Sequence record: OQ363659.1
DNA length: 64,000 nt
Reading direction: 5' to 3' (one strand)
Part shown: positions 1-64,000 of the stretch, piece by piece
How the letters are laid out: every line of letters begins with the position of its first letter
How positions within the stretch are numbered: the stretch's first letter is position 1
Made by a program: the position numbers and the translations under genes
The notes under the pieces: model-generated
The model's database searches: none
What the model was told of the DNA's origin: nothing
The model's input: only the letters and a program-made list of their open reading frames with translations

Positions 1-123
1 GATACCGGTAGCAGGATCGTACGACACGCTATTCAATCCACGCTCAATGGTAAAACCGTTTGCTGCTTCTGGTTTTGCGATCAATGCATGGATCATATCT
101 GCTACACGTGCAAAGTTACCCAT
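1..123 (-). CDS. Hypothetical early protein, partial (runs off window)
   Basis: ATG at 123 with GGAG upstream; frame MGNFARVADMIHALIAKPEAANG... is open to position 1; lies downstream of an early promoter motif at 157-164. Confidence 0.65.
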   Translation of the reverse strand, partial: MGNFARVADMIHALIAKPEAANGFTIERGLNSVSYDPATGI

Positions 124-156
124 TTCAAACTCCATGATGGTTGTTATATCACGAGA

Positions 157-164
157 GTAATATA
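157..164 (-). promoter_or_regulatory. phiKZ-type early promoter core TATATTAC
   Basis: Exact TATATTAC on minus strand, just after a terminator and about 35 nt before the ATG at 123. Confidence 0.7.
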
Positions 165-193
165 GGCTTGTAGGAAAGTCTAATACGGCATAA

Positions 194-211
194 AGCCTCC
201 CGAAGGAGGCT
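194..211 (-). terminator. Intrinsic terminator
   Basis: AGCCTCC-TTCG-GGAGGCT hairpin followed by TTTATGCC on minus strand. Confidence 0.85.
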
Positions 212-656
212 AGCCGCGTGGGCGTGGTCTACCCATGCCTGGGTGTTGTCGTGTTGATTGTTCGCGTTGACGGATTTCGTACATCTTCTCTAGGATAGCC
301 TGTTGTTGTTCTGATGTAAACTCGAAGTGTTCCTTAGGAGGCGGATTGAACTTGTTTGGGTTAGGTGGGTTAGCATTCTGCCATGCTTCATCTACTGGAT
401 GGATGTAACCCCCAATATCGCCAAACCGTAAGAAGTCATTGAACTGGTCGGTACGCTCGAAGCAACGAATACGCCCTGCTCCACGAGAATGACCAATGTA
501 GAAGTCTGCCTTAGGTGGACACGTGTAATCAGCACCTGGGTCTATGGTTACATCAACACCGTTACTCTGAAGGAACTGAACGATATCAGCGTAATACTTC
601 CGAGCGATTTCATTGTTGATGTACTTGGGATTGCCTGTGATTAAGACTGCTTTCAT
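210..656 (-). CDS. Hypothetical protein with GHSRG (G-x-S-x-G) motif, possible minimal alpha/beta-hydrolase-like fold
   Basis: 148-aa ORF, FYIGHSRGAG motif; coupled to upstream gene. Confidence 0.6.
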   Translation of the reverse strand: MKAVLITGNPKYINNEIARKYYADIVQFLQSNGVDVTIDPGADYTCPPKADFYIGHSRGAGRIRCFERTDQFNDFLRFGDIGGYIHPVDEAWQNANPPNPNKFNPPPKEHFEFTSEQQQAILEKMYEIRQREQSTRQHPGMGRPRPRG

Positions 657-658
657 GG

Positions 659-1702
659 TTAGGCCGTTGTGGTTAATGGATACATCGTGCTTACCAGTTC
701 TTCGACCCGCATTGGTGTGTAGAACGGTGCTGTCAGAATAGCATCCCGATAGTCAGGGCTAGACAAGAAAAGCGTTACAGCGTTCTCTGAGGACGTTGCA
801 AGGGTACCCAGGTTCCATACTCGTTCATTACCCCGAGTGGTCCAGAACCAATCGGGTTTGAGCATGTCCATTAGTTGTACAAGCTTGGTTAACTGTGATG
901 GATAATCCGCAACGGTAATACCTTCAACGAATGCGAAGTTCGATAGTACCTTGGTAGCGAAGTCAGGAGTGTTTGCATTGAGTGCATTAGAACCGATGTT
1001 CTGTGTGCCGTCAGCATTCTTTACATTGGCATAGGCTAACAAGACATCTAACGAACTGGAGGCAGAGATCTTCTCAGCGGAACGTTTGATTACAGTAAAC
1101 TTGGTAGTGTCAGTTTTATCCTTGAGGACTTTATCGACCAGATCGGGAATACCCCAAGCAGATACTTCCTCTACAACACCACGCAGGATAGCTGCTTCTG
1201 CACCTAAGTCGAATAGCTTCAAGTTAGGGTTGTCTGTCAGGTCAGAGATAAACCCAACCATTGCACTGACTTGGTTATAGCCACCGTTCTTAAATGTGTC
1301 GATCAGTTGCTTACCGTCTTCAACCATCAACATTGCACCCCGTGCTACGTCTGTTGCTGTCTTGACATAGTTAGTGCTAGTGTCAGTGCCCGTCAGTTCG
1401 CCCATGATCATCTTTTCAGTAGAAGAGGCAATCTTGATAATGTCTGCACGAGAACCCTTCAGAGCGCCTTGTACGCGCTTTACGGCTGAGTTCAAATCGA
1501 TCGTGTTAGTACGGATCTTCTCACCGATACCTTTGGTAATGCTTACAGCTTTATCGAAAGCGTCACCTAAGCCTGAACTAAACGAGTCAATCTTGGATGA
1601 CAAAGCTGTACGGAGTTCTGATGATGTTTCGCCGTATGCATCTACTACTTTTGTTGCGTCTTCTGGAGAACCCAGAAATGACGGGAGTGCAATTATGCCC
1701 AT
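659..1702 (-). CDS. phiKZ-family putative virion structural protein
   Basis: 347-aa ORF, RBS AAGGA, TATG late motifs upstream; function inferred from synteny and character. Confidence 0.6.
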   Translation of the reverse strand: MGIIALPSFLGSPEDATKVVDAYGETSSELRTALSSKIDSFSSGLGDAFDKAVSITKGIGEKIRTNTIDLNSAVKRVQGALKGSRADIIKIASSTEKMIMGELTGTDTSTNYVKTATDVARGAMLMVEDGKQLIDTFKNGGYNQVSAMVGFISDLTDNPNLKLFDLGAEAAILRGVVEEVSAWGIPDLVDKVLKDKTDTTKFTVIKRSAEKISASSSLDVLLAYANVKNADGTQNIGSNALNANTPDFATKVLSNFAFVEGITVADYPSQLTKLVQLMDMLKPDWFWTTRGNERVWNLGTLATSSENAVTLFLSSPDYRDAILTAPFYTPMRVEELVSTMYPLTTTA

Positions 1703-1752
1703 GTTTACGTTCCTTGAAAAAAAAATAGAGGTTCATAAGATCAGGCATAGCA

Positions 1753-1770
1753 GCCTCCCCGAAGGGAGGC
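1753..1770 (-). terminator. Intrinsic terminator
   Basis: GCCTCCC-TTCG-GGGAGGC hairpin after gene 1779-2165. Confidence 0.75.
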
Positions 1771-1778
1771 CACTGTGA

Positions 1779-2165
1779 TTACAACGCTTCTACAACCTCA
1801 CGAACAATACCCAACCATTCCAGATCAGCTGAGTTAGCTTTATCACCGATATGTACCTCAGTGTTTCGGTTAGCTACCAGGCCGATCATTGGACGATTGG
1901 AGATATCCCGTTGCAACGCACCTTTCAGGATATCTTTCAGATCCCGTACAAACACATACGGCATCTGCTTTTGTGCCAATACATCGAAATCTCCTTGGTG
2001 CGTGGCGCGCAACCAAGCTGGCTCTAATGAACCAGTAATGAGATACATACGGAGACCGCGATACGTGCGGAAGTTCAAACCCGTGGCAGTTTGTTTTGGG
2101 GTGTAGTTATCGATCGAAAATGGATTCGTCGAACTGATCTTGCTCAGGTCCAGAACTTTTTGCAT
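1779..2165 (-). CDS. Hypothetical protein
   Basis: 128-aa ORF, TAATG-coupled to the upstream gene. Confidence 0.7.
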   Translation of the reverse strand: MQKVLDLSKISSTNPFSIDNYTPKQTATGLNFRTYRGLRMYLITGSLEPAWLRATHQGDFDVLAQKQMPYVFVRDLKDILKGALQRDISNRPMIGLVANRNTEVHIGDKANSADLEWLGIVREVVEAL

Positions 2166-2911
2166 TACGCGATCTCGCTGTACGGATTTTCGATAGTGGC
2201 AGAATACTCAGCATCAGGCATACTGAGGATCAAGTGCGGATCATCTGTCCACTTCAACTTCAAGGTGTACACTTCTTTTTGTGGTTTCAACAACAGGATG
2301 CCACGACGGAATACGTTCCACGAAAGCTTTCCATCCAAAAGCGCTCGCTTCATCATGCTGATCGTCGAGTTAAGTTCCGACTTCTTAACACCGACATTGT
2401 TTACGGGATTCTCGGAATAATCCTGGAACAGCTTTTCCCACTGAACTTCATCAACACCTTCTTTAGCGACGATGTGGCGGAACAGATAGGCCAGGGTAGA
2501 TACCGGTTTCTTGGCTTTGGTGAATACGTTACAACCTTCGTACGTGAAGATCTCTTTATACTGCTTGGCTTCATCAGCGGCAGGATCGATCAAGATCTCG
2601 TACGTAGTGCTACTACCGTCTCGCCAGGTATAATCCATCACCAACTTTGCTTCCATTGGTGATAGGAAGTCCATCGCTTTCTTGAACCCAGCCCAAGGCA
2701 GATCATCGTTCAGCAGTGCCTTGTTGAGATTACCCTTATCGGGCTTCTCTTGGTTATGGGGTTTCTCGAAATATGCGGTCAGACGTTTGTTCCAAACAAT
2801 CTGATTCACACGACGCCACAGCAGTACTTCCCGGAACAGGAAGCACAATACGCCTTGTGCACGATTCTTACCTTTAAGGGGATCGGTCAGTAGATCTTTT
2901 ACGGATTCCAT
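2165..2911 (-). CDS. Hypothetical jumbo-phage protein with internal domain duplication
   Basis: ATG at 2911 with AGGT RBS preferred over GTG 2923; the two halves share L-x-(F/Y)-LFR...W-x-K...Y...P-x-N...ALL...L-x-W..F...L-x-P...W-x-D. Confidence 0.7.
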   Translation of the reverse strand: MESVKDLLTDPLKGKNRAQGVLCFLFREVLLWRRVNQIVWNKRLTAYFEKPHNQEKPDKGNLNKALLNDDLPWAGFKKAMDFLSPMEAKLVMDYTWRDGSSTTYEILIDPAADEAKQYKEIFTYEGCNVFTKAKKPVSTLAYLFRHIVAKEGVDEVQWEKLFQDYSENPVNNVGVKKSELNSTISMMKRALLDGKLSWNVFRRGILLLKPQKEVYTLKLKWTDDPHLILSMPDAEYSATIENPYSEIA

Positions 2912-2965
2912 GTTGCTTCGCACCTACGGTGTACATTGAAAGGGTTTGATAGTGCTAAAACCATT

Positions 2966-3517
2966 TTATCTGGTAGAGGAATCTCCTTGGTCGTGAAGGA
3001 CGTCGACAATCAGATCCGACAGCGTATAGATGTCGAAGTACACATGCAGCATCTTGCGTTGCCCATAAGTACCCTCGATAGTTTCGAGAATACCACAGTG
3101 CGCTTGTAGCAGTTGACGCAGTTGTTCCAGACACTCTTTGATGTTCAAGTGTCCATGTACCGGATCGTAGAAGTAGTTATCCAGATCGACATCAGCTTGA
3201 TGCATCAATCCAGTCCGGGTTACGTATTCGATCCGAGAGTCTTGCTCATTAGCGATTGCGTCATTTGCATCCATCAATACCTGATGCAATTGAGCAAAGT
3301 TCCGATGCCGCAGTTGTCCGACGTGTCCCATCACATCACGAATGGCCAGACCATCCAGTAATGACATATCAAACAACCGCCAGAATTCTTTGAGTTTGAC
3401 GGGGTAGTCTTCAGGTTTGCAGTTTGCCCCGTCGATGTTGTCGAGGACGTCTGCATAGGTTTCAAGCAGGGAATTACGGCGCCAACGCCTGTAATAGTTG
3501 ATGATCTTCGAGAACAT
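2966..3517 (-). CDS. Conserved hypothetical jumbo-phage protein
   Basis: 183-aa ORF with GGAG RBS. Confidence 0.7.
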   Translation of the reverse strand: MFSKIINYYRRWRRNSLLETYADVLDNIDGANCKPEDYPVKLKEFWRLFDMSLLDGLAIRDVMGHVGQLRHRNFAQLHQVLMDANDAIANEQDSRIEYVTRTGLMHQADVDLDNYFYDPVHGHLNIKECLEQLRQLLQAHCGILETIEGTYGQRKMLHVYFDIYTLSDLIVDVLHDQGDSSTR

Positions 3518-3600
3518 CTTATGAACTCCAGAATGCCGATTACGGTATATTGTTAATCAGTTGAGTATTCATTTACTCGCAAAGAATAAGGAACACTGTC

Positions 3601-4053
3601 ATGACTCATGCAGCTACCGCAATGACTATCGATGAACAGATTGCGTGGGGTCAGGAAATCCGTGAATCCATCGTCATCGAGAAGATGGCGAAAGGGTTAG
3701 GCTCCTGCGATAAGGACGACTTTGATATCATCCTTAAAGCCACGAAGGACCACACACAGTCCGCTATCCAAAACCGACGTAACCAGATTGAAGAACAAGG
3801 CAACAAGTCCAACAGCGATATGCTGAGTATGATGGCCGAGTTCATTCGGATGCAGAAGAACCGTAACCCATTCGAACGTACTCCTGAAGAAGCAGGTACT
3901 GTGGGTGAGGGTGCTGCTCCTAACCTCAAGCTGGAAGAGCTGGGTGACTACACCCATGCTACCGGTGAAGATCACATTGGTGTGATCAACGAAACTTCCG
4001 ATCAGTTCCAGGAACGCATGAAGCTAATCCGGGAACAGCAGGAAGAGGCATAA
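3601..4053 (+). CDS. Conserved hypothetical jumbo-phage protein
   Basis: 150-aa ORF, AAGGA RBS, strong codon bias, ends at a bidirectional terminator. Confidence 0.75.
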
Positions 4054-4070
4054 AAAGAAAATCGACACTA

Positions 4071-4097
4071 GCCCCTCTCCTTTTTAGGGAGAGGGGC
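4071..4097. terminator. Bidirectional terminator between convergent genes
   Basis: GCCCCTCTCC...GGGAGAGGGGC stem. Confidence 0.8.
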
Positions 4098-4103
4098 AGT
4101 ATG

Positions 4104-4265
4104 TCATTCTGCGGTGGTTTCAGCGGATGGAGCAGGCAGCAACGCCGGTTCTTTTACTTCTTCGAACTCGGCATCGACAACATTCGATTCGCCGTTGATG
4201 CAGCGGTAAGCCAGGTAACCCAGTGCAACGAGACCAGCTACGCCTGCAACGGTGGACAGTTTCAT
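4104..4265 (-). CDS. Small membrane protein, 53 aa (absent from ORF track)
   Basis: AGGAG RBS; MKLSTVAGVAGLVALGYLAYRCINGESNVVDAEFEEVKEPALLPAPSAETTAE; N-terminal hydrophobic segment and acidic tail. Confidence 0.75.
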   Translation of the reverse strand: MKLSTVAGVAGLVALGYLAYRCINGESNVVDAEFEEVKEPALLPAPSAETTAE

Positions 4266-4282
4266 GTATTGCTCCTAATGGA

Positions 4283-4450
4283 TTATTTGTTTCGCAGATA
4301 ATCAACAGCAACGGCGGTTGCGACTACGCCGATTGCAATGTATGCAGCATGGTGCCAGCTCGGGTCAGACTTCTTGATCGTGCGACGATCAATATTGACC
4401 TTGCCAGTTTTGGTGTTAAACGAGACTTTGCCAATTTTGATCGTAGCCAT
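4283..4450 (-). CDS. Small membrane protein, 55 aa (absent from ORF track)
   Basis: GAGG RBS; MATIKIGKVSFNTKTGKVNIDRRTIKKSDPSWHHAAYIAIGVVATAVAVDYLRNK; basic N-terminus and C-terminal TM segment. Confidence 0.75.
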   Translation of the reverse strand: MATIKIGKVSFNTKTGKVNIDRRTIKKSDPSWHHAAYIAIGVVATAVAVDYLRNK

Positions 4451-4460
4451 GGTTAGATCC

Positions 4461-4718
4461 TCAGGAGAGTAGAAGTCCGATAAGTTTGAATACAGACCAC
4501 ACCGTGTATATGCCGGTGGAAACCAGCAGTAGTACCAGTGAGACCTTTTGGGTGATGTATGTGATCACCGCAGCTTTGCTATTGACCAACATCAACAGCA
4601 GCATGGAGATCAGATCCAGCAGTGTAGCCCCGAACCATTTCATGACCAAACAGATCAGCCATAGTACCAGGGTTGTTTTGAATACGGGGTCAAGCGAAGC
4701 GAGAAACGCTGCAAGCAT
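4461..4718 (-). CDS. Small polytopic membrane protein
   Basis: AGGAG 6 nt before ATG 4718; highly hydrophobic, 2-3 TM segments. Confidence 0.75.
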   Translation of the reverse strand: MLAAFLASLDPVFKTTLVLWLICLVMKWFGATLLDLISMLLLMLVNSKAAVITYITQKVSLVLLLVSTGIYTVWSVFKLIGLLLS

Positions 4719-4745
4719 TTGCATCTCCTGACTATATCCACAATT

Positions 4746-4753
4746 GTAATATA
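4746..4753 (-). promoter_or_regulatory. Early promoter core TATATTAC
   Basis: Exact motif upstream of the small membrane gene trio. Confidence 0.75.
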
Positions 4754-4772
4754 GTCATCTAAAAGTTTTGAA

Positions 4773-4997
4773 TTAGGTGCGTACCGGAACAGGATCGGTA
4801 AAGGTCATTTCAACGACTGGTACAGTATCGCCATTAACCTGCTGCCACTCGATACTGAGAGAACTGATGCGTTTCAGTACAGATGGATCACGTTCAGCCA
4901 GAGCATCCGCAGTAGCCAGGATCGCATTCAGTTTATCTGTAGACTTACTGTTGGTTGGACGAGTCAGTTGATACAGTTGGTTTGCAAGGTGCGACAT
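4773..4997 (-). CDS. Hypothetical early protein
   Basis: 74-aa ORF, AAAGG RBS, in the early cassette. Confidence 0.7.
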   Translation of the reverse strand: MSHLANQLYQLTRPTNSKSTDKLNAILATADALAERDPSVLKRISSLSIEWQQVNGDTVPVVEMTFTDPVPVRT

Positions 4998-5000
4998 GAT

Positions 5001-5414
5001 TCAGCCTTTCAGGTTTTTGATTTCTTCGTAAACGTAACCGTCCCACAGGGAACGAGCACGGAAGTCTGGTTCAGTGATGATACCAACTTTACGCATGTCA
5101 CCATTTGCATCGATGGTGTGTTGGTAATCAGTGAAGTGTACTAATTTGCTACCGAGTGCGTTTGCGCGGAACAACCATGCATCAATTTGATCCGTGAAGA
5201 AATGCACTTCTTCCTGGAACACATTGGCGATATCTTGTTTGTCGCAGTGGCCTACCTTAACGGCAAAGAACCACTTGGACTGATCCATCGAGTTGTCGAA
5301 AGAACAAGCCCACATCGTCACATGTCGATCGGTATCATCAAGCCGACTGATACCTGCATGTGCCATAGGTGTACGGAACTCCGGGAGTTTCTCTTTGAAG
5401 TAGTTGCGTTCCAT
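5001..5414 (-). CDS. Hypothetical early protein
   Basis: 137-aa ORF directly downstream of an early promoter. Confidence 0.75.
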   Translation of the reverse strand: MERNYFKEKLPEFRTPMAHAGISRLDDTDRHVTMWACSFDNSMDQSKWFFAVKVGHCDKQDIANVFQEEVHFFTDQIDAWLFRANALGSKLVHFTDYQHTIDANGDMRKVGIITEPDFRARSLWDGYVYEEIKNLKG

Positions 5415-5455
5415 TGTTACCTACGTTCCTCTTTCTTTCGTTATATACCACAGAT

Positions 5456-5477
5456 GTAATATAGATCTGAGATTTTA
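5456..5477 (-). promoter_or_regulatory. Early promoter AAAATCTCAGATC-TATATTAC
   Basis: Exact core plus an upstream element shared with 55697 and 59162. Confidence 0.8.
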
Positions 5478-5500
5478 TGGAGTCGACAAAAAGGTCACCC

Positions 5501-7993
5501 TTAAAGGATGACCATGTTTTTGTTGTATTGCTCTGGGACTGTTACGTTGGTTGGATCGAGTACTACAAACTCCGCTTGGTTGAATGCACCATGAGTAGAT
5601 TGGAAGTGAGAGATGTAGAAGATCTGTTGGTACTGGCCGAGTTCAATCAGACGACCAATGAATGGTACCAAGTTAACCCGGTGTTGTTCATCGAAGGTAC
5701 GACCGAATTCATCTAACATCAATGGATAGTCATCAAAGCCCATGAACTTCAGCAACGCTACACGGAATGCGAAGTTAACGATCTCTTTCTGTGAATCAGA
5801 ACCCATGTCAATGTCGGTAGGTTCAACAGCGCCATTACCTACGTTGAGTGGGAACTTGTAATCGAGATCATCACGATCGATCTTCGATGGCAGAACTTCC
5901 ATTGGGTAAGTCCATACGTCATCGATCACGGTGTTAACTAGTTTCGTTACACCTTGCAGGAAGCCCAGCATGTACTGACCAATCAATCCACCTTTAGGTG
6001 ACAACGCTTTAGCCAGCAGTTGGAAATCGGTATGTGCATCAGCAGCATCCGCTACTGTTTCTTCCAGCAAACGGATCTCGGTGTCACGGCGTTCAGCTTC
6101 ACGCAGTCGATTACCGACGTGTGCCAGTTGTTGGTGAGTTGCGTCGATCTCAGATTCGAATGCTTTATCCAGCAACCACTCCGAGTGTTGCAGAGCTTTG
6201 TCACGCCATTCCTGATAACGATTCAACAGACGTTCAACTTGACCAATGAAACTATCAACTTCGTTACCCGAGTGGATATACGCTTCGATAGCATCACGAG
6301 TCGATTGTTGCGCCAACAGTTTATCATTGATCTCAGATTCCAATACAGCTGCACGTTGCAGCATGTAACCAGCAGCATCGAAGTCAATCGCTTCGATTAC
6401 TTTCAACCGAGCTTCGATCTGCTTAGCGTGTTCCAGTTGGATCTCGGAATCAATCATGGCACGTTGAGCATCATGCCAATACACGACTTCCGACGAGATC
6501 TGTTTCGGCAAGCGGAACAGTCGTTGATCAGTAGCCATCCACTCCCACACTTGTTGGAAGTCGCGATGGTCACGATTGATCTGTTGGAACTGCTGTACGT
6601 AACCAGCGTATTCAGTAAACCGTTCCAGCCATTCTTCGATACCACGGATTTCGTTCTGGAACATCTTCTCAGCTTCAGAAGCTCGACGCAGTTTCTCTTC
6701 CAGACGAGGAATGTCCGTTGGGTCTACACCCGGTACGAATGTGTGTTGGCAATTCGGACACTGGACGTGATCACAACCTTTCAGCGTAGCAATACGACGC
6801 ATGGTTTCTGAGATGAACTCTTCTACCGAACGCAGCTTCTGCTTGGATTCAGCTAACTGCACTTTACGAGCTTGTGCATTGGCAGTCGACAGATCACCAT
6901 CTTCATTATTCGGGATGGTCATGACAACAGTGTACACACGATCGAATGCATCTTCGAGTCGTGCCAGTTGATCACCGAACAAACCCGTACGGCACAATGG
7001 GATCTGACCTTGGTATGCTTTCACCATAGCGCTACGTTCTTCAACGATAGCCATGTGATGAGCCAAACGATCACGGAGTTCTTGGATTTCCTCAGGAGAG
7101 ATCTTATCGATCTGTGCTGGGGTAGTTGCACGAACTGTTTCGAGTTCTTCGAGCAATCGATCGATTACAGCTTGCGAAGCTTGTACGTTAGCCAGACGTT
7201 GGTTAACGATCTGGTTGTACTCACCTTTGTCTGCAACACGAACACGATCGTTCAGTCGTGGATGCATACGCAACAGACGTTTAGCTTCAACTTGGATCAA
7301 TACGAGTTCATCGTTGGCATGACCTACATCTTTGAATCGTTGCTTGGTACCGGGATTACGATGCAGGAACAATGTGTTAACACGATCAGTCAAACGCTGA
7401 CGTTCTTGACGCATCCGAGAAATCTCAGAATCATCCAGCATGTCAATGTTCTCATTAGCCAAACGTTTCGTCATGTGATCGATAACGTTCTTCTCAGCAC
7501 GAGCTGCATCATTTACTTTCGACAGCAAGTTAAAAGCATAGCCCAGGTCTACTGGAGATGCACGAGTCAACCAATCCCGTCGTTTGTTGACAGGTAGTTG
7601 GGAAAACTTAGTACGACCTGTGATCAAGTCTTGAATGTCTTGTTGCAAACCGAACTCTTGCTTGCACAGATCGAGTTGAATCTGATACGTCCCGCCTTCG
7701 TTCAGTTCGATATCGTTACGGAGGAACGAGTGATGGCCAGTGCCTTTATCGTATACTGAGGTCAGAACATACCTTGCATTCTTATGCAAGCAGTGTACTG
7801 TCTTGGAACCATTCTTGTCGAATTGAGAATGGTGAGATGGTAATGGACTCAGTTCGTCTAACAGAGAGGACTTACCCGATCCGTTCGAACCGATGATGAC
7901 CATGAGGTTCTTGGTCGGCGTCCATTCGAGAGATTGGATATTGGACAACATCAAACGCTTGTAACGTTTGAGTTGTACTAGTTGTAAATACAC
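5501..7993 (-). CDS. sbcC: SbcC/Rad50-like SMC ATPase (phiKZ gp165-like)
   Basis: Walker A GSNGSGKS, long coiled coils, CPNC zinc hook, signature MGSDSQK, Walker B LMLDEFG; GTG start. Confidence 0.93.
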   Translation of the reverse strand: MYLQLVQLKRYKRLMLSNIQSLEWTPTKNLMVIIGSNGSGKSSLLDELSPLPSHHSQFDKNGSKTVHCLHKNARYVLTSVYDKGTGHHSFLRNDIELNEGGTYQIQLDLCKQEFGLQQDIQDLITGRTKFSQLPVNKRRDWLTRASPVDLGYAFNLLSKVNDAARAEKNVIDHMTKRLANENIDMLDDSEISRMRQERQRLTDRVNTLFLHRNPGTKQRFKDVGHANDELVLIQVEAKRLLRMHPRLNDRVRVADKGEYNQIVNQRLANVQASQAVIDRLLEELETVRATTPAQIDKISPEEIQELRDRLAHHMAIVEERSAMVKAYQGQIPLCRTGLFGDQLARLEDAFDRVYTVVMTIPNNEDGDLSTANAQARKVQLAESKQKLRSVEEFISETMRRIATLKGCDHVQCPNCQHTFVPGVDPTDIPRLEEKLRRASEAEKMFQNEIRGIEEWLERFTEYAGYVQQFQQINRDHRDFQQVWEWMATDQRLFRLPKQISSEVVYWHDAQRAMIDSEIQLEHAKQIEARLKVIEAIDFDAAGYMLQRAAVLESEINDKLLAQQSTRDAIEAYIHSGNEVDSFIGQVERLLNRYQEWRDKALQHSEWLLDKAFESEIDATHQQLAHVGNRLREAERRDTEIRLLEETVADAADAHTDFQLLAKALSPKGGLIGQYMLGFLQGVTKLVNTVIDDVWTYPMEVLPSKIDRDDLDYKFPLNVGNGAVEPTDIDMGSDSQKEIVNFAFRVALLKFMGFDDYPLMLDEFGRTFDEQHRVNLVPFIGRLIELGQYQQIFYISHFQSTHGAFNQAEFVVLDPTNVTVPEQYNKNMVIL

Positions 7994-8052
7994 AGTAAAA
8001 AGCCCCCTTCCTTATTCTTAGCGCCGTTGTCTACATTAGATCTGGCTCTAGA

Positions 8053-8060
8053 GTATATTT
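8053..8060 (-). promoter_or_regulatory. Putative middle promoter AAATATAC for sbcC
   Basis: Fits the AAANNTAC phiKZ middle motif; in the divergent intergenic region. Confidence 0.5.
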
Positions 8061-8075
8061 TTCAAGGAATACAAA

Positions 8076-8945
8076 ATGGAACAAGCTGCACCTAAACCAA
8101 TAAGCGGCCAAGCCGTATCCATGTTCCGATTAGTATCGATCGGTACATCAAAAGAAAACAAACCACGGGGTTCTACACTGCTTAACGTTCTCATGAACGA
8201 GAAGGCAATGGCTACCGATGGTGAGATCAAGTTCGACCCCAAAGAGGTCGTACGGGAGTTCCAGGACTCCAGTGGAGCTACCCATCAAGTAAAGACCACA
8301 GCAGAGCGTTCTGTTCCTTGTGAATGGTTACCCTCGGAAGATAACCGTGCTACGCCACCGGATATCATGCGTAACGAAATCGTAGAGGTCTGGCGTCTAG
8401 GTGACTCGGATAAATACTTCTGGCGTTCATTAGCTCTCAAGAACGGACTCCGTGCATTAGAGTCAGTTGTGTATACCTGGAATGCTTCTCCTAATCCAGG
8501 TGGTGCTGGGATAGACTTCACCACGTGTTATTACCTAGCCGTATCAGCCCATGACAAGCATTTCACGATCGGTACGTCTAAAGCCAATGGTGAGCCCTAT
8601 GCTTGGACAATGCAGTTCAATACGGGTGAGGGAGAGTTCACAATCACCGATGACATTGGTAACGAGTTCGAGATCGTTTCCCGTGACAATCGACTGCAAC
8701 TGAAGAACCCTGATGGTACATATCTCAAGCTGGAGAAACAGATCATCGAGATGTCTGCTAACCAATCGATCGAAATGATCGTAGGTGGTACTCGGTACAA
8801 GATGGTTCCTGACACTATCACGGCCACCACACCGAATCACATCATACAGGCTTCTGCTACGATCAGCCATACCGCTCCACAGGTTACAATCGGTAGCGGA
8901 CAAGTAACTATCAATGCCCCTGGTGGGTTTGCTATTGTGGGGTGA
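8076..8945 (+). CDS. Baseplate central spike, gp5/VgrG-like (phiKZ gp164-like)
   Basis: OB-fold-like N-terminus, short beta-strand repeats at the C-terminus, immediately followed by a PAAR gene. Confidence 0.75.
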   Translation: MEQAAPKPISGQAVSMFRLVSIGTSKENKPRGSTLLNVLMNEKAMATDGEIKFDPKEVVREFQDSSGATHQVKTTAERSVPCEWLPSEDNRATPPDIMRNEIVEVWRLGDSDKYFWRSLALKNGLRALESVVYTWNASPNPGGAGIDFTTCYYLAVSAHDKHFTIGTSKANGEPYAWTMQFNTGEGEFTITDDIGNEFEIVSRDNRLQLKNPDGTYLKLEKQIIEMSANQSIEMIVGGTRYKMVPDTITATTPNHIIQASATISHTAPQVTIGSGQVTINAPGGFAIVG

Positions 8946-8948
8946 TCC

Positions 8949-9215
8949 ATGCCTGGTATTGCAAGAGTAGGTGTAGATTCTGCGGGTGGTGTTATTAGTG
9001 GAACACTACAGACAATCGCAACTATCAATGGAGCCCCTATAGCGGTCGTAGGAGACGATGTGAGTGGTCATGATACTGGCGCTCATGCTGGCCCTAAAAT
9101 GGCTCAGGGGAGCTCCATATTCACTATTAACGGCATCCCTGTGTGCCTAGCTGGACATAAGGCTAGTTGTGACCACCAAACGACTGGTGATCCTAAACAC
9201 ATGTGTTCCAGATGA
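8949..9215 (+). CDS. PAAR-repeat spike tip protein
   Basis: IARVGVD, PIAVVGDDVSGH...H, PVCLAGHKASCDH repeats with His/Cys zinc ligands. Confidence 0.9.
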   Translation: MPGIARVGVDSAGGVISGTLQTIATINGAPIAVVGDDVSGHDTGAHAGPKMAQGSSIFTINGIPVCLAGHKASCDHQTTGDPKHMCSR

Positions 9216-9225
9216 GACAGCATAA

Positions 9226-9247
9226 AGCCTTCCCGGAGGGGAAGGCT
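9226..9247. terminator. Bidirectional terminator
   Basis: AGCCTTCCC...GGGAAGGCT flanked by GCATAA and TATGTC. Confidence 0.85.
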
Positions 9248-9256
9248 AATATGTCG

Positions 9257-10426
9257 TTACTCTTCGCCTTTCTTGCGACCAGTAGCAAAGTCAATGGTCT
9301 CTGTCAGGTAATGCAACTCGGTGGAGAGTGCACGAGAGGCCCATTTGTTACCGCTAGTCAGAACAGTACCGAGACGTTGGATAACCATACCGACAACGTT
9401 ACCGATGGTGTTAGTAGCGGTGCTCTCAGATTGAGTCAGCTTACCAGCAATCGATTCCATGTTCGTTACAGCTTTCTCTAGCTTCTGTGACTGAGTCTTG
9501 TCATTGCTATTCCAGTACTCGGCAGTTTCAGTAACCAACGAGTTGATCTGTTTCAATTGATCAGCACCAGGGAATGGCAGACGCTCACCAGTGAACTCTT
9601 TCTTGGTGTTGTATTCGACAACATCAATCTTGAGATACTGTTGGATCTTCTCTACGCCCTGTGGGAACACCGTAGCAGCTGCCGCAGGATCAAACATCAC
9701 CAAACCAAAGTCACCGAGCATTGGAACAGTACGCAGGGTATGTTCTTTATCAGTGGCGTATTCGGGTGCGTAATCTTCGGTAGCGCCTTTAACACCTGGG
9801 AAGTGAATGGAACTACCAATCAGCGCGCCCAGTGCTTTCAGGAATGCTTCTGGTGATTCATCAGTCATGTGTTGAGCAACTAGTTTCTCGGTACCTTCCA
9901 GCACACGAATGAAACCGTTGATGTAATCAGTGATCAGCCAACGTACAAACTTCGATGCGATCTGAGCATGTTCCATTTCATGTCCAACAAACTCACCTGC
10001 GATACACAGTTGGTTTGGATTGAACTTGAAGGTATCTGGGTCAGCTTCGCCTTTCAACAGAGCTGTTTGGTCAGACGACAACGCTTTGATGCGCTTATCG
10101 TTCTTACGACCAACTTCACCAAGACGCTGCATGCCTTGACCAATCTTCTCAATCAACTTACCAATGGTGCGAAGCAGCCATTGGATAATGTTTTTGAGAG
10201 TGATGCCGACTTTCTTGATGCCGGTCACGAGGTCTTTACCAGTTACGCCTTTGCTTTCCGATTGGTCAACTTCAGCGTCCTCCAAGGCGATGCGCATTGC
10301 CATCGCCGTGGGACCAGTAACTACTTCACGACCTTGCATCACTCGCTGAAAGCCTTCCAGCGCCACGTTGTATTGGTGCAGGCGGGCCAGGTCAGCGCCA
10401 ACCTGGGCTAAAGTGATATCGGTCAT
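9257..10426 (-). CDS. Internal head protein, phiKZ gp93/gp162/gp163 paralog family
   Basis: Family N-terminal helix ALE...AMRIALED, A-L-E/S-K-type propeptide, GNQ/GEF core similarity to the neighbouring paralogs. Confidence 0.8.
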   Translation of the reverse strand: MTDITLAQVGADLARLHQYNVALEGFQRVMQGREVVTGPTAMAMRIALEDAEVDQSESKGVTGKDLVTGIKKVGITLKNIIQWLLRTIGKLIEKIGQGMQRLGEVGRKNDKRIKALSSDQTALLKGEADPDTFKFNPNQLCIAGEFVGHEMEHAQIASKFVRWLITDYINGFIRVLEGTEKLVAQHMTDESPEAFLKALGALIGSSIHFPGVKGATEDYAPEYATDKEHTLRTVPMLGDFGLVMFDPAAAATVFPQGVEKIQQYLKIDVVEYNTKKEFTGERLPFPGADQLKQINSLVTETAEYWNSNDKTQSQKLEKAVTNMESIAGKLTQSESTATNTIGNVVGMVIQRLGTVLTSGNKWASRALSTELHYLTETIDFATGRKKGEE

Positions 10427-10435
10427 GATAGTACC

Positions 10436-12193
10436 TTACTGAGTAGAGACTACAGAATCATCTTCGTGGTCTTTGGTTTTGCCATCGGTCTTAGCGGCAG
10501 CGTTGTTTTCACGGATAGCAACTTCGGTAGACGAACCACCTTTGTTAGCTACTTCGTTGTAGAAGCCGATATAGGCTTTGACCAGAGAGGTCAGGTAACC
10601 CATGAAGGCACGATGTTGCATCAGAGCAGCAGTGACTGCGCCTTGACCAACTTTGTTATCGGAACCAACAGTCTTACGCAGTTGCTTCAGAGCGGCCATC
10701 GAAGTGTCTTTACCAATCAGGTTGGCAACGATTCCTTTAACAGCGTTCAGAGAAGCGATAGCGCGTTCTTTCGATGGAATCTTGACGGATTCAACACCGC
10801 CTTCAGCATCACCTACGGAAGCGAAGTCGAACTTCATGAAGGCCTTACCAGCGGAAACGTTTTCCGAGGCGTTGGTGCCATCATTGATGCCGATGAACAT
10901 TGCCTTGTTACCAGGCATTACCGGAGAACGAGTGATGATCGAATAGCTCGACATGCTCGATGGAGCTTCACCCGAGTCAACTTGTTTGAACTGACCGAAG
11001 GTTGCTTCCAGAGCAGCTTGAGCAGCATCTTCGATACGGTCACTACCACCACCAGCGTCTTCTTTCGATACGACTTCAGTCTTACCGGAGCTTGTAGTTA
11101 CGCCGATGAGTTTGATCAGAGCCTGTGGCCATTCGACCAGTAGTTCCTGAGCAGTGCGTTCAACGTTCTTAACGACGTCAACCGAGTCACCGACGAAGTT
11201 ACCGTTGATCATCAGACGACCGCTACCTTTGGAAGTAACTTCCTTACCAGCGTCCAGATCTTTGGCTTGGATAGACTTGATGGTCTTGTCCAGTTCTTCG
11301 ATAAGTTTTGGGGTGTCACGACGGAAGTGGTTCCATGCATCCATGATCATTTCGATCAGACGAGCAATGGCGTTACCAGCGGCAGCGCCCAGTTCTTTCA
11401 GTTTGCCACCGATAGCCGATTCCAGACCTTTAGCTGCAACCAGTTGAGTATCGACTCGACCAATGTCTTCCAGCGAGGCAACAACCGGACGGAAGAACGA
11501 ACGGTCATGGGATTCCAGGGCGATACGAACAGCTTGAGCGAATTCACGGGTTGGCTTCTTACCAGCCTTACGCATACCAACAAGCATGGTCTGGTATTGT
11601 TCCAGTGCAGCTTCGACCTTGTTGATGTTCTCCAGGTCGTTACCAACAGCTTCAGCCTTTTGCAGGGCAGAGTCCGAGCCAACGGTAATACCTTGGTTCT
11701 CGAGATCTTCTACAGCCTGCTCAACGTTCATTACAGAATCGTCGGCTTCTTTTGGTTCGATGTGCTCTGCTTCATTCGCTTCGATAGCGTCTTCTTGAGA
11801 AACAACACCAGTGGTAAGATCTTTCTCACCAGCCGATACAGCGTCAGGAGTCTTGTTAGTAACAGCATCTTCTTCACCTGCGTTACCAGCGTCAGTAGTT
11901 TGCTTAGCCGACACTTTACCAACGTCTTGGGTCTGTGCCTTACCATCCTGAGTGGTGTCTTTCAGTTCTTTGGTCGGGGTATTCGAAACGGAAGCATCTA
12001 CTTCTTCGTTTGGTTTAACCGACTCGGTGATTTCGATCTTGACGTCCTTCTGTACAGGAGCGTCAACGGAAACTTTTTTGTCTTCTACGACGGCTACAGA
12101 TTCCATCGAGGCGAGAAAGCCCATTGCATCTTGAAAACGTTTTTTGACAGCAGGCTTCTTAGCTGCTGGTTTTTTGGTTACTGGCTTAGCCAT
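10436..12193 (-). CDS. Internal head protein paralog with long acidic propeptide
   Basis: Many S/A/G-X-E sites (ASME, SQE, ANE, ALE, SLE, GLE); conserved ALEQY...IALES block. Confidence 0.8.
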   Translation of the reverse strand: MAKPVTKKPAAKKPAVKKRFQDAMGFLASMESVAVVEDKKVSVDAPVQKDVKIEITESVKPNEEVDASVSNTPTKELKDTTQDGKAQTQDVGKVSAKQTTDAGNAGEEDAVTNKTPDAVSAGEKDLTTGVVSQEDAIEANEAEHIEPKEADDSVMNVEQAVEDLENQGITVGSDSALQKAEAVGNDLENINKVEAALEQYQTMLVGMRKAGKKPTREFAQAVRIALESHDRSFFRPVVASLEDIGRVDTQLVAAKGLESAIGGKLKELGAAAGNAIARLIEMIMDAWNHFRRDTPKLIEELDKTIKSIQAKDLDAGKEVTSKGSGRLMINGNFVGDSVDVVKNVERTAQELLVEWPQALIKLIGVTTSSGKTEVVSKEDAGGGSDRIEDAAQAALEATFGQFKQVDSGEAPSSMSSYSIITRSPVMPGNKAMFIGINDGTNASENVSAGKAFMKFDFASVGDAEGGVESVKIPSKERAIASLNAVKGIVANLIGKDTSMAALKQLRKTVGSDNKVGQGAVTAALMQHRAFMGYLTSLVKAYIGFYNEVANKGGSSTEVAIRENNAAAKTDGKTKDHEDDSVVSTQ

Positions 12194-12225
12194 GTGGTGT
12201 TACTCCGCGGATTAAAGTTACATAA

Positions 12226-12248
12226 GGTTGGTACCTGAGGCACCAACC
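12226..12248 (-). terminator. Hairpin followed by TATG, probable terminator plus late promoter
   Basis: GGTTGGTGCC-TCA-GGTACCAACC stem then TTATG upstream of gene 12193. Confidence 0.5.
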
Positions 12249-12253
12249 AAACG

Positions 12254-12535
12254 TTAAAGGGTTTTGAGCATTTGTGGTGTGACGATCTTTGCTGGAATGG
12301 TTTTACGCTTTTCTTGCCAAGCCGCTTTAATGACTCGGTGATAACCATCCAACGTAACCCATTCACCTGTAGGAAGCTGTGTGACAATAATCGGAACACT
12401 GATGTCAGCAGCACGCATGCGTTTGACATCGTAGTCATCATCGATCATCCACGTAACACGCTTGAGATCGAAATCAACAACGGGAGTGTTACGTGTCAGG
12501 TCCAGTAAGGCATCCACACTGTAGGTTTTACCCAT
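12254..12535 (-). CDS. ParB/Srx N-terminal-like domain, probably expressed as a -1 frameshift extension of 12586-13992
   Basis: PIIV...TLDGYHRVIKA motif; no SD near ATG 12535; frame open and protein-like upstream to the slippery site. Confidence 0.7.
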   Translation of the reverse strand: MGKTYSVDALLDLTRNTPVVDFDLKRVTWMIDDDYDVKRMRAADISVPIIVTQLPTGEWVTLDGYHRVIKAAWQEKRKTIPAKIVTPQMLKTL

Positions 12536-12585
12536 GTGCGTAAATGTGCTATCGGGTCCCTCACTGTAAGCTTCGTTAGATGTGG

Positions 12586-13992
12586 TTACTTTCCCTCGGC
12601 ACGGATGTGGGCAGCGATCATGGCATCGGCAATCGCACGACGTGCTTTACATGCACGCATACCGTGTTCTACCAGACCAGCCCAATCGGAGTTCAATACA
12701 GATCGCAGATAGGTAGTCACGATCTGACGTACTTCAGGAACGACCTCAGTTTTCTCCAGATCCACTTGCAGCTGTTCAACTGCATGTTCGATTTTGCCTT
12801 TGACTTCTTCGAGTTCTTCGATGTTCTCGTAGGTCAGCATTGCACGATCCAATACCTTCCAGCAATCATCACGGGAGATGACTTTGAAGTCAGTCGAATC
12901 GGGCTTATCATAGTCACCATCGACCAGTTTGAAACCGCCGCCTTCTACTTCCAGAACCTTGTTAGACGCACCTACCGCAGTAGACAACTTCTTAACAGGA
13001 TCTTTCTCAACAGCTTCTTTGATACGGCCACCAGCTTTGGTATCGGATGCCAGAGCAGACGAGATAGCTTTGATTCGGGTGAGGGTAATAGCTACCCAGT
13101 TCTGAGAGATCGAGCGCAGTTGGCTGTCTTCCCACCGACCAACGCCCTGCCAATCGTTCTCAACCGAGTTGATGTAAGCAGCTTCTGGTACAGAGATCTC
13201 CTTTGGAAGTGGCTCCAGCTTAACCGGTTCAGGCTTACGCTCTTCCTTCTCTACCTTAGGTGCTGGCTTCTCATGGCCGATAGCTTTGATAGCAGCAGCG
13301 GTCTTAGTGCCTTCCGCACCTTCTTGGTCCAGCTTAACCGAACTTGGATTGGACGATTTAGCTACCCCCAACAGGAATTGAGTTTTAGCTTTCTCTTTGG
13401 TGAAGAGCTTCTTGATCTTACCGAAGAACGACTTCAGTTCATTCCAGCGCTTCTTGATCCATTCCCAGAACTTAGCCCAAACTTCTTTAGTCTTACCTTT
13501 CAGCTTAGCCAGTTTGCCAGTGGCTTCTTTCTCAGCTTCTTTGGTATGGCCGATACGCAGTGGACCAGCATCGTCATCGATAGCTTCCAACGAGGTAGTC
13601 AGCTTAGAGAAGAACTTCGGATACATGCTTTTCAGGTCATGTGCGATAACCGATGCAGTCGCAGCTTCCAACCCGTACCGAGTCGAGCCACGCAGAATTT
13701 CCAGGTAAGCTTCAGTCGATGCACAAGCTTCATCCAGACGCTCCATTTGTTTATGGATAGCCTCGCCTTGACGTTTGGAGGCTTCATCAATAGCAGTGAA
13801 GTCTTTACCATCCACTTCTACTTCGTAAGCAGCTTCCGCTACATCGCCTTTACCAGAACCATCATCGGCTACATCTTGCACTTCATTTTTACCCAGCGAA
13901 GAACTGGTTTCTTTTACTTCGACAGGACGGGCAACGCCGTCCTCCGATTCCAGGCTAGCGATCAGCTTGGTGAGTTTAACTTTCTTAGCCAT
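12586..13992 (-). CDS. Internal head protein paralog
   Basis: LIASLESE, YGLE, TSLE protease-type sites; WAKFWEWIKK helix typical of the family. Confidence 0.8.
   Translation of the reverse strand: MAKKVKLTKLIASLESEDGVARPVEVKETSSSLGKNEVQDVADDGSGKGDVAEAAYEVEVDGKDFTAIDEASKRQGEAIHKQMERLDEACASTEAYLEILRGSTRYGLEAATASVIAHDLKSMYPKFFSKLTTSLEAIDDDAGPLRIGHTKEAEKEATGKLAKLKGKTKEVWAKFWEWIKKRWNELKSFFGKIKKLFTKEKAKTQFLLGVAKSSNPSSVKLDQEGAEGTKTAAAIKAIGHEKPAPKVEKEERKPEPVKLEPLPKEISVPEAAYINSVENDWQGVGRWEDSQLRSISQNWVAITLTRIKAISSALASDTKAGGRIKEAVEKDPVKKLSTAVGASNKVLEVEGGGFKLVDGDYDKPDSTDFKVISRDDCWKVLDRAMLTYENIEELEEVKGKIEHAVEQLQVDLEKTEVVPEVRQIVTTYLRSVLNSDWAGLVEHGMRACKARRAIADAMIAAHIRAEGK
12589..12595 (-). other. -1 ribosomal frameshift slippery heptamer G_GGA_AAG
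   Basis: GCC GAG GGA AAG TAA at the end of the internal head gene; identical to the lambda G/GT slippery site; -1 frame open for 111 codons. Confidence 0.7.
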
Positions 13993-14001
13993 GATGATTC
14001 C

Positions 14002-15375
14002 TTACTCGGCTTTGCCAGCGGTGGCAGCGACGTTCTCGTAGAAACCTACGAGTGCTTTAGTGGTGGTGTTGAGGTAGCCCAGATAGCTAACGGAGAAGCC
14101 CAGAGCACACAGTACGTACGAAGACATGAACTTACCGAACGGAGTACCTTCCATAGCGATTTCACTGAGGAAACCACGGAGGTCATTCGCTACAGCGTCA
14201 CGACGGTTACCGATATCCAGCAGGGACTTGGTACGAGTGATACCTTGTGCCAGTTCTTGTGCACTAGGAACTTTCACTTCTTTGGTAGGTTCACTACCTT
14301 CGACGCGTTCCAGTTTAACGGTAAGTGCTGAGCTCAGCTGTGTACTGACGATCTTAGGATCTTTCAGTTTGTCGTTGTGGTAGGTCAGGATAACCTCACG
14401 GCCACCTGGAAGTTCGGTAGTCTTAACGATCGACTTGCCTTCTGGATCACGTTGTACGCCAACAGTCAGAGCTTCAGGCAAGCACTTACCGAAGGTACCA
14501 GCCAGGTCTTTGAACAGACCGTTAACGATACCCAGCCATTCGTCTTCGTCTTCCAGGTTAGTATCTTTGACCTTAGCCTTGGTGCTGCGAACGAGGTCGA
14601 GGATAGCCTGTGGCCATTTGATCATCATACCTTCAGAAGCAGCCAACAGGGCCTGAACGGATTCGCCGTTAGAACCTACGATGTCACCGTTAGCAGTCAG
14701 CGATTTCAAACCACCGTAGTTAATGGCAGCGCCTTCTTTGATGCCACCAGCTTTGATGATCTTCTCAGCAGCTTCCAGACGCTTGGTGAGTTCATCACGG
14801 TTAGTGGACATGAAGTTCCAGGCGTTCATGATACCTTCGATCAGTTTCTTGATCGCTTCAACGATACCTTTACCTACAGCTTTAGCACCGGACTTCAGTT
14901 TGTCCAGGAGTTCCAGCGATACAGTCATACGACCGACTGGTGCATCAAATGATTCCAGAGCCGGAACGGTTTGAGCGAAGAACTGAGCATCATGACGACG
15001 CAGACTGATTTGAATAGCCTTAGCCAACGAGCTAGGGACGGATTCGTTACGGTCTACGTATTTGGTAACTTGACCGATGTGGTGTTCGAGGGCAGCTTTA
15101 CAAGCTTCCATCTTGGTGATGTCTTCACCGACCTGTACGCCTTCATTGATAGCGTTTTGGATAGCTGGGGTAACACCATCTGAGTCACCAGCTTTAACGG
15201 TATCAGCAGCAGTAGCAGCTTCGCCTTTCGAATCGGCTTCAGCAGTCGGTGCTTCTGGGTGATCTTTGGTGGCCGAAGCCGACGCATTGGTTACATCTAC
15301 TTGGCGAGCGACGCCATCGCTATCTTCCAGGCTTGCAAGAATGGAAGTGAGCTTATGGGTTGAGTGCTGTGGCAT
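14002..15375 (-). CDS. Internal head protein paralog
   Basis: ILASLEDS N-terminus nearly identical to the neighbour, ALEHH...ISL block, VSLE site. Confidence 0.8.
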   Translation of the reverse strand: MPQHSTHKLTSILASLEDSDGVARQVDVTNASASATKDHPEAPTAEADSKGEAATAADTVKAGDSDGVTPAIQNAINEGVQVGEDITKMEACKAALEHHIGQVTKYVDRNESVPSSLAKAIQISLRRHDAQFFAQTVPALESFDAPVGRMTVSLELLDKLKSGAKAVGKGIVEAIKKLIEGIMNAWNFMSTNRDELTKRLEAAEKIIKAGGIKEGAAINYGGLKSLTANGDIVGSNGESVQALLAASEGMMIKWPQAILDLVRSTKAKVKDTNLEDEDEWLGIVNGLFKDLAGTFGKCLPEALTVGVQRDPEGKSIVKTTELPGGREVILTYHNDKLKDPKIVSTQLSSALTVKLERVEGSEPTKEVKVPSAQELAQGITRTKSLLDIGNRRDAVANDLRGFLSEIAMEGTPFGKFMSSYVLCALGFSVSYLGYLNTTTKALVGFYENVAATAGKAE

Positions 15376-15385
15376 AGGAACTCCG

Positions 15386-16009
15386 TTAAGGGATCAGACC
15401 TTGATCTTTCAGTTTCTTGATGAGTTGCTCAGCTACCGCCAAGCGTTGTGATAGTAAAGCGTTCTTTTGCTGTTCTTCAGCAAGTCGAGCATAGTCGGTA
15501 GTACGATTAGAAATCGCAGCTTCCCGCTTAGCTTCATTTGTTTCATGTTGCTCTGGAGTAACGACACTCAACAGAGGAACAACACCAATGTTGATTGTAG
15601 GTTCAACACCGATTGTATCCGAAATGACTTTCGCAACTTGAGTCATCAAGAAGTCTAGGGATACCGTAACAGGCAGTGCACCACATGACGCTGACAATAC
15701 AACGTGGTGATACGCTTTCGAATCCAATGAAGGGTAAGCTGTTACGAAAGAAGAGGGGATATAAATTGGTGCATCTGTATCCGACAACAGAGTCAGGATC
15801 ATTACACCATTACGGCGATCGTCATTGTAGACCGATTGGGCAATACCCATCGTACCGTAATAAGTATCAAATACGTTCTCGCCTTTGTTCTCAAGGTCGA
15901 TGAACGTGCGGATTGCACCGAGTGTATAAAGGAGGCCAGGTTTTGTCGAGAAAGGGTTCTTGACTTCCCACCGTCCCTTGATTCCAATTTGCGGGATTAC
16001 GTTAGCCAT
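15386..16009 (-). CDS. Conserved phiKZ-family protein with C-terminal coiled coil
   Basis: 207-aa ORF, AAAGG RBS, TATG upstream. Confidence 0.7.
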   Translation of the reverse strand: MANVIPQIGIKGRWEVKNPFSTKPGLLYTLGAIRTFIDLENKGENVFDTYYGTMGIAQSVYNDDRRNGVMILTLLSDTDAPIYIPSSFVTAYPSLDSKAYHHVVLSASCGALPVTVSLDFLMTQVAKVISDTIGVEPTINIGVVPLLSVVTPEQHETNEAKREAAISNRTTDYARLAEEQQKNALLSQRLAVAEQLIKKLKDQGLIP

Positions 16010-16052
16010 GACGGGGCCTTTGTGAATTAATTGATCATCAGATTGGGCATAA

Positions 16053-16070
16053 AGGAGCCCGAAGGCCCCT
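16053..16070 (-). terminator. Probable terminator (imperfect stem)
   Basis: AGGGGCC-TTCG-GGCTCCT then TTATGCC. Confidence 0.6.
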
Positions 16071-16071
16071 G

Positions 16072-17385
16072 TTATGTAAACTCTTCTACGGACGACTTTG
16101 TAACTACCAGATAGTTCACACGTTGGAACACAGCCGATGCATAAACAACACCGTCTCGAATCATGCGTGAGATACCCAGCGGTACCGAAGTGTAGCGGTC
16201 CATTGTCTCGGCTTCTTTTAGTAACTTAGAGAACAACACCATGAACTCACCGGTAGTGGCCGGATCAACACGATCGAAGTCACCAGTCCCGTTGGTTACC
16301 AACATGTAGTCAGGGAACTTCTTCGAGAACCTTACAACACCTTCACGGTTCTGTGGATTACCTACAACACCGAATGCAATCGACTTGTACGTGTTAGACG
16401 ACAGTTCGTATTGGGCGTTAACCCAAGCAGTGGTATAAGCAGGACCACGAGCAGTCCGACGCAGTAGTACAACTTCAGTCCGTGGATCTACAGTCGGACT
16501 ATAGAAGCCAGAGCCGAGGATACCGGCAGCTACCGAGTACTTGTGCCAGAACGGAGTGATAATGAACTCGGTCTTCTTAAAAAGGTCCGGTAGGATTTCT
16601 TCCCATTCTTCACGAGTGTGCGTAGTGTTAGCCATGATATCTTCAATGATCTTGTCATTGATGAAGTCTTGGTTGTCAGCAGCTACGCCATAGAGCAATG
16701 CCATCCAACGAGCAGGAGTCCGTTGCGAGGTGTTCTTCGGGTTCACGTAATCGTAAGTCATAGACCGCAATTGCGTGTACGGGTATTGTGCACGTTTGGC
16801 TTGGACCTCTTCGAGTTTCTCATCGAGGTTATATGCGTTCAATGCTTGGATAACTACGAGAGGATCTTTAAAGAAGTCATCGTAAGGAATCAGTGGGTGT
16901 ACGACGTCAATGAAATACTCGTCGTATTGACCAGCAAACGATTCATCGGCATACCACAGTTGAACACGGTTAGTCTCCGTGGGAGCAGACATCTCAAACA
17001 CAACGTATTCTGGTAGCCAGATCGTGTTGTTGGTAAGCATCTTACCAGTCGAGAAGGTCTTGAGCAGTGGGCCGAATTCAGCCAACACTAATTGTCGAAC
17101 GACTTGGGGATCAGAAGTGATCGATCCAGCAATAGCACGATCCAACAGATACTTAGACAGCTTGAGGACCAGGTCCTTGGTGGCTGCATCTACATCTGCA
17201 ACAGTTTCGTCCCTTACGCTATGAAAGGAAAAAAACACTGTATTCGGTACTGACGTGCTGGTGTGGGTCGTTACGTCTTTTGCATAGGTGAGACTGTCTT
17301 TCGAAATCTCACCGAATTTTGCAACTTGGTCAGGTACGTTACTGACCATGGAAGGGTATCCAATGAAACCTTTCAAGTTATACAT
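16072..17385 (-). CDS. phiKZ-family virion structural protein
   Basis: 437-aa ORF, GAGG RBS; family assignment by recalled similarity and synteny. Confidence 0.65.
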   Translation of the reverse strand: MYNLKGFIGYPSMVSNVPDQVAKFGEISKDSLTYAKDVTTHTSTSVPNTVFFSFHSVRDETVADVDAATKDLVLKLSKYLLDRAIAGSITSDPQVVRQLVLAEFGPLLKTFSTGKMLTNNTIWLPEYVVFEMSAPTETNRVQLWYADESFAGQYDEYFIDVVHPLIPYDDFFKDPLVVIQALNAYNLDEKLEEVQAKRAQYPYTQLRSMTYDYVNPKNTSQRTPARWMALLYGVAADNQDFINDKIIEDIMANTTHTREEWEEILPDLFKKTEFIITPFWHKYSVAAGILGSGFYSPTVDPRTEVVLLRRTARGPAYTTAWVNAQYELSSNTYKSIAFGVVGNPQNREGVVRFSKKFPDYMLVTNGTGDFDRVDPATTGEFMVLFSKLLKEAETMDRYTSVPLGISRMIRDGVVYASAVFQRVNYLVVTKSSVEEFT

Positions 17386-17583
17386 TTAACGGTCCTCATG
17401 AGCGGGCGATGGTAATCCATCTATAAAATTGATAGCCCCGCTTGTGTTAACGATTAACGTCATGGTAGAGTGGGGAGTTCCCCATGGGAATGTTGTCTAC
17501 CGTTTTGAAAAGCTGTCTTGCGATAGAAACGCCGGAGTGCGTTAACGGGTAGGCGTAGTTTGGAACACTGACTAGAGGTTATC

Positions 17584-17871
17584 ATGGTCATCGTAACTAC
17601 ACAAGCCTTGCTCTCCTTGTGGCCGTTCCTCAAACGCGCGATCTTCGGTGAACGCGAAATCAAAGAGGTTCTGCTGGAAAACCGGCACATCACTTTCATG
17701 TTGTTCTGTATCATGCTTATGCTTGCTACGATCTTCTGGGTGGGTTCCGAGTTGGATGCTGTTAAAGCTGAGAACCGTGTAATCGTTCAGGAACTCAAGG
17801 ACCTCAAGGCTACCTACGAGAAACCTGATTTCGACGCTCGTCGTCGCCGATTAGACGACCTTCTCAAGTAA
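17584..17871 (+). CDS. Single-TM membrane protein with C-terminal coiled coil
   Basis: GAGGT RBS; TM FMLFCIMLMLATIFWVG followed by heptad repeats. Confidence 0.7.
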   Translation: MVIVTTQALLSLWPFLKRAIFGEREIKEVLLENRHITFMLFCIMLMLATIFWVGSELDAVKAENRVIVQELKDLKATYEKPDFDARRRRLDDLLK

Positions 17872-17890
17872 ACTACCAATGGGAGTAACC

Positions 17891-18289
17891 ATGCGTTATG
17901 CTCTATTTTTACTGTTCGTATTGAGCAGCGGTTGTGTCTTAAATCAACCATACAACTTCGTGTATTACACAGAGGTTCATACCAGCAATGTCTCCAGCGT
18001 CTCCAGTACGTCAACTAAAACAATAAAAGAGACACCAGCACCTCCACAAAAGACCGTAGTTATCGAACGAGCGGAACAAGCCACAACTACAACATGTCCG
18101 CCGTTTGTACTGCCGTCAGCTGGGATTCCACCCGCTACTCCTGTATTCGCTAATCTCCCACCAATGACTAAAGCCGGGGATGACGATGTCGTCTTGGCCA
18201 CACACATTAAAGAGATGCGCAAGTACGTGAACAGCGAAAGGTCTAAAATAGAGAAAGCCTATCGCGAGTGGCAGTTGTCCTGCAAGTAA
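17891..18289 (+). CDS. Proline-rich lipoprotein
   Basis: GGGAG RBS; signal peptide MRYALFLLFVLSSG-C lipobox; Pro-rich linker; two further Cys. Confidence 0.75.
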   Translation: MRYALFLLFVLSSGCVLNQPYNFVYYTEVHTSNVSSVSSTSTKTIKETPAPPQKTVVIERAEQATTTTCPPFVLPSAGIPPATPVFANLPPMTKAGDDDVVLATHIKEMRKYVNSERSKIEKAYREWQLSCK

Positions 18290-18346
18290 AAAGACTCGCC
18301 GGATTAATAATCTAGTGTGGTTTTATTTCTTCGTGAGGATGACATA

Positions 18347-19795
18347 ATGGATGGTATTGTTCTTTATACTGATGGTTCATTCCGTCAGAATAAAGCAGGT
18401 TGGGGAATTCACGGTTACACCTACAGCAACGTCGCTATGTCTTCCAAAGCGGCGACCAAACAGCAACCGACAGCGAAAGGGTACAAAGATGTACCTGCTT
18501 CGGAAACTGTAACGGTAATCGAGTATATCGATGCTTACGGTTCGATCGAAAACAACCCAACCAATAACACTGCGGAACTCGGTGCTGCGATTGGTGCATT
18601 TGAATATGCACTCAAGACACCTTCGAAACAGATGACTATGCTGATGGACAGCGAGTACGTCCGTAAGGGTCTGACGCAGTACGTTCCAAAGTGGTCGAAA
18701 AATAATTGGGTGAAATCAGACGGTATGCCGGTAGCCAACGTGGACTACTGGAAACGACTGGCTGAACTGAAAGCGTCGTGGGAAGAACCGAAACGTAAAC
18801 TTGATCTGTTGTGGGTCAAAGGTCATTCCAACGACATGGGTAATGACAAAGCTGACGCGAATGCTTTGTTAGGTGCTGGGCATGAAGCTAAAGCCGCACC
18901 GGTTGAAATCAAACAAGAAGGCGAGAAGGTCAACAAGCTTAAGAAGCAACCTGTGAATCCATTGGTTATGGAATCGCGACTGTTGTTCGGGTTTAATACT
19001 GGAGAAGATCCTGATGGATACTACTACATGTATAACTTGGGTCGCATGCATAACTACGGCTTCAAACCACAGGACACTCCGAAAGACAAATTAGCGAAAG
19101 CTGATCTGTTGATTGGACGACCGATTTCTGAAGCAACCTTTGGTGTTTACAAAGCGTACGAGCCAGACGCTTATCTGGAATCCGTAATTGCGATGCACGC
19201 TGCGTGTTTCCCAAGTGATAACCCTGAACTGGGTATTCTCAACTTGGCTAACGTGTTCAACGCTCAGATCCGTAACCGCATTGAAACTGCGAACTCAGAT
19301 TTGTTGTCGAAGCACACAGACATCTTGGTATTGTCGACTGCCGACTATAAACTCGTCAGCCGTACTCTCAACCCTCCGCGACGTGCAAACGATGCCGTAG
19401 CGACATTCCAGCAGCTCCAGCGACAGTTGGACGATTACCTGACAGGGAAGCTGGGTAGCGGGGTTGAAGCTTTCGATATTACATCCGCATTTTTCGAGCA
19501 GGTCTCGTCTGGAAAGAAAGAGATCCGACAACTTCTCAAGACAATTACACAGAACACTGAATCGATTAATCCAAAGATTAAGTTCCGCGGGCAAGACGTG
19601 GAACTCAAGTTGTGTCTCGGTTTGGATATTCCAACTCGTAACCAACTGAATCGAATCGGTGCTGGGTATACGAAGGTAGAAGTGTTGGTCATTGCTGTTG
19701 GGCCTCGTGCCTACACATACGCGACTGTGTTTCAAACGGATGAAGGTTCTGCAATTTACCAGAGTCCGTACACGCAGTTCATTCTACCTAAATAG
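18347..19795 (+). CDS. rnh: RNase H with C-terminal extension (phiKZ gp155-like)
   Basis: LYTDGS, TNNTAELGAAI, MDSEYVRKG, WVKGHSNDMGNDKAD motifs; ATG 18347 with GAGGA RBS. Confidence 0.92.
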   Translation: MDGIVLYTDGSFRQNKAGWGIHGYTYSNVAMSSKAATKQQPTAKGYKDVPASETVTVIEYIDAYGSIENNPTNNTAELGAAIGAFEYALKTPSKQMTMLMDSEYVRKGLTQYVPKWSKNNWVKSDGMPVANVDYWKRLAELKASWEEPKRKLDLLWVKGHSNDMGNDKADANALLGAGHEAKAAPVEIKQEGEKVNKLKKQPVNPLVMESRLLFGFNTGEDPDGYYYMYNLGRMHNYGFKPQDTPKDKLAKADLLIGRPISEATFGVYKAYEPDAYLESVIAMHAACFPSDNPELGILNLANVFNAQIRNRIETANSDLLSKHTDILVLSTADYKLVSRTLNPPRRANDAVATFQQLQRQLDDYLTGKLGSGVEAFDITSAFFEQVSSGKKEIRQLLKTITQNTESINPKIKFRGQDVELKLCLGLDIPTRNQLNRIGAGYTKVEVLVIAVGPRAYTYATVFQTDEGSAIYQSPYTQFILPK

Positions 19796-19805
19796 CGGGT
19801 ATTCC

Positions 19806-20219
19806 ATGAAACTACTAACCAAACTCCAGGAAGTCATTGCTCGATTCTTTACACGAATCGGGCTGCGCTGGTGCGCAAAGTTGGACAATGATTTTAAACG
19901 GATGTGTGTGTTAGCCATTATCCACTCTAAGTGGGTCGGCGGTGATGTTGTCAGGGAACGATATGCTAAAGCCATGTCACTGAACGATCAGATGTGTTTG
20001 GTACGTGACCCGAACGCATTGAAATTCCCTACTTGCATTGCGGATCATTGCCTTAAGGGTATCCCAAGTCTCAATGAAGCCAAAAGCTCCCCGGACTGTG
20101 GGTGGAATCGTATTCGGCGGGCAATCCCTTGCTGGCTACGATACTCCGATGAAGCAACGTTCCGTAACGACATTCAACGGGTCTTCGCTATTTGCGCTGC
20201 ACCTGTGGTTATCGCATAA
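19806..20219 (+). CDS. Conserved hypothetical protein
   Basis: ATG 19806 just after the rnh stop; Cys-rich 137 aa. Confidence 0.7.
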   Translation: MKLLTKLQEVIARFFTRIGLRWCAKLDNDFKRMCVLAIIHSKWVGGDVVRERYAKAMSLNDQMCLVRDPNALKFPTCIADHCLKGIPSLNEAKSSPDCGWNRIRRAIPCWLRYSDEATFRNDIQRVFAICAAPVVIA

Positions 20220-20228
20220 CGACATATC

Positions 20229-20248
20229 GGCTTCCCCTAGGGGAAGCC
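20229..20248. terminator. Bidirectional terminator
   Basis: GGCTTCCC-CTAG-GGGAAGCC flanked by GACATA and TTTATGCC. Confidence 0.85.
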
Positions 20249-20257
20249 TTTATGCCA

Positions 20258-21124
20258 TCAGCGGAGTTCTTTCTCAAGTGTAGCGAACACTTGGTTTACT
20301 TCAGTCAGCTTGGTGATTTGAATAGCGTACCATTCAATCCACTTAGCTGTAGTAGCCAGTTCGTTACCGATCGTTTGGATCAGCTGTTTAGAAGCCGGAT
20401 CACGCTCGGAACTGAGAGACTTGAACAACCCTTGGGCCACAGCCGAAAGTTGCTCTACCGACGCTCGTACGGTCTCTGGTGGGCATGTAGCCAACACCTT
20501 ACCATACTCGACCATCTGGAACTCTGCTTTAACAAACTCTTGGTTGTTAGAGAACAGAGAACCGAAGTTCGTAGTAGCATCGTTACCGCCTTTGAAGTAC
20601 TTCATTTCTTCAGCGTACAGCTTAGCGATCTGGTTTGCATCTAATGCACCGCCAGGGAAGTCCCGACGATCACTACGTTCCGAAGGATTGGTCACGTAGT
20701 AACCCAGCCGCTTGATAGCTGGATCAATCACCGCAGTCTTGATAGTAGCTGCCAGAGCGATGCGTGCTTGCATACCCATCACGTAGTCATGCAGGTTACC
20801 ACTGAAGCCACGAGGCATAGAGACCATCTTGCTTTGGATCTCCATGTAGTCCAGAGATCGCATTACGGTCTGCATGTTAGCAGGATACAGTGTAGTGAGT
20901 GGAGCCCAGTTAAACGTAGTCAACAGTTCGAAGCCACGTTTGATAGACATGGACACGTTGGCACCCATACGGGCAAACCAACCAGAAATTGCACCCATCT
21001 CGGCAGCTTCCATGGAAATGCTTTCACATGCGAAGTAGAACTGACGGATTGGATCGACCGACGGATTATCCGCCGATTCGTTAGATACGACTTCGTTCGT
21101 ACCATAGCGAGTAAAGAGAGACAT
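20258..21124 (-). CDS. Head protein processed by prohead protease (phiKZ gp153-like)
   Basis: VVSNES and ISMEAAE S-X-E sites near the N-terminus; TATG upstream; synteny. Confidence 0.7.
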   Translation of the reverse strand: MSLFTRYGTNEVVSNESADNPSVDPIRQFYFACESISMEAAEMGAISGWFARMGANVSMSIKRGFELLTTFNWAPLTTLYPANMQTVMRSLDYMEIQSKMVSMPRGFSGNLHDYVMGMQARIALAATIKTAVIDPAIKRLGYYVTNPSERSDRRDFPGGALDANQIAKLYAEEMKYFKGGNDATTNFGSLFSNNQEFVKAEFQMVEYGKVLATCPPETVRASVEQLSAVAQGLFKSLSSERDPASKQLIQTIGNELATTAKWIEWYAIQITKLTEVNQVFATLEKELR

Positions 21125-21165
21125 GGTAGCTACCTTGTGTTAAATGAAATCAGGAGTCTAGACAT

Positions 21166-21173
21166 AAAATTAC
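21166..21173 (+). promoter_or_regulatory. Putative middle promoter AAAATTAC
   Basis: AAANNTAC motif upstream of the recombinase gene. Confidence 0.55.
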
Positions 21174-21222
21174 GCTCAAACTCAATTAATTGATTGCTCT
21201 ATATCGATAAAGAGGATACTAC

Positions 21223-22647
21223 ATGTTTCAAAACGTTTTCAAGAAGCCATCATTCCGACCTGCGGTTAACGTCGGTTGTTTGATGGACGTGTCCACCGGT
21301 CACTATGAAGAAGGTGAACACGGTGAGATGATTCTCAATGGTGGTCTAGGTGCACTGAACGGTATCGTGTCACGACCAAACAACTTCAAGACAGCACTCG
21401 GTGTTTACATGCTGTCGATGGTACGTCGTGCATTTCCGGGTAGTCACTCGATGGTGTACGATACTGAAGGTACACTGAATCCTGTTGCACGTTTCGCTTC
21501 TGTTGCCAAGCACTGCCCTGAAATCGCTGCCATCGACTTCAACAACGATGACCAGTTCATGTTCACTGACTTGTCTCAGTACACTGGTGACGAGTTCTTC
21601 TTCACTCTGCGTAAAGCTCTGGATGCTAAGCCAAAAGATCCAAAGACTTACATGCGTACTTCGCCATTCAAAGATGTCGATGGTACCAACAAACAGTTCC
21701 TGCATCCTACTACTGCGTTTATTGACTCGTTCTCGAAGTTCATTGTATCTGCTGTAGATGAGATGTACGCCAAGAACAAAATCGGTGATGGCAAGAACAA
21801 CACCGACGCCATGACGAACGGTAAGGCCAAGAACCAGCTGTTCAACCAGCTTCCACAGGTTGCTGCTCAAACCGGTACTCACTTCATCCTGACGGCTCAC
21901 GTTGGTGACATTATCCAGATGGAAATGTATCCGACTGACAAACGTAACCTGACCGGTATGAAGAAAGATACCGTGCTCAAAGGTGTATCGGGTGGCTTCT
22001 ACTCACTGCCTAACAACGTCTGGGATGTTATCTCGAACAAACCTCTGCTGAACTCTGACAAGATGCCAGTGTATCCGCTGGGTACTGCTGCTGATCAGAT
22101 CCAGGGTGACTCTGACCTCCGTATCCTGGAAGTTAAGAACCTGCGTCCTAAAGGCGGTATCTCGGATCTGCCTGTACCGATCATCGTAGCTCAGTCTGAA
22201 GGTGTACTGGTCGGTCTGACCGAGTTCAACTACTGCAAGGAAAACAACTGGGGTATCGGTGGTAACTTGCAGAACTATTACGTCGAGCTGATGCCTGACG
22301 TATCGCTGCGTCGTACTACCGTTCGTACCAAGCTGAACGAATCGGCAGAATTGCGTCGTGCTTGTGAGATCCAATCAGAACTGTTGCAGTTCATTCACTT
22401 CAAACGTGAGTTCGATACTCCTGATCCTAAGACCCTTTATGAAGGTCTGATCAAGATGGGCTACGACTGGAAAGTTCTGCTGAACACTCGTGGTTACTGG
22501 ATGTGCAAAGAGGAAGAGCACCTGTGCGAGAAACCATTCCTGTCTACTAAAGACTTGGTTCGCATGCTGCGCTTCGAATACGTTCCATACTGGATGTCGA
22601 AAGAAGACAAAGCCAAAATCAAACCTCTGGAGGTTGCTGCTGCATGA
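21223..22647 (+). CDS. uvsX: UvsX/RecA-like recombinase (phiKZ gp152-like)
   Basis: P-loop-like GIVSRPNNFKT, YDTEG, FIDSFS Walker B, ILTAH motifs. Confidence 0.85.
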   Translation: MFQNVFKKPSFRPAVNVGCLMDVSTGHYEEGEHGEMILNGGLGALNGIVSRPNNFKTALGVYMLSMVRRAFPGSHSMVYDTEGTLNPVARFASVAKHCPEIAAIDFNNDDQFMFTDLSQYTGDEFFFTLRKALDAKPKDPKTYMRTSPFKDVDGTNKQFLHPTTAFIDSFSKFIVSAVDEMYAKNKIGDGKNNTDAMTNGKAKNQLFNQLPQVAAQTGTHFILTAHVGDIIQMEMYPTDKRNLTGMKKDTVLKGVSGGFYSLPNNVWDVISNKPLLNSDKMPVYPLGTAADQIQGDSDLRILEVKNLRPKGGISDLPVPIIVAQSEGVLVGLTEFNYCKENNWGIGGNLQNYYVELMPDVSLRRTTVRTKLNESAELRRACEIQSELLQFIHFKREFDTPDPKTLYEGLIKMGYDWKVLLNTRGYWMCKEEEHLCEKPFLSTKDLVRMLRFEYVPYWMSKEDKAKIKPLEVAAA

Positions 22648-22964
22648 CGTACATCGGGAAGGTATTAAGTTGGATTTTCAAACCGATTACCTTCCCGTTG
22701 GGTTGGTTATTCAAACACCGCTGTGAAATCATCCCTGGAACAGACGTGTGTAAAAGCATGTTCTGTCCAGTGGGCAAACAAGGTAAGAAGGATTGGACAA
22801 ATCTTAACAGAGCTGGGGAATGGTCAAAGATACCACCCCGCCCTAAGTTACCTAGTGTTGTTCCGGCACCTCCGCCTTCGGTAGCAAGAAGATGCGTCGA
22901 TCACTTGACTGCCGATGATATCAACCGGCTATTGGTAGAAGCCCACAGACGAACACAAATATGA
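22644..22964 (+). CDS. Hypothetical protein
   Basis: ATGA overlaps at both ends, 106 aa. Confidence 0.55.
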   Translation: MTYIGKVLSWIFKPITFPLGWLFKHRCEIIPGTDVCKSMFCPVGKQGKKDWTNLNRAGEWSKIPPRPKLPSVVPAPPPSVARRCVDHLTADDINRLLVEAHRRTQI

Positions 22965-23305
22965 ACGTATACACATTCCAGCTTGGTAAGTTAGAGAATC
23001 TTCTTTTCAATACGATTCCTTACTACGACACTACCGTCAAGTCGGGCATGTGGCAGTTGGCTCCTTCGTGGGACATTGTGATGGCTGTTAAAAGCAAGCG
23101 GATCACACCCGAGCAATACGAAGCCCAATACATGGCCATGCTGGAATGGCGTTACTTCACATACCCAGAATTTTTTGAGTGGTTGATAAGCCATGAACAC
23201 ATTGCGTTCGGTTGTTATTGCGCCGCCGGTAAATTTTGTCACCGGCATCTTATCACCAAGTTCCTTTCCAACATAACAGACGTTAATTACTGCGGTGAGC
23301 TTTAG
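22961..23305 (+). CDS. DUF488-like protein
   Basis: LAPSWD...Y...Y...CYC..GKFCHRHLI pattern. Confidence 0.65.
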   Translation: MNVYTFQLGKLENLLFNTIPYYDTTVKSGMWQLAPSWDIVMAVKSKRITPEQYEAQYMAMLEWRYFTYPEFFEWLISHEHIAFGCYCAAGKFCHRHLITKFLSNITDVNYCGEL

Positions 23306-23321
23306 TTAACAGGAATCAAAC

Positions 23322-23615
23322 ATGTCTTATAATCAATTCATCTTCGAGATGACCCGTGCTGTCGATCCTGAGCTAGCTGAAGATCTTAATCGTCGCATGA
23401 CGGTCACTCTGACCACAACCATCGAAATGTCAGACTTCATGAATGGCATTTTAAGTCAGTATCCATCTGACTGGGCCAAGTATTGGTTCACCAAAGGTCA
23501 GCCATACACCATCGAACAGTGGTGCACTTATTACCGTACATGTGTGTTACCATTCTTCTGCATGCATCGATTGCCTCCCGTAGCAGCAGATGCGAGACCT
23601 ATCTATCCGGTCTAA
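23322..23615 (+). CDS. Hypothetical protein
   Basis: 97-aa ORF with AGGA RBS. Confidence 0.65.
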   Translation: MSYNQFIFEMTRAVDPELAEDLNRRMTVTLTTTIEMSDFMNGILSQYPSDWAKYWFTKGQPYTIEQWCTYYRTCVLPFFCMHRLPPVAADARPIYPV

Positions 23616-23645
23616 TCGTATAGTATTCATTAATGGAGAAATACG

Positions 23646-24314
23646 ATGTCACGCAAAGCTACAGAAAAGGAAGCATTACATTTCATTGACATGTTTCTGC
23701 CAGGGAGTAAAAACAAAGAACTCCTGGCGGACATGTTCAAGCGAATGTCAGATGCCGAATTTGAACAATGGATTAACAACTTAGAGAATGGCACAGAGTA
23801 CGTTACTCTGTACGCTCCTAACTTGGCAGACGTTACACTGAGCATTGAACGGAACTATAAAGTCGCTGAGGCTTTAGGTTTTGAACTGTTCCAGCAACTC
23901 CGTCTGACTGACCAATCCACTGGGCAAGTTTATCTAACCCCAAACAAACACTTGATCGGCATGCTACCGTTACGGCGACAAGTGCAGATGCTTGCTAAGA
24001 AGCGATCGATCCCAGGTTCTAGCCACGTGGTGGATGAACGCTCGGGCCAGGCTTCTGGTGATTCTAAAGGTTCTCGTCTATCGGGTCCTGAGATCCAGGT
24101 AAACGTTTCGAAAGGTTTGAACACCGCTGTATTGGAACTGGTGAAGTTCCGTGGTGGTGACGCAGAAGCGTATAACCAAATGAACCGCCAGATCATGGAG
24201 ACTGGTGAAGCTTCACTGAACTCAATCATGGCTGAATCGCCAAGCATTGTGAAATCCAATAAAACGTTGTCGGTGTATCTGTCGGCAATGATGCTGAGGA
24301 ACAACCTAACATGA
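23646..24314 (+). CDS. rpoB: Virion RNA polymerase beta subunit, C-terminal part (phiKZ gp149-like)
   Basis: RRQVQMLAKK...GDSKGSRLSGPEIQV...LELVKFRGGD resembles the RpoB C-terminal GQRFGEME...LTVKSDD region. Confidence 0.85.
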   Translation: MSRKATEKEALHFIDMFLPGSKNKELLADMFKRMSDAEFEQWINNLENGTEYVTLYAPNLADVTLSIERNYKVAEALGFELFQQLRLTDQSTGQVYLTPNKHLIGMLPLRRQVQMLAKKRSIPGSSHVVDERSGQASGDSKGSRLSGPEIQVNVSKGLNTAVLELVKFRGGDAEAYNQMNRQIMETGEASLNSIMAESPSIVKSNKTLSVYLSAMMLRNNLT

Positions 24315-24784
24315 CCCAACCTCTAATCGATTCCATCCGCCGTGCGTGGGTGGAAGGGTTAGAAGAGTTTTTGTCTACCGACCCCGTTGGCGGTAAGTCA
24401 CTGCTCCCTAACCTAACTGCCGTAATCGGTAACATTCGTATTCACCAACTGCTACGCGAAGGTAAGAATGAATCTTACGTCCGTCGCGTGTATGATGACA
24501 TCCGTAATATCCCTGACTTCTACACACTGTTCATGTCGGCAGTTTCTGCTTTTATGTTGCAGTTAGATCAGCCTCATGCAGCGATGGAATACTTCAGCAA
24601 TCGTGTTGAAGTGTATACAGACAAGTCTGGTGTCGTTGACGCCACCACATTGTCCCGTAGAGCGCCTACAGGCACGTTATTAGCGATCTTAACAGAGAAC
24701 CCATGGCTCTTTATGCTTTTGGTCGCATCAACGCATGAGCGCGATACTATCGCCGTTCTGGTCAAACATGGACTGAAGAAATGA
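24311..24784 (+). CDS. Conserved hypothetical protein
   Basis: 157 aa, ATGA-coupled. Confidence 0.7.
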   Translation: MTQPLIDSIRRAWVEGLEEFLSTDPVGGKSLLPNLTAVIGNIRIHQLLREGKNESYVRRVYDDIRNIPDFYTLFMSAVSAFMLQLDQPHAAMEYFSNRVEVYTDKSGVVDATTLSRRAPTGTLLAILTENPWLFMLLVASTHERDTIAVLVKHGLKK

Positions 24785-25608
24785 TTCGACGTATTCTCAT
24801 CGGTATAGATGAACTACTCGATACTCGACTGGGTGTTATTGCTAACATCAGTCAAGAAGCGGCTAAGTTACTCGTAAACAATCCTGGGTACTGGGAACGA
24901 GACTTTGATGACTGGCCTAAACTAACGAATGGACTTGTCACGAAAGAAGCATTCGAGAAAGCATGGGCTGAACGTGGTGGTGATAACAGTGCTGCTACGA
25001 TCAACGCTAGCTTTGAAACAGGACTGGCTCCATTCCTTTACCAGATGCTCGCTGAAGCAGATATCAACATGATGGATGGGATGACCCGGTCTAGTGATGA
25101 AATCGGCTTAGCGATCAACACAGCGCCATATGTGATGTCTCCTAGCGAACGTGCTACGATGATCGAGATCATTCAATTGAAGTATGGCCGTGAGTTGAAT
25201 GTAAAGCTGGTCGACTACACAATCGAAGAGCTAACGGTTGAGCGGCTGGCTGATGAATTCGGTGCGATGATTATCTATGACTTTGCTAATTGGTTTAAGA
25301 TTCACCATGTAGCTATCGTAGGTGTGTTGATGCCCGACTTCAACATTGTCCATCCCAAGTTGTTTGACATGGACCCTAGTGAACTGACGTTAGAAGAGAA
25401 ACGTCACGAGTTCGTTAAGTTCCGTTCATTCACCCAGCACAACATGGACATCAACTGGATCGATGCCCGCTACTTCAGCTTGATCAATACCAGACATTCG
25501 TTAGCCCCACCGACAGATGACGTTGATGAAGACGAAATCCCGCAGGTAGGTTTGATCGATGAAGACTTCCGTGATCTGATTCGAAATGGCATAAAGGCCT
25601 CCCCTTAG
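24781..25608 (+). CDS. Conserved protein with degenerate HAD-like N-terminus
   Basis: RILIGIDELLDTR start, IIYDF motif. Confidence 0.6.
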   Translation: MIRRILIGIDELLDTRLGVIANISQEAAKLLVNNPGYWERDFDDWPKLTNGLVTKEAFEKAWAERGGDNSAATINASFETGLAPFLYQMLAEADINMMDGMTRSSDEIGLAINTAPYVMSPSERATMIEIIQLKYGRELNVKLVDYTIEELTVERLADEFGAMIIYDFANWFKIHHVAIVGVLMPDFNIVHPKLFDMDPSELTLEEKRHEFVKFRSFTQHNMDINWIDARYFSLINTRHSLAPPTDDVDEDEIPQVGLIDEDFRDLIRNGIKASP

Positions 25609-25615
25609 GGGAGGC
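25597..25615. terminator. Bidirectional terminator
   Basis: GCCTCCCC-TTA-GGGGAGGC flanked by GGCATAAA and TTTATGTC. Confidence 0.85.
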
Positions 25616-25624
25616 TTTATGTCG

Positions 25625-26293
25625 TTACAGACTGAACGTTTCAACAGGAGTGAATAGTTCATCGGGGATGGTTGGCAGTTCAGCCAGTGTGGTTGCGGCT
25701 TTAACTTGGTCCTTAAGAACCCACGCAGTGCCATAACCTTCAGTAACACGAGCAAACGTAGTGTCAGCCAGAGCTACGAATTCAGCAGCAGTCAACGTAA
25801 CGTTAACGTTCTCGAATACACGGAACTTGATTTCCATGTCACGGGATTCAGCGATTGCTTCTTTGGCGATCACTCGGATAGAACTGATGTTCTGGCGATC
25901 GGTAGTACGGATCTGTACATGGTAAAGACCCTCAGCGAATTGATAAGGGAAACCCTTTTCAAACTGAGCTACACGGAAAGCTTCGATCTGTGGTTCCAAC
26001 AGTGCTTTGGCTTGAGCCAGGTTAGATGCAACTTCGTCTTCAGTAAAGCTACGTGCGACGTAAGTGCGGTACCATTCGCCATCGGTTAGTACAGGTTTAC
26101 CTTCAACAACAACATCTGCTTCTGGCACTGCTACATCATGAACGACTTCGTAACCGTAAGCAATCAGTTCATCGGAATCGATGCTAGATGGGAAGATAGT
26201 GGTCTTGACGCGGCTGGACAGCTCGCTCAGGTACACTGGGTAATCACCGGTATCCGATTCAATCAGACGGGTGGTTTTAGTAACTAGAGTCAT
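25625..26293 (-). CDS. Tail-fibre assembly-type protein (DUF4376-like)
   Basis: IEAFRVAQFEKGF...QIRTTDRQN...LKDQVKAATTLAEL pattern; directly after the fibre gene. Confidence 0.7.
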   Translation of the reverse strand: MTLVTKTTRLIESDTGDYPVYLSELSSRVKTTIFPSSIDSDELIAYGYEVVHDVAVPEADVVVEGKPVLTDGEWYRTYVARSFTEDEVASNLAQAKALLEPQIEAFRVAQFEKGFPYQFAEGLYHVQIRTTDRQNISSIRVIAKEAIAESRDMEIKFRVFENVNVTLTAAEFVALADTTFARVTEGYGTAWVLKDQVKAATTLAELPTIPDELFTPVETFSL

Positions 26294-26335
26294 GGGTATT
26301 CCTTGATTGGAAATGGATTCATAGGATGAACATAA

Positions 26336-26355
26336 GGCTCTCCCGAAGGAGAGCC
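26336..26355 (-). terminator. Intrinsic terminator
   Basis: GGCTCTCC-TTCG-GGAGAGCC then TTATG. Confidence 0.8.
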
Positions 26356-26362
26356 CTTGTCA

Positions 26363-29300
26363 TTAGCTGGCGGTTTGAGCACCAACAGCACCGATCAACA
26401 CAGGCGAGGCACCACCGATAACCAAGAAGGTTACGACGTTGATACCAGCTTGGTAGGTCGGAGCAACACCACCGTTCCAGATCAGGTTCGAAGCAGTAAC
26501 TGCTGTACCGTTGATTTGGAAGCTGAGAGCCGCGACAGAGCCACGGACCAACAGCACCAGGGTAGTAGCACGACCAGCACCTGGGAGGTTAGTGAAGTTG
26601 ATGGTCTTAGCCACTGCACCCGTGGTGTTAGTGATATCCATCAGCTGTTGAGTAGCAGCGTTGAACGTTGCGGAAGCCGTACCAGCAGCGACAGCAGTAG
26701 ATGCTGTGTCGTAGCTATCGAAGGCAACCCAGTCCGTTGCAGTACGCAGGTACTTCTTGGCATCTGCCGGAGCATTGATACCAGTGTACTCTACCCAGTT
26801 GGTGTTCTGACCAGAACGCAGGTAAGTCTTGCCTGCTGTGGTTGGAGCTTCACCGATACCCGCGGACGGGATGACGATCTCTTTCCAGATTGGAGCGGAA
26901 CCAGCAGCTTCGTATACACGAACGTAGTTCTTACCATCTTTAACAGTCAGGTCTGCGATACCAGCAGGGACTTCAGTCCAAGCGCCATTGGTCTGACCGT
27001 TAGCACGACTGCGAGCGTAAAGCTTACCGTCAGCTGTTGGTTCAGGGAATGCAGGGAATTGGATTTCAACCCACTCGCCTTCATCCGTGGTACCAGACTT
27101 CAGTTGACGACCGTAGACCTTGCCACTTACGAGGCTCGGTACTTCATCAACCGGCAGTTTGACCCAGTCGCTACCCAGACGTACAACCTTACCGAGGTTA
27201 GGCAGTGGTGAGTTAACGTCACCAGCAACCAGACGGCCCATTTGCAGCCAGCCGGAGGTGTTGTCTTTGTAGAAGGTATCGAACTGTGCGTTAACAGCCC
27301 AGTCACCTGCACGACCGTAGTCTGGGGTAGGTTCGAACACGCCGTTAGGCAGTACCAGCCACAGAGAACCACGCTCACCGGTATTACCAGTGTTACCTTT
27401 CAGACCAGTCTTACCCTGAATACCTTGTTCACCCTGAGGGCCACGAACAGGACCAGCGTTGAACCACTCAGTGGCACCACCGACAGGATTGATACCGTAC
27501 AGGTACAGATCGCTACCAACCAGGTAACCTTCACCGGCAGTACCGGTTGGGTGTGCAGCTTTCAGAGCGGACTCAGTAGCGTACGAACCCATGATAGTGA
27601 TCGAGGTACCGGCAGGGCCTTGAATACCCTGTTCGCCATCTTCGCCTTTCTCACCACGCAGGTAGATACCTGGGTTGTAAACACCAGCGTCGTTGACTTG
27701 GTACAGGCGACCATCTTCTTGGGTGTAGTAAGCATCGCCTACTTCCAAGGTCGATGGATCTGGCAGGTTAGCGATCAGATCGACTTCACCTTTGATGTTC
27801 AGGCCAGGACCCGCAGGACCGACCGCACCATCTACACCGTCAGTACCATCGGTACCGTTGTTACCAGTCTCACCTTTGTCACCCTTATCGCCTTTGAATT
27901 GACCCAGGTTGACCCAAGCACCAGAGATCCACATGTAGAGGATACCAGTGTCCAGAGTGGTGTAGGCATCTTGTTCAGCTGCACCAACAGGCAGAGCCGC
28001 TTGGTTAGCTACAGAGCCTTTGATGACAACGTTGCGACCATTGGTGCCGTCCGTACCATCTGCGCCGTCTGCACCTTTCAGCGTAGCCAGGAATTCTGCC
28101 TCGGTACCGCTGTTACCAGCGTCGAGCCAGATTTGGTAGACAGACTTACCATCAACACCATCCGTACCATCTGCGCCGTCTTCACCACGGAAAGGACCAG
28201 CATCGATCCAAGCGCTAGTGGCGTAGATGTGCAGGTGACCAGTATCCAGTGCAACCCATGCATCTTGGTCAGCTGGAGTTGGCAGGGCCTGAATAGCAGC
28301 CAGGTTAGCCTGGGTACCTTTGACTTGCAGGTTACGACCGTCAGTACCATCGGTACCATCAACGCCGTTGGTGCCCTTCAAGGAAGCCAACCAAACATCT
28401 TCAGTACCTACGAAACCATTTTCAACCGCGATGTCGTATGCCGACTTACCGTTCAGGGAACCGAAGTTGACGTAATCAGAATTCGCAGGAGTGGTTTCAT
28501 CAACAATCCAGATGTACAGATCGCTGCCCACGTAGTAGGCTTCAGCTGGGGTACCCGGACGTGGCAGTTCCGATTCATTGGTCAGACGACCTTTGATCTC
28601 AAACGCCAGTGCAGGATCACCTTTATCGCCTTCATCACCTTTCAGAGATGCCAGCCACTGTACTTCAGTACCGACAAAACCATTGGCTACAGCTACTGCG
28701 TAAGCAGAGTCCCCGTCATCACCTTTCTCACCATCGATACCATTAGTACCGTTAGTGCCATCAGTACCGCGGTCACCCTTAGTACCTTTCAGCGAAGCGA
28801 TGAAGTCAGACTCAGTACCAGTGTTGCCAATATCCAACCAGCTTTGGTAAGCAGACTTACCAACAGGACCAGGTACACCGATGTCCACCCAACGACGGGT
28901 AGGTTGTTCAACCAGCGTCCACAGAGAGCTACGCCATACGTACGTGTCACCAGCTTTGTAGTTCACGTCGAGTGGCAGCTCAGCACCAGTGGGCCATTCA
29001 CCCAGATAGTTCAGACCACGACCTTCAGGACCTTGCATCGAGTTAGACTTAACCCATGCAGTACCATTCCAGACATGCAGGAAAGTATCAACGATGTAAG
29101 CATCACCTACAACGGATTCACCCAAGTCAACCACTTCTTGGAATTGTTCTTCCGAGATAGTGTCGATAACATTCAGGCCTTGACCGATGTCCCCTTTCTC
29201 ACCAACTAGACTTTCCAGCCATTGTTGCAGGGTACCTACGAAACCATCATCTACAGCAACCTGATAGGCCGAATCACCATCTGCACCTTTCAGTGCATTA

Positions 29301-30478
29301 AGGAAGTCAGCTTCAGTTTTACCTGCGTTACCAGGCTGAGCCAACCACAGCTCGAAAGCAGATTGGCCATCCTCGCCATCAACACCGTCCGTGCCGTTGG
29401 TACCATCGTCGCCTTTATCGCCTTTCAGCGAGGCAATCCAAGCAGCTTCGGTGGTCAGGGATGGGTCCAGTTCTTTAGCGATCTCGAATGCAGACTTACC
29501 GTCTTCACCATCCGTACCGTTAGTACCATTGGTACCGTCAGAACCTTCCAGGCTTTCCAGGAACTGTGCTTCAGTACCGCTGTTACCAGCGTCGAGCCAC
29601 AGTTGATAAGCCGATGCACCTTCCAACGATTTCAAGTAATCGGATTCAGAACCTACGAAGCCTGCATCTTTAGCGGCTTCATAAGCAGACTTACCAGTCT
29701 CACCTTTCAGAGATGCAATGAAGGCTGCTTCGTCCACGAGAGACGGATCTTCTTCTTTTGCGATATCGAAGGCGGACTTACCTTCCAGCGACTTGAGGTA
29801 TTCTTCTTCAGTGCCTACGAAACCAGCTTTAACAGCAGCTTCATATGCGGATTCACCAGTTTCACCTTTCTGTGCGGCCAGGTACTCTGCTTCGGTCTTA
29901 CCGGCATTACCCGGTTGGGATTGCCAGACCTCAAAAGCAGACTTACCGTCAGGGCCAATCGGACCGATGTCGCCGTCTTTACCAGCGTCGCCGGTATCAC
30001 CCTTGGCACCTTTCAAAGAAAGTAACCATTGTGCTTCTGTACCAACATAACCTTGCTCTACGGCAGTTTGATAAGCCGATTTACCAACCAAAGTTTTTAG
30101 GAAGTCAGCTTCAGTACCGATGAAGCCATTACGTAGAGCGACATCATAGATCGACTCACCTACTTCACCCTCATCGCCTTTCAGCGACGCGATGAATGCG
30201 GCCTCATCACCCACAAAGCCCAGATCGACTGCGATCTGATAAGCGGACTTACCTTCTAACGAGACAAGCCATTGTTCAACAGTGCCTACGTAGCCGTTCT
30301 GGACAGCAATCTCGTAAGCGGACAGACCTGCGTTATTGCGGATCTTGGAAACTAATAGACGGTAGTTTTTATACGTACCATCCGCTTCCATGCGGATAAC
30401 TTCCAGAAACTCATCGCCACCGATACTCAGTAGCGAATCCATTCCAGAGATCATACCCTTCTTATTTGACTCTGCCAT
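26363..30478 (-). CDS. Long collagen-like fibre protein (1371 aa)
   Basis: About 20 GKSAY..A...GF.G.E..WL.SL repeats, Gly-X-Y runs, repeated small beta knobs, foldon-like repeats near the C-terminus. Confidence 0.88.
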   Translation of the reverse strand: MAESNKKGMISGMDSLLSIGGDEFLEVIRMEADGTYKNYRLLVSKIRNNAGLSAYEIAVQNGYVGTVEQWLVSLEGKSAYQIAVDLGFVGDEAAFIASLKGDEGEVGESIYDVALRNGFIGTEADFLKTLVGKSAYQTAVEQGYVGTEAQWLLSLKGAKGDTGDAGKDGDIGPIGPDGKSAFEVWQSQPGNAGKTEAEYLAAQKGETGESAYEAAVKAGFVGTEEEYLKSLEGKSAFDIAKEEDPSLVDEAAFIASLKGETGKSAYEAAKDAGFVGSESDYLKSLEGASAYQLWLDAGNSGTEAQFLESLEGSDGTNGTNGTDGEDGKSAFEIAKELDPSLTTEAAWIASLKGDKGDDGTNGTDGVDGEDGQSAFELWLAQPGNAGKTEADFLNALKGADGDSAYQVAVDDGFVGTLQQWLESLVGEKGDIGQGLNVIDTISEEQFQEVVDLGESVVGDAYIVDTFLHVWNGTAWVKSNSMQGPEGRGLNYLGEWPTGAELPLDVNYKAGDTYVWRSSLWTLVEQPTRRWVDIGVPGPVGKSAYQSWLDIGNTGTESDFIASLKGTKGDRGTDGTNGTNGIDGEKGDDGDSAYAVAVANGFVGTEVQWLASLKGDEGDKGDPALAFEIKGRLTNESELPRPGTPAEAYYVGSDLYIWIVDETTPANSDYVNFGSLNGKSAYDIAVENGFVGTEDVWLASLKGTNGVDGTDGTDGRNLQVKGTQANLAAIQALPTPADQDAWVALDTGHLHIYATSAWIDAGPFRGEDGADGTDGVDGKSVYQIWLDAGNSGTEAEFLATLKGADGADGTDGTNGRNVVIKGSVANQAALPVGAAEQDAYTTLDTGILYMWISGAWVNLGQFKGDKGDKGETGNNGTDGTDGVDGAVGPAGPGLNIKGEVDLIANLPDPSTLEVGDAYYTQEDGRLYQVNDAGVYNPGIYLRGEKGEDGEQGIQGPAGTSITIMGSYATESALKAAHPTGTAGEGYLVGSDLYLYGINPVGGATEWFNAGPVRGPQGEQGIQGKTGLKGNTGNTGERGSLWLVLPNGVFEPTPDYGRAGDWAVNAQFDTFYKDNTSGWLQMGRLVAGDVNSPLPNLGKVVRLGSDWVKLPVDEVPSLVSGKVYGRQLKSGTTDEGEWVEIQFPAFPEPTADGKLYARSRANGQTNGAWTEVPAGIADLTVKDGKNYVRVYEAAGSAPIWKEIVIPSAGIGEAPTTAGKTYLRSGQNTNWVEYTGINAPADAKKYLRTATDWVAFDSYDTASTAVAAGTASATFNAATQQLMDITNTTGAVAKTINFTNLPGAGRATTLVLLVRGSVAALSFQINGTAVTASNLIWNGGVAPTYQAGINVVTFLVIGGASPVLIGAVGAQTAS

Positions 30479-30583
30479 CGCGATGTTCCTTTAAAAGAGA
30501 GCCTTAGTAAAATCAACCGGTCGTCTTACTAAAACTAGAATAAGACTCATACAGTAGGTAAAAAATTACTGAGACGGCATAAA

Positions 30584-30601
30584 GGAAACCCGAAGGTTTC
30601 C
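30584..30601 (-). terminator. Intrinsic terminator
   Basis: GGAAACC-TTCG-GGTTTCC then TTTATGCC. Confidence 0.8.
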
Positions 30602-30608
30602 CCTATGT

Positions 30609-31145
30609 TTACGGCTGTACTACACCAGCGTCGAGTTTCCAATCGCCATTGCCATCTTTGGTAAAGCCGATGTCAGTCAGCAGTGCCAGGAGAGAAGCAG
30701 AGGTAGCGAACTTTGCATCGTCCGTACCAGCGATCAGTTCAGCGCCAGTTGCTTTCACCGGTACATCACCAGCGTCAGCTTTAGCATCCAATGCATCTTG
30801 CAGGTCAGTGACCTTCGAGATATCCAGGTCTGGTACTTGTGCCACTGGTACTTTGCCAGCTACCAGAGAAGCAACACTAGTACCTACGTCAGTGGTCTTA
30901 ACGGTAGCAGCCAGAGCTGCATCCAGACCATCGATGTCGGCAGTAGTCAGAGTCTGTGCATCCAGCTTATCATCGATAAGTTGGTTAACAGCAGCAGTGC
31001 TCAGGCCACCTACTAGCGAACCACCCGCAGTGACACCGTCATGCACGTAAACCAGTTTGGTAGTTAGGTCAACGAAGAGCGAGCCTTCAGCGCCTACCCA
31101 AGCAGCGGCTTGTGCAGTAGTACCACGTTTGAATTGAATAACCAT
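30609..31145 (-). CDS. Short fibre protein with Mtd/hyaluronidase-like N-terminal motif
   Basis: IQFKRGT...GSLFVD...VHDGVTAGG; IDGLDAAL and VTDLQDALDAK tail repeats. Confidence 0.7.
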   Translation of the reverse strand: MVIQFKRGTTAQAAAWVGAEGSLFVDLTTKLVYVHDGVTAGGSLVGGLSTAAVNQLIDDKLDAQTLTTADIDGLDAALAATVKTTDVGTSVASLVAGKVPVAQVPDLDISKVTDLQDALDAKADAGDVPVKATGAELIAGTDDAKFATSASLLALLTDIGFTKDGNGDWKLDAGVVQP

Positions 31146-31168
31146 GATCAGTTCCTTCTATGGAATTA

Positions 31169-31762
31169 TTACGGCGTTACGCGACCTTCGTCAAAGACGA
31201 TGTCTTTCATATCGCTTGTATACCGAATACCCGGAAGTGCCAGAAGCACTTTCATTACTTCGGTAGTCGTCCGAGACCGCAGGAGATACCGAGCGAACTC
31301 AGTCTTCTGTGGTTCGGACACAGGCTTATCCTTGTCCAAGGTATTGTCGATCTGATCAAGACCGACGTCAGCAGGTGTGAGTTCTTTAAAGACACCCACA
31401 CCGTCTGCATCTGCTGTCAATACCTGCCCAGCTTTTGCAGCATCGTGTTCGTACAGAGCTTTCACCGATTGAACCCATTCGGATTCAGTGCCGGTGAACT
31501 CGCCAATACGAACAGCGGTTTGGTAAGCTGATTCGCCAACCAGCGTTTTCAGCCATTCAGCCTCTGTTCCAACAAAGCCGTTCGTCACAGCCAGGTCATA
31601 TGCAGTTTTACCTACACGGAGCTTAGAAGCCAATGTACGATAGTTCTTATAAGAACCATCTGGCATCAGCCGAACAACTTCTACGAATTCATCCCCTGAA
31701 AGACTCAGCAGAGATTCAAACCCAGAAATCATACTTTTGTTTACGGCGTTAGTCTCAGCCAT
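31169..31762 (-). CDS. Short fibre protein sharing its N-terminus with the 1371-aa fibre
   Basis: MISGFESLLSLSGDEFVEVVR...YKNYR, SAY repeats, DVGLDQIDNTLDKDKPVS repeat. Confidence 0.75.
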   Translation of the reverse strand: MAETNAVNKSMISGFESLLSLSGDEFVEVVRLMPDGSYKNYRTLASKLRVGKTAYDLAVTNGFVGTEAEWLKTLVGESAYQTAVRIGEFTGTESEWVQSVKALYEHDAAKAGQVLTADADGVGVFKELTPADVGLDQIDNTLDKDKPVSEPQKTEFARYLLRSRTTTEVMKVLLALPGIRYTSDMKDIVFDEGRVTP

Positions 31763-31790
31763 GACTAGATCCTTTTCTTACATAGAATTG

Positions 31791-32567
31791 TCAGCCCCGA
31801 TGGGCTGCAACTTTGGATTCGAACAGTTTGATGATCGCACCGATCGTCAACGGAGTCTTCTTATCACGGGCGTAGAAGATACCGACGTTAGCTGCTGCTT
31901 GGCGTGGGAACAACTCTGCACCAAGTGCTGATTGATCAGCTAGTAAGAATTTCTTAGCCGTACCAGCACCAAAGAAGTGCGCAGCATACAACTCAGTATC
32001 CGTTGGTTCACGACCCAGGCCTTGACGCAGAATACGCGCGTTGTCTTTCAGGAACTCAGCACCCATCAAGCCATTAGCTCGTGGGTCAGTTCGCAAACTA
32101 CGACGAGCGTTATCCTTCAGTGCGTACTTGCCGAACGTTTGCGTCAGGATGTCATCCCAAGTCTTATCTAAGAATTGGAACCAACCTGTAGCACTAGAGG
32201 TCGAAGCTTTCACCGTGTAATCGAAGTTAGATTCGATCGATGCGAAGGTAGCCAACAGAGTTGGACTTACACCCGTAATCTTTCCAATTGCTTCTAAGGT
32301 CGGCATGGCAGCGGAGCGTGACCGATTAGCCTTAGGCATTGGGATAGGATCTAGGACTGAACTTTGCACTAGTCCCAACGCAGTCAGCGTTGCGTTACCA
32401 GCAATACCATCCGCTACCAGGTTAGTGGCTTTCTGGAAAGCAACCACTGCGTTATACGTTGCTGGACCAAACTGACCATCGGCTACGAGTTTGTATCCTT
32501 TACGCACTAATGCTTCCTGCAATTTGCGAACGGAGTCGCTAGTGTCACCTTGTTTTAAAGCAGCCAT
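31791..32567 (-). CDS. Modular endolysin: peptidoglycan-binding domain plus lytic transglycosylase (KZ144-like)
   Basis: LKQGD...LQEAL...DGQFGPATYNAVVAFQ...DGIAG; IESNFD catalytic Glu, ATGWFQF, YAAHFFG. Confidence 0.93.
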   Translation of the reverse strand: MAALKQGDTSDSVRKLQEALVRKGYKLVADGQFGPATYNAVVAFQKATNLVADGIAGNATLTALGLVQSSVLDPIPMPKANRSRSAAMPTLEAIGKITGVSPTLLATFASIESNFDYTVKASTSSATGWFQFLDKTWDDILTQTFGKYALKDNARRSLRTDPRANGLMGAEFLKDNARILRQGLGREPTDTELYAAHFFGAGTAKKFLLADQSALGAELFPRQAAANVGIFYARDKKTPLTIGAIIKLFESKVAAHRG

Positions 32568-32576
32568 GTTAATACC

Positions 32577-33116
32577 TCAGCGGTGCTCGAGTTCTCGGAT
32601 TTCTCCATTTTCCAGTTGGCGCATGTCACCATCTTCCAGGTAACGCGCAAATGGATTCGCATCAATCACATCTACAATGATGTCGGTCTCGCCGTAGTAA
32701 GGGTAGCTACCTGTCATTGCCTTCAGGCGATAGACAAATGAAGCCTCACTGTTTTCAATAACGACTGTAGAGAATGAAATGTCATCAGGGCCGAAAGACA
32801 TCTTCCGACTACGATTGATTTCAGCAGCGATATTAGCCGGGGTTGGAAGCCCCACAATTTTGATTCTTGTGCTCGTGCCTAGTACCTTTGGGTGTGCCAA
32901 ATCCAGACGACGATATACGAAGAATTCTTTAAGCCCCGTAAGGAGGTTGGTCATCTCAATAAAGGTACGGCCAGGGATGGCAGGCAGAGGGGCAAAGAAC
33001 ATGTCCTCAAAGCTAACTTGATTAGGTTTATAGTTCCTTTTCAAGTCATGGTTCACCTGCGCCACGAGTGCATCGCGGGAAGGCGTATCAAACGGGAAAC
33101 GATCTGTTGTGATCAT
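32577..33116 (-). CDS. Virion structural protein ending in an R-x-L-E-[DN]-G repeat
   Basis: FVYRRLDL block shared with 50516 and 51402; C-terminus ARYLEDGDMRQLENGEIRELEHR. Confidence 0.7.
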   Translation of the reverse strand: MITTDRFPFDTPSRDALVAQVNHDLKRNYKPNQVSFEDMFFAPLPAIPGRTFIEMTNLLTGLKEFFVYRRLDLAHPKVLGTSTRIKIVGLPTPANIAAEINRSRKMSFGPDDISFSTVVIENSEASFVYRLKAMTGSYPYYGETDIIVDVIDANPFARYLEDGDMRQLENGEIRELEHR

Positions 33117-33171
33117 GTTTTAACCTCAGTCCTGTGGTTACAAAGTTGATTAACCCACATAGCATAATAAA

Positions 33172-33194
33172 GTCCGTCCCATAAAGGGACGGAC
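33172..33194 (-). terminator. Intrinsic terminator
   Basis: GTCCGTCCC-TTTAT-GGGACGGAC then TTTATTATG. Confidence 0.8.
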
Positions 33195-33205
33195 AGTATT
33201 ATTTT

Positions 33206-33604
33206 TCAACCTGAGATAAGCAGTTTCGCAATTTCAAACAGCCCTGTGATCAGTACTTTGAACACGTCGGTAACGCCCGCAGCTGCTTCGCCTTCCAATT
33301 TGGCAACACTTCCAGCAAAGCCCAGTCCTGCCATCACAGCCAGTACGGCCATTGACAAGACTAGGAACTTATAACTGTCTTTCTTCCTCAGGGGCGTGAA
33401 CTCCTTTTGGAAGATGGTATCCTGTTTCTCACGCTCAGCGCGATAGATAGCTGAAATGGCTTCAGTGCCGGTCGAAGACGTCGTCAATGCGGTCTCGCCG
33501 GATAGCAACAGCTCATTGTTCAGGTATCCAATCAGCATTGCTGCTGTGGGGTGAGTTGAAATCGGACTCCGGTCAATCTCATTTAGGATTTCCGAGATTT
33601 TCAT
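33206..33604 (-). CDS. Two-TM membrane protein, holin candidate
   Basis: Start MKISE at 33604; soluble N-terminus and C-terminal hydrophobic helices; last gene of the spanin operon. Confidence 0.55.
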   Translation of the reverse strand: MKISEILNEIDRSPISTHPTAAMLIGYLNNELLLSGETALTTSSTGTEAISAIYRAEREKQDTIFQKEFTPLRKKDSYKFLVLSMAVLAVMAGLGFAGSVAKLEGEAAAGVTDVFKVLITGLFEIAKLLISG

Positions 33605-34052
33605 TAGGCTTCTCCAAACCACGATGTTTGTTTACCCACTCACGTGATTTGCGCACTTGTTGGTTACATACCCCCAGTGCATCTGTTTGTAGGAGCCAGT
33701 GATCAGACATCAACAGGTAACGTGCTTCCCAATCCGTCATCTTACCGACCACACGATAACGCTGCGCAGCGTTAATTATGTCGTCGGCTGTTGGGGGTGG
33801 TGAGACGTAGCATTCAGCGGTTAGTACCGATGGCATTACAACCGGTACCACGTTCTGGGGCGGCTTTGCAGTAGTGGTCGTGCATCCTGTTAGCCAGGAG
33901 CACAATGCGATCAGCATCACTGCTAGCAACAGGCCTTTCGGGGGCGGGCCTATTTTCAACTGCTTTTGGCCGCGTTGCAACCTTTGCCTTAGGCTTGTCC
34001 ACACTCGGGGCGGGGACAACCGGGGCGGTTGCCATGTCAATGTAGTCATCAA
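33579..34052 (-). CDS. o-spanin (Rz1-like lipoprotein); true start uncertain
   Basis: LLLAVMLIALCSWLTG-C lipobox, Pro-rich ECYVSPPP, GVCNQQV; overlaps the i-spanin in another frame. Confidence 0.78.
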   Translation of the reverse strand: MMTTLTWQPPRLSPPRVWTSLRQRLQRGQKQLKIGPPPKGLLLAVMLIALCSWLTGCTTTTAKPPQNVVPVVMPSVLTAECYVSPPPTADDIINAAQRYRVVGKMTDWEARYLLMSDHWLLQTDALGVCNQQVRKSREWVNKHRGLEKPNENLGNPK

Positions 34053-34317
34053 TCACTCCTTCACGTGACTGCTGTAGCTCTTCCTTCACATCTTCTTTTT
34101 GTTGGACAAATTCAGTAACGACCTGATCCGAGATGGTGGCGGATTGATCCTGATATTTAACTGTCTCCGTAAGCACTGAGTTCTCGGTAATTAACCCACC
34201 GACTTGTTCAGTTCGCTTTTCGTATTTGTCCCACACCAAATAACCTACTCCTAACATTGCCACAATGACACCTGCTAGCAGCCACTCATACCAATGCAGA
34301 CTTTTAAAAAACATCAT
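33814..34317 (-). CDS. i-spanin (Rz-like)
   Basis: N-terminal TM, periplasmic coiled coil, C-terminal HYC...GC. Confidence 0.78.
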   Translation of the reverse strand: MMFFKSLHWYEWLLAGVIVAMLGVGYLVWDKYEKRTEQVGGLITENSVLTETVKYQDQSATISDQVVTEFVQQKEDVKEELQQSREGVIDDYIDMATAPVVPAPSVDKPKAKVATRPKAVENRPAPERPVASSDADRIVLLANRMHDHYCKAAPERGTGCNAIGTNR

Positions 34318-34958
34318 CGTCTTTTACCTCGTCTCCGCTTTTTGCGTTCCTTCTTGACCTTGATCTTCTTGACAGGCTCAGCGGGCATTACCCTAGGGGT
34401 TATGTGTTCGGCACAATACAGCCCGATAGCGCAAGCATCGACACTGTGTTCGTCAAGTGATTCTAGATCGACGTTCCACTTAATGCCTTTACGTTTACGC
34501 ATTGCACGACGTACATCTTCCTTATCAGTTCCTTTAATGCGTTCCATACCCGCATTGATCTTCGCAGTGGATGGATCAACTTGGAACAAAGGCATAAAGG
34601 GGTCGTACATATACACAGCACTACGTACCATCGCAACGCACTCAACGAGCGCTGCGAAGGCGGTAGCGAAACGTCCTAGATAGTTAGCCTCTACAATAAC
34701 CGCATGTGGCCTGTGCGTTCTCAGGAGGTCTAGGACAGCATCTCCGAGTTGCATCAAGCGTATTACGCGGTTACCATGGAGGTCACCTAGCTCCGAGTAC
34801 ATCGGGCAGGTATCCTTCAGATGTACAGTGAAGGATTCATCCATTGTTACATCAGAACCGTCGAGCTGGTCTAGTAGAATCGCTACACCTAAGTGCGAAG
34901 AGCCAGGGTCGAGAGACAGAATCTTAAAGGGTTCTGAATTCGCTGGCATCTTAAGCAT
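34314..34958 (-). CDS. ruvC: RuvC-like Holliday junction resolvase
   Basis: ILSLDPGS, VIVEAN, KEDV, DEHSVDACAIG acidic tetrad; basic tail. Confidence 0.88.
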   Translation of the reverse strand: MLKMPANSEPFKILSLDPGSSHLGVAILLDQLDGSDVTMDESFTVHLKDTCPMYSELGDLHGNRVIRLMQLGDAVLDLLRTHRPHAVIVEANYLGRFATAFAALVECVAMVRSAVYMYDPFMPLFQVDPSTAKINAGMERIKGTDKEDVRRAMRKRKGIKWNVDLESLDEHSVDACAIGLYCAEHITPRVMPAEPVKKIKVKKERKKRRRGKRR

Positions 34959-34960
34959 AA

Positions 34961-35860
34961 TTAGACCTTAGCAAATTCTGCAACGTTCAGGGCTTGATCA
35001 CCAAGCATTGGTTCCGAAGCACCGATATCGTAGACCATGGTCAGACCGTTCGAGTTATAAGCGATTGGGTGGTTGGTTGCAACGTGTACGGAGATCTGAG
35101 CACCGATGACCTCGTTGTAGTCGAAGCTACCGCCACCACCTGCTGCACCCGATACCAGTTTATCCACACCGGTAACCAAACCGATCTCGGAGATAACAGG
35201 GGAACGAGTCGAGCCGGTACGAACGCGGTGAGCGTTAACGATCTCAGCGATGTCTTCCTTAGTGAACTTAACTTCTACAATAGCAGAAGCCGAGATGTAC
35301 TTAGGGGAACCTACAACAACACCAGTATTCGGGATAGCTGGTGGCGTAGGGTTCAGGTCATCCAGGGTTGGTACGTATGGCTTTGTAACTTCTACCCCGT
35401 TGATGATTTCGATTTCCAACAGTTGTGGAACAACAGCAGAGATGTTGATTCGACGACCGTAGTATGCAAAGTAAGGTTTCCCTTTATGGGTCTCGGCAGT
35501 ACGCAGACAATACTTCTCACGTTCCAATGCAGTCAGGTCATCAGTGACTTCCCGCAACACGAATGGAATGTGATTGTACAAACCGTTATGGTTGGTGCGG
35601 TGTGGACGAACATCAGTTTCATCAGAGCCATCATCAGCAACAACAGTGTAGTGACCTTTGTTACCAATCACGAGGTAACGGAAGTTCAGGGATTGTGCAT
35701 CAGCTGGCAGTACGCCATTTTGTACGTTGAACTTTTGGTTCAGCGTGGTATTCTTTAGCAGGGCGAGCTTCTGAGGTAGCCCTAAATACTTGACAGTTTG
35801 CAACAGTGCCCCGACTGCTGTCCGAGTCACGTTAACGACTTGTTGGTCTAGAATCGACAT
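34961..35860 (-). CDS. Virion (baseplate-type) structural protein (phiKZ gp139-like)
   Basis: YLVIGNKGH...[10 protein letters not shown]...[11 protein letters not shown] pattern; synteny. Confidence 0.75.
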
Positions 35861-35891
35861 GGGTGAATCCTTTGCGAATTAGTACATTGTA

Positions 35892-36398
35892 CTATTGAGT
35901 TGAATTGTCTTGTTTGCAAGTAGTATGGCATCCACGAATCATGGTACATGCCCAAAGCCCACCGAGTGGCGACTCATTAACTTGGTGGACTGTAGAAAGA
36001 CGGAAAGCGATACCTTCCCCTTTCTTAACGTAGACTGTGTCACCTTCCAGGTTGATATGCATGCCGTCCTGCAACGCATATGCAATTACAGTACCACATC
36101 CTTTCGAACCTACCCACACTGTCATGGTATCTAAGAAACCGGTGTGTGGGGAGAACTCTAAGAACCAGCACTGTAGCGAGCGCTTAACGATGTTCTCGGG
36201 AATGATCGAGCTATACTTAGCACGTTGATGACGGTTCCATGAGAACCAACGGCTGTACTGGTACTTACTTTCTTTTTCAAGAATGTTTTTACCGACACGA
36301 AGTCGGTGACCTACGGAATCAAGCATGGTTAGTTCGCCACGTAAAGCGACGAGCTCTTCTACTTGTTTTTCATCCAAGGCTGGCAAAAGTGTATACAT
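35892..36398 (-). CDS. Degenerate 2OG-Fe(II) oxygenase-fold protein
   Basis: CWFLEF..GFLDTM, VIAYAL, GEGIAF..VHQV pattern parallels the upstream oxygenase but the HxD His is missing. Confidence 0.55.
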   Translation of the reverse strand: MYTLLPALDEKQVEELVALRGELTMLDSVGHRLRVGKNILEKESKYQYSRWFSWNRHQRAKYSSIIPENIVKRSLQCWFLEFSPHTGFLDTMTVWVGSKGCGTVIAYALQDGMHINLEGDTVYVKKGEGIAFRLSTVHQVNESPLGGLWACTMIRGCHTTCKQDNSTQ

Positions 36399-36406
36399 GG
36401 CAACAC

Positions 36407-36859
36407 CTAGTTGTAGAGGTAGATAAGGACGTACCGACGTTTAGAAACTGGTGGTACACCATGAGGTTCTGATTTGATCGGGAATACAACGCCTTCACCA
36501 GGACGATCTTGATGGAACACTCCAGAGATTTCGATACCATCACCATCGTCATTTAAAGCAATAACCATGTTGTGGCGATAGTACGCTCGGTCTATGTGCT
36601 CAGGCATTCCTGTACCGGGTTCATAACGATTGACGCAAACTTCCCCTAAAGGACAACGTTCAATGTCCGGGGCGAGTGCCCAAAGGACTTCACGTAGTGC
36701 CTTAGGCATCTGCCTGTCTCCTAAGAACCAGTAGTCGGCTGTAGGATCGCCCTGGGTTGGTATTGAGTTGATCTTGGTGCGATGATACCAGTAACTCTCA
36801 GGAAGCTCTTCTAGAGCCTCCCTGATAGCTTTAGCGACATCAGCTGAAAACGCGACCAC
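36407..36859 (-). CDS. 2OG-Fe(II) oxygenase
   Basis: VNRYEPG.GMPEHID (HxD), EPHGV (distal His), RRYVLI (2OG-binding Arg); probable GTG start at 36859 (track extends to 37033). Confidence 0.8.
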   Translation of the reverse strand: MVAFSADVAKAIREALEELPESYWYHRTKINSIPTQGDPTADYWFLGDRQMPKALREVLWALAPDIERCPLGEVCVNRYEPGTGMPEHIDRAYYRHNMVIALNDDGDGIEISGVFHQDRPGEGVVFPIKSEPHGVPPVSKRRYVLIYLYN

Positions 36860-37406
36860 CCGTGACCTGTCTTGGACCGAGTGCCTCGTGTACACCGCCT
36901 TCGTAACGCTGGAGCTCTTGTTCAGCAAGTTCTGCATTGGAGATGTATTGATAGGCTGGGTCATTTGCGTAAGACTCCTTGTGTTCCCGGTTGGTGTTGC
37001 GAGCCAGTTGAATGTAATCCAGTAGCTCTTCAAGTTCGTCTAGTTCGATCCCATGTTCTTTCGCCAGGGTTTGAACTGCTCGACCTAGGATGTTTACCTG
37101 TTCAGCGATCGGATAACGTTCAGTGATCTTGGTGGCCATCATCTGATCGAGTTCCATTTCGTAGATAACTTGCGGTAGATCCGATTTGGCAACGATCTTG
37201 TAGTCTGGGTAAGTACCCTGAACAACGTCTTCGGTCAGACTCATTTGGTCTGTTACGAAAACGAAATGTCCAGGGTTGGTCAGATCTTCGATCTTGGTAT
37301 TAGCCAGGGCGAACAAGAAGACGCCGTTAACTTTGTTGAACCCGAGTACACACTCAGAGCGATTTTCTTGTGTACCTAGTGCTTGAACTACGTCAGTGCT
37401 AAGCAT
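36840..37406 (-). CDS. Hypothetical protein in the fibre operon
   Basis: 188 aa, AAGGA RBS; KITERYPIAEQVN block resembles fibre-assembly proteins. Confidence 0.7.
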   Translation of the reverse strand: MLSTDVVQALGTQENRSECVLGFNKVNGVFLFALANTKIEDLTNPGHFVFVTDQMSLTEDVVQGTYPDYKIVAKSDLPQVIYEMELDQMMATKITERYPIAEQVNILGRAVQTLAKEHGIELDELEELLDYIQLARNTNREHKESYANDPAYQYISNAELAEQELQRYEGGVHEALGPRQVTGGRVFS

Positions 37407-37418
37407 GTTTGTTTTCCT

Positions 37419-38747
37419 TTAGAATTGAGACCAGCCACCGGCTGTACGTTGGAACGTCCAGACGTTGCGTTGTTGTGTGTCGTATGGTGCCAAGTGATAC
37501 TGTGCCAAGGCCAGGGAACCTACAGGCCATGTTGTGGCATCAGCAAACACCGTGTTCAGAATGTTAAGTGCCTGAGCTACTGTCGAGACTGCACCGATAT
37601 AAGCAATACGTCCACGAGAGTCATTGAGTGGTTTGAGGAAATCTTTCCAATACGACCACATTGAGTTGCCCGTCAATACGTAGTCAGGAACAGTGCCACC
37701 CGCACTACCGTAACCCGTACCAAGTTGCGTGTAAGGGAATCGACCAGACACCACGTTTTGGATAGGGATATTTGTCCGACACTGGTTGGAATATGCAGCT
37801 TGGCCAATGCCGCCGAAAAGACTCGAGTTCGTAGACGGTTCATTCCAACGCAACTTCAATGCCAAGGCACTGTTAACATACGTCTTAGTATAGACGTTTG
37901 CCATATCAGCCGTAACCCCGTGAGGGTTATTGAAGTTGATGATGTGTGCATTGAGAGCTGGGATCAAACCACCAGCCAAAATCTGGTAAACCCCACCGAT
38001 TGGGAAGTAAGTATTGTTGTTGTTCGGGTCAGCAATTGCAAGTACGCCGGAGAAGCCCCAGTTGTTGAGTTTCTCACGTTGAACTTGCAAGGTCGTTACA
38101 CGATGAGGGTTATTGAAGTCACGCAAGTGTGCGTTCACTGCTGCTTGATACTTATCGATTTCAGCCTTAGCCGTGGCTAAGTATTCATCAGCATAAGTTT
38201 CGTTCTCGTTCATTACCGCAGAGTTACCTTTCTCCCATGCAGCTGCAATACGGTCAATCTCTTTAACTGTTGTTTCCAGTCCATAGAGCTGCCAGTATTT
38301 GTGCAGGTGGTCTTTCGGTTTATAAGCTGTTGGCTTCCCGATGATATCGCCCCAAACAAATGGAAAGTTCGTTTCATCGATAGCATTCAACAGCTCACGC
38401 AATTCATCTGCCGAAATAGAGAATGGTCCACCGAGAGCTTGGTACTCTACCGTCACTGGCGACTTAACATTGGGGTTGGTTACAACAACAAACCCCATGA
38501 CTTCTTTACCAGTCAGAGTAGAAACATCATCGTAGTGATAAACCGTTTTATAGTCGATGCCTGGTTTCAACGCAGCAGTAGTGGCATCGCGGATAACCAT
38601 CGAAGCCGAGTAGAATGCACCGAACTTACAAACGAATGCACGGTTGGTTTTACCCGCAACCGTAATGAGGTTGTGTACCTCATCGCGCCGTCTGTTTGAC
38701 AACGCCTTACCCGTAAGGTCATACGGGACAAATGTTAAGTCCACCAT
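37419..38747 (-). CDS. Tail fibre/baseplate paralog (phiKZ gp131-135 family)
   Basis: YDLTG..N N-domain, WGDIIGKP, H..DFNNPH.VT repeats. Confidence 0.8.
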   Translation of the reverse strand: MVDLTFVPYDLTGKALSNRRRDEVHNLITVAGKTNRAFVCKFGAFYSASMVIRDATTAALKPGIDYKTVYHYDDVSTLTGKEVMGFVVVTNPNVKSPVTVEYQALGGPFSISADELRELLNAIDETNFPFVWGDIIGKPTAYKPKDHLHKYWQLYGLETTVKEIDRIAAAWEKGNSAVMNENETYADEYLATAKAEIDKYQAAVNAHLRDFNNPHRVTTLQVQREKLNNWGFSGVLAIADPNNNNTYFPIGGVYQILAGGLIPALNAHIINFNNPHGVTADMANVYTKTYVNSALALKLRWNEPSTNSSLFGGIGQAAYSNQCRTNIPIQNVVSGRFPYTQLGTGYGSAGGTVPDYVLTGNSMWSYWKDFLKPLNDSRGRIAYIGAVSTVAQALNILNTVFADATTWPVGSLALAQYHLAPYDTQQRNVWTFQRTAGGWSQF

Positions 38748-40138
38748 TATGCTGGTCCTGTAGTGTTAACGAATACACCTGCTGCGTTCTTGACACACAT
38801 ACCGATGTTCTGAGTGGTTGTTGCAACGTCACCACCGTTACCCGTAGCAATGTATCGAGTAATAGGCATCCGCATGATTGCGATTGTACCCGGAGGATAG
38901 ACCGTGTTGTCAGCCAGCAGCGAGTTAGCCAAAGCAACCTTACCTGCATCAGACGATGTCGTATAGCCGAACAAAGGAACGACCTTAGTGGGCACTACTT
39001 CATGCTTCTTAAACTGATCTTGGATTGGATACCAGTTCAAGTCAGGAGCGAGGTAATACTGACGACCAGGCCAGCCTTCCGTACGAGTAAATCGACCTAC
39101 ACCTAGGCGACCAGATGCATTGCTCAGGTTACCTACGTCATTGTTAACCCGCATTGCATTGTACCACTCGGTTGGTGTATAACCATAGATCCGGTTGGAT
39201 TGTAATGTCGTGGAATTCAATGGGACGTAACTTGGTACCAATGCATTGTATTCGGCGATAGTGTACGTGCTTAGTTGCGCAGCCGTAACCCGATGTGGGT
39301 TATTACGGGCTTGCACGTGTTCATTCAACTTGGATGTGAAGTTTACACTGATCGCAACAGACAGACTGTAAGGTGTAGCATATCGGTTAAGAATTGCTCC
39401 ACTTGGGTTGGATGCTTCTGCCTGAGTGGCTTTAGGCTCATTCTGTACGAGTGCTAACGATGGTACCAGGTTACCTTTAGTTTCCCGGTGTGGGTTAGTT
39501 GTCTTATCGTTAATGTGTGCCGTGAGCTGTGCGTCAACTTCATCTAACAACTTTTCCATCGCCGTCATGTCTTGGTTGAACTTAGCCATCAGTGCATCAA
39601 AGTCTTTCTGCACGGATGCTTCAAACCCACGAGTCATTCGCTGGAGTTGTAGAACTTGCGGAGTAAAGCCGAACAGTTCCCACAATGCATGCAAGTGTCC
39701 ATTAGGGGTGAAGTCATCTGGTTTACCAGTGATGTTATTCCAATGGATTTTACGAGTAGAGTTCTGAAGACCTTTTGCTGCTTCGATAATTGACTTACCT
39801 ACAGAGCAATAAGGACCACCCACCATTTGCGCATCTACTTCAATAACGTAGCCAACTTTAGGGTTGGTAATGACGATAACAGAACAAACAGTCTTAGCTG
39901 TTTTATCTACAGCATCAGACAAGAAGCCAATGCATTGATAATCAATGCCTTCTTTCAGTTCTTTACCATTACCATCGATGATGTACATGGTATCAGTAAA
40001 GAAGTAGCCATTGCGTAGGACCGCGATTCGAAATGGCAAATCAGATTGATCTGTCAAATCGTGGCGTTCACCTTTAGTTCTGTTATCTAGGGACTCACCA
40101 CTCCAGTCGAGTGGTAGTGCATGAAGAATTGGATTCAT
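38747..40138 (-). CDS. Tail fibre/baseplate paralog
   Basis: LDWSGESLDN N-domain, WNNITGKP, NPH repeats. Confidence 0.8.
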   Translation of the reverse strand: MNPILHALPLDWSGESLDNRTKGERHDLTDQSDLPFRIAVLRNGYFFTDTMYIIDGNGKELKEGIDYQCIGFLSDAVDKTAKTVCSVIVITNPKVGYVIEVDAQMVGGPYCSVGKSIIEAAKGLQNSTRKIHWNNITGKPDDFTPNGHLHALWELFGFTPQVLQLQRMTRGFEASVQKDFDALMAKFNQDMTAMEKLLDEVDAQLTAHINDKTTNPHRETKGNLVPSLALVQNEPKATQAEASNPSGAILNRYATPYSLSVAISVNFTSKLNEHVQARNNPHRVTAAQLSTYTIAEYNALVPSYVPLNSTTLQSNRIYGYTPTEWYNAMRVNNDVGNLSNASGRLGVGRFTRTEGWPGRQYYLAPDLNWYPIQDQFKKHEVVPTKVVPLFGYTTSSDAGKVALANSLLADNTVYPPGTIAIMRMPITRYIATGNGGDVATTTQNIGMCVKNAAGVFVNTTGPA

Positions 40139-40145
40139 AGATCAC

Positions 40146-41501
40146 CTAGACTTGTTGCCATCCGGCATTGGTTCGTGCAGCTGCATATTGCAGGTTATAG
40201 CCGTAGTAGTCTGCACCGTTACCTTGACCTTGATAGAGACGAGTGTAGACGGTGAAGAATGCGACAGTCCCGATGGGTGCTGCTGTAAGGCTACTGTAGA
40301 CCGTATTGAGCACGTTCATAGCCACAGCTACAGAAGACTGTGCCGAAAGCTGAATGAGCTTATAGTTCTCTTGCGTGCCGTATTCGGGGATCAACTGACT
40401 GATGTCTGTCCAACTACCATCCCCCCGTAGAATCCGAGTACCTGTTGGCGTACCATAAGTCAGTTGCAGTGGCGACAACATACCCGAAGGGAATGCTGAT
40501 GCATCCAGATTCGCTCTGACATTATCACGGTATTCATCAACACCCATCCAACGACCAGCCCAGAATACCGCATTGGTATTATTCACTGTATCGGAGCGAT
40601 TGTGTAATGCCGCCAGGTTAGCTGTCATCTGCTGTTTAGAATGAGCATTGACTTGACCAGGTAATGTAACGTGTGGGTCAGCAGGTCTCAGGTTAACGTG
40701 GTTATTCAGTGCGGTTGTAGGTCCACGATTGATCACATAGTGCACCAGGTTAGGTGTCAAGTAATGGTCGTCTGATGTCCCCGTTTCAGCACCAGCCTGT
40801 GTTGCTACGGGATAGTTATTCACCGTACCCAGTCCAACTTGCTCTGGTGTTACCGCGTGTGGGTCGTTACGATCATCAATGTGATTCTGTAGGCGTGTGT
40901 TGAATCGCGCCATGAATTGATCATAACGGGATTTCACCGCAGTACGGTAATTACCTTCAGCATTCAATGCACCAATTGTAATTGCACGAGAGATCTTTTC
41001 AAGTTCATTGTTGAGTGGTTGGTATTTATCCAAACCCCAACGTTCCTGTGCCAGTTCACCTGGTCCCCAAATGGGTTCGGTGCCGTCATAGTCGTTAGTG
41101 GCAGGAACATATCCCGCTGGTTTAGATTTGAAGAATGTGATGTAGTCATTAACTACAGTAAAGCTGAATGCTAAGTCACCGCCAACCATCTGTGCCTGAA
41201 GGTATACTTTACCTTGCAGTTGTTGATTCAGGAAAACGATGGCGCTTGCAATATCACGACCTGTCCGCTCGGATAGGTTTTTATGCCGATAAGTCCAGAT
41301 GAAATCTGTACCGGCTTTAAGGCGGTTGTAGTTCTCATCAAATACCTTAAGAGATTTGGTATAGAACCCACCATGTTCCATTGCGATGATTCGATAAGGG
41401 AAGCCCGAGATCGAGACAAGTAAGTGCTCTTCAGCACCCACCAAGTTATTTGGGCTAGTGCCCGAAAGATCTAGTGGGAGTTGGACGATTGTATTCGCCA
41501 T
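40146..41501 (-). CDS. Tail fibre/baseplate paralog
   Basis: LDLSGTSPNN N-domain, DPHAVTPEQVGLG repeats. Confidence 0.8.
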   Translation of the reverse strand: MANTIVQLPLDLSGTSPNNLVGAEEHLLVSISGFPYRIIAMEHGGFYTKSLKVFDENYNRLKAGTDFIWTYRHKNLSERTGRDIASAIVFLNQQLQGKVYLQAQMVGGDLAFSFTVVNDYITFFKSKPAGYVPATNDYDGTEPIWGPGELAQERWGLDKYQPLNNELEKISRAITIGALNAEGNYRTAVKSRYDQFMARFNTRLQNHIDDRNDPHAVTPEQVGLGTVNNYPVATQAGAETGTSDDHYLTPNLVHYVINRGPTTALNNHVNLRPADPHVTLPGQVNAHSKQQMTANLAALHNRSDTVNNTNAVFWAGRWMGVDEYRDNVRANLDASAFPSGMLSPLQLTYGTPTGTRILRGDGSWTDISQLIPEYGTQENYKLIQLSAQSSVAVAMNVLNTVYSSLTAAPIGTVAFFTVYTRLYQGQGNGADYYGYNLQYAAARTNAGWQQV

Positions 41502-41528
41502 GATTGCTCCAATTGTAAACAGCAGAAA

Positions 41529-41549
41529 GAGACACGTAAACCGTGTCTC
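41529..41549 (-). terminator. Intra-operon terminator
   Basis: GAGACACG-GTTTA-CGTGTCTC then TTTCTG. Confidence 0.65.
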
Positions 41550-41558
41550 GATCTAGGG

Positions 41559-41876
41559 TTAAGGTAGACGTGCAGCAGCATCCCTGAACGCTTCACCGAT
41601 AGGACCGTAGACATTCTCTTCGGCCCAGTCAGTGGTTCGTTTAGGAGTCATCACTGTGGTGTTGTTCACCCCAGTAACGGCTTGGTTTTTGGTTGCTGGT
41701 GCGTAATTAGGAACTCGGTCCAAACCTAAGTCAGCAGCTTCCAAGCCATGTACGTTACCCTTTTCCAGAATATGCTCATTGGTGCGGCTGAAGATTGTGT
41801 TCAACTTCACCATTGTAGCTGCACCAAGCTGGCGTGTAGTCGCCAGCAGTTGTTGCAAGAAGATTTGGTTGATCAT
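41559..41876 (-). CDS. Small fibre-repeat protein
   Basis: TAATG coupling at 41876; GNVHGLEAADLGLDRVPNYAPAT repeat. Confidence 0.75.
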   Translation of the reverse strand: MINQIFLQQLLATTRQLGAATMVKLNTIFSRTNEHILEKGNVHGLEAADLGLDRVPNYAPATKNQAVTGVNNTTVMTPKRTTDWAEENVYGPIGEAFRDAAARLP

Positions 41877-44197
41877 TACTTGTACCACACTTTGGTAGAG
41901 TCAGTCGGATCGATAATTGTTCCACGACGGGAGAACAACATCGAGTTATCTGGTGAGTCACCGAAGAATTGTGTCTGATTCACAGCATTAACGGTAACGG
42001 TATAGTTGTACCCAGCAGCAATAGCGATCAAACCAACTTGGTTAGTTTGGATATCGCATTGGCCTTGTGAGTTATCCCCATAGAACCATGGATTACCTTT
42101 GTTGGTAATCATGGCGGCATGTCCGTAAGCACCGGCAATTTGCGAGATGCCTTCACCGTTAGTAGTGTTGTTTGTCAGCTCCGCCGAACGGATCGAAATC
42201 GAACGTCCATTACCATCGTTGAGTTGCAATGTATTCTGCAATGCCACAGTCAACGCAGCTGGGTTAGCTCGGTTAATCAATGCACAGAACAAACCTTTAG
42301 TGGCCGTTAGCATCCAGATATGATCATTAGTGATACGGATATCTGTGATCTCATCGGTCGCTTTTACAGTATTCAATGCAGAGGTCATTGACGTAACGAA
42401 CGTAGCGTCACCCAGAACTGTAAAGTCTTGAGTTACGACTTGAGCTGCCTCAGATGCACCTGTGGTAACCTCGATCTCAGCAATTGCAATCGACTGAGTA
42501 TACGCGAATTGATTCGACGTATAGAGGGTCACTGGAACGCGACCTGTGCCACCAGGAGTCCACTTGGTAGACGGAATTACTTGGACGTTGGTGTTGTCCG
42601 CTTTGAATCGACGGATAGGTCCGCCGTCTTTCAACTGTGCGTACAATTCAGTCTTAGTTGCCCACAAGCCATCAACAGCGTTAGCCGTGTTGAAAGAAGC
42701 ATCGTCTTTAAAGCCTACTGGCGGAGCAATAGCTGCGCTACCGGAGAAAACGATACTGCCACGTGCAGTCACGTAGTAACGGGCATTCTGAACGTTAGCC
42801 CATTTGTCCTGACCATTGACGATGTACTCAGGATAAGCTGGTGTACCCTGCGACGGACGCATTTGGATAGCCGAGTCCGCTACCATTCGAACATCCCAAC
42901 GATTGTTGTTAACCGCATAGGCATCGAATGCAGCGGTTACCCCAGTTACCAAAGAGGCAGCGATTTCCTGTTCCTGCTCAGGAGTAATTGGAGGTTCTTC
43001 ACTGACGCTTTGGACACTTTGAACTGCATCGTTCAATGCACCTTGCAACTGGGTAGCACCAATGAAGGTGTCGAACTCAGTTACTGAGATGAATTCAGCC
43101 GCCCATTCAGCAGGAGACTTACCACCAAACGTTGAAGCGTCGCCACCACCACCTGTTGCTTGTGCGATCAACTGATCGATACGCGCTTTGGTGTAAGTAC
43201 CGACTTGTTCTGCCGTCACTTTGTGCGGGTTAGACGTAGTGTCATTGATGTGCGCATTAATCGCATTTTCGAGTTCATCGATACGTGCGGTATTCGCCAA
43301 CTTCTGGACCATCAACGCAACGCTGTACGGAGTCGACAATGTAGAGTTGTTGGTAATGTCAATGGCTTGAGTAGCGTTTGCCGCTGGGTAGTTAGGAACG
43401 TTACCCAGGTTGATATCAGCCGCAGTCAGTCCGTGAACGTTACCAGTCGCATTGATGTGCGCGTTCATTGGGTTGATGGCTTTTGCAGTAATAGCCGCCA
43501 ACATAGATGCAGGGCTGATATAACGATCGCTCAACAGACCAGCGATGGCTTCAGCGTTAGTGGCCATCGCATAGTTCATTACCAGTGCCAGACCAACCTG
43601 TGCTTTGGTAACTTTGTGCGGGTTGTTAAAGTCTTTCAAGTGCTGGTCACTAGCGCCAGCAGCAGAAGCTTCAATGATATCAGCCAGACGATCGAGTGCT
43701 TCCAGAATCTGAGCTGAACCTACGAGAGAGTCAACAGACTGATCGTGTTCCAATACAGGGAACGAGTACGGTAGTTCACCGATCATACCCCAGCTACGAA
43801 CCAGCGGGTTCAGCAACTTACGGTTAAGTTCCGCAAGAATCTGTGTTTCAGAGAAGCCCCAGTTACCACCAATCGTCCGATACTTCAGACGCACTTGACC
43901 AGTGATGGTACGCTTCATGAAACGGATCGAACCAGCAATCGGACGACCGATCGAGTCCATGGCTTCAACGAACCAGTGACCTACGAGATAGTCTTCGTTC
44001 TCTTTATAGAGAGCACCTGTTTGATGGTTGCGTACCTCCAGAGAGTCTACAAAGAACGGTGCGGCTTGTGGGATGATAAAGTAATAATCATCTTTGCCGG
44101 GGACCTGTAGCGTCTGGATTTCATTTGGGATGAGGTTCAACGGGTTGTTACCGTTTAAGTCCTCGGGATAAAGACCAGTAGTACTAAGGGTGGCCAT
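41876..44197 (-). CDS. Large tail fibre/tip protein (phiKZ gp131-like)
   Basis: ATG 44197 with GGAGG RBS; EDLNGNNPLN N-domain, three NPH/VHG repeats, RCC1-like/propeller C-terminal repeats. Confidence 0.8.
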   Translation of the reverse strand: MATLSTTGLYPEDLNGNNPLNLIPNEIQTLQVPGKDDYYFIIPQAAPFFVDSLEVRNHQTGALYKENEDYLVGHWFVEAMDSIGRPIAGSIRFMKRTITGQVRLKYRTIGGNWGFSETQILAELNRKLLNPLVRSWGMIGELPYSFPVLEHDQSVDSLVGSAQILEALDRLADIIEASAAGASDQHLKDFNNPHKVTKAQVGLALVMNYAMATNAEAIAGLLSDRYISPASMLAAITAKAINPMNAHINATGNVHGLTAADINLGNVPNYPAANATQAIDITNNSTLSTPYSVALMVQKLANTARIDELENAINAHINDTTSNPHKVTAEQVGTYTKARIDQLIAQATGGGGDASTFGGKSPAEWAAEFISVTEFDTFIGATQLQGALNDAVQSVQSVSEEPPITPEQEQEIAASLVTGVTAAFDAYAVNNNRWDVRMVADSAIQMRPSQGTPAYPEYIVNGQDKWANVQNARYYVTARGSIVFSGSAAIAPPVGFKDDASFNTANAVDGLWATKTELYAQLKDGGPIRRFKADNTNVQVIPSTKWTPGGTGRVPVTLYTSNQFAYTQSIAIAEIEVTTGASEAAQVVTQDFTVLGDATFVTSMTSALNTVKATDEITDIRITNDHIWMLTATKGLFCALINRANPAALTVALQNTLQLNDGNGRSISIRSAELTNNTTNGEGISQIAGAYGHAAMITNKGNPWFYGDNSQGQCDIQTNQVGLIAIAAGYNYTVTVNAVNQTQFFGDSPDNSMLFSRRGTIIDPTDSTKVWYK

Positions 44198-44307
44198 TGT
44201 GCCCTCCTGCATAGCGCTGGTGCGCAGTTGTTATCTTAATGATGTGTATAGCACACCAGTGTTTTTAAATTCACATAGGATTATCCAATCCCCACGGAGG
44301 TTCCATA

Positions 44308-45558
44308 ATGTACACTCTAGTACGTTCTCGCTATCGTGCCGATAGACGTAGTGGCCGATGGCAAGAAGCTGACCTCAGCAATGAAATCGTAACTACGTTG
44401 TCAACTAAATTTGGCGATGTCTATCTGTACATCTCTTACGGTGGTGCAGGGTCGGTACAAACCAAGGCATTGCGGTTCGACAATGTAACTACTTGGATGA
44501 ATAACGTTTCTCCAACAGCCACTGTCCAACAATGGTTGACATCTATTGGTAACCAGACTTTACCATTCGATGCTAAGCTCCCCAATGAAACTGAACAACT
44601 GGTTCGTTATGCTCAGGCATGGCACGCTGGTTACATCCTTCAACCAAAAGGTCGAGATCTACACGTTAATTCTACAGCTTCTAAGTTTGTTAAAGAAGAT
44701 CTGTTGATGACACACCCAACACATTCTTATGCTGATTACGATAAGTACTGTCTGACTACGGTGAATGGATATTTCCATATCTCTGATTTCACTGCGGATG
44801 GCATTCGTATTTGGGATGGTAACAAATCTGTACGTCGAGCGAATAACAATCAGATCGGAATCTATTCATTCGAAACGATTGGTGCTATTAAGAAAGTACC
44901 TATCACGGCTGCAATGGTTAAGCCTCAACGTGAAGGTGCACCGCTGAATGATGCTGCTTACATTACCATGCCGAGTAACATCGATATCAAGAACAAAACT
45001 GTTCTGTTAGTAGTTGGTGGTTATCTGAACGTGCTGAGCAAAGTCTATAAGCCGGTAGGTGATCGGACGTGGCGTATTGAAGTTGGTGGTTCGATGTTCT
45101 TGGATCGGTATATCCAATCCGTGAAGGAACTCGATCTGGATGCATTGGGCCTAACGATTGATCCAAAGAACCCAACCTTGATGTCTCTGGAACAAATGCG
45201 TTCTGATGACACTGTGATGAAATATCTCACTATGTCTCAGTCGTTCTTTGTAATCGTAGATACTCCATCGTTCTTCCAGGATTATGAACCCGTCGAATGG
45301 TTGCGCCTCCCAGGTCGATTCATCGATCCTAAAGGTGACAATCTACCAATGGTTGGCGCTTATGGACGAATGCTGGATTACCACACAATCCATGAAGTAG
45401 ATACTTACGTATACGCTGGCTCTAACAACCTGCGCTACGACTACGATGCAAACCATCGTAAGAACTGGACAGCTAAAGCTATCGTTGATGGTGGCCGTTA
45501 TCCAGCCCATCCGTTCAAACACGATGAAGCATTCTTCCGTATCCTCGGTACAAACTGA
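44308..45558 (+). CDS. Virion structural protein (phiKZ gp130-like)
   Basis: 416 aa, GGAGG RBS; synteny next to the portal. Confidence 0.7.
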   Translation: MYTLVRSRYRADRRSGRWQEADLSNEIVTTLSTKFGDVYLYISYGGAGSVQTKALRFDNVTTWMNNVSPTATVQQWLTSIGNQTLPFDAKLPNETEQLVRYAQAWHAGYILQPKGRDLHVNSTASKFVKEDLLMTHPTHSYADYDKYCLTTVNGYFHISDFTADGIRIWDGNKSVRRANNNQIGIYSFETIGAIKKVPITAAMVKPQREGAPLNDAAYITMPSNIDIKNKTVLLVVGGYLNVLSKVYKPVGDRTWRIEVGGSMFLDRYIQSVKELDLDALGLTIDPKNPTLMSLEQMRSDDTVMKYLTMSQSFFVIVDTPSFFQDYEPVEWLRLPGRFIDPKGDNLPMVGAYGRMLDYHTIHEVDTYVYAGSNNLRYDYDANHRKNWTAKAIVDGGRYPAHPFKHDEAFFRILGTN

Positions 45559-45566
45559 CGGCATAA

Positions 45567-45587
45567 AGCCTTCCCTGAGGGAAGGCT
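45567..45587. terminator. Bidirectional terminator
   Basis: AGCCTTCCC-TGA-GGGAAGGCT flanked by GGCATAA and TATGTC. Confidence 0.85.
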
Positions 45588-45596
45588 AATATGTCG

Positions 45597-48311
45597 TTAC
45601 AGAGGTTGCTCTTCTTCGTCATCGGTTTCTTCATCAGCTGCTGCTGCACCCGCTGGGTCATCCAGTCCGGTTGTATCGGCTGCTGAGTCTTCATCCAATG
45701 CTGGTTCACTATCCATGCCGAGGTCATCCCCGCCACCCATGTCACCACCAAAGCTATCGTCACCACCCATACCGTCATCTGCGCCGAAGCCGTCATCGCC
45801 TCCGCCCATTCCATCGTCACCACCGGCGCCATCACCAAAGGAGTCACCCCCTCCACCGAAATCACCGCCGCCGCCACCCGATTCTTCGATGAGTTTACGG
45901 AACTCACGAGCGAACTCAGATTTGGTTTTGGTTTCGTGTTCAATGAACTCCATGAATGCACGACCCATTGTGGATTGAGCAGTAGCCATGTAGTCAAGCA
46001 ACGAGAACGCTGGTTTGTCACCATCCATTTCCAACAGCACACCCAGTTCAGGCATGACGTTGTTGTTAGACAGCCACTGACGTTTGAAGTAAGCTTTAAC
46101 GTGGTTAAGGATCTTATCAGCAACACCAGACATACCCAGAACTTCATCAGGGAACAGATCAGGTGTGATGTAAGCTTCCAGTGCAGTATCCAACAGATCC
46201 GAGTAAGCACGGTACGATTCGGATTGACGTTCGTGTTGGGTGTTGTCAGGAGCCGGGAGGGCTACTTCCAATGCGCCAATGAAATCGTCAATGATATCAT
46301 CGATTGGTTGCTCTACTTGTTCAGGCGACAACATCTTACGGTTCTTGATGATAGCCTTGGCCATCTTCTGACGCAGTACCGAAGAGTGGTGCGTGTAAGT
46401 ACGGATGAACTTCTGAAGGAACTCAGTGAATGCTTTCTGATAAGCACGAACACGACGAGAGAACACGAGGTCGTTCTGAGTTGCAGTTGTTGCGAAGTCT
46501 GGAGAAGACATCGGGTCAACTTTCTCAGGGTGGACACCCATACCCGAGATGTGCATGCGACGCAGACGGTCTTGTAGTTCTGGGTTACCAGCCTGTTGGT
46601 TGGTATTGTAATCGTCGTACTCTACTTTGGTCTCAGCATAGTCAGCACCGTTAACGTTAATGGCAAAGTCGAAGCCAGAACGAATCAGGTGGTCCATTGC
46701 TTGAGTCGGATCGGGAGCAGCCAACGGGAATGCCCGGTGAGCTTGTTCCATGATACCCGACTGAATGTTCGAGATGGTTTGTTCAGCATCAGGATCATCA
46801 GGGTCGAGTGTAATGTTGACTTTCTTACGACCTACAGCGTTACGCATACCACCAACGGTATCAGCCATCAGCAGAGTCGAACGCATGGTAGCGATCATCT
46901 TCGAACGAGCCAGCAGCGATTCGCCGACGCCGTTAGCGTTGAAGTTGAATGCCATGTAAGTGCAGAGTTCAGCAGGAATAAACACAAGCTGTGTGCACTT
47001 CTGTTCCCAGCTACGGAACAACATGATCCGTTGGATTTCTTCAGACAGCCCGATATCCAGTTCTTGATCGTACTCACCGTTACGGAGACGGTTATGCAGA
47101 TCGTTCACGATGATCGAGTTGTAAGTCTTCTGGATCTCATCCACTTCGTAGTCTTGCTTCGAAGCATTAGCACCCATAGCCTCACGAGTCAGTCGTAGAA
47201 TCTCAGAGTTGTTGTCTTGGTTCTGTCCCCCTTTCCACGAGGCTTGGAGCTCACCATAGAAGTCACGAGTCGAGTCTTTCGATACTGGATAACCGTTCTG
47301 ATCTACCAGCAAGAAATAACCAACGTGCTCGTTAGGACGACCTTGCATGAACACAGGGATCACAGCTTCCATTGGTGGGAGCAGAGCCAGTGGGTGACCT
47401 ACAGACTTACGATCCATAAACTGTGGAGACGTTACTACCTGAGCATGCTCAGTCACACCGTTACGGTTACGCTGATACAGCTTCTCGATGTCAGCGTTAG
47501 TGAAGTTGTAGTTCTGGGTTTCTTTCTCCATCTCAGCTTCAAGCGATACGCGATGTCGGTTCAGACGATCAGCAATACGCATCTCACGAACACGACGCCC
47601 CATCACGGGAGACTTGAGGATGTTGAAGTTGTCTGTTACCAACAGGTTCTTGTCACCACCGATCATGTTGGAATTGTCGTTACCGACGTTCCAGCTCTCT
47701 AACGAGATGTTAGCATTGGTTGGGTGACCGAGGAAACCGAGTGGTTCGCCTTGAGACATTCGTTTACGGAAACCTGAGTAAGCTTCCATAGAGACTTTGC
47801 GAGTACCGTTAACCAAATGGTCCAGTACGTTTTCTGGTAAGACGATGTGGATCGATGCCCCTTTACGGAACATGATTTCGCGGAGCACCAGGTCGAGACG
47901 GTCGTTAATCTTATAGTCTCTTTTAAAGTGCTCTTCCACGGGCTCCATCAATAGACGGGCGATTTCGCTGTCAAACAGAATGGGGTCTACGGACCACGCC
48001 AGTTCTGTCTCACCCAAGTCCTTCGGGCTCAGGATGTTGCCGACCATTACGGTCTCAACAAGTTCCAAGTCTGGGTTAAGCTGCATGATCGCATCGTTGT
48101 CAGTAATGTCTTGAGACGTCTGACGTGACACGCGATCCATTGTTTGTTTGTTGATACCAACTCGTGGTTGGTTGACACTCTGTCCCTTTTCATTTACTGA
48201 CTTACGCAGTAAATTAATAACCCCGCCAAGCGGCGTTAATGGATTGATGCCTTCTTGTGTTTGTTCGAACATCGGGTAAGTCTTAGTATTACCCGTAGTC
48301 TTTCGAGCCAT
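45597..48311 (-). CDS. Portal protein (phiKZ gp129-like)
   Basis: 904 aa; VSME, ISLE, VSLE cleavage sites; GYFLLVD..G.P, LGESLL motifs; acidic Gly-rich tail; synteny. Confidence 0.8.
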   Translation of the reverse strand: MARKTTGNTKTYPMFEQTQEGINPLTPLGGVINLLRKSVNEKGQSVNQPRVGINKQTMDRVSRQTSQDITDNDAIMQLNPDLELVETVMVGNILSPKDLGETELAWSVDPILFDSEIARLLMEPVEEHFKRDYKINDRLDLVLREIMFRKGASIHIVLPENVLDHLVNGTRKVSMEAYSGFRKRMSQGEPLGFLGHPTNANISLESWNVGNDNSNMIGGDKNLLVTDNFNILKSPVMGRRVREMRIADRLNRHRVSLEAEMEKETQNYNFTNADIEKLYQRNRNGVTEHAQVVTSPQFMDRKSVGHPLALLPPMEAVIPVFMQGRPNEHVGYFLLVDQNGYPVSKDSTRDFYGELQASWKGGQNQDNNSEILRLTREAMGANASKQDYEVDEIQKTYNSIIVNDLHNRLRNGEYDQELDIGLSEEIQRIMLFRSWEQKCTQLVFIPAELCTYMAFNFNANGVGESLLARSKMIATMRSTLLMADTVGGMRNAVGRKKVNITLDPDDPDAEQTISNIQSGIMEQAHRAFPLAAPDPTQAMDHLIRSGFDFAINVNGADYAETKVEYDDYNTNQQAGNPELQDRLRRMHISGMGVHPEKVDPMSSPDFATTATQNDLVFSRRVRAYQKAFTEFLQKFIRTYTHHSSVLRQKMAKAIIKNRKMLSPEQVEQPIDDIIDDFIGALEVALPAPDNTQHERQSESYRAYSDLLDTALEAYITPDLFPDEVLGMSGVADKILNHVKAYFKRQWLSNNNVMPELGVLLEMDGDKPAFSLLDYMATAQSTMGRAFMEFIEHETKTKSEFAREFRKLIEESGGGGGDFGGGGDSFGDGAGGDDGMGGGDDGFGADDGMGGDDSFGGDMGGGDDLGMDSEPALDEDSAADTTGLDDPAGAAAADEETDDEEEQPL

Positions 48312-48344
48312 GAGAAGCTCCCATTATTCAAGTGAGTAAAAAGC

Positions 48345-50507
48345 ATGAGCAACGTTTATTTCGAAGTTTACCGAAACGATACAATGCGGTTAGCTCGTAC
48401 AGTGGTGATTAAGTTTGATGCAGCAGCCACCATTCTGAACGAACGGCTTGCGGAGGAAGGTATCGTCTCGGACGAGCTTAATCCAAAATCTTGGAAGTAC
48501 TACATGAACATGGCTGGCGAGTATCACTCGACTGACAGCATGATGACGGTACGGTCCATGGACACGTTGGAAATGATAGACTTCACAAAGGATAATCTAG
48601 CATTGCACCGTGCAACTGCCCGTGAGTATGTTCCAGGCAGTATCTATTACAATAACCTAGTGCGTCAGTTCCCTGACCAGGTAGGTTTGATCAACGGGAT
48701 TCTCTATCCAATTGATATCGACAAAGCGATTGATTCAAAGGATGGAGAGATTTTGTACTACGATCCTCAGTATGTCGAGGATAACGAAGACAACTTCGCA
48801 TTCGAACTGCAAGACTGGGTAACGTGTTTCTATAACCGTTGGTATAACGAACAGTTCAACATCTCTGACGATTTGTACTTCGCTGGTTTCTTGGGTTCTC
48901 TATACACCCAGCTCCCGATGGCTATCATGCTGATCCGTTTACGGAACGCTAAGACTCGTCGAGCTAACAGCTTCTTCATTCGTGAGTGGTTAGGTTCGAA
49001 CTCCCGTCTAGATGAGTTCATGCCTTACCTCGATAAAGGTCAGCAACTCCATCTGTACCGTGACATCAACTGGTACGAACGAAATGTTGGTAAGGAATCC
49101 ACGTGGCAACGGTTGGTAGACAATATCCTCACGCCTCGCGGCATTCCGTTGATCTGGTATAACATCAAGCAGAATGCATCGGCAATGCCAGGTGAACTCA
49201 AACCTAAAGCTGAACTGCTCAAGCTTGATGTTAACTTCCCTATCGTTCACGAAGGACAAGACAAGACTACGGTCGAACTATTGTTGGAACGGGAAGACGG
49301 GTTAGCTCGTGATAACGCACTCGTACGGTTCGATGCTGAGAAAGAGATTACTGAAAAAATCGAATCTGACCAGTTCTCTACTCTGCCAACTAAGGTACTG
49401 GACTCGGAAGTAATCGACCGGTCTACATCTTCGGTTCGTTCGCATATGAACGTATTGATTAACCATTGGCTGGATCTCTCCGCTCGTGGTAAATACCGCG
49501 CTTATGTTCAGATCCCTAACCCACGTACGGGTGAGCTCATGACTATCTCGGTGAAAGATGCTTTCATCATGATGCTCTACGCTTATATCCAGGTTTGGGA
49601 ATGGGACATGCCAATGATCCCTTCAGTTATTGCTTATGAAGTCATGCGAGATAAACTACCACCGTTGGCAGAACTGAAGAAGTTCGTATCCCCTCGGGTT
49701 ATGCCAGATAAGATCTTAACGGCTATTCAAGACCGTGTATTCCCAATGGGTTCGTACATCTCGACTGAACAGTTCTATCTGGATGCTACACGTTGCCATA
49801 AGTCTTATCTGCGTTTGTGGGAACTCTATTCGTTCCAAGAGCATAAAGACGGTCGGGCTATGTGTGAGAACGCTGTTAAGGCTCACTACATGAACCGTAC
49901 TTGCCGTTTGGTAAGGGAACCGATCTCTTTTGATGATTACTTCCTACCACAAGGCATTGACATTCGTGGCTTCCGTCAATCGGAATATGAACAGCTCGTA
50001 ACGGATTGTATCAACATTGCTACGGGTGCAAACCTGTACAAAGTGATCACACTGGGTGAGATCCAACGTGAACTGCTGCGGTTGATGAAGCGTCTATCCT
50101 CATACCCGCTCCAGTACCTCCGTAACGTCGCTTACACGAACTTCCACGTCATCGGAATGCCATCGGTAAGGTTAGGTGACTACCGTGCTGAAATGAGCGC
50201 ATATTTCCGTGCTACTGTGGATGAGATTGATGTTCATGCTTACCGGTCTAAAGGTGAGCAAACTATCAAGATCTCTGACAAGATCGTAATGCCTACGATT
50301 CGTGAATCGGCAGATGGGAACATCTACCGTAAGATCGATCCGATGGTTTACATCAATAACCTGTCGCTGTCGATGGTTAATGTCAAGACTCGTGTACCAC
50401 ACATCGGTTTGCAGAAGGTTACCTTCACGGTAGATGATGCTCCACCGGTGGACAACTACCTGGGTCAATACCAGAACTCTAACGATCCTAATTACCCAGA
50501 CATGTAA
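48345..50507 (+). CDS. Virion baseplate-type structural protein (phiKZ gp128-like)
   Basis: WKYYMNMAGEYH N-terminal motif; 720 aa; divergent from the portal. Confidence 0.78.
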   Translation: MSNVYFEVYRNDTMRLARTVVIKFDAAATILNERLAEEGIVSDELNPKSWKYYMNMAGEYHSTDSMMTVRSMDTLEMIDFTKDNLALHRATAREYVPGSIYYNNLVRQFPDQVGLINGILYPIDIDKAIDSKDGEILYYDPQYVEDNEDNFAFELQDWVTCFYNRWYNEQFNISDDLYFAGFLGSLYTQLPMAIMLIRLRNAKTRRANSFFIREWLGSNSRLDEFMPYLDKGQQLHLYRDINWYERNVGKESTWQRLVDNILTPRGIPLIWYNIKQNASAMPGELKPKAELLKLDVNFPIVHEGQDKTTVELLLEREDGLARDNALVRFDAEKEITEKIESDQFSTLPTKVLDSEVIDRSTSSVRSHMNVLINHWLDLSARGKYRAYVQIPNPRTGELMTISVKDAFIMMLYAYIQVWEWDMPMIPSVIAYEVMRDKLPPLAELKKFVSPRVMPDKILTAIQDRVFPMGSYISTEQFYLDATRCHKSYLRLWELYSFQEHKDGRAMCENAVKAHYMNRTCRLVREPISFDDYFLPQGIDIRGFRQSEYEQLVTDCINIATGANLYKVITLGEIQRELLRLMKRLSSYPLQYLRNVAYTNFHVIGMPSVRLGDYRAEMSAYFRATVDEIDVHAYRSKGEQTIKISDKIVMPTIRESADGNIYRKIDPMVYINNLSLSMVNVKTRVPHIGLQKVTFTVDDAPPVDNYLGQYQNSNDPNYPDM

Positions 50508-50515
50508 GGTGCTCT

Positions 50516-51394
50516 ATGTACATCACACAAGACTACCTAAAGGTAGGGTCGTGGCAAGCTGTCATCGACATGATCAATGACAAGTATAACTTCCAACTCC
50601 AACCCGGAATTGTGAAGCTAAAAGAAATGAAAGCTTTGGGTCCCAAAAGGACCCAGATCGAAATCATTCCTAATCGGTCAACCAATCCGATTAACTTGAT
50701 GCCTGAGATCACTGAAACGATCTTCACCTACGATCGACTGGACTGCACTGAGTTCTTCCGTAACACAGTGGCGGTTAACATCAGTGGAATGAAGCTCCCG
50801 ATCACTACGTTCGATATCCTGAACTACATCGGTGCTAAGAATGAGATCGTGTTTGAGGTTGACGACTTCATTCACCAAACTTTCGATCACTACAGTGCTA
50901 TTGGTGAGGCTGACTTCGTTATCAAGGCTGACCCACGTTCCCTGCGATTTGTAGGGAGTCTAAAGGTTCGGTTAACCAACACGTTGAAGTTTGATCTGAC
51001 TACGCTATCAGGTCAAAGCTTTGAATTCCCGGATGTAGCGCAGCAACATGACAAGTTATTCATCAATGGTAACTTCGAAATGAATCGTTTCGACTTTACT
51101 GAACAACGTGAATTGTTGCGTAGTATTCCAGTTGGGTTGTACCATGATCCGGGTAAGGTAGCTCAGGCTATAAGTCGGCAGACCACGCAGGTATACTCAG
51201 TCAAGCCTACGCCCGCTACGCGCTCACTGGTGCACACTTTAGTTCAAGGTGAGCCACACTGTAAGGTTCTGTATAACGGCGCTCCTATCCCGCGATGGAC
51301 GTCTCGTACGGACTGTCAAAGGGTGATCGTAATCGAACTGAACACGACGTACTGCACGAGTGTCAGTGGTTATCTTCGTCTGCATTATAACTGA
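50516..51394 (+). CDS. Virion structural protein (phiKZ gp127-like)
   Basis: FTYDRLD block; 292 aa. Confidence 0.7.
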   Translation: MYITQDYLKVGSWQAVIDMINDKYNFQLQPGIVKLKEMKALGPKRTQIEIIPNRSTNPINLMPEITETIFTYDRLDCTEFFRNTVAVNISGMKLPITTFDILNYIGAKNEIVFEVDDFIHQTFDHYSAIGEADFVIKADPRSLRFVGSLKVRLTNTLKFDLTTLSGQSFEFPDVAQQHDKLFINGNFEMNRFDFTEQRELLRSIPVGLYHDPGKVAQAISRQTTQVYSVKPTPATRSLVHTLVQGEPHCKVLYNGAPIPRWTSRTDCQRVIVIELNTTYCTSVSGYLRLHYN

Positions 51395-51401
51395 GGTAGC
51401 C

Positions 51402-51827
51402 ATGATCAACTACGACGTAAAAGAAGCGCTATTGAATCGCTTCAACAAAGCTACAGGGCAAAATGTCCAACTAGACGATGTGAACTTTATCAATGCGGGT
51501 GTCTGGTTACAGAATGCTTGCAACGCTAAGGTAACCATCCAAGCGAAAACTACATCTAACGATTACGGTGGCACTATTGACTTACTGTACAACCGTTATC
51601 GAATCGATGAGTACATTCCCGATTTGGTACTGGGTGGTAAACCTGGGGACTTTGCTACTAATCATGAAGTGTTGGCATATCTGCGATCGGTATATCAACT
51701 CCCTGCATACCCCGAAGACTTCAACCTTGCAACGATCAGTCCTACGGCAACGTCGGTTACGCTGACTCCACGGATCAATGCGATTGCTTGGCTGCCTCCT
51801 TACCCCGTCACACTCCGTTTCGAATAA
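51402..51827 (+). CDS. Virion structural protein, short paralog
   Basis: GAGGT RBS, ATG 51402; LLYNRYRI block. Confidence 0.7.
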   Translation: MINYDVKEALLNRFNKATGQNVQLDDVNFINAGVWLQNACNAKVTIQAKTTSNDYGGTIDLLYNRYRIDEYIPDLVLGGKPGDFATNHEVLAYLRSVYQLPAYPEDFNLATISPTATSVTLTPRINAIAWLPPYPVTLRFE

Positions 51828-51845
51828 AAAAAAATAAGGCATAAA

Positions 51846-51866
51846 GGCCTCCCATTACGGGAGGCC
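51846..51866. terminator. Bidirectional terminator
   Basis: GGCCTCCC-ATTAC-GGGAGGCC flanked by GGCATAAA and TATGTC. Confidence 0.85.
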
Positions 51867-51875
51867 AATATGTCG

Positions 51876-52331
51876 TCAGATTTCAATAGTGGTTATTTGT
51901 TTAAGTTCGGGCTGGTTTACCCACACATCGCCTTGTCCTTGGTTATAGGAGACGACGTGGTTGTCTTGGATAAACTGCTCGAGCTTGCCCTTGTTAACGA
52001 CGATGGATTGCCACACACGATTTTCTCCATCGGTCGTCTTCAGCACACGTACAATTACACCTTCATATGCAGCACGCTTATGCTTCAGCAATGCACTATG
52101 CAAGATGCGACGTTGCTTCATAGGCAACCTGTCTCTGCGAGCCCAGGCTTTAACTACACGCACGCTATGTTCAGTCAATAGCGGCGTGTACACTGCTCTC
52201 AACATGAGCTGGAGTACGGAGCGAAGACGGTTTCTCCTGTCAGCCATCTTCTTGGCAATGCGATGTTTCCGCTTGCCCACCATAAACCACTCTGCTGAGG
52301 CAGACACTTTTCGTAGTCGTACTTTAGTCAT
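51876..52331 (-). CDS. Highly basic hypothetical protein
   Basis: 151 aa, Arg/Lys-rich; ATGA-coupled. Confidence 0.65.
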   Translation of the reverse strand: MTKVRLRKVSASAEWFMVGKRKHRIAKKMADRRNRLRSVLQLMLRAVYTPLLTEHSVRVVKAWARRDRLPMKQRRILHSALLKHKRAAYEGVIVRVLKTTDGENRVWQSIVVNKGKLEQFIQDNHVVSYNQGQGDVWVNQPELKQITTIEI

Positions 52332-53062
52332 TCAAATACCACCACGAATTCGTTGTCTTTGAAACCGATCATACCACGATCAGCATGGAACACTTCTACA
52401 CCAATGCGTTCGAGTGCTTCTACATAGTCCTTCTGGAACTGGCCAGCCTTGCGCACTTGGTAGCGCAGTTGATCAGCCAGTGCACGATGCGAGAAGCGGA
52501 AATACATTGCACGTTGTTCAGCCAGGCTAGTAGTCGACTGGATTCTCCAGCGCTCGTTACTCGGCATCATATCCGCATACGACCAATCGCGTACCCCTTT
52601 CAGGTACAGGTCATAGCGAAGCGCGTGTACATTGTAAACAACAGCGAGTGGGCCTTTCCCACCAGTTGGCAGTTGTGCTGTTGGGTCAACAATCTCAATG
52701 CGCGGTTGAGCTAGTTGTTTGGATTCTTCAGCGTACGGATTAAATGCCACATATTGTCCGTCGTTGTACATGAAGAGATCGCCAGTGGATGTGATCTTGT
52801 AAGGAGCATCAGTACGACCCGGTTCAGGCAGGTCGTCCATTGAAGCGTAGTGGTAACAACCATCTACGAGTTCACGATGTTTACGAGGCGCTACTGCCTC
52901 TGGGAAAAGAGCCGGTAGAATCTGCTCATTGTACATTTGGTTATGGCGGCGGCAGTGTTCATCAGCTGCGTCTGTGAAACGGCAACCTGTGCCTTCTTTC
53001 AGTGCATCGAGATCCATAACTTGAGCCAGAGCGGTGTCACACAGGTCAACAGTAGCGTTCAT
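52328..53062 (-). CDS. Hypothetical protein
   Basis: 244 aa, AAGGA RBS. Confidence 0.7.
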   Translation of the reverse strand: MNATVDLCDTALAQVMDLDALKEGTGCRFTDAADEHCRRHNQMYNEQILPALFPEAVAPRKHRELVDGCYHYASMDDLPEPGRTDAPYKITSTGDLFMYNDGQYVAFNPYAEESKQLAQPRIEIVDPTAQLPTGGKGPLAVVYNVHALRYDLYLKGVRDWSYADMMPSNERWRIQSTTSLAEQRAMYFRFSHRALADQLRYQVRKAGQFQKDYVEALERIGVEVFHADRGMIGFKDNEFVVVFE

Positions 53063-53099
53063 CGTAATGTCCTTAAAAGTTTGAGTTTAGCGAAATAGG

Positions 53100-53444
53100 T
53101 TATTCAGTTGGAACGAATTCGAGGTATTGGATAACTGCGCCGATTGGCTTGCCTTGGCGGAACTGCATGGCGTACACCGGTTCGATGGTGTAGTCCAGGT
53201 GATCGTCTTCAGTCCAACCATCCAGCAGGTTCAGATCGAAGTCGAAGCCATGGTCGTTGAACTTCACGTTGGTGATGTAAGCCTTGGCATTGCGAGCTTC
53301 ACTTACCACATCGACAGGAGAATCTTTGTGAGCCAGGTAAACCCACTGGTTCGATTCAAAGAACTTACGCCAGTCTGCGGCAACCAGGCCTTTGTCACGA
53401 GAGAAGTTACGAGCGCATACACTTACTACATTGCTACCAGTCAT
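53100..53444 (-). CDS. Hypothetical protein
   Basis: GGAG RBS before ATG 53444; strong codon bias. Confidence 0.7.
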   Translation of the reverse strand: MTGSNVVSVCARNFSRDKGLVAADWRKFFESNQWVYLAHKDSPVDVVSEARNAKAYITNVKFNDHGFDFDLNLLDGWTEDDHLDYTIEPVYAMQFRQGKPIGAVIQYLEFVPTE

Positions 53445-53468
53445 TACAAACTCCAAACCGAAATAGAA

Positions 53469-53486
53469 CCCTCCCCGAAGGGAGGG
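53469..53486 (-). terminator. Intrinsic terminator
   Basis: CCCTCCC-TTCG-GGGAGGG then TTCTATTT. Confidence 0.8.
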
Positions 53487-53498
53487 CTTTATGATGTC

Positions 53499-55637
53499 TT
53501 ACGCTACGCGCTTGAACATGAATGCCGATTGAACCAGCACGCCTTTGAAGAACTCCAGGTAAGCACCGTCGAGGGTGACTACACGGAAGCGGGAGAGGAT
53601 ACGCTCTGCTTCGCTAGCACGCTTGTACATGCCTTTGATTGCATCGATCAGCGCTTGGTGGGTATAGCTCGACACGAGTTGTGCTTCGCTGTTCAGCTTG
53701 CTGTCCGTCAGATCAGCCAGCACCCAACCGGTTTGCAGGTTCACGAACGAATCGTTGATCGAGAACACAACTTCACCATCTTCTTCTACGGTACGGTGCA
53801 GCTGTACCGCGCGAGCCAGGATCAACGAAGCAGCTTCTTTCAGCAGCTTGATGTACTTGGCATCATAGTTGGTGTTGAGCTCATCGAACAGCGGGGTGAT
53901 GTCTTCGATGAAATCGTCGATATCGATATCCATCGACATTGCATCTTTCAGGAAGCTGTTGGTTTCCTGGGTCAGACGTTCGTTGATGAAGTTGAACACG
54001 CGATCCGGAAGCAGACCTTGACGGTTCGCCAGAGCGAAGTCTTTTGCGATCTGTTGCAGATCGTTGGTATCCAACGAGGTCATCAGAGCATCGAAGCAAT
54101 CTTGATCGATGTCGATCAGGTGAGTACGAGTGGAAGCATACTCATGCGAGGGCAGCTTAGCTTCTTTCGACAGACCCAACATCGAACGCAGAACCTTACG
54201 CGATTCGACTTCGTTTTCCATGTCGGTAGTACCTTGGAAATCGACAGTCATTTTAACCGGCTGAGTTTCGTCAACCAGTTGGAGTTCTTTCACTTGCTCG
54301 ATCGGCAGCATGTTGTTGATCTCGGTGGAAACCTTCAGCGCCGTCACACGGACTTCGCCATCTGGTTTGTATGCAGCACCACGAAGATCAGCATCGATCT
54401 CGTGCCTCATGTAATCCATCATTTCATTCATTTCGACAATGCTCTCTTGAACCATGCCGTCTGGCCACTTCGTATAGAAGCGGATAAACTTCTCAGGGTT
54501 CACCATCTGCGTGTAGACGAATGTATCGTTACGCGTTACTTGCCAATCAACTTGGTAAGCAGGACGCGTTACAACACCGCCTGGGGAATAGACGTAGTCG
54601 TAAGGACGTTCACGATCGATCGTTACACCTTGTGGGGTGTAATAGTCGGGATCGAGAATGACATCACGAGCGGATGTTGGGATCGGACGATCCAGTTCTT
54701 CTACCGGCACCAGAGGTTGCTGGATTACCGGTGCAGTTGCTTCAGCTACCGACACACCGTAAGACTCCACTGGATTCAAAGCTGGGGTCATTGCAGGTTG
54801 TGCTGGTTGTACAGCCATTGGTTGTTGGACTGGTTCCGCAGCAGGGATACCATAATCCATACCGGTGCTACCTTGACCCTGAACCGAGTGAACAGCCATT
54901 GCTGGTTGTACGCTCAGGGACTGAGAACCGACAGCCATGCTCGACAGTTGCATCGGAGCACGCTGAACCATTTGTTGCTGACCATATTGCATGGTGTTGC
55001 CAATCGCTGGCAGTTGACCCATACCTGGTTGCTGCATGGAAACCATCTGGCCATTTTGCTGATACATCTGTTGCTGTGGAGCCATCATGCGACCCGAGCG
55101 ATAGGCTTGGATGTCTTGCATGATTGCGCCGTAGACCTGGCTGAACTTCTGGATGTCGTTTACTGCTGCTTGGTCATTGCCCACGAACTGCATCAACTGT
55201 GGTTGTGCGGCAACGCACGTCGACAGATAGCATTTGAACATGGTCATGGCTGCTTTATCAGTAGCGCCATCTGGAGTGTTGTTCTGGCCCTGTACTACGA
55301 GCAGGAACTCCAGGAAGCCAGCAACGTGATCAACCCACTGATTCCAGATTTGATTCTGGAAACGATTCTGGGAGATCTGGTTGTATGCCCAGCTGTGCAG
55401 ACAGGAGCGGTTAGAACGGCTTTGCAGATGCAGTCGGAACTTGCCCACTGCCAATGCCAGCAATTGTTGCGCTTGTGGGTTCTGAAGCCACTGAGTTGGC
55501 TGGATAGCGATCTGAAGATCGTTACCATGAGGCAGATTTGGGTTGAAGGAACTTTGATCGACCTGGTTGTAACAGATGTTAGCCAGGTATTGCAGTTGGT
55601 TCTGTTGCGGCTGTTGCATCATTTGCTGCGTATACAT
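53499..55637 (-). CDS. Conserved 712-aa protein with central Gln/Met/Pro-rich disordered region
   Basis: Low-complexity aa ~170-290; own early-type promoter; strong codon bias. Confidence 0.8.
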   Translation of the reverse strand: MYTQQMMQQPQQNQLQYLANICYNQVDQSSFNPNLPHGNDLQIAIQPTQWLQNPQAQQLLALAVGKFRLHLQSRSNRSCLHSWAYNQISQNRFQNQIWNQWVDHVAGFLEFLLVVQGQNNTPDGATDKAAMTMFKCYLSTCVAAQPQLMQFVGNDQAAVNDIQKFSQVYGAIMQDIQAYRSGRMMAPQQQMYQQNGQMVSMQQPGMGQLPAIGNTMQYGQQQMVQRAPMQLSSMAVGSQSLSVQPAMAVHSVQGQGSTGMDYGIPAAEPVQQPMAVQPAQPAMTPALNPVESYGVSVAEATAPVIQQPLVPVEELDRPIPTSARDVILDPDYYTPQGVTIDRERPYDYVYSPGGVVTRPAYQVDWQVTRNDTFVYTQMVNPEKFIRFYTKWPDGMVQESIVEMNEMMDYMRHEIDADLRGAAYKPDGEVRVTALKVSTEINNMLPIEQVKELQLVDETQPVKMTVDFQGTTDMENEVESRKVLRSMLGLSKEAKLPSHEYASTRTHLIDIDQDCFDALMTSLDTNDLQQIAKDFALANRQGLLPDRVFNFINERLTQETNSFLKDAMSMDIDIDDFIEDITPLFDELNTNYDAKYIKLLKEAASLILARAVQLHRTVEEDGEVVFSINDSFVNLQTGWVLADLTDSKLNSEAQLVSSYTHQALIDAIKGMYKRASEAERILSRFRVVTLDGAYLEFFKGVLVQSAFMFKRVA

Positions 55638-55696
55638 GCTTTTTCCTGTTTGGAGATTTGCATAGGGGTTACCCCTTCTGTGTGGATCTTACCCCT

Positions 55697-55717
55697 GTGA
55701 TATAGATCTGAGAATTT
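55697..55717 (-). promoter_or_regulatory. Early promoter variant AAATTCTCAGATC-TATATCAC
   Basis: One mismatch to the core; upstream element shared with 5456 and 59162. Confidence 0.7.
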
Positions 55718-57344
55718 ATCGACTGAAACGCGACTGCGCGTGATCGATTCGTTCTCTTACTTCTTCACGTCGTTCGATCAGACCGTCATGACGGAACTTA
55801 GCGAACAGGTTTAGACGGCCACGACCATCAGGGTTGTTTTTCGGTTGGTTCCGATATTGACATACCTCAGCAATCGAAGCGTTCAACAGTCGGGAGTTAT
55901 CCGCGAGCAGGGATTTGTTGTGAGCCAATGCAGACTTCGCTCGGTCCTGTGGAACGAGGATAGAGGTACAACGAATCACCTTGTTAGAACCCGGCATGGA
56001 CAACGTATCCAATTCACCGTGTTCCGAGGTCAGCTTACGAATGGCTGTGTTCAGTTTGAATGAACGCTTCAAGCCATCGTTGAGTTCTTGCATGGACCAT
56101 TCCGTTTTATCACGACGGCCTTGGAACATATACGAGAACATCGATACTGCGTAGTTGAAGTCTTCCATCACATACGGCAGTACAGTGAGGCGCTTGTTAT
56201 ACATCGACGTTTCATCAATGTCGGATGCGTACAAGTGGTGGGCCATGTCCGTCAGGATCGAGTGGAACAGTTCCCAGATGCTGCCAGCTTTAACCCCTAC
56301 GGATTCAAGCTCTTTGCTGGTCATCTCATCGAGCGTGGTTTCCAGCGAATACATGTGCGACTTGATGTTCTCTGCAACTTTACCCTGGTGCTCGAAGTCA
56401 CCGAATACCATGTGGCCGAGGATAATGCGCCACAGGTCAATGGTGTCTGCGTAGTGGGGTTCAACAAACCGGTTAGGGAATGTGTCAACCACATACCAGA
56501 AACCGGCTACCAGTCGCTTGACCAGATCAGTTTCCTGATGTGCGGGTACTACCAGGACATGTTCACCGGTTGGGTGATTACCTGTCAACTGGGCGGACTG
56601 ATACACGTTCCATTGGTCACGTGGGTATTTCTCTGGTGGGAAATCTTTCAGATAACCGACTTGTACATCTGCTCCAGCCCATTGCTTGAATGTTTGCGTC
56701 ACACCAAACTGAGCGAAGAAGTATTGCGCCAACGATGATTCAATCCGATCGCGCTTGTCGTAATCTTTCTTGGTACGCTTACCCATCTCGTTGTGAATCT
56801 GAGACCAGATAACGTACATGATCTTGCGGTTACCGTTACAGAAGTAGTGATGCGACTTCTGCTTGAACGTCAACTTGGTTCTGCGGAATGGAATGAAGAT
56901 GCTACCATTCAATACCGAGAAGCCTACGTCTTTCGACACTGGAGACACAGTGTAGTTTGCACCATTGAGCGTGACGATGCCGCCGTCTTCTACATAGGGC
57001 AACAACAACGGACGAGGGAACAACGGCTCGTTCTTGTAGGTGAAGTTCAAGTTCACCATGTACGTGTTCGTTTTAGCGATGTTTGCAATCCGCTTCGAAC
57101 CATACTCACGAGTGATCTCATCGAAGTGCTTCCACGCTGTTACCAACGTGTTCCCGACATACTTGAAATCGTCAGGCCAGCTGCTTGCGTTAATTGCCAT
57201 GATCTTATCGATTTCTTTCCGGGTCTGGTTCATCCCGGTTTCTTCATCGATTGACATCATCTGTTCTACTGCGATGCCGTTTGCCAGGATAGGATTCATC
57301 CGCGGCATTCTTGCTTTGATACCAGCAATTAGTTTCGGGTCCAA
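55716..57344 (-). CDS. rpoB: Non-virion RNA polymerase beta subunit, N-terminal part (phiKZ gp123-like)
   Basis: LLLPYV..GGIVTLNG..Y.VSPV RpoB-like region; synteny with capsid; probable TTG start at 57344 with AAGGAG RBS. Confidence 0.85.
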   Translation of the reverse strand: MDPKLIAGIKARMPRMNPILANGIAVEQMMSIDEETGMNQTRKEIDKIMAINASSWPDDFKYVGNTLVTAWKHFDEITREYGSKRIANIAKTNTYMVNLNFTYKNEPLFPRPLLLPYVEDGGIVTLNGANYTVSPVSKDVGFSVLNGSIFIPFRRTKLTFKQKSHHYFCNGNRKIMYVIWSQIHNEMGKRTKKDYDKRDRIESSLAQYFFAQFGVTQTFKQWAGADVQVGYLKDFPPEKYPRDQWNVYQSAQLTGNHPTGEHVLVVPAHQETDLVKRLVAGFWYVVDTFPNRFVEPHYADTIDLWRIILGHMVFGDFEHQGKVAENIKSHMYSLETTLDEMTSKELESVGVKAGSIWELFHSILTDMAHHLYASDIDETSMYNKRLTVLPYVMEDFNYAVSMFSYMFQGRRDKTEWSMQELNDGLKRSFKLNTAIRKLTSEHGELDTLSMPGSNKVIRCTSILVPQDRAKSALAHNKSLLADNSRLLNASIAEVCQYRNQPKNNPDGRGRLNLFAKFRHDGLIERREEVRERIDHAQSRFSR

Positions 57345-57345
57345 G

Positions 57346-58506
57346 CTATTTTTCTCCTTTGAGGCTGTCAATGATCTTGATGATTGCCTCGATGCCTTTC
57401 GGACCGGTAATCAACAGACCCACCGCACCCTGAACGAGCGATAGGACTGCTGCACGTTTAACATTCGTGCTGGCTTCTTTCTTATCTGTTCGTTGGTCAT
57501 TATAGGCGCGTTCTTCTCTGCTCAGCTGCAAGGCTTCACGGAGTTCTCGAGCTTCTCGTTCGGCTTCTTTAATCCGCCGTTCGTATTCTCGGTTCTCAGC
57601 TTCGCGCTGTAGCTTTTCTTCATTCTGTCGACGGTCATAAATCGTCTGGTCTTCTTTGATACGTCTTTCGTAGTCTCGGTCTACCTGCTGTTGATAAGCT
57701 CGTTGAGCCTGAGCGATCTCTGCTGCGGTTTCACCGCGTGCAGCTGCTGCATCTTGCTCAGTCATATAAAAACCATTCGCAGACAACTCGTCTATGCGAT
57801 ACGTTCGTTCGGTCCCATTCGAATGGATAATAAGTCCTTCGGGTTGGTTGGGATCATTCTGGTTCTTACACAAGAACCGTGTGGTCGTGCCTTTTAGATT
57901 AAGCCAAATCCCCTCGATGCAATAATCGATCTTGTTAAAGGAGGCTACAATGCCTTCGCCTGTATGAACAATTGCCGGTGGACGATAGTCCGCCGGATAG
58001 ATCGGTGCACCTTTGTGATGTTTCGCCAGTCTGATTACGATACCCAGGGCTTCGATGTGAACACCGCCTGGAGATCGCTTCAACATTTCCAGAGGGATGT
58101 CCCAATAGAAATACAGTGTACCTGCTGTAACTGCCTGAGTATGTTCGAGATCTTGTCCCTTCAGAGCTTTGTCGATATAATCAACCATCTCTGGTGGTAC
58201 ATGTTGCATGAGCTCATGCATACCTAGGTAATCTGGTTTTGCACTACCACAAGGTTTCAACGACACCTCAACCCGCACTACTTCAGGATTATCTGGAGAG
58301 CGTGGGTCGAGGTGATATGGAATGCAAAGATTATCCCAAGCAACAATCTCCATCCGTGTACGGTTTTCGATGTTCACGGATTTGACTAGAGTTGCGTACT
58401 TGGGATTAGATACAGGGAACGTATCAGTCTTTGTATTCGGCTTTGTGGTTGGGGTTTTGTTAAACCCAGTAACGCGAGAGAATGGATCGATGATGCTTGA
58501 CGTCAT
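57346..58506 (-). CDS. Conserved protein with C-terminal charged coiled coil (phiKZ gp122-like)
   Basis: 386 aa; DYERRIKE / EYERRIKE duplicated helix; synteny. Confidence 0.7.
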   Translation of the reverse strand: MTSSIIDPFSRVTGFNKTPTTKPNTKTDTFPVSNPKYATLVKSVNIENRTRMEIVAWDNLCIPYHLDPRSPDNPEVVRVEVSLKPCGSAKPDYLGMHELMQHVPPEMVDYIDKALKGQDLEHTQAVTAGTLYFYWDIPLEMLKRSPGGVHIEALGIVIRLAKHHKGAPIYPADYRPPAIVHTGEGIVASFNKIDYCIEGIWLNLKGTTTRFLCKNQNDPNQPEGLIIHSNGTERTYRIDELSANGFYMTEQDAAAARGETAAEIAQAQRAYQQQVDRDYERRIKEDQTIYDRRQNEEKLQREAENREYERRIKEAEREARELREALQLSREERAYNDQRTDKKEASTNVKRAAVLSLVQGAVGLLITGPKGIEAIIKIIDSLKGEK

Positions 58507-58511
58507 AAAAG

Positions 58512-59120
58512 CTATTCCAACCTGAACCCGAAACCTAGATCACTCAGATTTACTTTTTCCGGTGTCTCGGCTTCTTGTGTACTACCACTGTCTCGGTTAC
58601 CGTTTTTCCGAGGACTCTTGTTTCCCGTTTTTCCACCTTTACGTCCGGTGGCTTCGGCGGCTCTTCTTTGTTGGCGATTTCCACCTTCGGCTTTGGGGGC
58701 CTTGGTAGCTTTACTCGCTTTCGCTGGACTAGCTACCCTCCTTGACGACTTCTTGGTCGCCGGTTTGGGTATATCGTCGCTTACAGCGTCTTGTGGTTCA
58801 GGTTGTACAGGATTATCTGGCTCAGTATTTTTTCTCCTTTTATCCATTTCAGTATCAAGGTCGATTACCTTGAAGTCGATCTCGGATTGAACCGGTGGTT
58901 CTGCAACAACTGGCTCAACTACGGGTTCATCCGATAGTTGGACATCAGGTGTCGTTATATAACCATTCTCCTTGGTCTTGCGACGATCTATTTCGTTGAT
59001 GCGAACAGGACCGTCCACACCAGGGTAATAGTCGAAGCGGTGTTCCGCATTAACCATGGCTGAGAAATCACCATGGAAGTTGTTTTTGAGTACGTTATCA
59101 AACCGATCAAAAAAGTCCAT
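58512..59120 (-). CDS. Hypothetical protein with acidic then basic low-complexity tail
   Basis: GAGGA RBS; first gene after an early promoter. Confidence 0.7.
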   Translation of the reverse strand: MDFFDRFDNVLKNNFHGDFSAMVNAEHRFDYYPGVDGPVRINEIDRRKTKENGYITTPDVQLSDEPVVEPVVAEPPVQSEIDFKVIDLDTEMDKRRKNTEPDNPVQPEPQDAVSDDIPKPATKKSSRRVASPAKASKATKAPKAEGGNRQQRRAAEATGRKGGKTGNKSPRKNGNRDSGSTQEAETPEKVNLSDLGFGFRLE

Positions 59121-59161
59121 GACTAAATCCTCAGACAGGTCTTGTGGGTTACTGCCTAACA

Positions 59162-59181
59162 GTAATATAGATCTGAGATTT
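59162..59181 (-). promoter_or_regulatory. Early promoter AAATCTCAGATC-TATATTAC driving the nvRNAP beta operon
   Basis: Exact core just after the capsid terminator. Confidence 0.8.
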
Positions 59182-59208
59182 AATAGAGTCGGGTCGAGAC
59201 GCCATAAA

Positions 59209-59226
59209 GCCTACCCGAAGGTAGGC
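59209..59226 (-). terminator. Major capsid terminator
   Basis: GCCTACC-TTCG-GGTAGGC then TTTATGGC; lies 8 nt beyond the readthrough extension stop. Confidence 0.85.
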
Positions 59227-59233
59227 AGTATGA

Positions 59234-59320
59234 TTAAGCTTCTAGGTACCGTTGGGTAGTACCGTCTTCGAAGTACCGGATTGTACCGTCTTCGTATCGA
59301 CGGACTATTCCCGGATTCCT
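59234..59320 (-). other. In-frame C-terminal readthrough extension of major capsid (28 aa)
   Basis: After CCT TGA: RNPGIVRRYEDGTIRYFEDGTTQRYLEA-TAA; no start codon in frame. Confidence 0.7.
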
Positions 59321-61546
59321 TCAAGGTGCCTTAACAGCATCGATCAGTGGTTTGTTCCACTGCGATTTGCCCATCACTTCTTCCAGACCGGTGATGGTCA
59401 GGTTGATTGCGAACGGGATGTTGTTAACGTGCAGGTTGAACGGAACAGCTGCGATCTCACGAGTCACTTGCTGGCCACCACGAGTGATCGGCAGGTCGGC
59501 GATGACAGTCGACACGTAGAAGAACTGACCGAAGGACAGGATGTCGTTTTCGGTTGGGTTCTTACGAGTAGGAACGATCACCAGCTTACCATCGAACAGT
59601 TCGTTGTTGGTAGTTACCAGGTCGTACTCGAGGATTGCGCCCAGGGTACGGTCGTCGCCTTGAGTCATCAGGTAGTTACCGATTTCTTTGTCGGTAGCGA
59701 AGATGAACATTGGCTTCTCGTCTTGGTTGCCCGAGATCACACGGAACGCAGCTTCGATGTTCGATTCACGGTAGGCCGGGAACAGAATACCTTTAGCGAA
59801 GTTCAGGATGGTCGAGCAGACGTCTTGCCAGCGATCCTGAGACTTCAGGGTGTCGATGTGGTCTGGCAGGTGCAGCGAACCTTCACGGTAGGTCGGACGC
59901 ATCATGATGCTCAGGGCGCCTTCAACAGCACCGAACTTCGGACGGTCGTAACCATTACCAACAACTTCCTTCAGCTGAGCCAGGTAGTTCAGCAGACGTT
60001 TAACAGCGTTGTTGCTGTTACGGATGTTGGTGTTGACAGTCAGCGCCTTAACAACGTCGCCTGGACCTTGCTCATCCATGGTGGACATTGGCAGGGTAAC
60101 TGGGGCGTGCATTGGGATCGGGTGACGGAACTGGATCGCACGAGTTTGCAGCAGGTGACCACGCTGACGACGGTTGGTGTTGGTGAACTTCAGGTCGAGG
60201 TCGTAACCAACAACTTCCAGAGCACCGATAGCGTCTACCAGGGTTTTACCATCGCCGGATTCGATCGAGATCAGCTTACGGTCTTCGTCGACGATACGGT
60301 CGATTTCGATACCGGTAGCGCCGTAACGAGCGTCACCACGCGAGGTGGATACCGAACCGTTGAACGATACGCTGATACGAGCAGTCCACTTACGGTTAAC
60401 CAGCTCTTGCATCTGAGCCGAAACCGAACCGTCGATTGCTTTGGTGTCTTCGCCAACAACCAGGTCTTCAGAGATGAAGTCCAGTTTAGCCAGACGGGTG
60501 TCACCGATCAGACCAGGCTGGAACACAGCGGTAGGCAGACGGTCAACTACGAAGCGAATGATCTTACCGTCGAACTTGACGTACAGAGCTTTCAGGCGGC
60601 CGCTTGGGTCGATGGTGTCCGAAATGTCCAGCATGCCTTTGTTGATCAGCAGGTTGGCGTTCGAGTTACCCATCAGGTCGATCTTGACGTTCGGACGCAG
60701 AGGACCAGTAGTGATGGTCATGTTCTGTTCGTTGGTCACGGTGTGGTGCGGAACTACAGCCGGATCGGTGAAGAACTTCAGGTTGGTACCATCAGGATCT
60801 ACAGCAGGGATCAGGTCGGTGCAGTTGTCGTCCAGGATCGACGGATCACGGTAGGCTTCTACCATGTTGACTTCTTCGTTGGCCAGCTTCTGACCGGAGA
60901 CAGCGTGGTAAACGTCTTTCATTACAGCGATGTAAGGAAGGACCTGAACAACACCACCTTCTACCGGGTTAATAACGGTAGTTGGGTACAGACGTTCAGC
61001 GAACTCATCCTGACGGGAAGCTTCCAGGTTGTAGCCAACGGTGACTACGCGGAAGTCGCGCTGAGATTTTTCGTTGTAGTTTTCCAGACCCAGGTGGTCT
61101 TGGAAGACTTGCAGGGAACCAGCAGGACCAGCGAATTCGTGACGGACGTTGTGGACGTGCTCTTCGTTCGAGACGACTTCTTTAGCAACGGCACGCAGAG
61201 CTTTCTTGTAAGCTTCTGGGTCAGCACAGGCGATGGCAGCCATGGCAGCAGCGCGCTGTTGGTTCTCGGTGATGTAAGCCTTGCCCGACTTGTGGTCGAA
61301 GTGTTCGAAACCAAACTTCTTCATGGATTCGCCGATGGTGCTATACAGCTGACCAGCAGTGGCGCGACCGCTTTCGGTGATGTCACCGAAGTCTTCTTGG
61401 CTGACGAATTCTACCAGGCCTTTACCTTTGGCCAGGACGGAGTCGCCGTAGTTCTTTTCGAGATCCAGTGCACCGAGGAAGTCTTCCATCGAGAAGCGGG
61501 TGTATTGCTTCTGTGCATTATGTTTAAACAGTGAATCGAGATTCAT
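59321..61546 (-). CDS. Major capsid protein (phiKZ gp120-like)
   Basis: 741 aa, strongest codon bias; FSME, VSQE, LGLE propeptide sites; QDEFAERLYPT, TNTNRRQRG motifs; next to DnaB. Confidence 0.92.
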   Translation of the reverse strand: MNLDSLFKHNAQKQYTRFSMEDFLGALDLEKNYGDSVLAKGKGLVEFVSQEDFGDITESGRATAGQLYSTIGESMKKFGFEHFDHKSGKAYITENQQRAAAMAAIACADPEAYKKALRAVAKEVVSNEEHVHNVRHEFAGPAGSLQVFQDHLGLENYNEKSQRDFRVVTVGYNLEASRQDEFAERLYPTTVINPVEGGVVQVLPYIAVMKDVYHAVSGQKLANEEVNMVEAYRDPSILDDNCTDLIPAVDPDGTNLKFFTDPAVVPHHTVTNEQNMTITTGPLRPNVKIDLMGNSNANLLINKGMLDISDTIDPSGRLKALYVKFDGKIIRFVVDRLPTAVFQPGLIGDTRLAKLDFISEDLVVGEDTKAIDGSVSAQMQELVNRKWTARISVSFNGSVSTSRGDARYGATGIEIDRIVDEDRKLISIESGDGKTLVDAIGALEVVGYDLDLKFTNTNRRQRGHLLQTRAIQFRHPIPMHAPVTLPMSTMDEQGPGDVVKALTVNTNIRNSNNAVKRLLNYLAQLKEVVGNGYDRPKFGAVEGALSIMMRPTYREGSLHLPDHIDTLKSQDRWQDVCSTILNFAKGILFPAYRESNIEAAFRVISGNQDEKPMFIFATDKEIGNYLMTQGDDRTLGAILEYDLVTTNNELFDGKLVIVPTRKNPTENDILSFGQFFYVSTVIADLPITRGGQQVTREIAAVPFNLHVNNIPFAINLTITGLEEVMGKSQWNKPLIDAVKAP

Positions 61547-61604
61547 GATCTATTCCTTCGAAGGGATGAGTTTTTGGTGGTGTTACAAAAATCTAGGGAT
61601 GCAG

Positions 61605-62150
61605 TTACTTAGCCTGCAATGCCTCTAAATAATAAGTGAACAGATTTGTCGAAGCGACACTCTCGAAAGTGCGAGTTCGCATCAGTTCGCCGATCATACT
61701 ATCAAATAATGTACGATTGGCCTTGATGGAGAGTCGAGTAGGATCGCCATTACCCGTGTGCAAACTCTTTTGCACAGCAACCCAAAGATTCTCATCTACA
61801 GGATAAAGGCTGTATTCATAGCATTCGAGGCTAGGATGTAGGCCTTTAGTTAGTGCGTTGTTGGTAATACGTCCTTCTACACGATTGTACAAATCTTGCA
61901 TCTTAAGGTTCGTAACGCCTTCTGCACTGGCTAGTTGCATGAGTCCTGTAACCGGACTACCTGCTAATTCAACTTTTGTAGCAGGACAAAACTTGAATGG
62001 GAATTTATTGATGGCGTCATGGATTGCAGCGAAATCGCTAACAGACGCAACGCTTGCCATATAGTTGATGTCAAGCAATTTGGTTAGCTGAACGCCGTCA
62101 TTACGGAAATGATCCAGCATGTCGGCGGGTAGTACTAACAGTTTGACCAT
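61605..62150 (-). CDS. Head structural protein (phiKZ gp119-like)
   Basis: 181 aa upstream of the capsid gene, TATG motifs upstream. Confidence 0.7.
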   Translation of the reverse strand: MVKLLVLPADMLDHFRNDGVQLTKLLDINYMASVASVSDFAAIHDAINKFPFKFCPATKVELAGSPVTGLMQLASAEGVTNLKMQDLYNRVEGRITNNALTKGLHPSLECYEYSLYPVDENLWVAVQKSLHTGNGDPTRLSIKANRTLFDSMIGELMRTRTFESVASTNLFTYYLEALQAK

Positions 62151-62279
62151 TTGGAGGGCACCCCGTTGAATGTTGACATTTCATAGCCTTATACATAGGG
62201 ATATGTAATAAACTACCTGTGAAGTTAATACTACATGGCTCATTATTAAAAACATTCACTCTTCAGGAATATCGCTAAA

Positions 62280-63812
62280 ATGTCATCGCATAAACAACTA
62301 TTGGTTAGTTGCATCACTTTGCTCTGCCTGGAGCATCGCGAGGACTCCCCTGCATCGGCATCGACCGAGCTGATTTCTGACGTAATCGACACGATCCAAG
62401 TTAAAGAAACTTCGATCGATAGCGACCATGGACGTCAAACCTTTCTCGAACTCCGTCGTCTGGTAGTTGATCTCAACTGCAAGACTCCGACGGAGTTTCC
62501 TAGCATTATGCAAGTTTTGCAAAACGTGCAAGTTGCTGCTCGAGAAGAGTCTTACCTATTTGAAGCAGTTGCGACTGCGGTTAACGAAGTATTCCCTAAT
62601 GGCTTGTCCATTATGCAACGTATCAACGAGAAGCGTAACGTTCTGCGTGAGCATTTGAACGACACGAAGATCTCATCGATCATGAAAGAATACTCTCACA
62701 AGCTTTTGTTCAATCCAGTTGGTTCTACTAATAGCATCAGCTTGATTCGTGAAATGCAAGCTAAGCTCGATCCTTATGTTCAGGCTCGTGCAGAAGCTCG
62801 TCACCCAGCAGAGATTGGTACTGTTGACTTCGATGATCCAGAAGTCGTAGCGAAGTACTTCGAAGCTGTTAAAGAAACAATGTCTATTGAAGGCGCATTC
62901 AAGACTGGTTGGAAAGGTCTGAACCGAATGCTCGGTAAGCTGGGTGCACTGCGTCGAGGTGAGTTCATCCTCGGTGGTGGCTTACAGCACAACTTCAAAA
63001 CTGGTTTTGCTCTAACTGTGTTTGCTCACATCTGTTTGTTCAACAAGCCATTCATGCGTGATAAGAACAAGAAGCCTCTGTGCTTGTTCGTTACGCTTGA
63101 GAACGAACTGTCTGACAACTTGCTGATTCTGTACAAGTACCTCTGGGAAAACGAAACAGGTGAAGCTGTAGATGAAACGCTGATCGATCCTGTTGCAGCA
63201 ACGCAATACATTTCTGCTCGTTTGCAGGAATCTGGTTTCAAAGTTCTGATTACTCGTTTTGACCCGACTGAATTCACTATCTCTGGTTTCACTAACTGGC
63301 TGGATAGTCTGCAAGCTCAAGGTTACGAGATTCAGTATCTGTGTGTTGACTACTTAAACATGCTACCGAAGACTGGTCTGGATGCTAAAGTGGCTGGTGA
63401 TGACATTCGACTGCTGTTCCGTCGTATGCGTAACTACACTACACCACGTGGCATTACCTTCTTCTCTCCACATCAGCTTTCTTCTGACGCTCTGCAACTG
63501 ATGCGTGAGAACACCGAAGACTTCGTTAAGATTGTAGCTAACCGTGGTTACTACGATGGTTGCCGTCGTCTGGGTCAAGAACCTGACTTGGAACTGATCT
63601 TTCACATTGTGAAAGTAGCAGGCAAGTCTTACTTCACTATTCAACGTGGTAAACACCGGAACACAGTAACGCCAGAAGCTGACCAATACTGTGTACTTCC
63701 ATTTGCACCTGTGGGTACGATTCCATGGGACATCGACAAAGAAGTGGACTTCAGTCTGCGTCAGCTGCCAGGCATGTCTGGTGAAGCTGGTGATGAGGCT
63801 TGGTCTATTTAA
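62280..63812 (+). CDS. dnaB: DnaB-like replicative helicase (phiKZ gp118-like)
   Basis: TGWKGLNRMLG, GGLQHNFKTG P-loop, CVDYLNML, SPHQLS, QRGKHR. Confidence 0.92.
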   Translation: MSSHKQLLVSCITLLCLEHREDSPASASTELISDVIDTIQVKETSIDSDHGRQTFLELRRLVVDLNCKTPTEFPSIMQVLQNVQVAAREESYLFEAVATAVNEVFPNGLSIMQRINEKRNVLREHLNDTKISSIMKEYSHKLLFNPVGSTNSISLIREMQAKLDPYVQARAEARHPAEIGTVDFDDPEVVAKYFEAVKETMSIEGAFKTGWKGLNRMLGKLGALRRGEFILGGGLQHNFKTGFALTVFAHICLFNKPFMRDKNKKPLCLFVTLENELSDNLLILYKYLWENETGEAVDETLIDPVAATQYISARLQESGFKVLITRFDPTEFTISGFTNWLDSLQAQGYEIQYLCVDYLNMLPKTGLDAKVAGDDIRLLFRRMRNYTTPRGITFFSPHQLSSDALQLMRENTEDFVKIVANRGYYDGCRRLGQEPDLELIFHIVKVAGKSYFTIQRGKHRNTVTPEADQYCVLPFAPVGTIPWDIDKEVDFSLRQLPGMSGEAGDEAWSI

Positions 63813-63840
63813 AGAACCTTGGTGGTGGTTGCAGGAATGG

Positions 63841-63858
63841 TTCTCCCTTCGGGGAGAA
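63841..63858 (+). terminator. Intrinsic terminator
   Basis: TTCTCCC-TTCG-GGGAGAA then TTTATT. Confidence 0.8.
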
Positions 63859-63890
63859 TTTATTCCGCTACTGAATTCCTGGAGTACGGA

Positions 63891-64000
63891 ATGACAGATT
63901 TAGAATACTTGATCGATGCGATCAAGGAGAAAGTGCAGTACCACTCCATAGTTGGCGTTGGTCTGCGGTTACAAGTGTTGGTAGCTGCTCAAAATGAGAA
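63891..64000 (+). CDS. Hypothetical protein, partial
   Basis: GGAG RBS, MTDLEYLIDAIKEK..., open to window end. Confidence 0.55.
   Translation, partial: MTDLEYLIDAIKEKVQYHSIVGVGLRLQVLVAAQNE

Follow-up and report, generated by a model that had tools for sequence, protein, structure and literature searches.

A shifty-stop site predicted to fuse a phiKZ-type internal head protein to a ParB/sulfiredoxin-like domain in jumbo phage D6

Jumbo Pseudomonas phage D6 (OQ363659.1) carries two adjoining ORFs, annotated separately as hypothetical proteins, within the 64,000-nt stretch of DNA analysed here (the window). A sequence-only reading of this DNA had proposed that a -1 ribosomal frameshift joins them, fusing an internal head protein to a ParB/sulfiredoxin (Srx)-like domain. 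Comparative tests across related phages support this proposal: a -1 shift at the end of the head-protein ORF is the best explanation overall, to which we assign a probability of about 0.8 in the absence of expression data. A fraction of the ribosomes on 12586–13992 (-), with a Lys tRNA on the final sense codon (A_AAG) and the stop immediately ahead, would slip back one nucleotide, then read GTA and go on for 111 codons in the -1 frame. The predicted product is a 579-residue fusion (468 + 111), made beside the ordinary 468-residue protein; the searches reported here were run with the two frames taken singly. That the shift is infrequent is an assumption, and the 579-residue protein remains a prediction without expression data. 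For D6, Psa21 and RVTF4, literature searches turned up no data on expression, no proteomics and no ribosome profiling, and no paper was found that treats RVTF4 or describes frameshifting in a gene for an internal head protein; the D6 paper gives only SDS-PAGE and leaves the frameshift unmentioned.

The head-protein locus and its 3′ junction

All genes in this region lie on the minus strand (Table 1). The upstream ORF matches Pfam PF12699 at 37.6 bits, against a gathering cutoff of 27, and its residues 23–462 align with positions 53–458 of the 462 in phrog_6807, annotated 'internal head protein'; phrog_8282, which bears the same annotation, matches too, and three more PF12699 genes flank the ORF. 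Judged by profile score and by synteny with paralogues, the ORF belongs to the PF12699 phiKZ-like internal head proteins. An N-terminal module of about 140 aa, holding two conserved S-x-E-A-[YFI] motifs, is kept among relatives; the C-terminal tail is variable and its final residue is always Lys. The hairpin-bearing intergenic element delimits the two-ORF unit on its 3′ side; nothing of the kind separates the two ORFs. Neither a promoter nor a terminator was found between them on the coding strand, and no tRNA genes were found within the window.

Table 1 Features of the two-ORF unit and the adjoining intergenic element in phage D6
Feature	Coordinates	Strand	Remarks
Whole recoded unit (proposed): internal-head-protein ORF plus -1-frame ParB/Srx-like ORF	12254..13992	-	Same architecture in 17 lineages
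Upstream zero-frame ORF, 468 aa	12586..13992	-	phiKZ-type internal head protein family; Pfam PF12699, phrog_6807
Putative recoding signal	12586..12595	-	G_GGA_AAG followed at once by TAA; conserved core A_AAG plus stop; first -1-frame codon GTA
Linker, 18 -1-frame codons	12536..12589	-	Ser4-x-Glu6 at 12572-12580; Tyr8, Glu10, Thr15; predicted beta-strand 1 (residues 15-18)
ParB/sulfiredoxin-like domain (predicted), residues ~8-109 of the -1-frame product	12263..12568	-	Invariant Asp81-Gly82-x-His84-Arg85
ORF as annotated in GenBank, 93 aa	12254..12535	-	WDS62225.1; ATG without SD
Downstream intergenic element	12194..12253	-	Hairpin with 10-bp stem (~12226-12248), followed by an invariant leader that carries the next internal-head-protein gene's SD

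The head-protein ORF ends GCC GAG GGA AAG TAA, so that the heptamer G_GGA_AAG, made up of the last two sense codons and the base before them, adjoins the stop in the correct zero-frame phase. Relative to this ORF the annotated 93-aa ORF lies in the -1 frame, which is open from 12646 down to 12257, with 111 codons between the first post-slip codon (12589) and the stop at 12254–12256. Both the heptamer at the stop and the open frame had been described in the sequence-only reading and were confirmed in the D6 sequence. The tetranucleotide A_AAG and the heptamers G_GGA_AAG, C_CCA_AAG and A_AAA_AAG are documented as shift-prone in E. coli (PMC5009743). Among the 73 ORFs of at least 150 aa within the window, 3 end in A_AAR plus stop and 16 have a -1 frame that stays open for at least 100 codons past the stop; 12586–13992 is the only one to combine the two. 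One such co-occurrence in one genome is not significant alone (expected, ~0.2–0.7), and the case therefore rests on conservation in 17 independent lineages.

These 17 distinct lineages, D6 and 16 related ones, were drawn from three GenBank phages, IMG/VR contigs and metagenome contigs. In every one of them AAG or AAA followed by TAA or TAG ends the upstream ORF, the domain ORF lies in the -1 frame and that frame is kept open across the junction, a point that had been proposed as a check. The tetranucleotide A_AAG or A_AAA directly precedes the stop, in phase, in 15/17; a perfect X_XXY_YYZ heptamer adjoins the stop in eight (G_GGA_AAG, C_CCA_AAG, A_AAA_AAG or A_AAA_AAA), and in one further lineage G_GGA_AAG is found a codon further upstream. 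The final tetranucleotide is G_AAG in two lineages; in one, no other shift site is obvious, but an upstream in-frame ATG is present that lacks an SD. The earlier label 'lambda-type G_GGA_AAG', and with it the idea that homologues would conserve the heptamer, thus holds only in part: the heptamer is present in D6, but the element conserved among relatives is A_AAG or A_AAA plus stop. Because the shorter motif is the one so widely kept, 'shifty-stop A_AAG site' is, on these sequences, the better label.

The Lys codon plus stop and the -1 phase are the only invariant junction features. Apart from these features, the last 5–15 codons of the head-protein ORF show no constraint (pN/pS ~0.9–1.0), and three lineages have non-homologous C-terminal parts; site and phase are kept in 17/17 while the upstream tails diverge. 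In three lineages the -1 frame meets a stop just 3 codons before the junction, so that the shift is confined to the last few codons. A search with RNAalifold over 15 junctions found no conserved downstream RNA structure (0 pairs), the fold of the single D6 sequence (z = -1.7) is not significant and starts 22 nt downstream, and inspection by eye of the 15 nt upstream of each junction found no conserved SD-like stimulator. A stimulatory element is therefore not established, the stop codon being the only conserved 3′ feature, and the efficiency of the shift may be low. Such elements are common at -1 frameshift sites without being obligatory. By inference, the slip would be tandem on G_GGA_AAG in D6 or would involve a single tRNA on A_AAG in lineages that lack the complete heptamer; its sole conserved stimulator would be the neighbouring stop.

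Stuttering of RNA polymerase at the A run could in principle yield a subset of mRNAs in which the two ORFs share one frame, and runs of 6–7 A do occur at the junction in two lineages (L017 and L028). However, D6 and most lineages have only 3–4 A, far below the run length at which polymerase slippage occurs, and a conserved A_AAG in zero-frame phase beside a stop matters to the ribosome, not to the polymerase. We consider transcriptional slippage highly improbable. An even weaker case can be made for a decaying gene that has lost its start, or for an assembly error, with no function in either event: nothing beyond the absent start codon speaks for it, and it is already contradicted by the comparative data, since the same arrangement recurs in 17 independently sequenced lineages and the domain ORF is intact and, like the linker, has a low pN/pS (given below).

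Coding sequence ahead of the annotated start

GenBank starts the downstream gene at ATG 12535, the sole ATG, GTG or TTG in the -1 frame before codon 25 in D6. The sequence-only reading had noted that this frame offers no start codon upstream of Met 12535 and that Met 12535 itself lacks a usable SD; both observations were borne out, with the nearest GAGGG ~21 nt upstream. All six neighbouring cluster genes examined have an SD motif 5–10 nt ahead of their ATG. Across the lineages, the annotated ATG (Met19 of the -1-frame product) is present in 12/17 and is replaced in the other five by Gln, Leu or Glu codons (CAA, CTA, GAA).

The 18 codons between the junction and this ATG, termed the linker, bear the marks of protein-coding sequence. 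Its third-position entropy, computed over 15 frameshift-type lineages, was 19.7 versus 6.7 and 7.2, and pN/pS in the -1 frame was 0.23 for codons 1–18 and 0.10 for codons 8–18, whereas the annotated domain has 0.26; across the linker, the remaining two frames contain stops or give a ratio of 1.8. By these measures the linker codes for protein in the -1 frame and is subject to purifying selection there. Its N-terminal residues, Ser4-x-Glu6, are invariant in the same 15 lineages and in two added later, and thus in all 17 of the frameshift type, and are missing from standalone homologues. Further along, Tyr8, Glu10 and Thr15 are at least 90% conserved among distant homologues (alignment A1). Standalone members of ~110–125 aa match the profile from positions 2–8, beginning at their own residues 2–13, and phrog_17560 begins at about D6 residue 3; the N-terminal extension of standalone homologues over the linker, which had been suggested as a check, is thus found. 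The AlphaFold2 (AF2) model places beta-strand 1 at residues 15–18, ahead of Met19. A sister lineage (L018, 58% identity) has the gene standalone; its ATG has a GAGG SD and coincides precisely with the first post-slip codon. As far as sequence comparison can tell, then, all 18 linker codons are translated as part of the -1 frame, and most lineages lack a start codon that would account for it.

These data bear directly on the GenBank annotation, under which the 93-aa ORF would start independently at ATG 12535 and the conservation upstream of it would reflect a nucleotide-level regulatory element. That ATG is annotated in the record and shared by most lineages, but it has no SD and is lost in the five lineages noted above, substitution over the 18 codons is codon-periodic and constrained at the protein level, the linker aligns with the N-termini of hundreds of standalone homologues, and a start at Met19 would delete beta-strand 1; a regulatory element finds no support in the RNAalifold search, which detected no conserved structure. 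We regard this account as very unlikely.

Termination followed by re-initiation, or by non-canonical initiation, inside the linker would yield a free protein with an almost full or full N-terminus and no fusion, and is the rival that retains most weight, although we still judge it unlikely. The stop adjoins the linker and coupled translation is common in phages; in three lineages an ATG, GTG or TTG occurs at linker residues 5–7, upstream of Tyr8, and was taken as the start by gene callers; and the standalone relative shows that the protein can work unfused. Yet no such codon lies in the open -1 frame upstream of Tyr8 in 12/17 lineages, D6 included, where the codons of this stretch also lack CTG, ATT, ATC and ATA. 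The occasional in-linker starts are all without an SD, Ser4-x-Glu6 lies upstream of them and is nevertheless invariant and under selection, and re-initiation would need neither the conserved A_AAG nor the -1 phase. Two individual start candidates, in L019 an in-frame ATG 16 codons ahead of the junction and in L021 a linker ATG, have no SD and are not conserved, and were judged fortuitous. Against the preferred reading, a -1 frameshift, it remains to be said that half of the lineages lack a canonical heptamer and that re-initiation could contribute in the three lineages with linker starts.

If the frameshift is real, the gene in D6, Psa21 and RVTF4 is mis-annotated as a start-less, truncated protein of 93–96 aa; the true products would be a fusion of ~64 kDa and, if it is processed, a ParB/Srx-like protein of ~12 kDa.

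Fold of the domain encoded in the -1 frame

At the sequence level the domain is hard to place. Its product has no Pfam match at E ≤ 0.1, so that membership in curated ParB models such as ParB_N and ParBc_2 is unmet, and relatives give only sub-threshold matches to ParBc_2 or phrog_1033; a profile search of PDB sequences returned nothing significant (E 0.83). Because the Pfam and PDB sequence searches were empty, a fold search was needed. With the AF2 model of the domain (pLDDT 80) as query, the best Foldseek match in the PDB was sulfiredoxin (E 2e-4, probability 1.0, TM 0.46–0.55), followed by the N-domains of Noc, ParB, PadC and SbnI, and relatives in BFVD bear the name ParB/Sulfiredoxin. The earlier assignment of the downstream ORF as ParB/Srx-like is borne out by these matches, and on the predicted structure the domain has the ParB/Srx alpha+beta fold. 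It also matches phrog_17560 at 1e-24 and has 825 representative homologues. Asp81, Gly82, His84 and Arg85 are invariant in alignments A1 and A2; the role of the conserved active-site Arg in a motif of the D-G-x-H-R type is taken from PMC5512222.

Relation to known recoding and packaging systems

Programmed -1 frameshifting itself is already known, and the D6-type case would be a variant of it in an internal head protein gene. Bacterial sites of the A_AAG type include dnaX (A_AAA_AAG), IS1222 (G_CGA_AAG) and an incidental shift in B. subtilis cdd at A_CGA_AAG (PMC5009743). As at these sites, the slippery Lys AAG is preceded by A, and the heptamers G_GGA_AAG, C_CCA_AAG and A_AAA_AAG are described in that review as highly shift-prone in E. 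coli; lineages with the tetranucleotide only resemble cdd and IS1222. Unlike them, the D6-type site lies in a phage head-protein gene, is always the last sense codon, with the zero-frame stop as its 3′ neighbour, and has no conserved stem-loop, pseudoknot or SD-like stimulator that we could find. The arrangement also recalls lambda G/GT (PMC5009743). There, ribosomes shift by -1 close to the 3′ end of a morphogenetic gene, and the longer protein, extended at its C-terminus, is the minor product, formed in a set proportion to the major one. The proteins are different, however, and the site lies in an internal head protein cluster rather than between major tail and tape-measure genes; lambda G and GT are absent from virions, whereas the D6 fusion is proposed to be packaged. 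Membership in the lambda-type G/GT tail chaperone frameshift family is therefore not met, the locus being a PF12699 gene cluster. Capsid proteins, too, can gain frameshift-derived extensions: in T7 gene 10A/10B, for example, a shift near the end of a head gene extends a fraction of the molecules C-terminally (PMC5009743). The D6 extension differs in being an autonomous, widespread, enzyme-like ParB/Srx domain that is a standalone gene in other phages, and its carrier is an internal (ejected) protein, not the shell.

What the fusion might do can only be inferred from motifs and from related systems. Prohead proteases of the phiKZ type cut after S/A/G-X-E (PMC5694885). A motif of this kind is present between carrier and cargo in all frameshift-type lineages as Ser4-x-Glu6, which also resembles the two S-x-E-A-[YFI] motifs of the head-protein N-module. 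The linker motif thus fits the protease and suggests, with cleavage itself only inferred, that the domain is released inside the head. The N-terminal head-protein module would carry the fusion into the prohead, and the protease would cut after the invariant Ser-x-Glu and free a ParB/Srx-like protein of ~105 residues, its N-terminus matching that of the standalone homologues. The freed protein would then leave the head together with the DNA and act as an early effector that binds NTP and is directed at DNA. Packaging, cleavage and ejection are all inferred from motifs and by analogy.

The same logic, in which a head-internal carrier or propeptide brings cargo into the prohead and a prohead protease cutting after Glu frees it for injection with the DNA, is known from T4 CTS/IPIII (PMC9026906) and from P1 DdrB-type polyvalent proteins (PMC5512222). 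C-terminal fusions to T4 IPIII or to its targeting sequence are packaged and delivered (PMC9026906), and ParB/Srx domains are recurrent cargo of virion-packaged polyvalent proteins such as P1 DdrB (PMC5512222). In T4 and P1 the cargo is fused in frame, whereas the D6 fusion depends on recoding; unlike the P1 DdrB-type proteins, the D6 domain has no sequence-level Pfam ParB match, and its packaging and cleavage are inferred.

One possible reading, which we put forward tentatively and do not ourselves hold to be the likelier outcome, is that the recoding acts as a dosing device: a small, set proportion of the molecules of an ejected inner-body protein would carry a ParB/Srx-like, NTP-dependent, DNA-acting domain, which would be freed by the protease at the linker Ser-x-Glu, injected with the genome and active before phage gene expression. 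If so, the variable C-terminal halves and the frameshift-appended domain could stand in for one another as 'payloads' on a shared N-terminal targeting module. For jumbo-phage biology, this points to a specific candidate for an early effector that enters with the DNA, and to modular loading of such effectors. Most phage frameshifts known so far affect tail chaperones or shell decoration; the D6 case would add a conserved example from an internal, ejected head protein, one relying on A_AAG beside a stop without conserved RNA structure, and its 17 natural variant sites lend themselves to relating slip-site sequence to efficiency.

In-frame ('Rosetta stone') fusions of the domain to an internal head protein were not found among the top 150 representatives; the in-frame fusions that did turn up all involve other carriers. 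The domain occurs within polyvalent-type proteins and, as an in-frame C-terminal fusion, in Ralstonia jumbo-phage proteins of ~670 aa annotated as RNA polymerase beta-prime. It is likewise fused in frame at the C-terminus of PA5oct gp343, a homologue annotated as a structural protein found by ESI-MS/MS, which lends indirect support only to the presence of such cargo in virions.

The D6 locus and the coding linker

Pseudomonas phage D6 (OQ363659.1) is a jumbo phage with a 307-kb genome that infects P. syringae DC3000. On the minus strand it carries clustered internal head protein genes of the phiKZ type (PF12699). The ORF under study, one of these genes, scored 37.6 bits against PF12699 and aligned along almost its full length with phrog_6807 ('internal head protein'), indicating that its stop is the family's normal C-terminal end. 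It finishes GCC GAG GGA AAG TAA, and the annotated 93-aa ParB/Srx-like ORF lies in the -1 frame relative to it. As the sequence-only reading had described, G_GGA_AAG abuts the TAA and the -1 frame, open from 12646 into the 93-aa ORF, contains no ATG, GTG or TTG before the annotated start. That this ATG lacks a usable Shine–Dalgarno (SD) motif was also confirmed, unlike 6/6 neighbouring genes, which have one 5-10 nt upstream. The slip site and open -1 frame in D6 alone are not statistically remarkable, because A_AAR plus stop ends 3/73 long ORFs in the window and a long -1 frame stays open beyond the stop in 16/73.

The 18 codons that separate the annotated ATG from the junction (the linker; numbering starts at the first post-slip codon) are coding and belong to the domain. 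Across 15 lineages they varied mostly at -1-frame third positions (entropy 19.7 vs 6.7 and 7.2); in codons 8-18, 11/11 third positions were variable, compared with 4 first and 3 second positions. Linker pN/pS (0.23 for codons 1-18, 0.10 for codons 8-18) was as low as or lower than that of the annotated domain (0.26), and the two other frames had stops or a ratio of 1.8. Tyr8, Glu10 and Thr15 of D6 were at least 90% conserved, and distant homologues (Erwinia Huxley gp11, EL gp075, Xoo-sp14 gp29, PCH45, PA5oct gp343, and Ralstonia FLC4-3B and RP12 proteins) aligned across the linker. A full HMMER scan gave a family of 825 representatives, in which standalone members (~110-125 aa) matched the profile from positions 2-8, beginning at their own residues 2-13; phrog_17560 starts at approximately D6 residue 3. 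Standalone homologues thus do extend over the linker, as the frameshift proposal had anticipated. In an AlphaFold model (pLDDT 80), residues 1-9 were disordered and beta-strand 1 (15-18) paired with strand 21-24; on this model, starting at Met19 would remove beta-strand 1.

Conservation of the junction and routes into the -1 frame

We compared 17 lineages, defined by distinct junction or linker DNA and all with identical gene order, from GenBank phages (RVTF4 and Psa21), IMG/VR contigs and metagenome contigs, the last found through protein clusters and a metagenome scan; each reading frame was searched on its own. In 17/17, the upstream ORF ended in a Lys codon followed directly by TAA (once TAG), and the domain ORF was in -1 phase, its frame open through the junction. 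Heptamers varied, so what is conserved is A_AAG or A_AAA plus stop (15/17) rather than the full heptamer. The expectation that homologues would keep both the heptamer and the open frame was consequently met for the frame only, with G_GGA_AAG abutting the stop in 4/17.

Junction sequences by lineage (L numbers denote loci of relatives)
Junction	Lineages	Members
G_GGA_AAG	4	D6, L025, L032, L038
C_CCA_AAG	2	RVTF4, L021
A_AAA_AAG	1	L017
A_AAA_AAA	1	L028
T_GGA_AAG	1	L033
A_GCA_AAG or G_GCA_AAG	3	Psa21 (A_); L015, L036 (G_)
C_GAA_AAG or A_GAA_AAG	2	L011 (C_); L013 (A_)
T_TCA_AAG	1	L014
G_GGG_AAG	1	L019
A_AAG_AAG, with G_GGA_AAG one codon earlier	1	L030

Junction conservation contrasts with the remainder of the upstream C-terminus: pN/pS was ~0.9-1.0 over the last 5-15 codons, tails varied in both length and sequence, and the Psa21, L017 and L028 ORFs had only an N-terminal ~140-residue module in common with D6. 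In three lineages the -1 frame is closed by a stop just three codons before the junction, so any shift there is confined to the last codons.

Independent initiation of the ParB/Srx-like ORF, with no frameshift, does not explain this arrangement. Met19 is not kept as a start: three lineages have Gln there, one has Leu (CTA) and one has Glu. Upstream of Tyr8, 12/17 lineages carry zero ATG, GTG or TTG codons in the open -1 frame, and occasional in-frame starts lack an SD. An independently initiated version is shown by L018, a more distant locus (58% identity, different gene context) whose standalone domain gene has an ATG that aligns exactly with the first post-slip codon. This gene, on a 234-kb IMG/VR contig, has its own ATG and GAGG SD 2 nt past the preceding ORF's stop; its context could not be annotated, and it may represent a stage preceding or following the gene's capture by the head-protein cluster.

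No RNA structure 3' of the site was conserved among the compared junctions (the D6 fold alone gave z = -1.7), no conserved SD-like motif was apparent by eye just upstream, and no promoter or terminator separated the two ORFs on the coding strand. Given these absences, we propose that Lys tRNA slips -1 at the junction, in D6 in tandem with Gly tRNA on G_GGA_AAG, and that the stop codon, being slow to decode, would act as the sole conserved stimulator. Such frameshifting is of an already known kind: the minimal -1 site is Z_ZZN, A_AAG is extensively studied, A_CGA_AAG is used in B. subtilis cdd and G_CGA_AAG in IS1222, and roughly half of all bacteria possess just one Lys tRNA (PMC5009743). A +2 event instead of -1 cannot be excluded by sequence alone, and transcriptional slippage is unlikely with only 3-4 A at the junction. 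The main gap in the frameshift reading, which rests on comparison, is the lack of any expression or proteomic evidence. We found no mention of it in the literature searched; the D6 paper treats the ORFs as separate, as do all three GenBank records (D6, RVTF4 and Psa21). What is new is that the gene involved encodes an internal head protein that is ejected, that an autonomous ParB/Srx domain is appended, and that the A_AAG signal adjoins the stop and lacks RNA structure.

Identity and possible release of the domain

Foldseek placed sulfiredoxin first among PDB matches (E 2e-4, TM 0.46-0.55), followed by N-domains of Noc, ParB, PadC and SbnI, and viral relatives carry the name ParB/Sulfiredoxin. 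Curated sequence models did not reach the D6 domain, so its membership, read from the predicted fold, is at superfamily level only. Asp81, Gly82, His84 and Arg85 are invariant. The domain occurs in frame as the C-terminal half of PA5oct gp343 (recorded as structural, with detection by ESI-MS/MS), at the C-terminus of ~670-aa Ralstonia jumbo phage proteins annotated RNA polymerase beta-prime, and in polyvalent-type proteins with ART, PARP-like or lysozyme-like domains. ParB/Srx domains recur in polyvalent proteins that are packaged in virions and injected; the domains are predicted to be NTP-regulated DNases or nickases (PMC5512222).

Within the linker, Ser4-x-Glu6 was invariant in 15/15 frameshift-type lineages compared as DNA, with residues 2, 3, 5 and 7 varying; it was likewise present in the other two of the 17, and absent from standalone homologues. 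The head protein N-terminal module has two conserved motifs similar to it, S-x-E-A-[YFI]. S/A/G-X-E is the motif after which phiKZ-type prohead proteases cleave (PMC5694885), and T4 packages, processes and delivers proteins fused C-terminally to IPIII or to the IPIII targeting sequence (PMC9026906). A cut after Glu6 would give an N-terminus coinciding with that of standalone homologues; this is undemonstrated, and the functional story beyond linker translation is inference. Among in-frame fusions, the residues immediately preceding the conserved Tyr are A-x-E, a phiKZ-type protease motif, in Ralstonia FLC4-3B gp43 and RP12 ORF042, and I-x-E, a T4-type motif, in PA5oct gp343; standalone homologues in the same alignment have no protease motif there. 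These motifs fit a release of the domain by proteases across several groups of phages.

Remodelling of the head protein cluster

The N-terminal module, the only part common to the frameshift-carrying head proteins, shows 43-56% identity to that of D6 in the case of Psa21 and L028, and is present twice in L028. Little lies between module and junction in Psa21 and L017, so the carrier can approach a bare 'propeptide'. Two short Psa21 ORFs occupy the place of two ~460-aa D6 genes, where other relatives have a ~185-aa and ~451-aa pair; by this comparison, the cluster has evidently often been remodelled.

Coordinates of features at the D6 locus and in two relatives
Feature	Position	Strand	Description
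Internal head protein ORF	D6 12586-13992	minus	468 aa
N-terminal module	D6 13573-13992	minus	~140 aa
Two internal head protein genes	D6 12586-15375		~460 aa each
Annotated ParB/Srx-like ORF	D6 12535-12254	minus	93 aa, ATG to stop
Hairpin	D6 about 12226-12248	minus	10-bp stem, between ParB/Srx ORF and next internal head protein gene
Intergenic element, whole	D6 12194-12253	minus	hairpin, then invariant ~27-nt stretch ending in GGAG SD
Psa21 gp217/gp218	L003 4874-5972		187 and 180 aa, 8-nt overlap
Standalone domain gene	L018 2940-3348

The intergenic element, the sole copy in the window, does not qualify as a canonical T-run terminator. It is almost identical in six relatives, where coding DNA is only ~70-80% identical. 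Its role could be that of a terminator, processing site or late leader element.

Follow-up and report, generated by a model that had tools for sequence, protein, structure and literature searches.

The stretch of DNA analysed here (the window: 64,000 nucleotides of sequence record OQ363659.1) comes from Pseudomonas phage D6, a phiKZ-like jumbo phage, and contains no tRNA genes. On its minus strand, an open reading frame of 468 amino acids (12586..13992, including a TAA stop at 12586-12588) encodes an internal head protein (IHP). The product matches the Pfam family PF12699 (phiKZ_IP) at 2e-9, above the gathering score, as well as the PHROG internal head protein families phrog_8282 and phrog_6807, and these matches, together with the three IHP paralogues that flank the gene, place it in the IHP family. 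Its ATG is preceded 7 nt upstream by the Shine-Dalgarno sequence AAGGA. We refer to this protein as the carrier because a second reading frame, described below, appears to be attached to its C-terminus.

A motif scan of the carrier found two candidate prohead protease sites in its N-terminal part (a slash marks the candidate cut). The first, S-L-E15 (13948..13956, minus strand), lies in the context I-A-S-L-E/S and matches SLE-13 of phiKZ gp93 in both position and type (PMC5694885); the paralogue at 14002-15375 reads L-A-S-L-E/D at the equivalent place. The second, S-L-E136 (13585..13593, minus strand; T-T-S-L-E/A-I-D), is a candidate end of an N-terminal propeptide, and the corresponding regions of paralogues read P-A-L-E-S-F-D and A-S-L-E-D-I-G. 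Homology between the carrier and Psa21 gp218 breaks off at the equivalent of this site (P-S-V-E-A-F-D in Psa21). The Psa21 carrier has only 180 amino acids; over the first 140, which stop at the counterpart of S-x-E136, it shares 56% identity with the N-terminus of the D6 carrier, and the IHP PHROG match covers the same N-terminal part in all carriers.

Overlapping the 3' end of the carrier gene, in the -1 frame relative to it, positions 12254-12589 of the minus strand translate as V-T-T-S-N-E-A-Y-S-E-G-P-D-S-T-F-T-H-M-G-K..., with a stop at 12254-12256. The frame comprises a short linker, V-T-T-S-N-E (12572..12589), and a 105-amino-acid domain (A-Y-S-E-G ... K-T-L; 12257..12571), in which P-I-I-V occupies 12383-12394 and T-L-D-G-Y-H-R-V-I-K-A includes D-G-Y-H-R at 12335-12349. 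The linker and domain motifs on which the original prediction was built are thus present in the translation.

A shift-prone junction and a frame without a start

The available sequences support the frameshift named in the original prediction: the domain has no start of its own and is almost certainly produced as a rare -1 extension of the IHP. The carrier gene ends in gag gga aag TAA, and the slippery heptamer G GGA AAG (12589..12595, minus strand) directly abuts the 0-frame stop. Relatives carry similar sites. In a set of 14 distinct fusion-type relatives, each representing a separate junction, the domain always lies in the -1 frame of an IHP-type ORF ending in Lys plus stop, and a site of the form A-AAG or X XXY YYZ abuts that stop in all 14. 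Half of the junctions (7/14) read G_GGA_AAG, C_CCA_AAG, A_AAA_AAG or A_AAA_AAA and most others A_AAG; the non-canonical ones are G GGG AAG in relative L006 and A_AAG only in Psa21, L010 and L012-L014. The first three of these heptamers have been named as highly shift-prone in E. coli, and one archaeal virus, HCTV-5, uses G_GGA_AAG for its tail-chaperone (g-t) shift (PMC5009743). By comparison, A-AAR plus stop ends just 3 of the 136 ORFs in the window. Furthermore, no start codon was found upstream of the conserved domain N-terminus in any of the 14 relatives; the -1 frame is often open for only 0-5 codons before the shift site, and ATG, GTG and TTG are absent there. The locus therefore has the arrangement that characterizes programmed -1 frameshifting, namely a shift-prone site at a 0/-1 overlap and a startless downstream ORF that is conserved from the site onwards.

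The GenBank record presents the domain differently, as a free-standing 93-amino-acid protein, unlinked to the head protein, that begins at an ATG at 12533..12535 (minus strand; first base 12535) corresponding to Met19 of the -1 frame. Most close relatives have a Met at this position and many members of the family are free-standing small proteins, but we consider it extremely improbable that the annotation is right. Our reasoning for this is that: (i) the ATG has no Shine-Dalgarno sequence, whereas GGAG or AAGGA is found at a spacing of 6-9 nt before three neighbouring IHP genes; (ii) the Met is not conserved, and several relatives have Q, E or D in its place and would thus be startless; (iii) the 18 codons preceding the annotated ATG are conserved as protein, with variable columns distributed 9/7/17 over the three codon positions, a coding-type pattern, and with 429 synonymous versus 121 non-synonymous pairwise differences in codons 8-18, indicative of purifying selection; (iv) Y8, E10 and the S-T-F-T-H strand, all near-invariant in the family and present in free-standing homologues too, lie upstream of Met19 and (v) translation would start within residues 15-24, which are modelled as a beta-hairpin of the fold. 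We therefore rejected Met19 as the real N-terminus, and this corrects the annotation of a gene family whose members are given an internal Met as their start in databases.

Alternatively, ribosomes could make a separate protein with no frameshift, either by reinitiating after termination or by using a non-canonical start codon immediately downstream of the IHP stop. The stop and the domain frame do overlap (AAG TAA / AAA GTA A) as in coupled genes, and a free-standing homologue of the L004 type is tightly coupled to its upstream gene. This scenario is nevertheless very unlikely. The frame offers no ATG, GTG or TTG, and the codons that follow the stop (GTA ACC ACA...) are not known initiators; moreover, the recurrence of different shift-prone heptamers would go unexplained, and there would be no reason to keep a protease-type site at the extreme N-terminus of an independent protein.

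With a frameshift as the preferred reading, its efficiency could still be very low, because the sequence downstream of the D6 site gave no convincing stimulatory RNA structure (z = -0.55, single fold) and RNAalifold found no conserved consensus structure across the 14 junctions. Hairpins immediately 3' of the stop are lineage-specific (Psa21, L016, L008 and L006), while the adjacent stop codon, itself a possible stimulatory element, is present in all lineages. Searches of the literature that could be queried turned up no account of recoding in the genes for jumbo-phage internal head proteins, and we located no proteomic, ribosome-profiling or biochemical data on D6, Psa21 or RVTF4; virion mass spectrometry is absent from the D6 and Psa21 papers, and RVTF4 is mentioned in no paper that we found.

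A ParB/Srx domain in the -1 frame

The AF2 model of the domain (pLDDT 87.8, pTM 0.79) retrieved ParB/Srx proteins exclusively among its top ~50 Foldseek matches in the PDB, and VIA gave Z scores of 6-7.5 on the same set. A profile built from 90 family members found SbnI among the PDB sequences at 1.3e-5; this breadth was needed to reach an E value of about 1e-5, as a close-relative profile found SbnI at E 0.5 only. The residues D81, H84, R85 and W47 are invariant in the 90 members, and the family core motif D81-G-Y-H84-R85, assigned from this invariance and from alignment, corresponds to I-D-G-V-H-R in SbnI and G-C-H-R in sulfiredoxin; the role of the motif arginine has been described (PMC5512222). 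An alpha/beta fold combined with a D-G-x-H-R motif that includes the arginine places the domain in the ParB/Srx superfamily, and the fold that had been predicted from the motif alone is thereby borne out.

Searches of Pfam, NCBIfam and PADLOC returned nothing significant for the domain and 17 close relatives (the D6 domain has no Pfam match at E <= 1), and weak ParB_N matches occur in only 4 of 90 relatives. A canonical ParB was rejected as a description, since the D6 domain has no ParB_N match and a product of 105 amino acids has no room for an HTH. We also do not class the domain as DdrB-like, because hhalign of the family profile against residues 1-400 of P1 DdrB gave a probability of 0.4%; as the template was a single sequence, the two may still be distantly related. 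The closest structural comparisons are with the free-serine kinases SbnI and SerK, with sulfiredoxin and with the ParB/Noc/KorB CTPases, all of which have this fold and, following the central strand, a motif of the G-x-H-R type; SerK and 1vk1 additionally align over the N-terminal hairpin of the D6 model (model residues 4/9-111). In contrast to these proteins, the D6 product is a single domain without the HTH, the C-terminal kinase lobe, the ParB box II arginine patch or the catalytic Cys of Srx. Every conserved polar residue of the family is kept, so the most likely role of the domain, by analogy with other ParB/Srx proteins, is the binding or turnover of a nucleotide or phospho-substrate.

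The S-N-E linker and the prohead protease

The linker ends in S-N-E (12572-12580), which had been proposed as a site for the prohead protease, and several observations agree with this idea. D6 encodes a homologue of the phiKZ gp175 protease (57% identical, E 7e-99) at 122973-123806 of the record, which is outside the window, approximately 200 nt before its start. Linker residues 1-6 have a pLDDT of <50 in the AF2 model and are predicted to be disordered; the locus thus combines an S/A/G-x-E motif in an accessible region with a phage-encoded protease, as expected for a substrate of an S80 prohead protease. Precedent for cleavage at motifs of this type comes from SLE-13 and SQE-122 in phiKZ and SQE-113 in 201phi2-1, which are published cut sites (PMC5694885). 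A cut after E6 (12572-12574) would yield a 12.0-kDa product of 105 amino acids, the approximate length originally predicted, with an N-terminus like that of the free-standing homologues.

One S-x-E is unremarkable in itself, as 0.2 would be expected by composition in 111 residues; it is the conservation of the motif that exceeds chance. The post-shift sequence K-V-x-x-S-x-E-x-Y-x-E-G is present in 14/14 distinct fusion-type relatives, in which S and E are invariant, P4, P2 and P1' vary, and the codons for S (TCT/TCG/TCC) and E (GAA/GAG) vary synonymously. Conversely, S-x-E-x-Y was found in none of 83 free-standing family members, and three close free-standing relatives lack the E, have their own ATG and Shine-Dalgarno sequence and start M-[SA]-G-S-K-x-V-Y. 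However, many proteins of the wider family, free-standing ones included, have an E at the second position before the conserved Y, so the signal may be partly intrinsic to the domain and its specificity to fusions is limited to the combination of S and E. For the same reason we downgraded A-L-E (RP12) and I-S-E (PA5oct), which precede the domain in those phages, as independent protease sites. We also considered whether S-x-E is a by-product of RNA structure, given that UCN...GAR tops a hairpin in Psa21 and L016, and rejected this for the motif in general, since it is present in D6-like sequences that lack the hairpin.

These considerations bear on a further scenario, in which the fusion is packaged but unreleased and the ParB/Srx domain stays on the C-terminus of an inner-body protein, acting within the capsid, for instance in assembly or on the packaged DNA, and not as a free effector that is ejected. 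In its favor, there is good evidence for the fusion architecture and cleavage is inferred, the E in S-x-E may in part belong to the domain, and DNA or nucleotide binding is possible for ParB/Srx domains. We regard this outcome as rather unlikely, although it deserves consideration: an invariant S at P3 amid variable P4, P2 and P1' is confined to fusion-type sequences, the linker is disordered in the model, the same motif types are experimentally cut in phiKZ and 201phi2-1, and once its propeptide had been cut off, hardly anything of the Psa21 carrier would be left.

A candidate route for loading cargo into the capsid

The locus is a real feature that varies known capsid-cargo and frameshift-extension themes, and its architecture looks like a means of packaging a cargo protein in a few copies per capsid. 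A plausible scenario is that a minority of the ribosomes translating the 468-amino-acid IHP slip by -1 at G GGA AAG before the TAA and read on in the domain frame, giving a 579-amino-acid, 64-kDa fusion. The N-terminal IHP/propeptide part would carry this fusion into the prohead alongside the unextended IHP, and the phiKZ-type prohead protease would then cut after S-N-E in the flexible linker to free a 12-kDa domain with an N-terminus essentially as in its free-standing homologues. A few copies per capsid would thus be available for ejection with the DNA. We favor this sequence of fusion, packaging, S-N-E cleavage and possible ejection as the probable explanation of the locus; its individual elements, that is, low copy number, IHP targeting, packaging, cleavage, ejection and a nuclease or nucleotide-binding activity, are those of the original prediction and are likewise inferred here.

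It is also conceivable that the frameshift merely throttles a cytoplasmic enzyme, for example of nucleotide metabolism, and that the linkage to a head protein is incidental and the product unpackaged. Free-standing homologues in EL, Xoo-sp14, Huxley and PCH45 have non-structural neighbourhoods; the one in Xoo-sp14 sits beside dTMP kinase and thymidylate synthase genes, that in Huxley in a tRNA region and that in L004 near a GNAT gene. Such free-standing homologues among non-structural or nucleotide-metabolism genes indicate that the domain is not intrinsically a virion protein or an injected effector, and its closest solved relatives, SbnI and SerK, are small-molecule kinases. We nonetheless find a purely cytoplasmic role quite unlikely for the D6 type, as the upstream ORF is IHP-type in 14/14 lineages, with the propeptide region kept even where the rest is lost, and the conserved protease-type site would be left without a role. 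Other phages also point to virions. The domain is part of PA5oct gp343, whose annotation reads 'structural protein, ESI-MS/MS'; in Ralstonia phages RP12 and RP31 it is joined in frame to a virion-RNAP-like subunit, with N-A-L-E/G-Y at the same position; further fusion partners are polyvalent-protein domains, a portal protein and a Mu F protein, and the portal, Mu F and virion-RNAP fusions are independent.

Several known systems resemble the favored cargo route in part. The inner-body proteins of phiKZ and 201phi2-1 belong to the same family as the D6 carrier (PF12699), their S-x-E sites (SLE, SQE) are experimentally cut and the processed proteins are candidates for ejection (PMC5694885). Those substrates lose N-terminal propeptides, whereas in D6 a foreign, enzyme-like domain is placed at the C-terminus, is reached only by -1 frameshift and has a predicted C-proximal release. 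The domain itself has no match in phiKZ, phiPA3 or 201phi2-1. The proposal also follows the logic of the T4 internal proteins and Alt, where a targeting peptide directs the protein to the prohead core, a protease (gp21) cuts the capsid-targeting sequence after x-E and the protein exits with the DNA, IPI* being ejected as an anti-restriction factor (general background and PMC10052503); the T4 targeting sequence is an N-terminal in-frame tag of ~10 residues, but the D6 'tag' would be a whole IHP/propeptide joined by recoding. In polyvalent proteins and DdrB-like ParB proteins (Iyer et al. 2017, PMC5512222), as in the D6 family, a ParB/Srx domain occurs solo or fused, often near virion genes, and co-delivery with DNA is predicted; polyvalent proteins are one long polypeptide, while the D6 product would have only two modules, joined by a frameshift. 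Finally, T7 gene 10A/10B and lambda G/GT (PMC5009743) resemble the route proposed for D6 in that a -1 slip on X XXY YYZ near the end of a structural gene gives a minor, C-terminally extended form at a fixed ratio; D6 differs in that its extension is an enzyme-like ParB/Srx domain on an IHP with a protease-type site, and in that the slip site abuts the stop in all lineages.

Apart from the virion RNA polymerase, little is known of which proteins jumbo phages inject, or of how these are chosen and their dose is set. The D6 locus offers a concrete, testable four-part rule: a propeptide carrier, recoding to set the ratio, a protease site for release and, as cargo, a widespread ParB/Srx domain. We tentatively extend this to the possibility that the D6/Psa21/RVTF4 clade uses a modular cassette (IHP propeptide, -1 slip site at the stop, S-x-E linker and cargo) that would meter a few nucleotide-acting ParB/Srx enzymes per capsid; these may be injected ahead of phage gene expression and do their work prior to formation of the phage nucleus, with host or rival DNA or a nucleotide-based immune response of the host as possible targets, and in other phages the same domain may have been hitched independently to portal, Mu F and virion-RNAP proteins to serve this end too. 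Should the cassette reading prove true, it would lend itself naturally as a template for placing proteins of choice inside the heads of jumbo phages. More broadly, the observations connect a ParB/Srx family that numbers at least 806 protein clusters (at 50% identity) with delivery by the virion in several phage groups that are not related to one another, and members of the D6 family co-occur with portal, Mu F, ART-PolyVal, InPase and GNAT domains.

Probable expression of the domain as a frameshift extension

The ParB/Srx-like domain of 105 aa lies (12254-12589, minus strand) in an array formed by four paralogous internal head protein (IHP) genes, each of which matches Pfam PF12699 phiKZ_IP and, like the domain, is on the minus strand (9257-10426, 10436-12193, the 468-aa carrier at 12586-13992, and 14002-15375). 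The 2-kb region around it shows 100% identity to Pseudomonas phage D6 (OQ363659.1; window coordinates are record coordinates minus 124000), a 307-kb phiKZ-like jumbo phage with P. syringae pv. tomato DC3000 as host, where GenBank places a 93-aa 'hypothetical protein' (12254-12535, minus strand) between two IHP genes. Minus-strand translation of 12254-12589 gives V-T-T-S-N-E-A-Y-S-E-G-P-D-S-T-F-T-H-M-G-K..., and the T-S-N-E linker, P-I-I-V and T-L-D-G-Y-H-R-V-I-K-A are present exactly as originally claimed. The carrier ends gcc gag gga aag TAA, so that the heptamer G GGA AAG abuts the stop codon; shifted to frame -1, this stretch becomes ggg aaa gta acc aca tct aac gaa. The D6 domain frame contains no ATG, GTG or TTG upstream of the annotated ATG.

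Given the comparative sequence evidence, we consider it very probable that D6 produces the domain by -1 trans-frame extension of the IHP, with a computed product of 579 aa and 64 kDa. Relatives were gathered from the annotated phages RVTF4 and Psa21, from contigs with homologous proteins and from IMG/VR and JGI metagenome scans, and a scripted scan of all collected loci found 14 distinct fusion-type junctions, with the domain behind an IHP-type ORF. In all 14: (i) relative to the upstream ORF, the domain is in frame -1; (ii) the last codon of that ORF is Lys, followed directly by TAA or TAG; (iii) the -1 frame opens just 0-20 codons before the Lys-stop (0-5 in several) and (iv) the conserved N-terminus has no canonical start codon before it. 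The slip site is G GGA AAG in D6 and loci L022 and L023, C CCA AAG in RVTF4 and L021, A AAA AAG in L016, A AAA AAA in L008, G GGG AAG in L006 and a minimal A_AAG in Psa21, L010, L012, L013, L014 and L020. The minimal -1 site is Z_ZZN, with A_AAG its studied example (Atkins et al., PMC5009743), and the three heptamers named in that work as highly shift-prone in E. coli (G_GGA_AAG, C_CCA_AAG and A_AAA_AAG) recur at junctions whose carrier C-termini are otherwise unalignable. As a control, among the window's 136 open frames of 100 codons or more, just 3 end in A-AAR plus a stop and just 2 in XXXYYYZ plus a stop.

The originally proposed frameshift is further supported upstream of the annotated ATG. 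Across the 18 codons from the stop to this ATG, variable alignment columns number 9/7/17 at codon positions 1/2/3 of the -1 frame, a pattern like that of the annotated ORF (24/13/34), and pairwise differences in codons 8-18 are 429 synonymous versus 121 non-synonymous. The annotated Met is replaced by Q, E or D in several relatives and its codon has no Shine-Dalgarno sequence; three neighbouring IHP genes carry GGAG or AAGGA 6-9 nt before the ATG. Furthermore, three close relatives (58% identity) in another genome context come with an ATG and Shine-Dalgarno sequence of their own. Their N-terminus, M-[SA]-G-S-K-x-V-Y-T-E-G, marks the true start of the domain. The D6, Psa21 and RVTF4 annotations in which the ORF starts at the internal Met are most likely wrong. 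A sequencing error as the source of the frame break is ruled out by fourteen independent assemblies with different heptamers, and we infer that transcriptional slippage would need a longer A-run than that of D6.

No conserved RNA stimulator was found, and RNAalifold gave no common structure. Hairpins start 1-5 nt past the carrier stop in Psa21, L016, L008 and L006, and D6 has no such hairpin after its stop (z = -0.55); the sole universal candidate stimulator is the adjacent stop codon. By analogy with the typical efficiencies of unstimulated heptamers, it would follow that the fusion has the low copy number originally proposed. The Psa21 hairpin (L003 5476-5492) is UGCCUCC-CAG-GGAGGCA, that of L016 (about 4004-4021) has a GAAA loop and that of L008 lies at about 4988-5015; in Psa21 and L016 the top of the stem is formed by the S-x-E codons themselves. 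A separate hairpin (ggttggt ... accaacc; 12226-12248, minus strand) directly 3' of the domain ORF is kept in D6, RVTF4 and Psa21 and lies 5' of the next IHP gene's GGAG Shine-Dalgarno. Having no T-run, it was missed by a simple terminator scan, and may act as a terminator of the phiKZ type or as a processing signal.

The carrier and the candidate release site

Targeting of the fusion to the prohead would depend on the carrier, which carries I-A-S-L-E15 close to the N-terminus and, deeper in the protein, T-T-S-L-E136. Residues 1-140 of the Psa21 carrier gp218 (180 aa) share 56% identity with D6 residues 4-139, a similarity that stops at the equivalent of S-x-E136; judged by this alignment, the Psa21 carrier would be essentially a propeptide with a short tail, followed by slip site and cargo. 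All carriers, including the 341-aa one in L008, match the same N-terminal part of IHP phrog_8282, consistent with that region of the IHP being the one that matters for prohead delivery. A targeting role for propeptides is established in T4 and proposed in giant phages (PMC10052503), and by this analogy the N-terminal region may serve as the delivery part in D6. Psa21 gp217 (187 aa) and gp218 (L003 5490-6588) correspond to just the N-terminal portions of the 457-aa and 468-aa IHPs of D6 (67% and 56% identity over the first ~140-175 residues) and have lost the C-terminal bodies; slip site and cargo are kept nonetheless.

A single S-x-E in 111 residues is unremarkable (0.2 expected), and we have therefore built the argument for a prohead-protease site on comparison between relatives. 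After the shift, all 14 sequences read K-V-x-x-S-x-E-x-Y, with P4 (T/P/A/V/S), P2 (N/V/Q/L/T/K/M) and P1' (A/V/E/M/T/D) variable and S and E constant despite synonymous codon changes. The three close free-standing relatives have S-K-[TA] at this position, and S-x-E-x-Y occurs in 0 of 83 free-standing family members. S-N-E lies within the sole disordered stretch of the model. D6 encodes a full-length homologue of the phiKZ prohead protease gp175 (57% identity, E 7e-99), which Psa21 and RVTF4 also have, and the linker tripeptides are of the same types as the known cut sites of this protease family (phiKZ gp93 SLE-13, phiKZ gp86 SQE-122 and 201phi2-1 gp148 SQE-113; PMC5694885). A cut at the predicted position, after E6, would give a product beginning A-Y-S-E-G..., whose first residue directly precedes the conserved Y; many free-standing homologues begin at this point (for example M-x-Y-x-E-G). 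However, E two residues before the conserved Y is common in the wider family, free-standing proteins included, and an E also precedes the Y in the in-frame fusions of RP12 (N-A-L-E|G-Y) and PA5oct (T-I-S-E|S-Y). Only the combination of E with S at P3 is, in these alignments, specific to the fusion type. On balance we lean towards release of the domain by cleavage at S-N-E. The D6 protease gene (OQ363659.1 122973-123806) lies ~200 nt before window position 1, near the IHP array, its presumed processing target.

Fold and family of the domain

The domain almost certainly has a ParB/Srx fold, as structure prediction and structural comparison agree; the outcome originally named as refuting, a predicted structure of another kind, did not occur. 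An AlphaFold2 model built from a 90-member alignment had pLDDT 87.8 and pTM 0.79, with pLDDT below 50 only for residues 1-6 (V-T-T-S-N-E). Its top ~50 Foldseek matches in the PDB were all ParB/Srx proteins, including sulfiredoxin, Noc, SbnI, CDP-bound ParB, PadC, KorB, free serine kinase (SerK), 1vk1 and Atu1540; VIA re-alignment gave Z 6-7.5, with the N-terminal hairpin also covered by SerK and 1vk1. The 90-member profile matched the PDB sequences of SbnI (E 1.3e-5), sulfiredoxin (E 0.42) and Helicobacter ParB (E 0.6), all of this fold. W47, D81, H84 and R85 are invariant and Y8, E10, G20, Y23, R57, P66 and G82 nearly so, and D6 keeps all conserved polar residues. The reading of D-G-x-H-R as a ParB/sulfiredoxin-type core agrees with this invariance and with the alignment of D-G-Y-H-R to D-G-V-H-R of SbnI and G-C-H-R of sulfiredoxin.

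Scans with Pfam, NCBIfam and PADLOC models gave no match to the D6 domain; UniRef labels the Psa21 and RVTF4 homologues ParB/Sulfiredoxin. It is not a canonical ParB, having just 105 residues, no ParB_N match and no HTH domain, and hhalign against P1 DdrB did not connect it with the DdrB-like ParB family. The family to which it belongs is large: in an exhaustive profile search, 806 representative clusters matched at E <= 1e-3 and 368 of these at E <= 1e-10, most of them free-standing and 105-125 aa long. Weak matches to PF23719 ('VapB-like antitoxin'; bacterial proteins of ~106 aa, mostly Actinomycetota) occur in 7 of the 90 family members. In language-model features and in predicted structure (TM 0.56-0.61), PF23719 proteins resemble one viral cluster that ranks first by features next to the D6 domain and is a candidate relative of it; PF23719 may itself be ParB/Srx-like. 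A metagenomic protein, P0035 (1401 aa), has 11 tandem stretches matching the domain, and its Pfam matches look spurious.

Proposed packaging and delivery, and other contexts

We think it likely that the fusion is packaged; that it is ejected and then acts in a nucleotide-dependent way once inside a new host cell we regard as a tentative proposal. Among 50,697 phage records, tblastn found the domain in 43, all jumbo phages. It is the C-terminal half of PA5oct gp343, annotated 'structural protein, ESI-MS/MS', and in the Ralstonia RP12, RP31 and FLC phages it is the C-terminal domain of a 664-aa protein that carries the annotation RNA polymerase beta/beta-prime subunit and whose gene adjoins another RNAP subunit gene. 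Metagenomic fusions join it to portal protein plus InPase, to Mu F head protein and to ART-PolyVal, GNAT, LigD_N and GH19 modules, the theme of the 'polyvalent proteins' in which ParB/Srx domains are predicted to travel with DNA (Iyer et al. 2017, PMC5512222). The domain is thus independently joined to packaged proteins in several lineages. In EL, Xoo-sp14, Erwinia Huxley and Serratia PCH45 its gene is free-standing and has non-structural neighbours; in Xoo-sp14 it is flanked by dTMP kinase and thymidylate synthase. Virion-protein fusions and free-standing genes together argue for a portable enzyme-like module rather than a virion protein by nature, and the free-standing contexts hint that it has a nucleotide-related activity which serves within the cell as well. 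Neighbours of the homologues in Xoo-sp14 (L030 2498-2848), Huxley (L031 2486-2818) and EL (L026 3998-4357) are nucleotide-metabolism (dTMP kinase, thymidylate synthase), tRNA or replication genes.

There is precedent for -1 frameshift C-terminal extension of phage structural proteins, for capsid-targeted cargo freed by a prohead protease and for ParB/Srx domains within delivered polyvalent proteins. The clade-conserved combination of IHP/propeptide carrier, slip site at the stop, release site and ParB/Srx cargo appears to be new, and we found no description of it in the searchable literature.

Between a baseplate assembly gene and the IHP array lies an 88-aa PAAR-motif ORF (8949-9215, plus strand; PF05488, E 1.5e-9) for which the D6 GenBank record has no CDS. 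Its Psa21 counterpart is 'putative tail-associated lysozyme' in RefSeq, and the metagenomic relatives L006 and L008 carry it too, there as PAAR.

Follow-up and report, generated by a model that had tools for sequence, protein, structure and literature searches.

How do the fibres of a giant Pseudomonas phage become attached to the virion, and does a short peptide repeat shared by a small structural protein and by the sequence behind the capsid stop codon serve as their docking site? The question arises from a 64,000-nt stretch (the window) of record OQ363659.1, which is Pseudomonas phage D6, a 307-kb relative of phiKZ. In an initial annotation based on sequence alone, two fibre proteins were seen to begin with the same domain, and R-x-hydrophobic-E-[DN]-G repeats were seen to end both a 179-aa structural protein and the capsid readthrough product. 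These were proposed to be split binding partners, with the readthrough frequency setting how many collagen-like fibres decorate the head and the 179-aa protein providing a second docking site. The observation itself is confirmed by our analysis, whereas the interpretation is only partly supported: the peptide is probably the socket that fastens fibres to the particle, but the support comes from comparative genomics. The relevant features of the fibre region are the following.

26363-30478 (-), 1371-aa collagen-like fibre, corresponding to phiKZ gp145 and gp146 fused
30329-30478 (-), N-terminal anchor module of the 1371-aa fibre, KGMISGMDSLLSIGGDEFLEVIRMEADGTYKNYR
30609-31145 (-), 178-aa virion protein with an Mtd_N domain (Pfam, E 7e-10), which has neither the tag nor the N-module
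31169-31762 (-), 197-aa short fibre-like protein, consisting of the N-module, two helical SAY..AV..GF.GTE..W repeats and a C-terminal domain of about 95 aa
31613-31762 (-), N-terminal anchor module of the 197-aa protein, KSMISGFESLLSLSGDEFVEVVRLMPDGSYKNYR
31791-32567 (-), 258-aa lytic transglycosylase (Pfam PG_binding_1 and SLT), homologue of phiKZ gp144, lying between the tag gene and the first fibre gene
32577-33116 (-), 179-aa virion protein, homologue of phiKZ gp143, with a DUF7941-type N-terminal domain (residues about 1-151) followed by the tag
32580-32645 (-), C-terminal tag of the 179-aa protein, RYLEDGDMRQLENGEIRELEHR, three 8-residue repeats of which the last is cut short

The 1371-aa and 197-aa proteins align over their first 104 residues at 55% identity (E 2e-31), and Psa21 and phiKZ gp145 carry the same start. 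The long protein matches PHROG 3904 (tail fibre, E 3e-194) and Pfam Collagen (58 bits), as expected of a collagen-like tail fibre. An AlphaFold2 model of its N-module shows a predicted β-hairpin at residues 24-30 and 36-42 with pLDDT above 90, followed by helices. No Pfam domain lies on the module, a Foldseek search with the model found no similar solved fold, and sequence searches of the PDB with the 197-aa and 179-aa proteins found nothing useful.

The 179-aa protein ends in ARYLEDGDMRQLENGEIRELEHR. It matches PHROG 2935 (E 4e-35), and phiKZ gp143 was found by tblastn at 50% identity. Against the Pfam DUF7941 model (PF25613, gathering score 27 bits) the D6 protein scores only 13.6 bits (E 0.047, profile positions 65-149 of 276) and a phiKZ-type homologue 18.7 bits, while the homologue on a jumbo contig, L044, scores 53.4 bits over positions 4-150; by profile score alone the family assignment of the D6 protein is left undecided. 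With an AlphaFold2 model (pLDDT 84), the Foldseek top hit is 9xqd_0, the phiKZ outer peripheral baseplate (E 2e-7, probability 1.00, TM 0.60/0.70), and hhalign against the full-length DUF7941 protein of D6 itself gives 93.3% (E 2.7e-7, residues 12-149 against 11-154). The reference protein is as follows.

50516-51394 (+), full-length DUF7941 protein of D6, 292 aa (Pfam DUF7941, 69.9 bits), whose linker has no tag-like repeats

The disordered linker that docks on the next protomer, with or without a C-terminal domain, is absent from the 179-aa protein: profile positions 150-276 are missing, and the tag takes the place of the linker and C-terminal domain. The tail is modeled at a pLDDT of about 70 with a short strand in each repeat, and R, E and G are invariant in an alignment of 33 tails.

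The second tag lies behind the major capsid gene, where it is arranged as follows.

59321-61546 (-), major capsid protein gene (GenBank annotation), 741 aa, with its TGA stop at 59321-59323
59237-59320 (-), 28 in-frame codons after the TGA carrying the tag, RRYEDGTIRYFEDGTTQRYLEA, followed by a second stop, TAA, at 59234-59236
59204-59226 (-), terminator-like hairpin (GCCTACC ttcg GGTAGGC) with a T-run, downstream of the extension and conserved in position in all relatives

The encoded extension reads RNPGIVRRYEDGTIRYFEDGTTQRYLEA. In both places the tag conforms to R-x-x-E-[DN]-G-x-x-R-x-x-E-[DN]-G-x-x-R-x-x-E, and its distribution exceeds chance. In a six-frame translation of the window, R-x-h-E-[DNES]-G occurs only four times, as two tandem pairs with 8-residue spacing at exactly these two sites, while shuffled windows give 0 to 3 scattered hits. 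In the whole genomes of D6, phiKZ and PhiPA3 the two-repeat DNA pattern hits only these two sites; in Phabio it hits only the gp143-type site, because the capsid extension there is too degenerate for the pattern. The reversed control gives no hits. A DNA or RNA repeat as the cause of the similarity was rejected, since the two D6 sites differ at synonymous positions and match only as peptides. A processing site for the prohead protease was likewise rejected, because the phiKZ protease motif, S/A/G-x-E, does not fit R-Y-L-E.

Is the capsid extension under selection as protein? TGA, an in-frame tag and a hairpin were found in 9 of 9 phiKZ-type phages (D6 and 8 relatives) and in 3 of 3 Noxifer-type contigs, while five distant relatives without the tag use TAA. 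All indels are multiples of three, and the invariant Arg, Glu, Gly and Leu positions use varied synonymous codons (Arg CGT/CGA/CGG/AGA, all four Gly codons, Leu CTA/CTG/TTA), with a pN/pS of 0.53. Frame and TGA are kept across lineages whose capsid C-terminal 250 residues are as little as 74% identical, and across the more divergent Noxifer type. The D6 extension contains no ATG, GTG or TTG, which rules out a separate small gene. The extension thus evolves as a peptide, although whether readthrough happens, and how often, was not measured, and no virion proteomic data were searched for the extended protein. A literature search on capsid readthrough in phiKZ found only papers on transcriptional readthrough, searches for the motif strings returned only noise, and no paper describing the system was found.

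We next asked whether the tag and the fibre start travel together, a dependence that the initial annotation had made a condition of its own proposal. They do: tag, gp143-type carrier and N-module fibres co-occur in all Pseudomonas phiKZ-type genomes examined. A scan of viral contigs (IMG/VR) found the triple tag in 116 loci, against 7 for the reversed pattern, and 92 of 108 true peptide matches end within 6 residues of a protein's C-terminus. The carrier proteins are unrelated and include PHROG 1101/6284, 23052/6616 and 48 tail proteins, tail-tube-like proteins and 42-aa mini-ORFs that are little more than a helix plus the tag. In 46 distinct pairs on unrelated carriers the next gene, mostly within about 10 nt, starts with a “KISxL…ELxEV” module; gaps for HMM-positive neighbors run from -29 to +26 nt, mostly -4 to +12. 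These neighbors are fibre or spike proteins with pectate-lyase, collagen, YadA-head or other parts, so that one N-terminal module heads proteins with different distal regions. An HMM trained on sequences chosen without regard to tags gave 23 N-terminal hits among 5101 ORFs of the tag loci, of which 15 lie directly after a strict tag. Profile-profile comparison shows that the D6/Psa21/phiKZ starts are homologous to these modules (hhalign against the non-jumbo module, 91.9%, E 7e-7). In a more distant relative, Erwinia phage Deimos-Minion, the 178-aa gp309 ends in a degenerate three-repeat tail and is followed directly by a collagen fibre, gp308, with the module.

The two motifs lie in adjacent genes. 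The initial annotation held that they often sit within single phage fibre proteins, but no such fusion was found in about 240 loci. The association is also much weaker when one starts from the module: only 2 of 118 “MAxKKISEL” genes follow a strict tag, while many follow degenerate 8-residue h-L-x-E-[DN]-x repeats and many follow no tail at all. A tail-tube-like tag family of 10 loci has no module gene nearby, and no co-variation between tag subtype and module subtype was visible by eye in the 46 pairs.

We consider the most likely explanation, held with moderate confidence, to be that the 20-residue tag is a portable C-terminal docking peptide whose partner is the roughly 45-residue N-terminal “KISxL…ELxEV…(N)K” module that begins many phage receptor-binding fibres and spikes. 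In D6 this module would belong to the 1371-aa and 197-aa proteins, and the tag to the 179-aa protein, whose domain is of the kind that sits in the peripheral baseplate, and to the major capsid protein, but only when the ribosome reads through its UGA stop. A T=27 shell holds about 1600 capsid subunits, and readthrough of 0.1 to 3% would therefore put a few to a few dozen tags on each head. Fibres would then be fastened both to the tail periphery and, sparsely, to the head, and each of the three repeats is inferred to add a short strand to the β-hairpin of one subunit of the trimeric fibre. What our data establish are both motifs, their conservation and exclusivity, the synteny in unrelated phages, the homology of the N-modules and the fold of the carrier; binding, for which gene neighborhood is the only evidence and which was not tested, together with stoichiometry, readthrough and a location on the head, is inference.

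The phiKZ data bear on this model in both directions. gp145 and gp146 are annotated as “structural head protein” in AF399011 and are unplaced in the 40-protein phiKZ atlas, while gp144 sits in the neck whisker ring (PMC13250141). Capsid C-terminal arms lie at the hexamer center, and the penton C-arm touches the outer protein gp244 (PMC11297242). However, neither cryo-EM paper on the phiKZ capsid or the whole virion reports head fibres or the extension. By TnSeq, phiKZ gp143 is dispensable while gp145 and gp146 are essential, so that the 179-aa protein cannot be the only anchor of an essential fibre. In addition, phiKZ gp143 has a published role as a holin-binding lysis regulator (PMC12894885).

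A bolder form of the model is tentative but compatible with the data. Here the tag and module would form a universal, uncatalogued plug-and-socket code for phage fibres, with one repeat for each subunit of a trimeric fibre. phiKZ-type jumbo phages would have copied the socket behind the UGA stop of the major capsid gene, and translational readthrough would meter a sparse set of receptor-binding fibres onto the head. A 28-kb contig shows a second, independent TGA-appended tag, so this trick may recur.

Among the alternatives, all of which we regard as unlikely, the best surviving one is that the tag docks onto DUF7941 N-domains and not onto fibres, taking the role of the linker that joins DUF7941 protomers head to tail. 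The capsid extension would then seed or anchor DUF7941 filaments on the head, and gp143-type proteins would chain to one another. The fold of the carrier is consistent with this view, and the Goslar preprint reports AlphaFold head-to-tail docking of DUF7941 linkers on N-domains as well as filaments of purified gp22. However, the tag is widespread on carriers with no DUF7941, in phages outside the chimalliviruses (which alone have DUF7941, according to that preprint), and is there paired with KISxL fibres. Moreover, the linker of the full-length D6 DUF7941 protein has no tag-like sequence, and genome-wide the tag is absent from the other DUF7941 proteins.

Slightly less likely, the tag may serve its carrier and not a partner, as a C-terminal oligomerization or folding element or as an assembly signal of distal-tail proteins, and may sit next to fibre genes only because distal-tail genes precede fibre genes in most phages. 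Many carriers are indeed tail proteins that normally lie upstream of receptor-binding genes, the module often occurs without an upstream strict tag, and no co-variation was seen. Against this, the carriers are structurally unrelated (mini-ORFs, a DUF7941 domain, a tube-like protein and a capsid protein), the tag lies at the extreme C-terminus and the paired module at the extreme N-terminus of the very next gene, and in D6-type phages the tag was added to the capsid gene, far from any tail gene. Least likely, the extension is never made or is made only at background level with no role, and the 179-aa protein is a cytoplasmic lysis regulator whose tag serves, for example, holin control, a reading that has in its favor the experiments in which phiKZ gp143 shifts holin triggering time, its dispensability and the lack of any structure or paper reporting the extension, but against it the peptide-level conservation of the extension, the annotation of gp143-type proteins as virion structural proteins and the presence of the same tag in tail modules of unrelated phages.

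Parts of the proposed system have known counterparts. In Qβ, a leaky UGA at the end of the major coat gene is followed by an in-frame extension, so that a small share of subunits (A1) carries an extra surface part needed in low copy number. Qβ is an ssRNA phage with a folded extension of about 200 aa, whereas D6 is a dsDNA jumbo phage with a peptide tag of 24 to 30 residues that also ends a separate virion protein and appears to be a docking site. In modular receptor-binding-protein anchors (the T7 gp17 N-domain on gp11/gp12, the T4 gp10-like branching adaptors of G7C, CBA120 and Klebsiella phages, and Dit-BppU in siphophages), a short conserved N-terminal module shared by different fibres or spikes of one phage fixes them to a defined site on the virion, and the distal receptor-binding parts can be swapped. 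The acceptor in those systems is a folded domain or an interface between proteins, while the acceptor proposed here is a 20-residue linear three-repeat peptide at the extreme C-terminus of unrelated carriers; neither tag nor module matches a Pfam family or a solved structure. The DUF7941 “fibre cloud” proteins of chimalliviruses (Goslar gp22/gp23; phiKZ gp126, gp127 and gp143) share the N-domain fold of the 179-aa carrier, which ends in the tag instead of the DUF7941 linker and C-terminal domain, and the tag is found far outside the chimalliviruses. Covalent SpyTag/SpyCatcher pairs also combine a short peptide with a small partner domain, but the D6 module has no CnaB-type domain and shows no sign of isopeptide chemistry, and a “catcher” in this sense, the term used in the initial annotation, has no support; the resemblance is one of wording only. 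Finally, as with the head filament of phiCbK and the capsid fibres of 7-7-1, flagellotropic phages cited in the Goslar preprint, fibres on the capsid could give a first, reversible contact with the host, and phiKZ-type phages are thought to use the flagellum. Attachment through a tag displayed by stop-codon readthrough is not described for those phages, and head fibres have not been seen in phiKZ-type virions.

The 2026 whole-virion atlas of phiKZ places 40 proteins but not gp143, gp145 or gp146, and where the essential gp145/gp146 fibres attach is therefore still an open question, for which a defined tag and plug gives a direct hypothesis. If the pair binds, it is a small handle of 20 aa plus 45 aa that could be used to re-target phages or to display proteins on capsids and tails. 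Both elements are widespread in viral contigs yet absent from Pfam, so recognizing them would improve the annotation of receptor-binding genes. The system would also show that a dsDNA phage uses stop-codon leakiness to set the copy number of a capsid decoration.

The region is 100% identical to Pseudomonas phage D6 (OQ363659.1, 307,402 bp; host P. syringae pv. tomato DC3000), a phiKZ-type jumbo phage, and window coordinates equal those of the record minus 124,000. The genes concerned comprise a group of five on the minus strand and, on the same strand, the major capsid gene:

32577-33116, minus strand, the 179-aa protein
31791-32567, minus strand, a 258-aa lytic transglycosylase with PG_binding_1 and SLT domains, the phiKZ gp144 homologue
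31169-31762, minus strand, the 197-aa protein
30609-31145, minus strand, a 178-aa protein with an Mtd_N domain
26363-30478, minus strand, the 1371-aa collagen-like fibre
59321-61546, minus strand, the major capsid gene

The gene just upstream of the capsid gene (61605-62150, minus strand) is a clear homologue of the phiKZ vertex-binding protein gp119 (Pfam PF25619, 280 bits).

The observation made in the initial annotation, that two fibre proteins begin alike and that two structural products end in the same repeats, is confirmed. The 1371-aa and 197-aa fibre-like proteins share their first 104 residues at 55% identity (E 2e-31). A helical unit of about 25 residues, SAY(E/D)xAVxxGFxGTExEWLxSLxG, also recurs many times in the 1371-aa fibre between collagen runs and twice in the 197-aa protein; it is common in phage fibres (many PHROGs), but no Pfam model matched it here. 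The 179-aa protein ends ARYLEDGDMRQLENGEIRELEHR, while the capsid gene stops at TGA and runs on in frame for 28 codons, RNPGIVRRYEDGTIRYFEDGTTQRYLEA, followed by a TAA and a terminator-like hairpin. In six-frame translation of the window, the repeat motif (hereafter the tag) occurs only at these two places, each time as a tandem pair with 8-residue spacing. A two-repeat DNA pattern run over whole genomes hits only the capsid extension and the gp143-type C terminus in D6, phiKZ, and PhiPA3, whereas in Phabio it hits only the gp143-type site, because the capsid extension there is too degenerate for the pattern; the reversed control gives no hits. The two D6 sites differ at synonymous positions, so the similarity lies in the peptide and not in the DNA.

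The capsid extension evolves as protein. Psa21, RVTF4, HPP-Temi, PhiPA3, Phabio, Viktualia, 201phi2-1, and phiKZ all end the capsid gene with TGA, followed in frame by 26 to 30 codons of the same motif and then by a hairpin, and three Noxifer-type contigs do the same. Length differences are always whole codons, and invariant residues use varied synonymous codons (Arg as CGT, CGA, CGG, and AGA; all four Gly codons; Leu as CTA, CTG, and TTA), with an overall pN/pS of 0.53. The D6 extension has no start codon. Readthrough itself was not measured, and our literature search found no paper that mentions the extension. In contrast, five distant chimalliviruses (Erwinia, Xanthomonas, Cronobacter, SPN3US, and Klebsiella phages) stop at TAA and have no such extension, and the tag is absent from their whole genomes. 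Three other distant chimalliviruses, Burkholderia phage FLC9, Ralstonia phage RP12, and Serratia phage Moabite, also end the capsid gene in TGA and have short in-frame frames of 15 to 18 codons without the R-x-x-E-D-G motif; these frames contain LDGFKVY, PDGFNEF, and LSGFDP and may represent a different readthrough tag or chance. A second, independent candidate for a tag appended by readthrough was found in a 27,955-bp IMG/VR contig (L064, 824-1873, minus strand), where an ORF of at least 322 aa (PHROG 24272, matched over nearly the whole profile) ends in TGA and is followed in frame by seven codons and the tag RITEDGTSRITEDGQAREIE, with no start codon; the next gene carries the KISxL module described below. 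An observation outside the window, at OQ363659.1 14813-14888, may also bear on the capsid stop. D6 encodes 14 tRNAs, none of which is an opal suppressor, but tRNA-Trp(CCA) and tRNA-Cys(GCA), the two near-cognate readers of UGA, are among them. As no more than a lead, the Trp tRNA has a D-stem GTTC/GAAC, giving U11-A24, the pair created by the E. coli Hirsh UGA-suppressor mutation (G24A), and this might raise readthrough at the capsid stop.

The 179-aa tag carrier is the homologue of phiKZ gp143, at 50% identity. Its AF2 model has a pLDDT of 84, and its best structural match is a 150-residue chain of the phiKZ outer peripheral baseplate, 9xqd_0 (E 2e-7, TM 0.60/0.70). A profile of gp143-type proteins aligns with the N-terminal half of the full-length DUF7941 protein of D6 itself (window 50516-51394) at 93%, E 3e-7. 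Pfam DUF7941 falls below threshold for the D6 protein but above it for a homologue, a split outcome that by itself does not place the D6 protein inside or outside the Pfam family. The carrier is therefore a DUF7941 N-domain in which the usual linker and C-domain are replaced by the tag; the canonical D6 linker has nothing tag-like. Published work proposes that phiKZ gp143 is a holin-binding lysis regulator (PMC12894885) and a member of the DUF7941 “fibre cloud” family (Goslar preprint), and TnSeq finds it dispensable.

The initial annotation had named co-occurrence of the two motifs across genomes as a point on which its interpretation could fail, and the key comparative result concerns this point. 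A scan of IMG/VR with the triple-repeat pattern returned 116 loci, against 7 for the reversed pattern. Of 108 true peptide matches, 92 lie within six residues of the C terminus of a protein, usually ending R-x-x-E. The carriers are unrelated to one another and include tail proteins of about 770 aa (PHROG 1101/6284), other tail proteins (PHROG 23052/6616 and 48), a tail-tube-like 164-aa family, 42-aa mini-ORFs, and gp143-type proteins. The mini-ORFs (loci L028, L042, L114, L116, and L126) consist of a hydrophobic or amphipathic stretch (MIQIAINNVIKG...) plus the tag, and each lies directly before a fibre of 225 to 770 aa that carries the module; they would be the smallest tag carriers.

In 46 distinct pairs, the very next gene begins MAxKKIS[EQ]L..A..L.G.EL.E[VI].Q.G.N.K, the KISxL module. 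For HMM-positive neighbours, the gaps run from -29 to +26 nt, and most lie between -4 and +12 nt. These downstream proteins are typical receptor-binding proteins with pectate-lyase spikes, collagen fibres, or YadA-head repeats. A profile of the D6, Psa21, and phiKZ gp145 starts matches a profile of these modules at 91.9%, E 7e-7, and the joint alignment has an invariant Glu and a nearly invariant Ile. An HMM trained on sequences picked without regard to tags gave 23 N-terminal hits among 5101 ORFs of the tag loci, of which 15 lie directly after a strict tag, while the rest lie beside tag-like ORFs. In the distant Erwinia phage Deimos-Minion, a 178-aa gp309 ends LLTESGQWLTTEDGQPLKLESVA, a degenerate three-repeat tail, and is followed directly by the collagen fibre gp308, which carries the module. 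Neither the tag nor the module is covered by Pfam.

The association is weaker when followed in the other direction: only 2 of 118 genes chosen by “MAxKKISEL” follow a strict tag, while many follow degenerate 8-residue h-L-x-E-[DN]-x repeats, and many follow no tail at all. No co-variation between tag and module subtypes was seen. We also found no fusion of tag and module in one protein in about 240 loci, and the statement in the initial annotation that the two motifs often lie within single fibre proteins therefore becomes one of adjacent genes. In addition, 10 tube-like tag carriers (loci L038, L040, L065, L072, L074, L075, L092, L109, L127, and L130), members of the family of about 164 aa (Pfam Phage_tail_2) that ends in the strict tag, are followed by a 146-aa gene that is not a fibre gene, and no module gene lies in the parts of these loci that were retrieved. 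If the tag is a fibre socket, these phages might carry fibres along the tail tube.

Three other explanations were considered, none of which is excluded, because binding of the tag to the module was neither modelled nor assayed. The idea that the partner of the tag is DUF7941 is weakened because the tag occurs widely outside the chimalliviruses and is absent from canonical DUF7941 linkers. The idea that the tag is an element intrinsic to its carrier is weakened by the diversity of carriers. The idea that the extension is not translated, or that the tag serves lysis only, is weakened by the peptide-level conservation.

The proposal that the two motifs are split binding partners is supported in part: gene neighbourhood and homology support it well, but it is unproven. 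Whereas the observation itself is established by the analysis, the mechanism is inferred. The AF2 model of the fibre start shows a confident beta-hairpin at residues 24-30 and 36-42, followed by helical repeats, and the tag model shows one short strand per repeat; three repeats for a trimeric fibre suggest one repeat per subunit, by strand addition. The phiKZ GenBank record calls gp145 and gp146 “structural head protein,” although the 2026 atlas does not place them. In phiKZ, the capsid C-arms form a bundle at the hexamer centre, and the penton C-arm touches the outer protein gp244 (PMC11297242); an extension would therefore emerge at capsomer centres. Head decoration metered by readthrough, as the initial annotation envisaged, is a reasonable but untested extension of the split-partner reading. 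A T=27 shell has about 1600 subunits, so sub-percent readthrough would give several tags per head.
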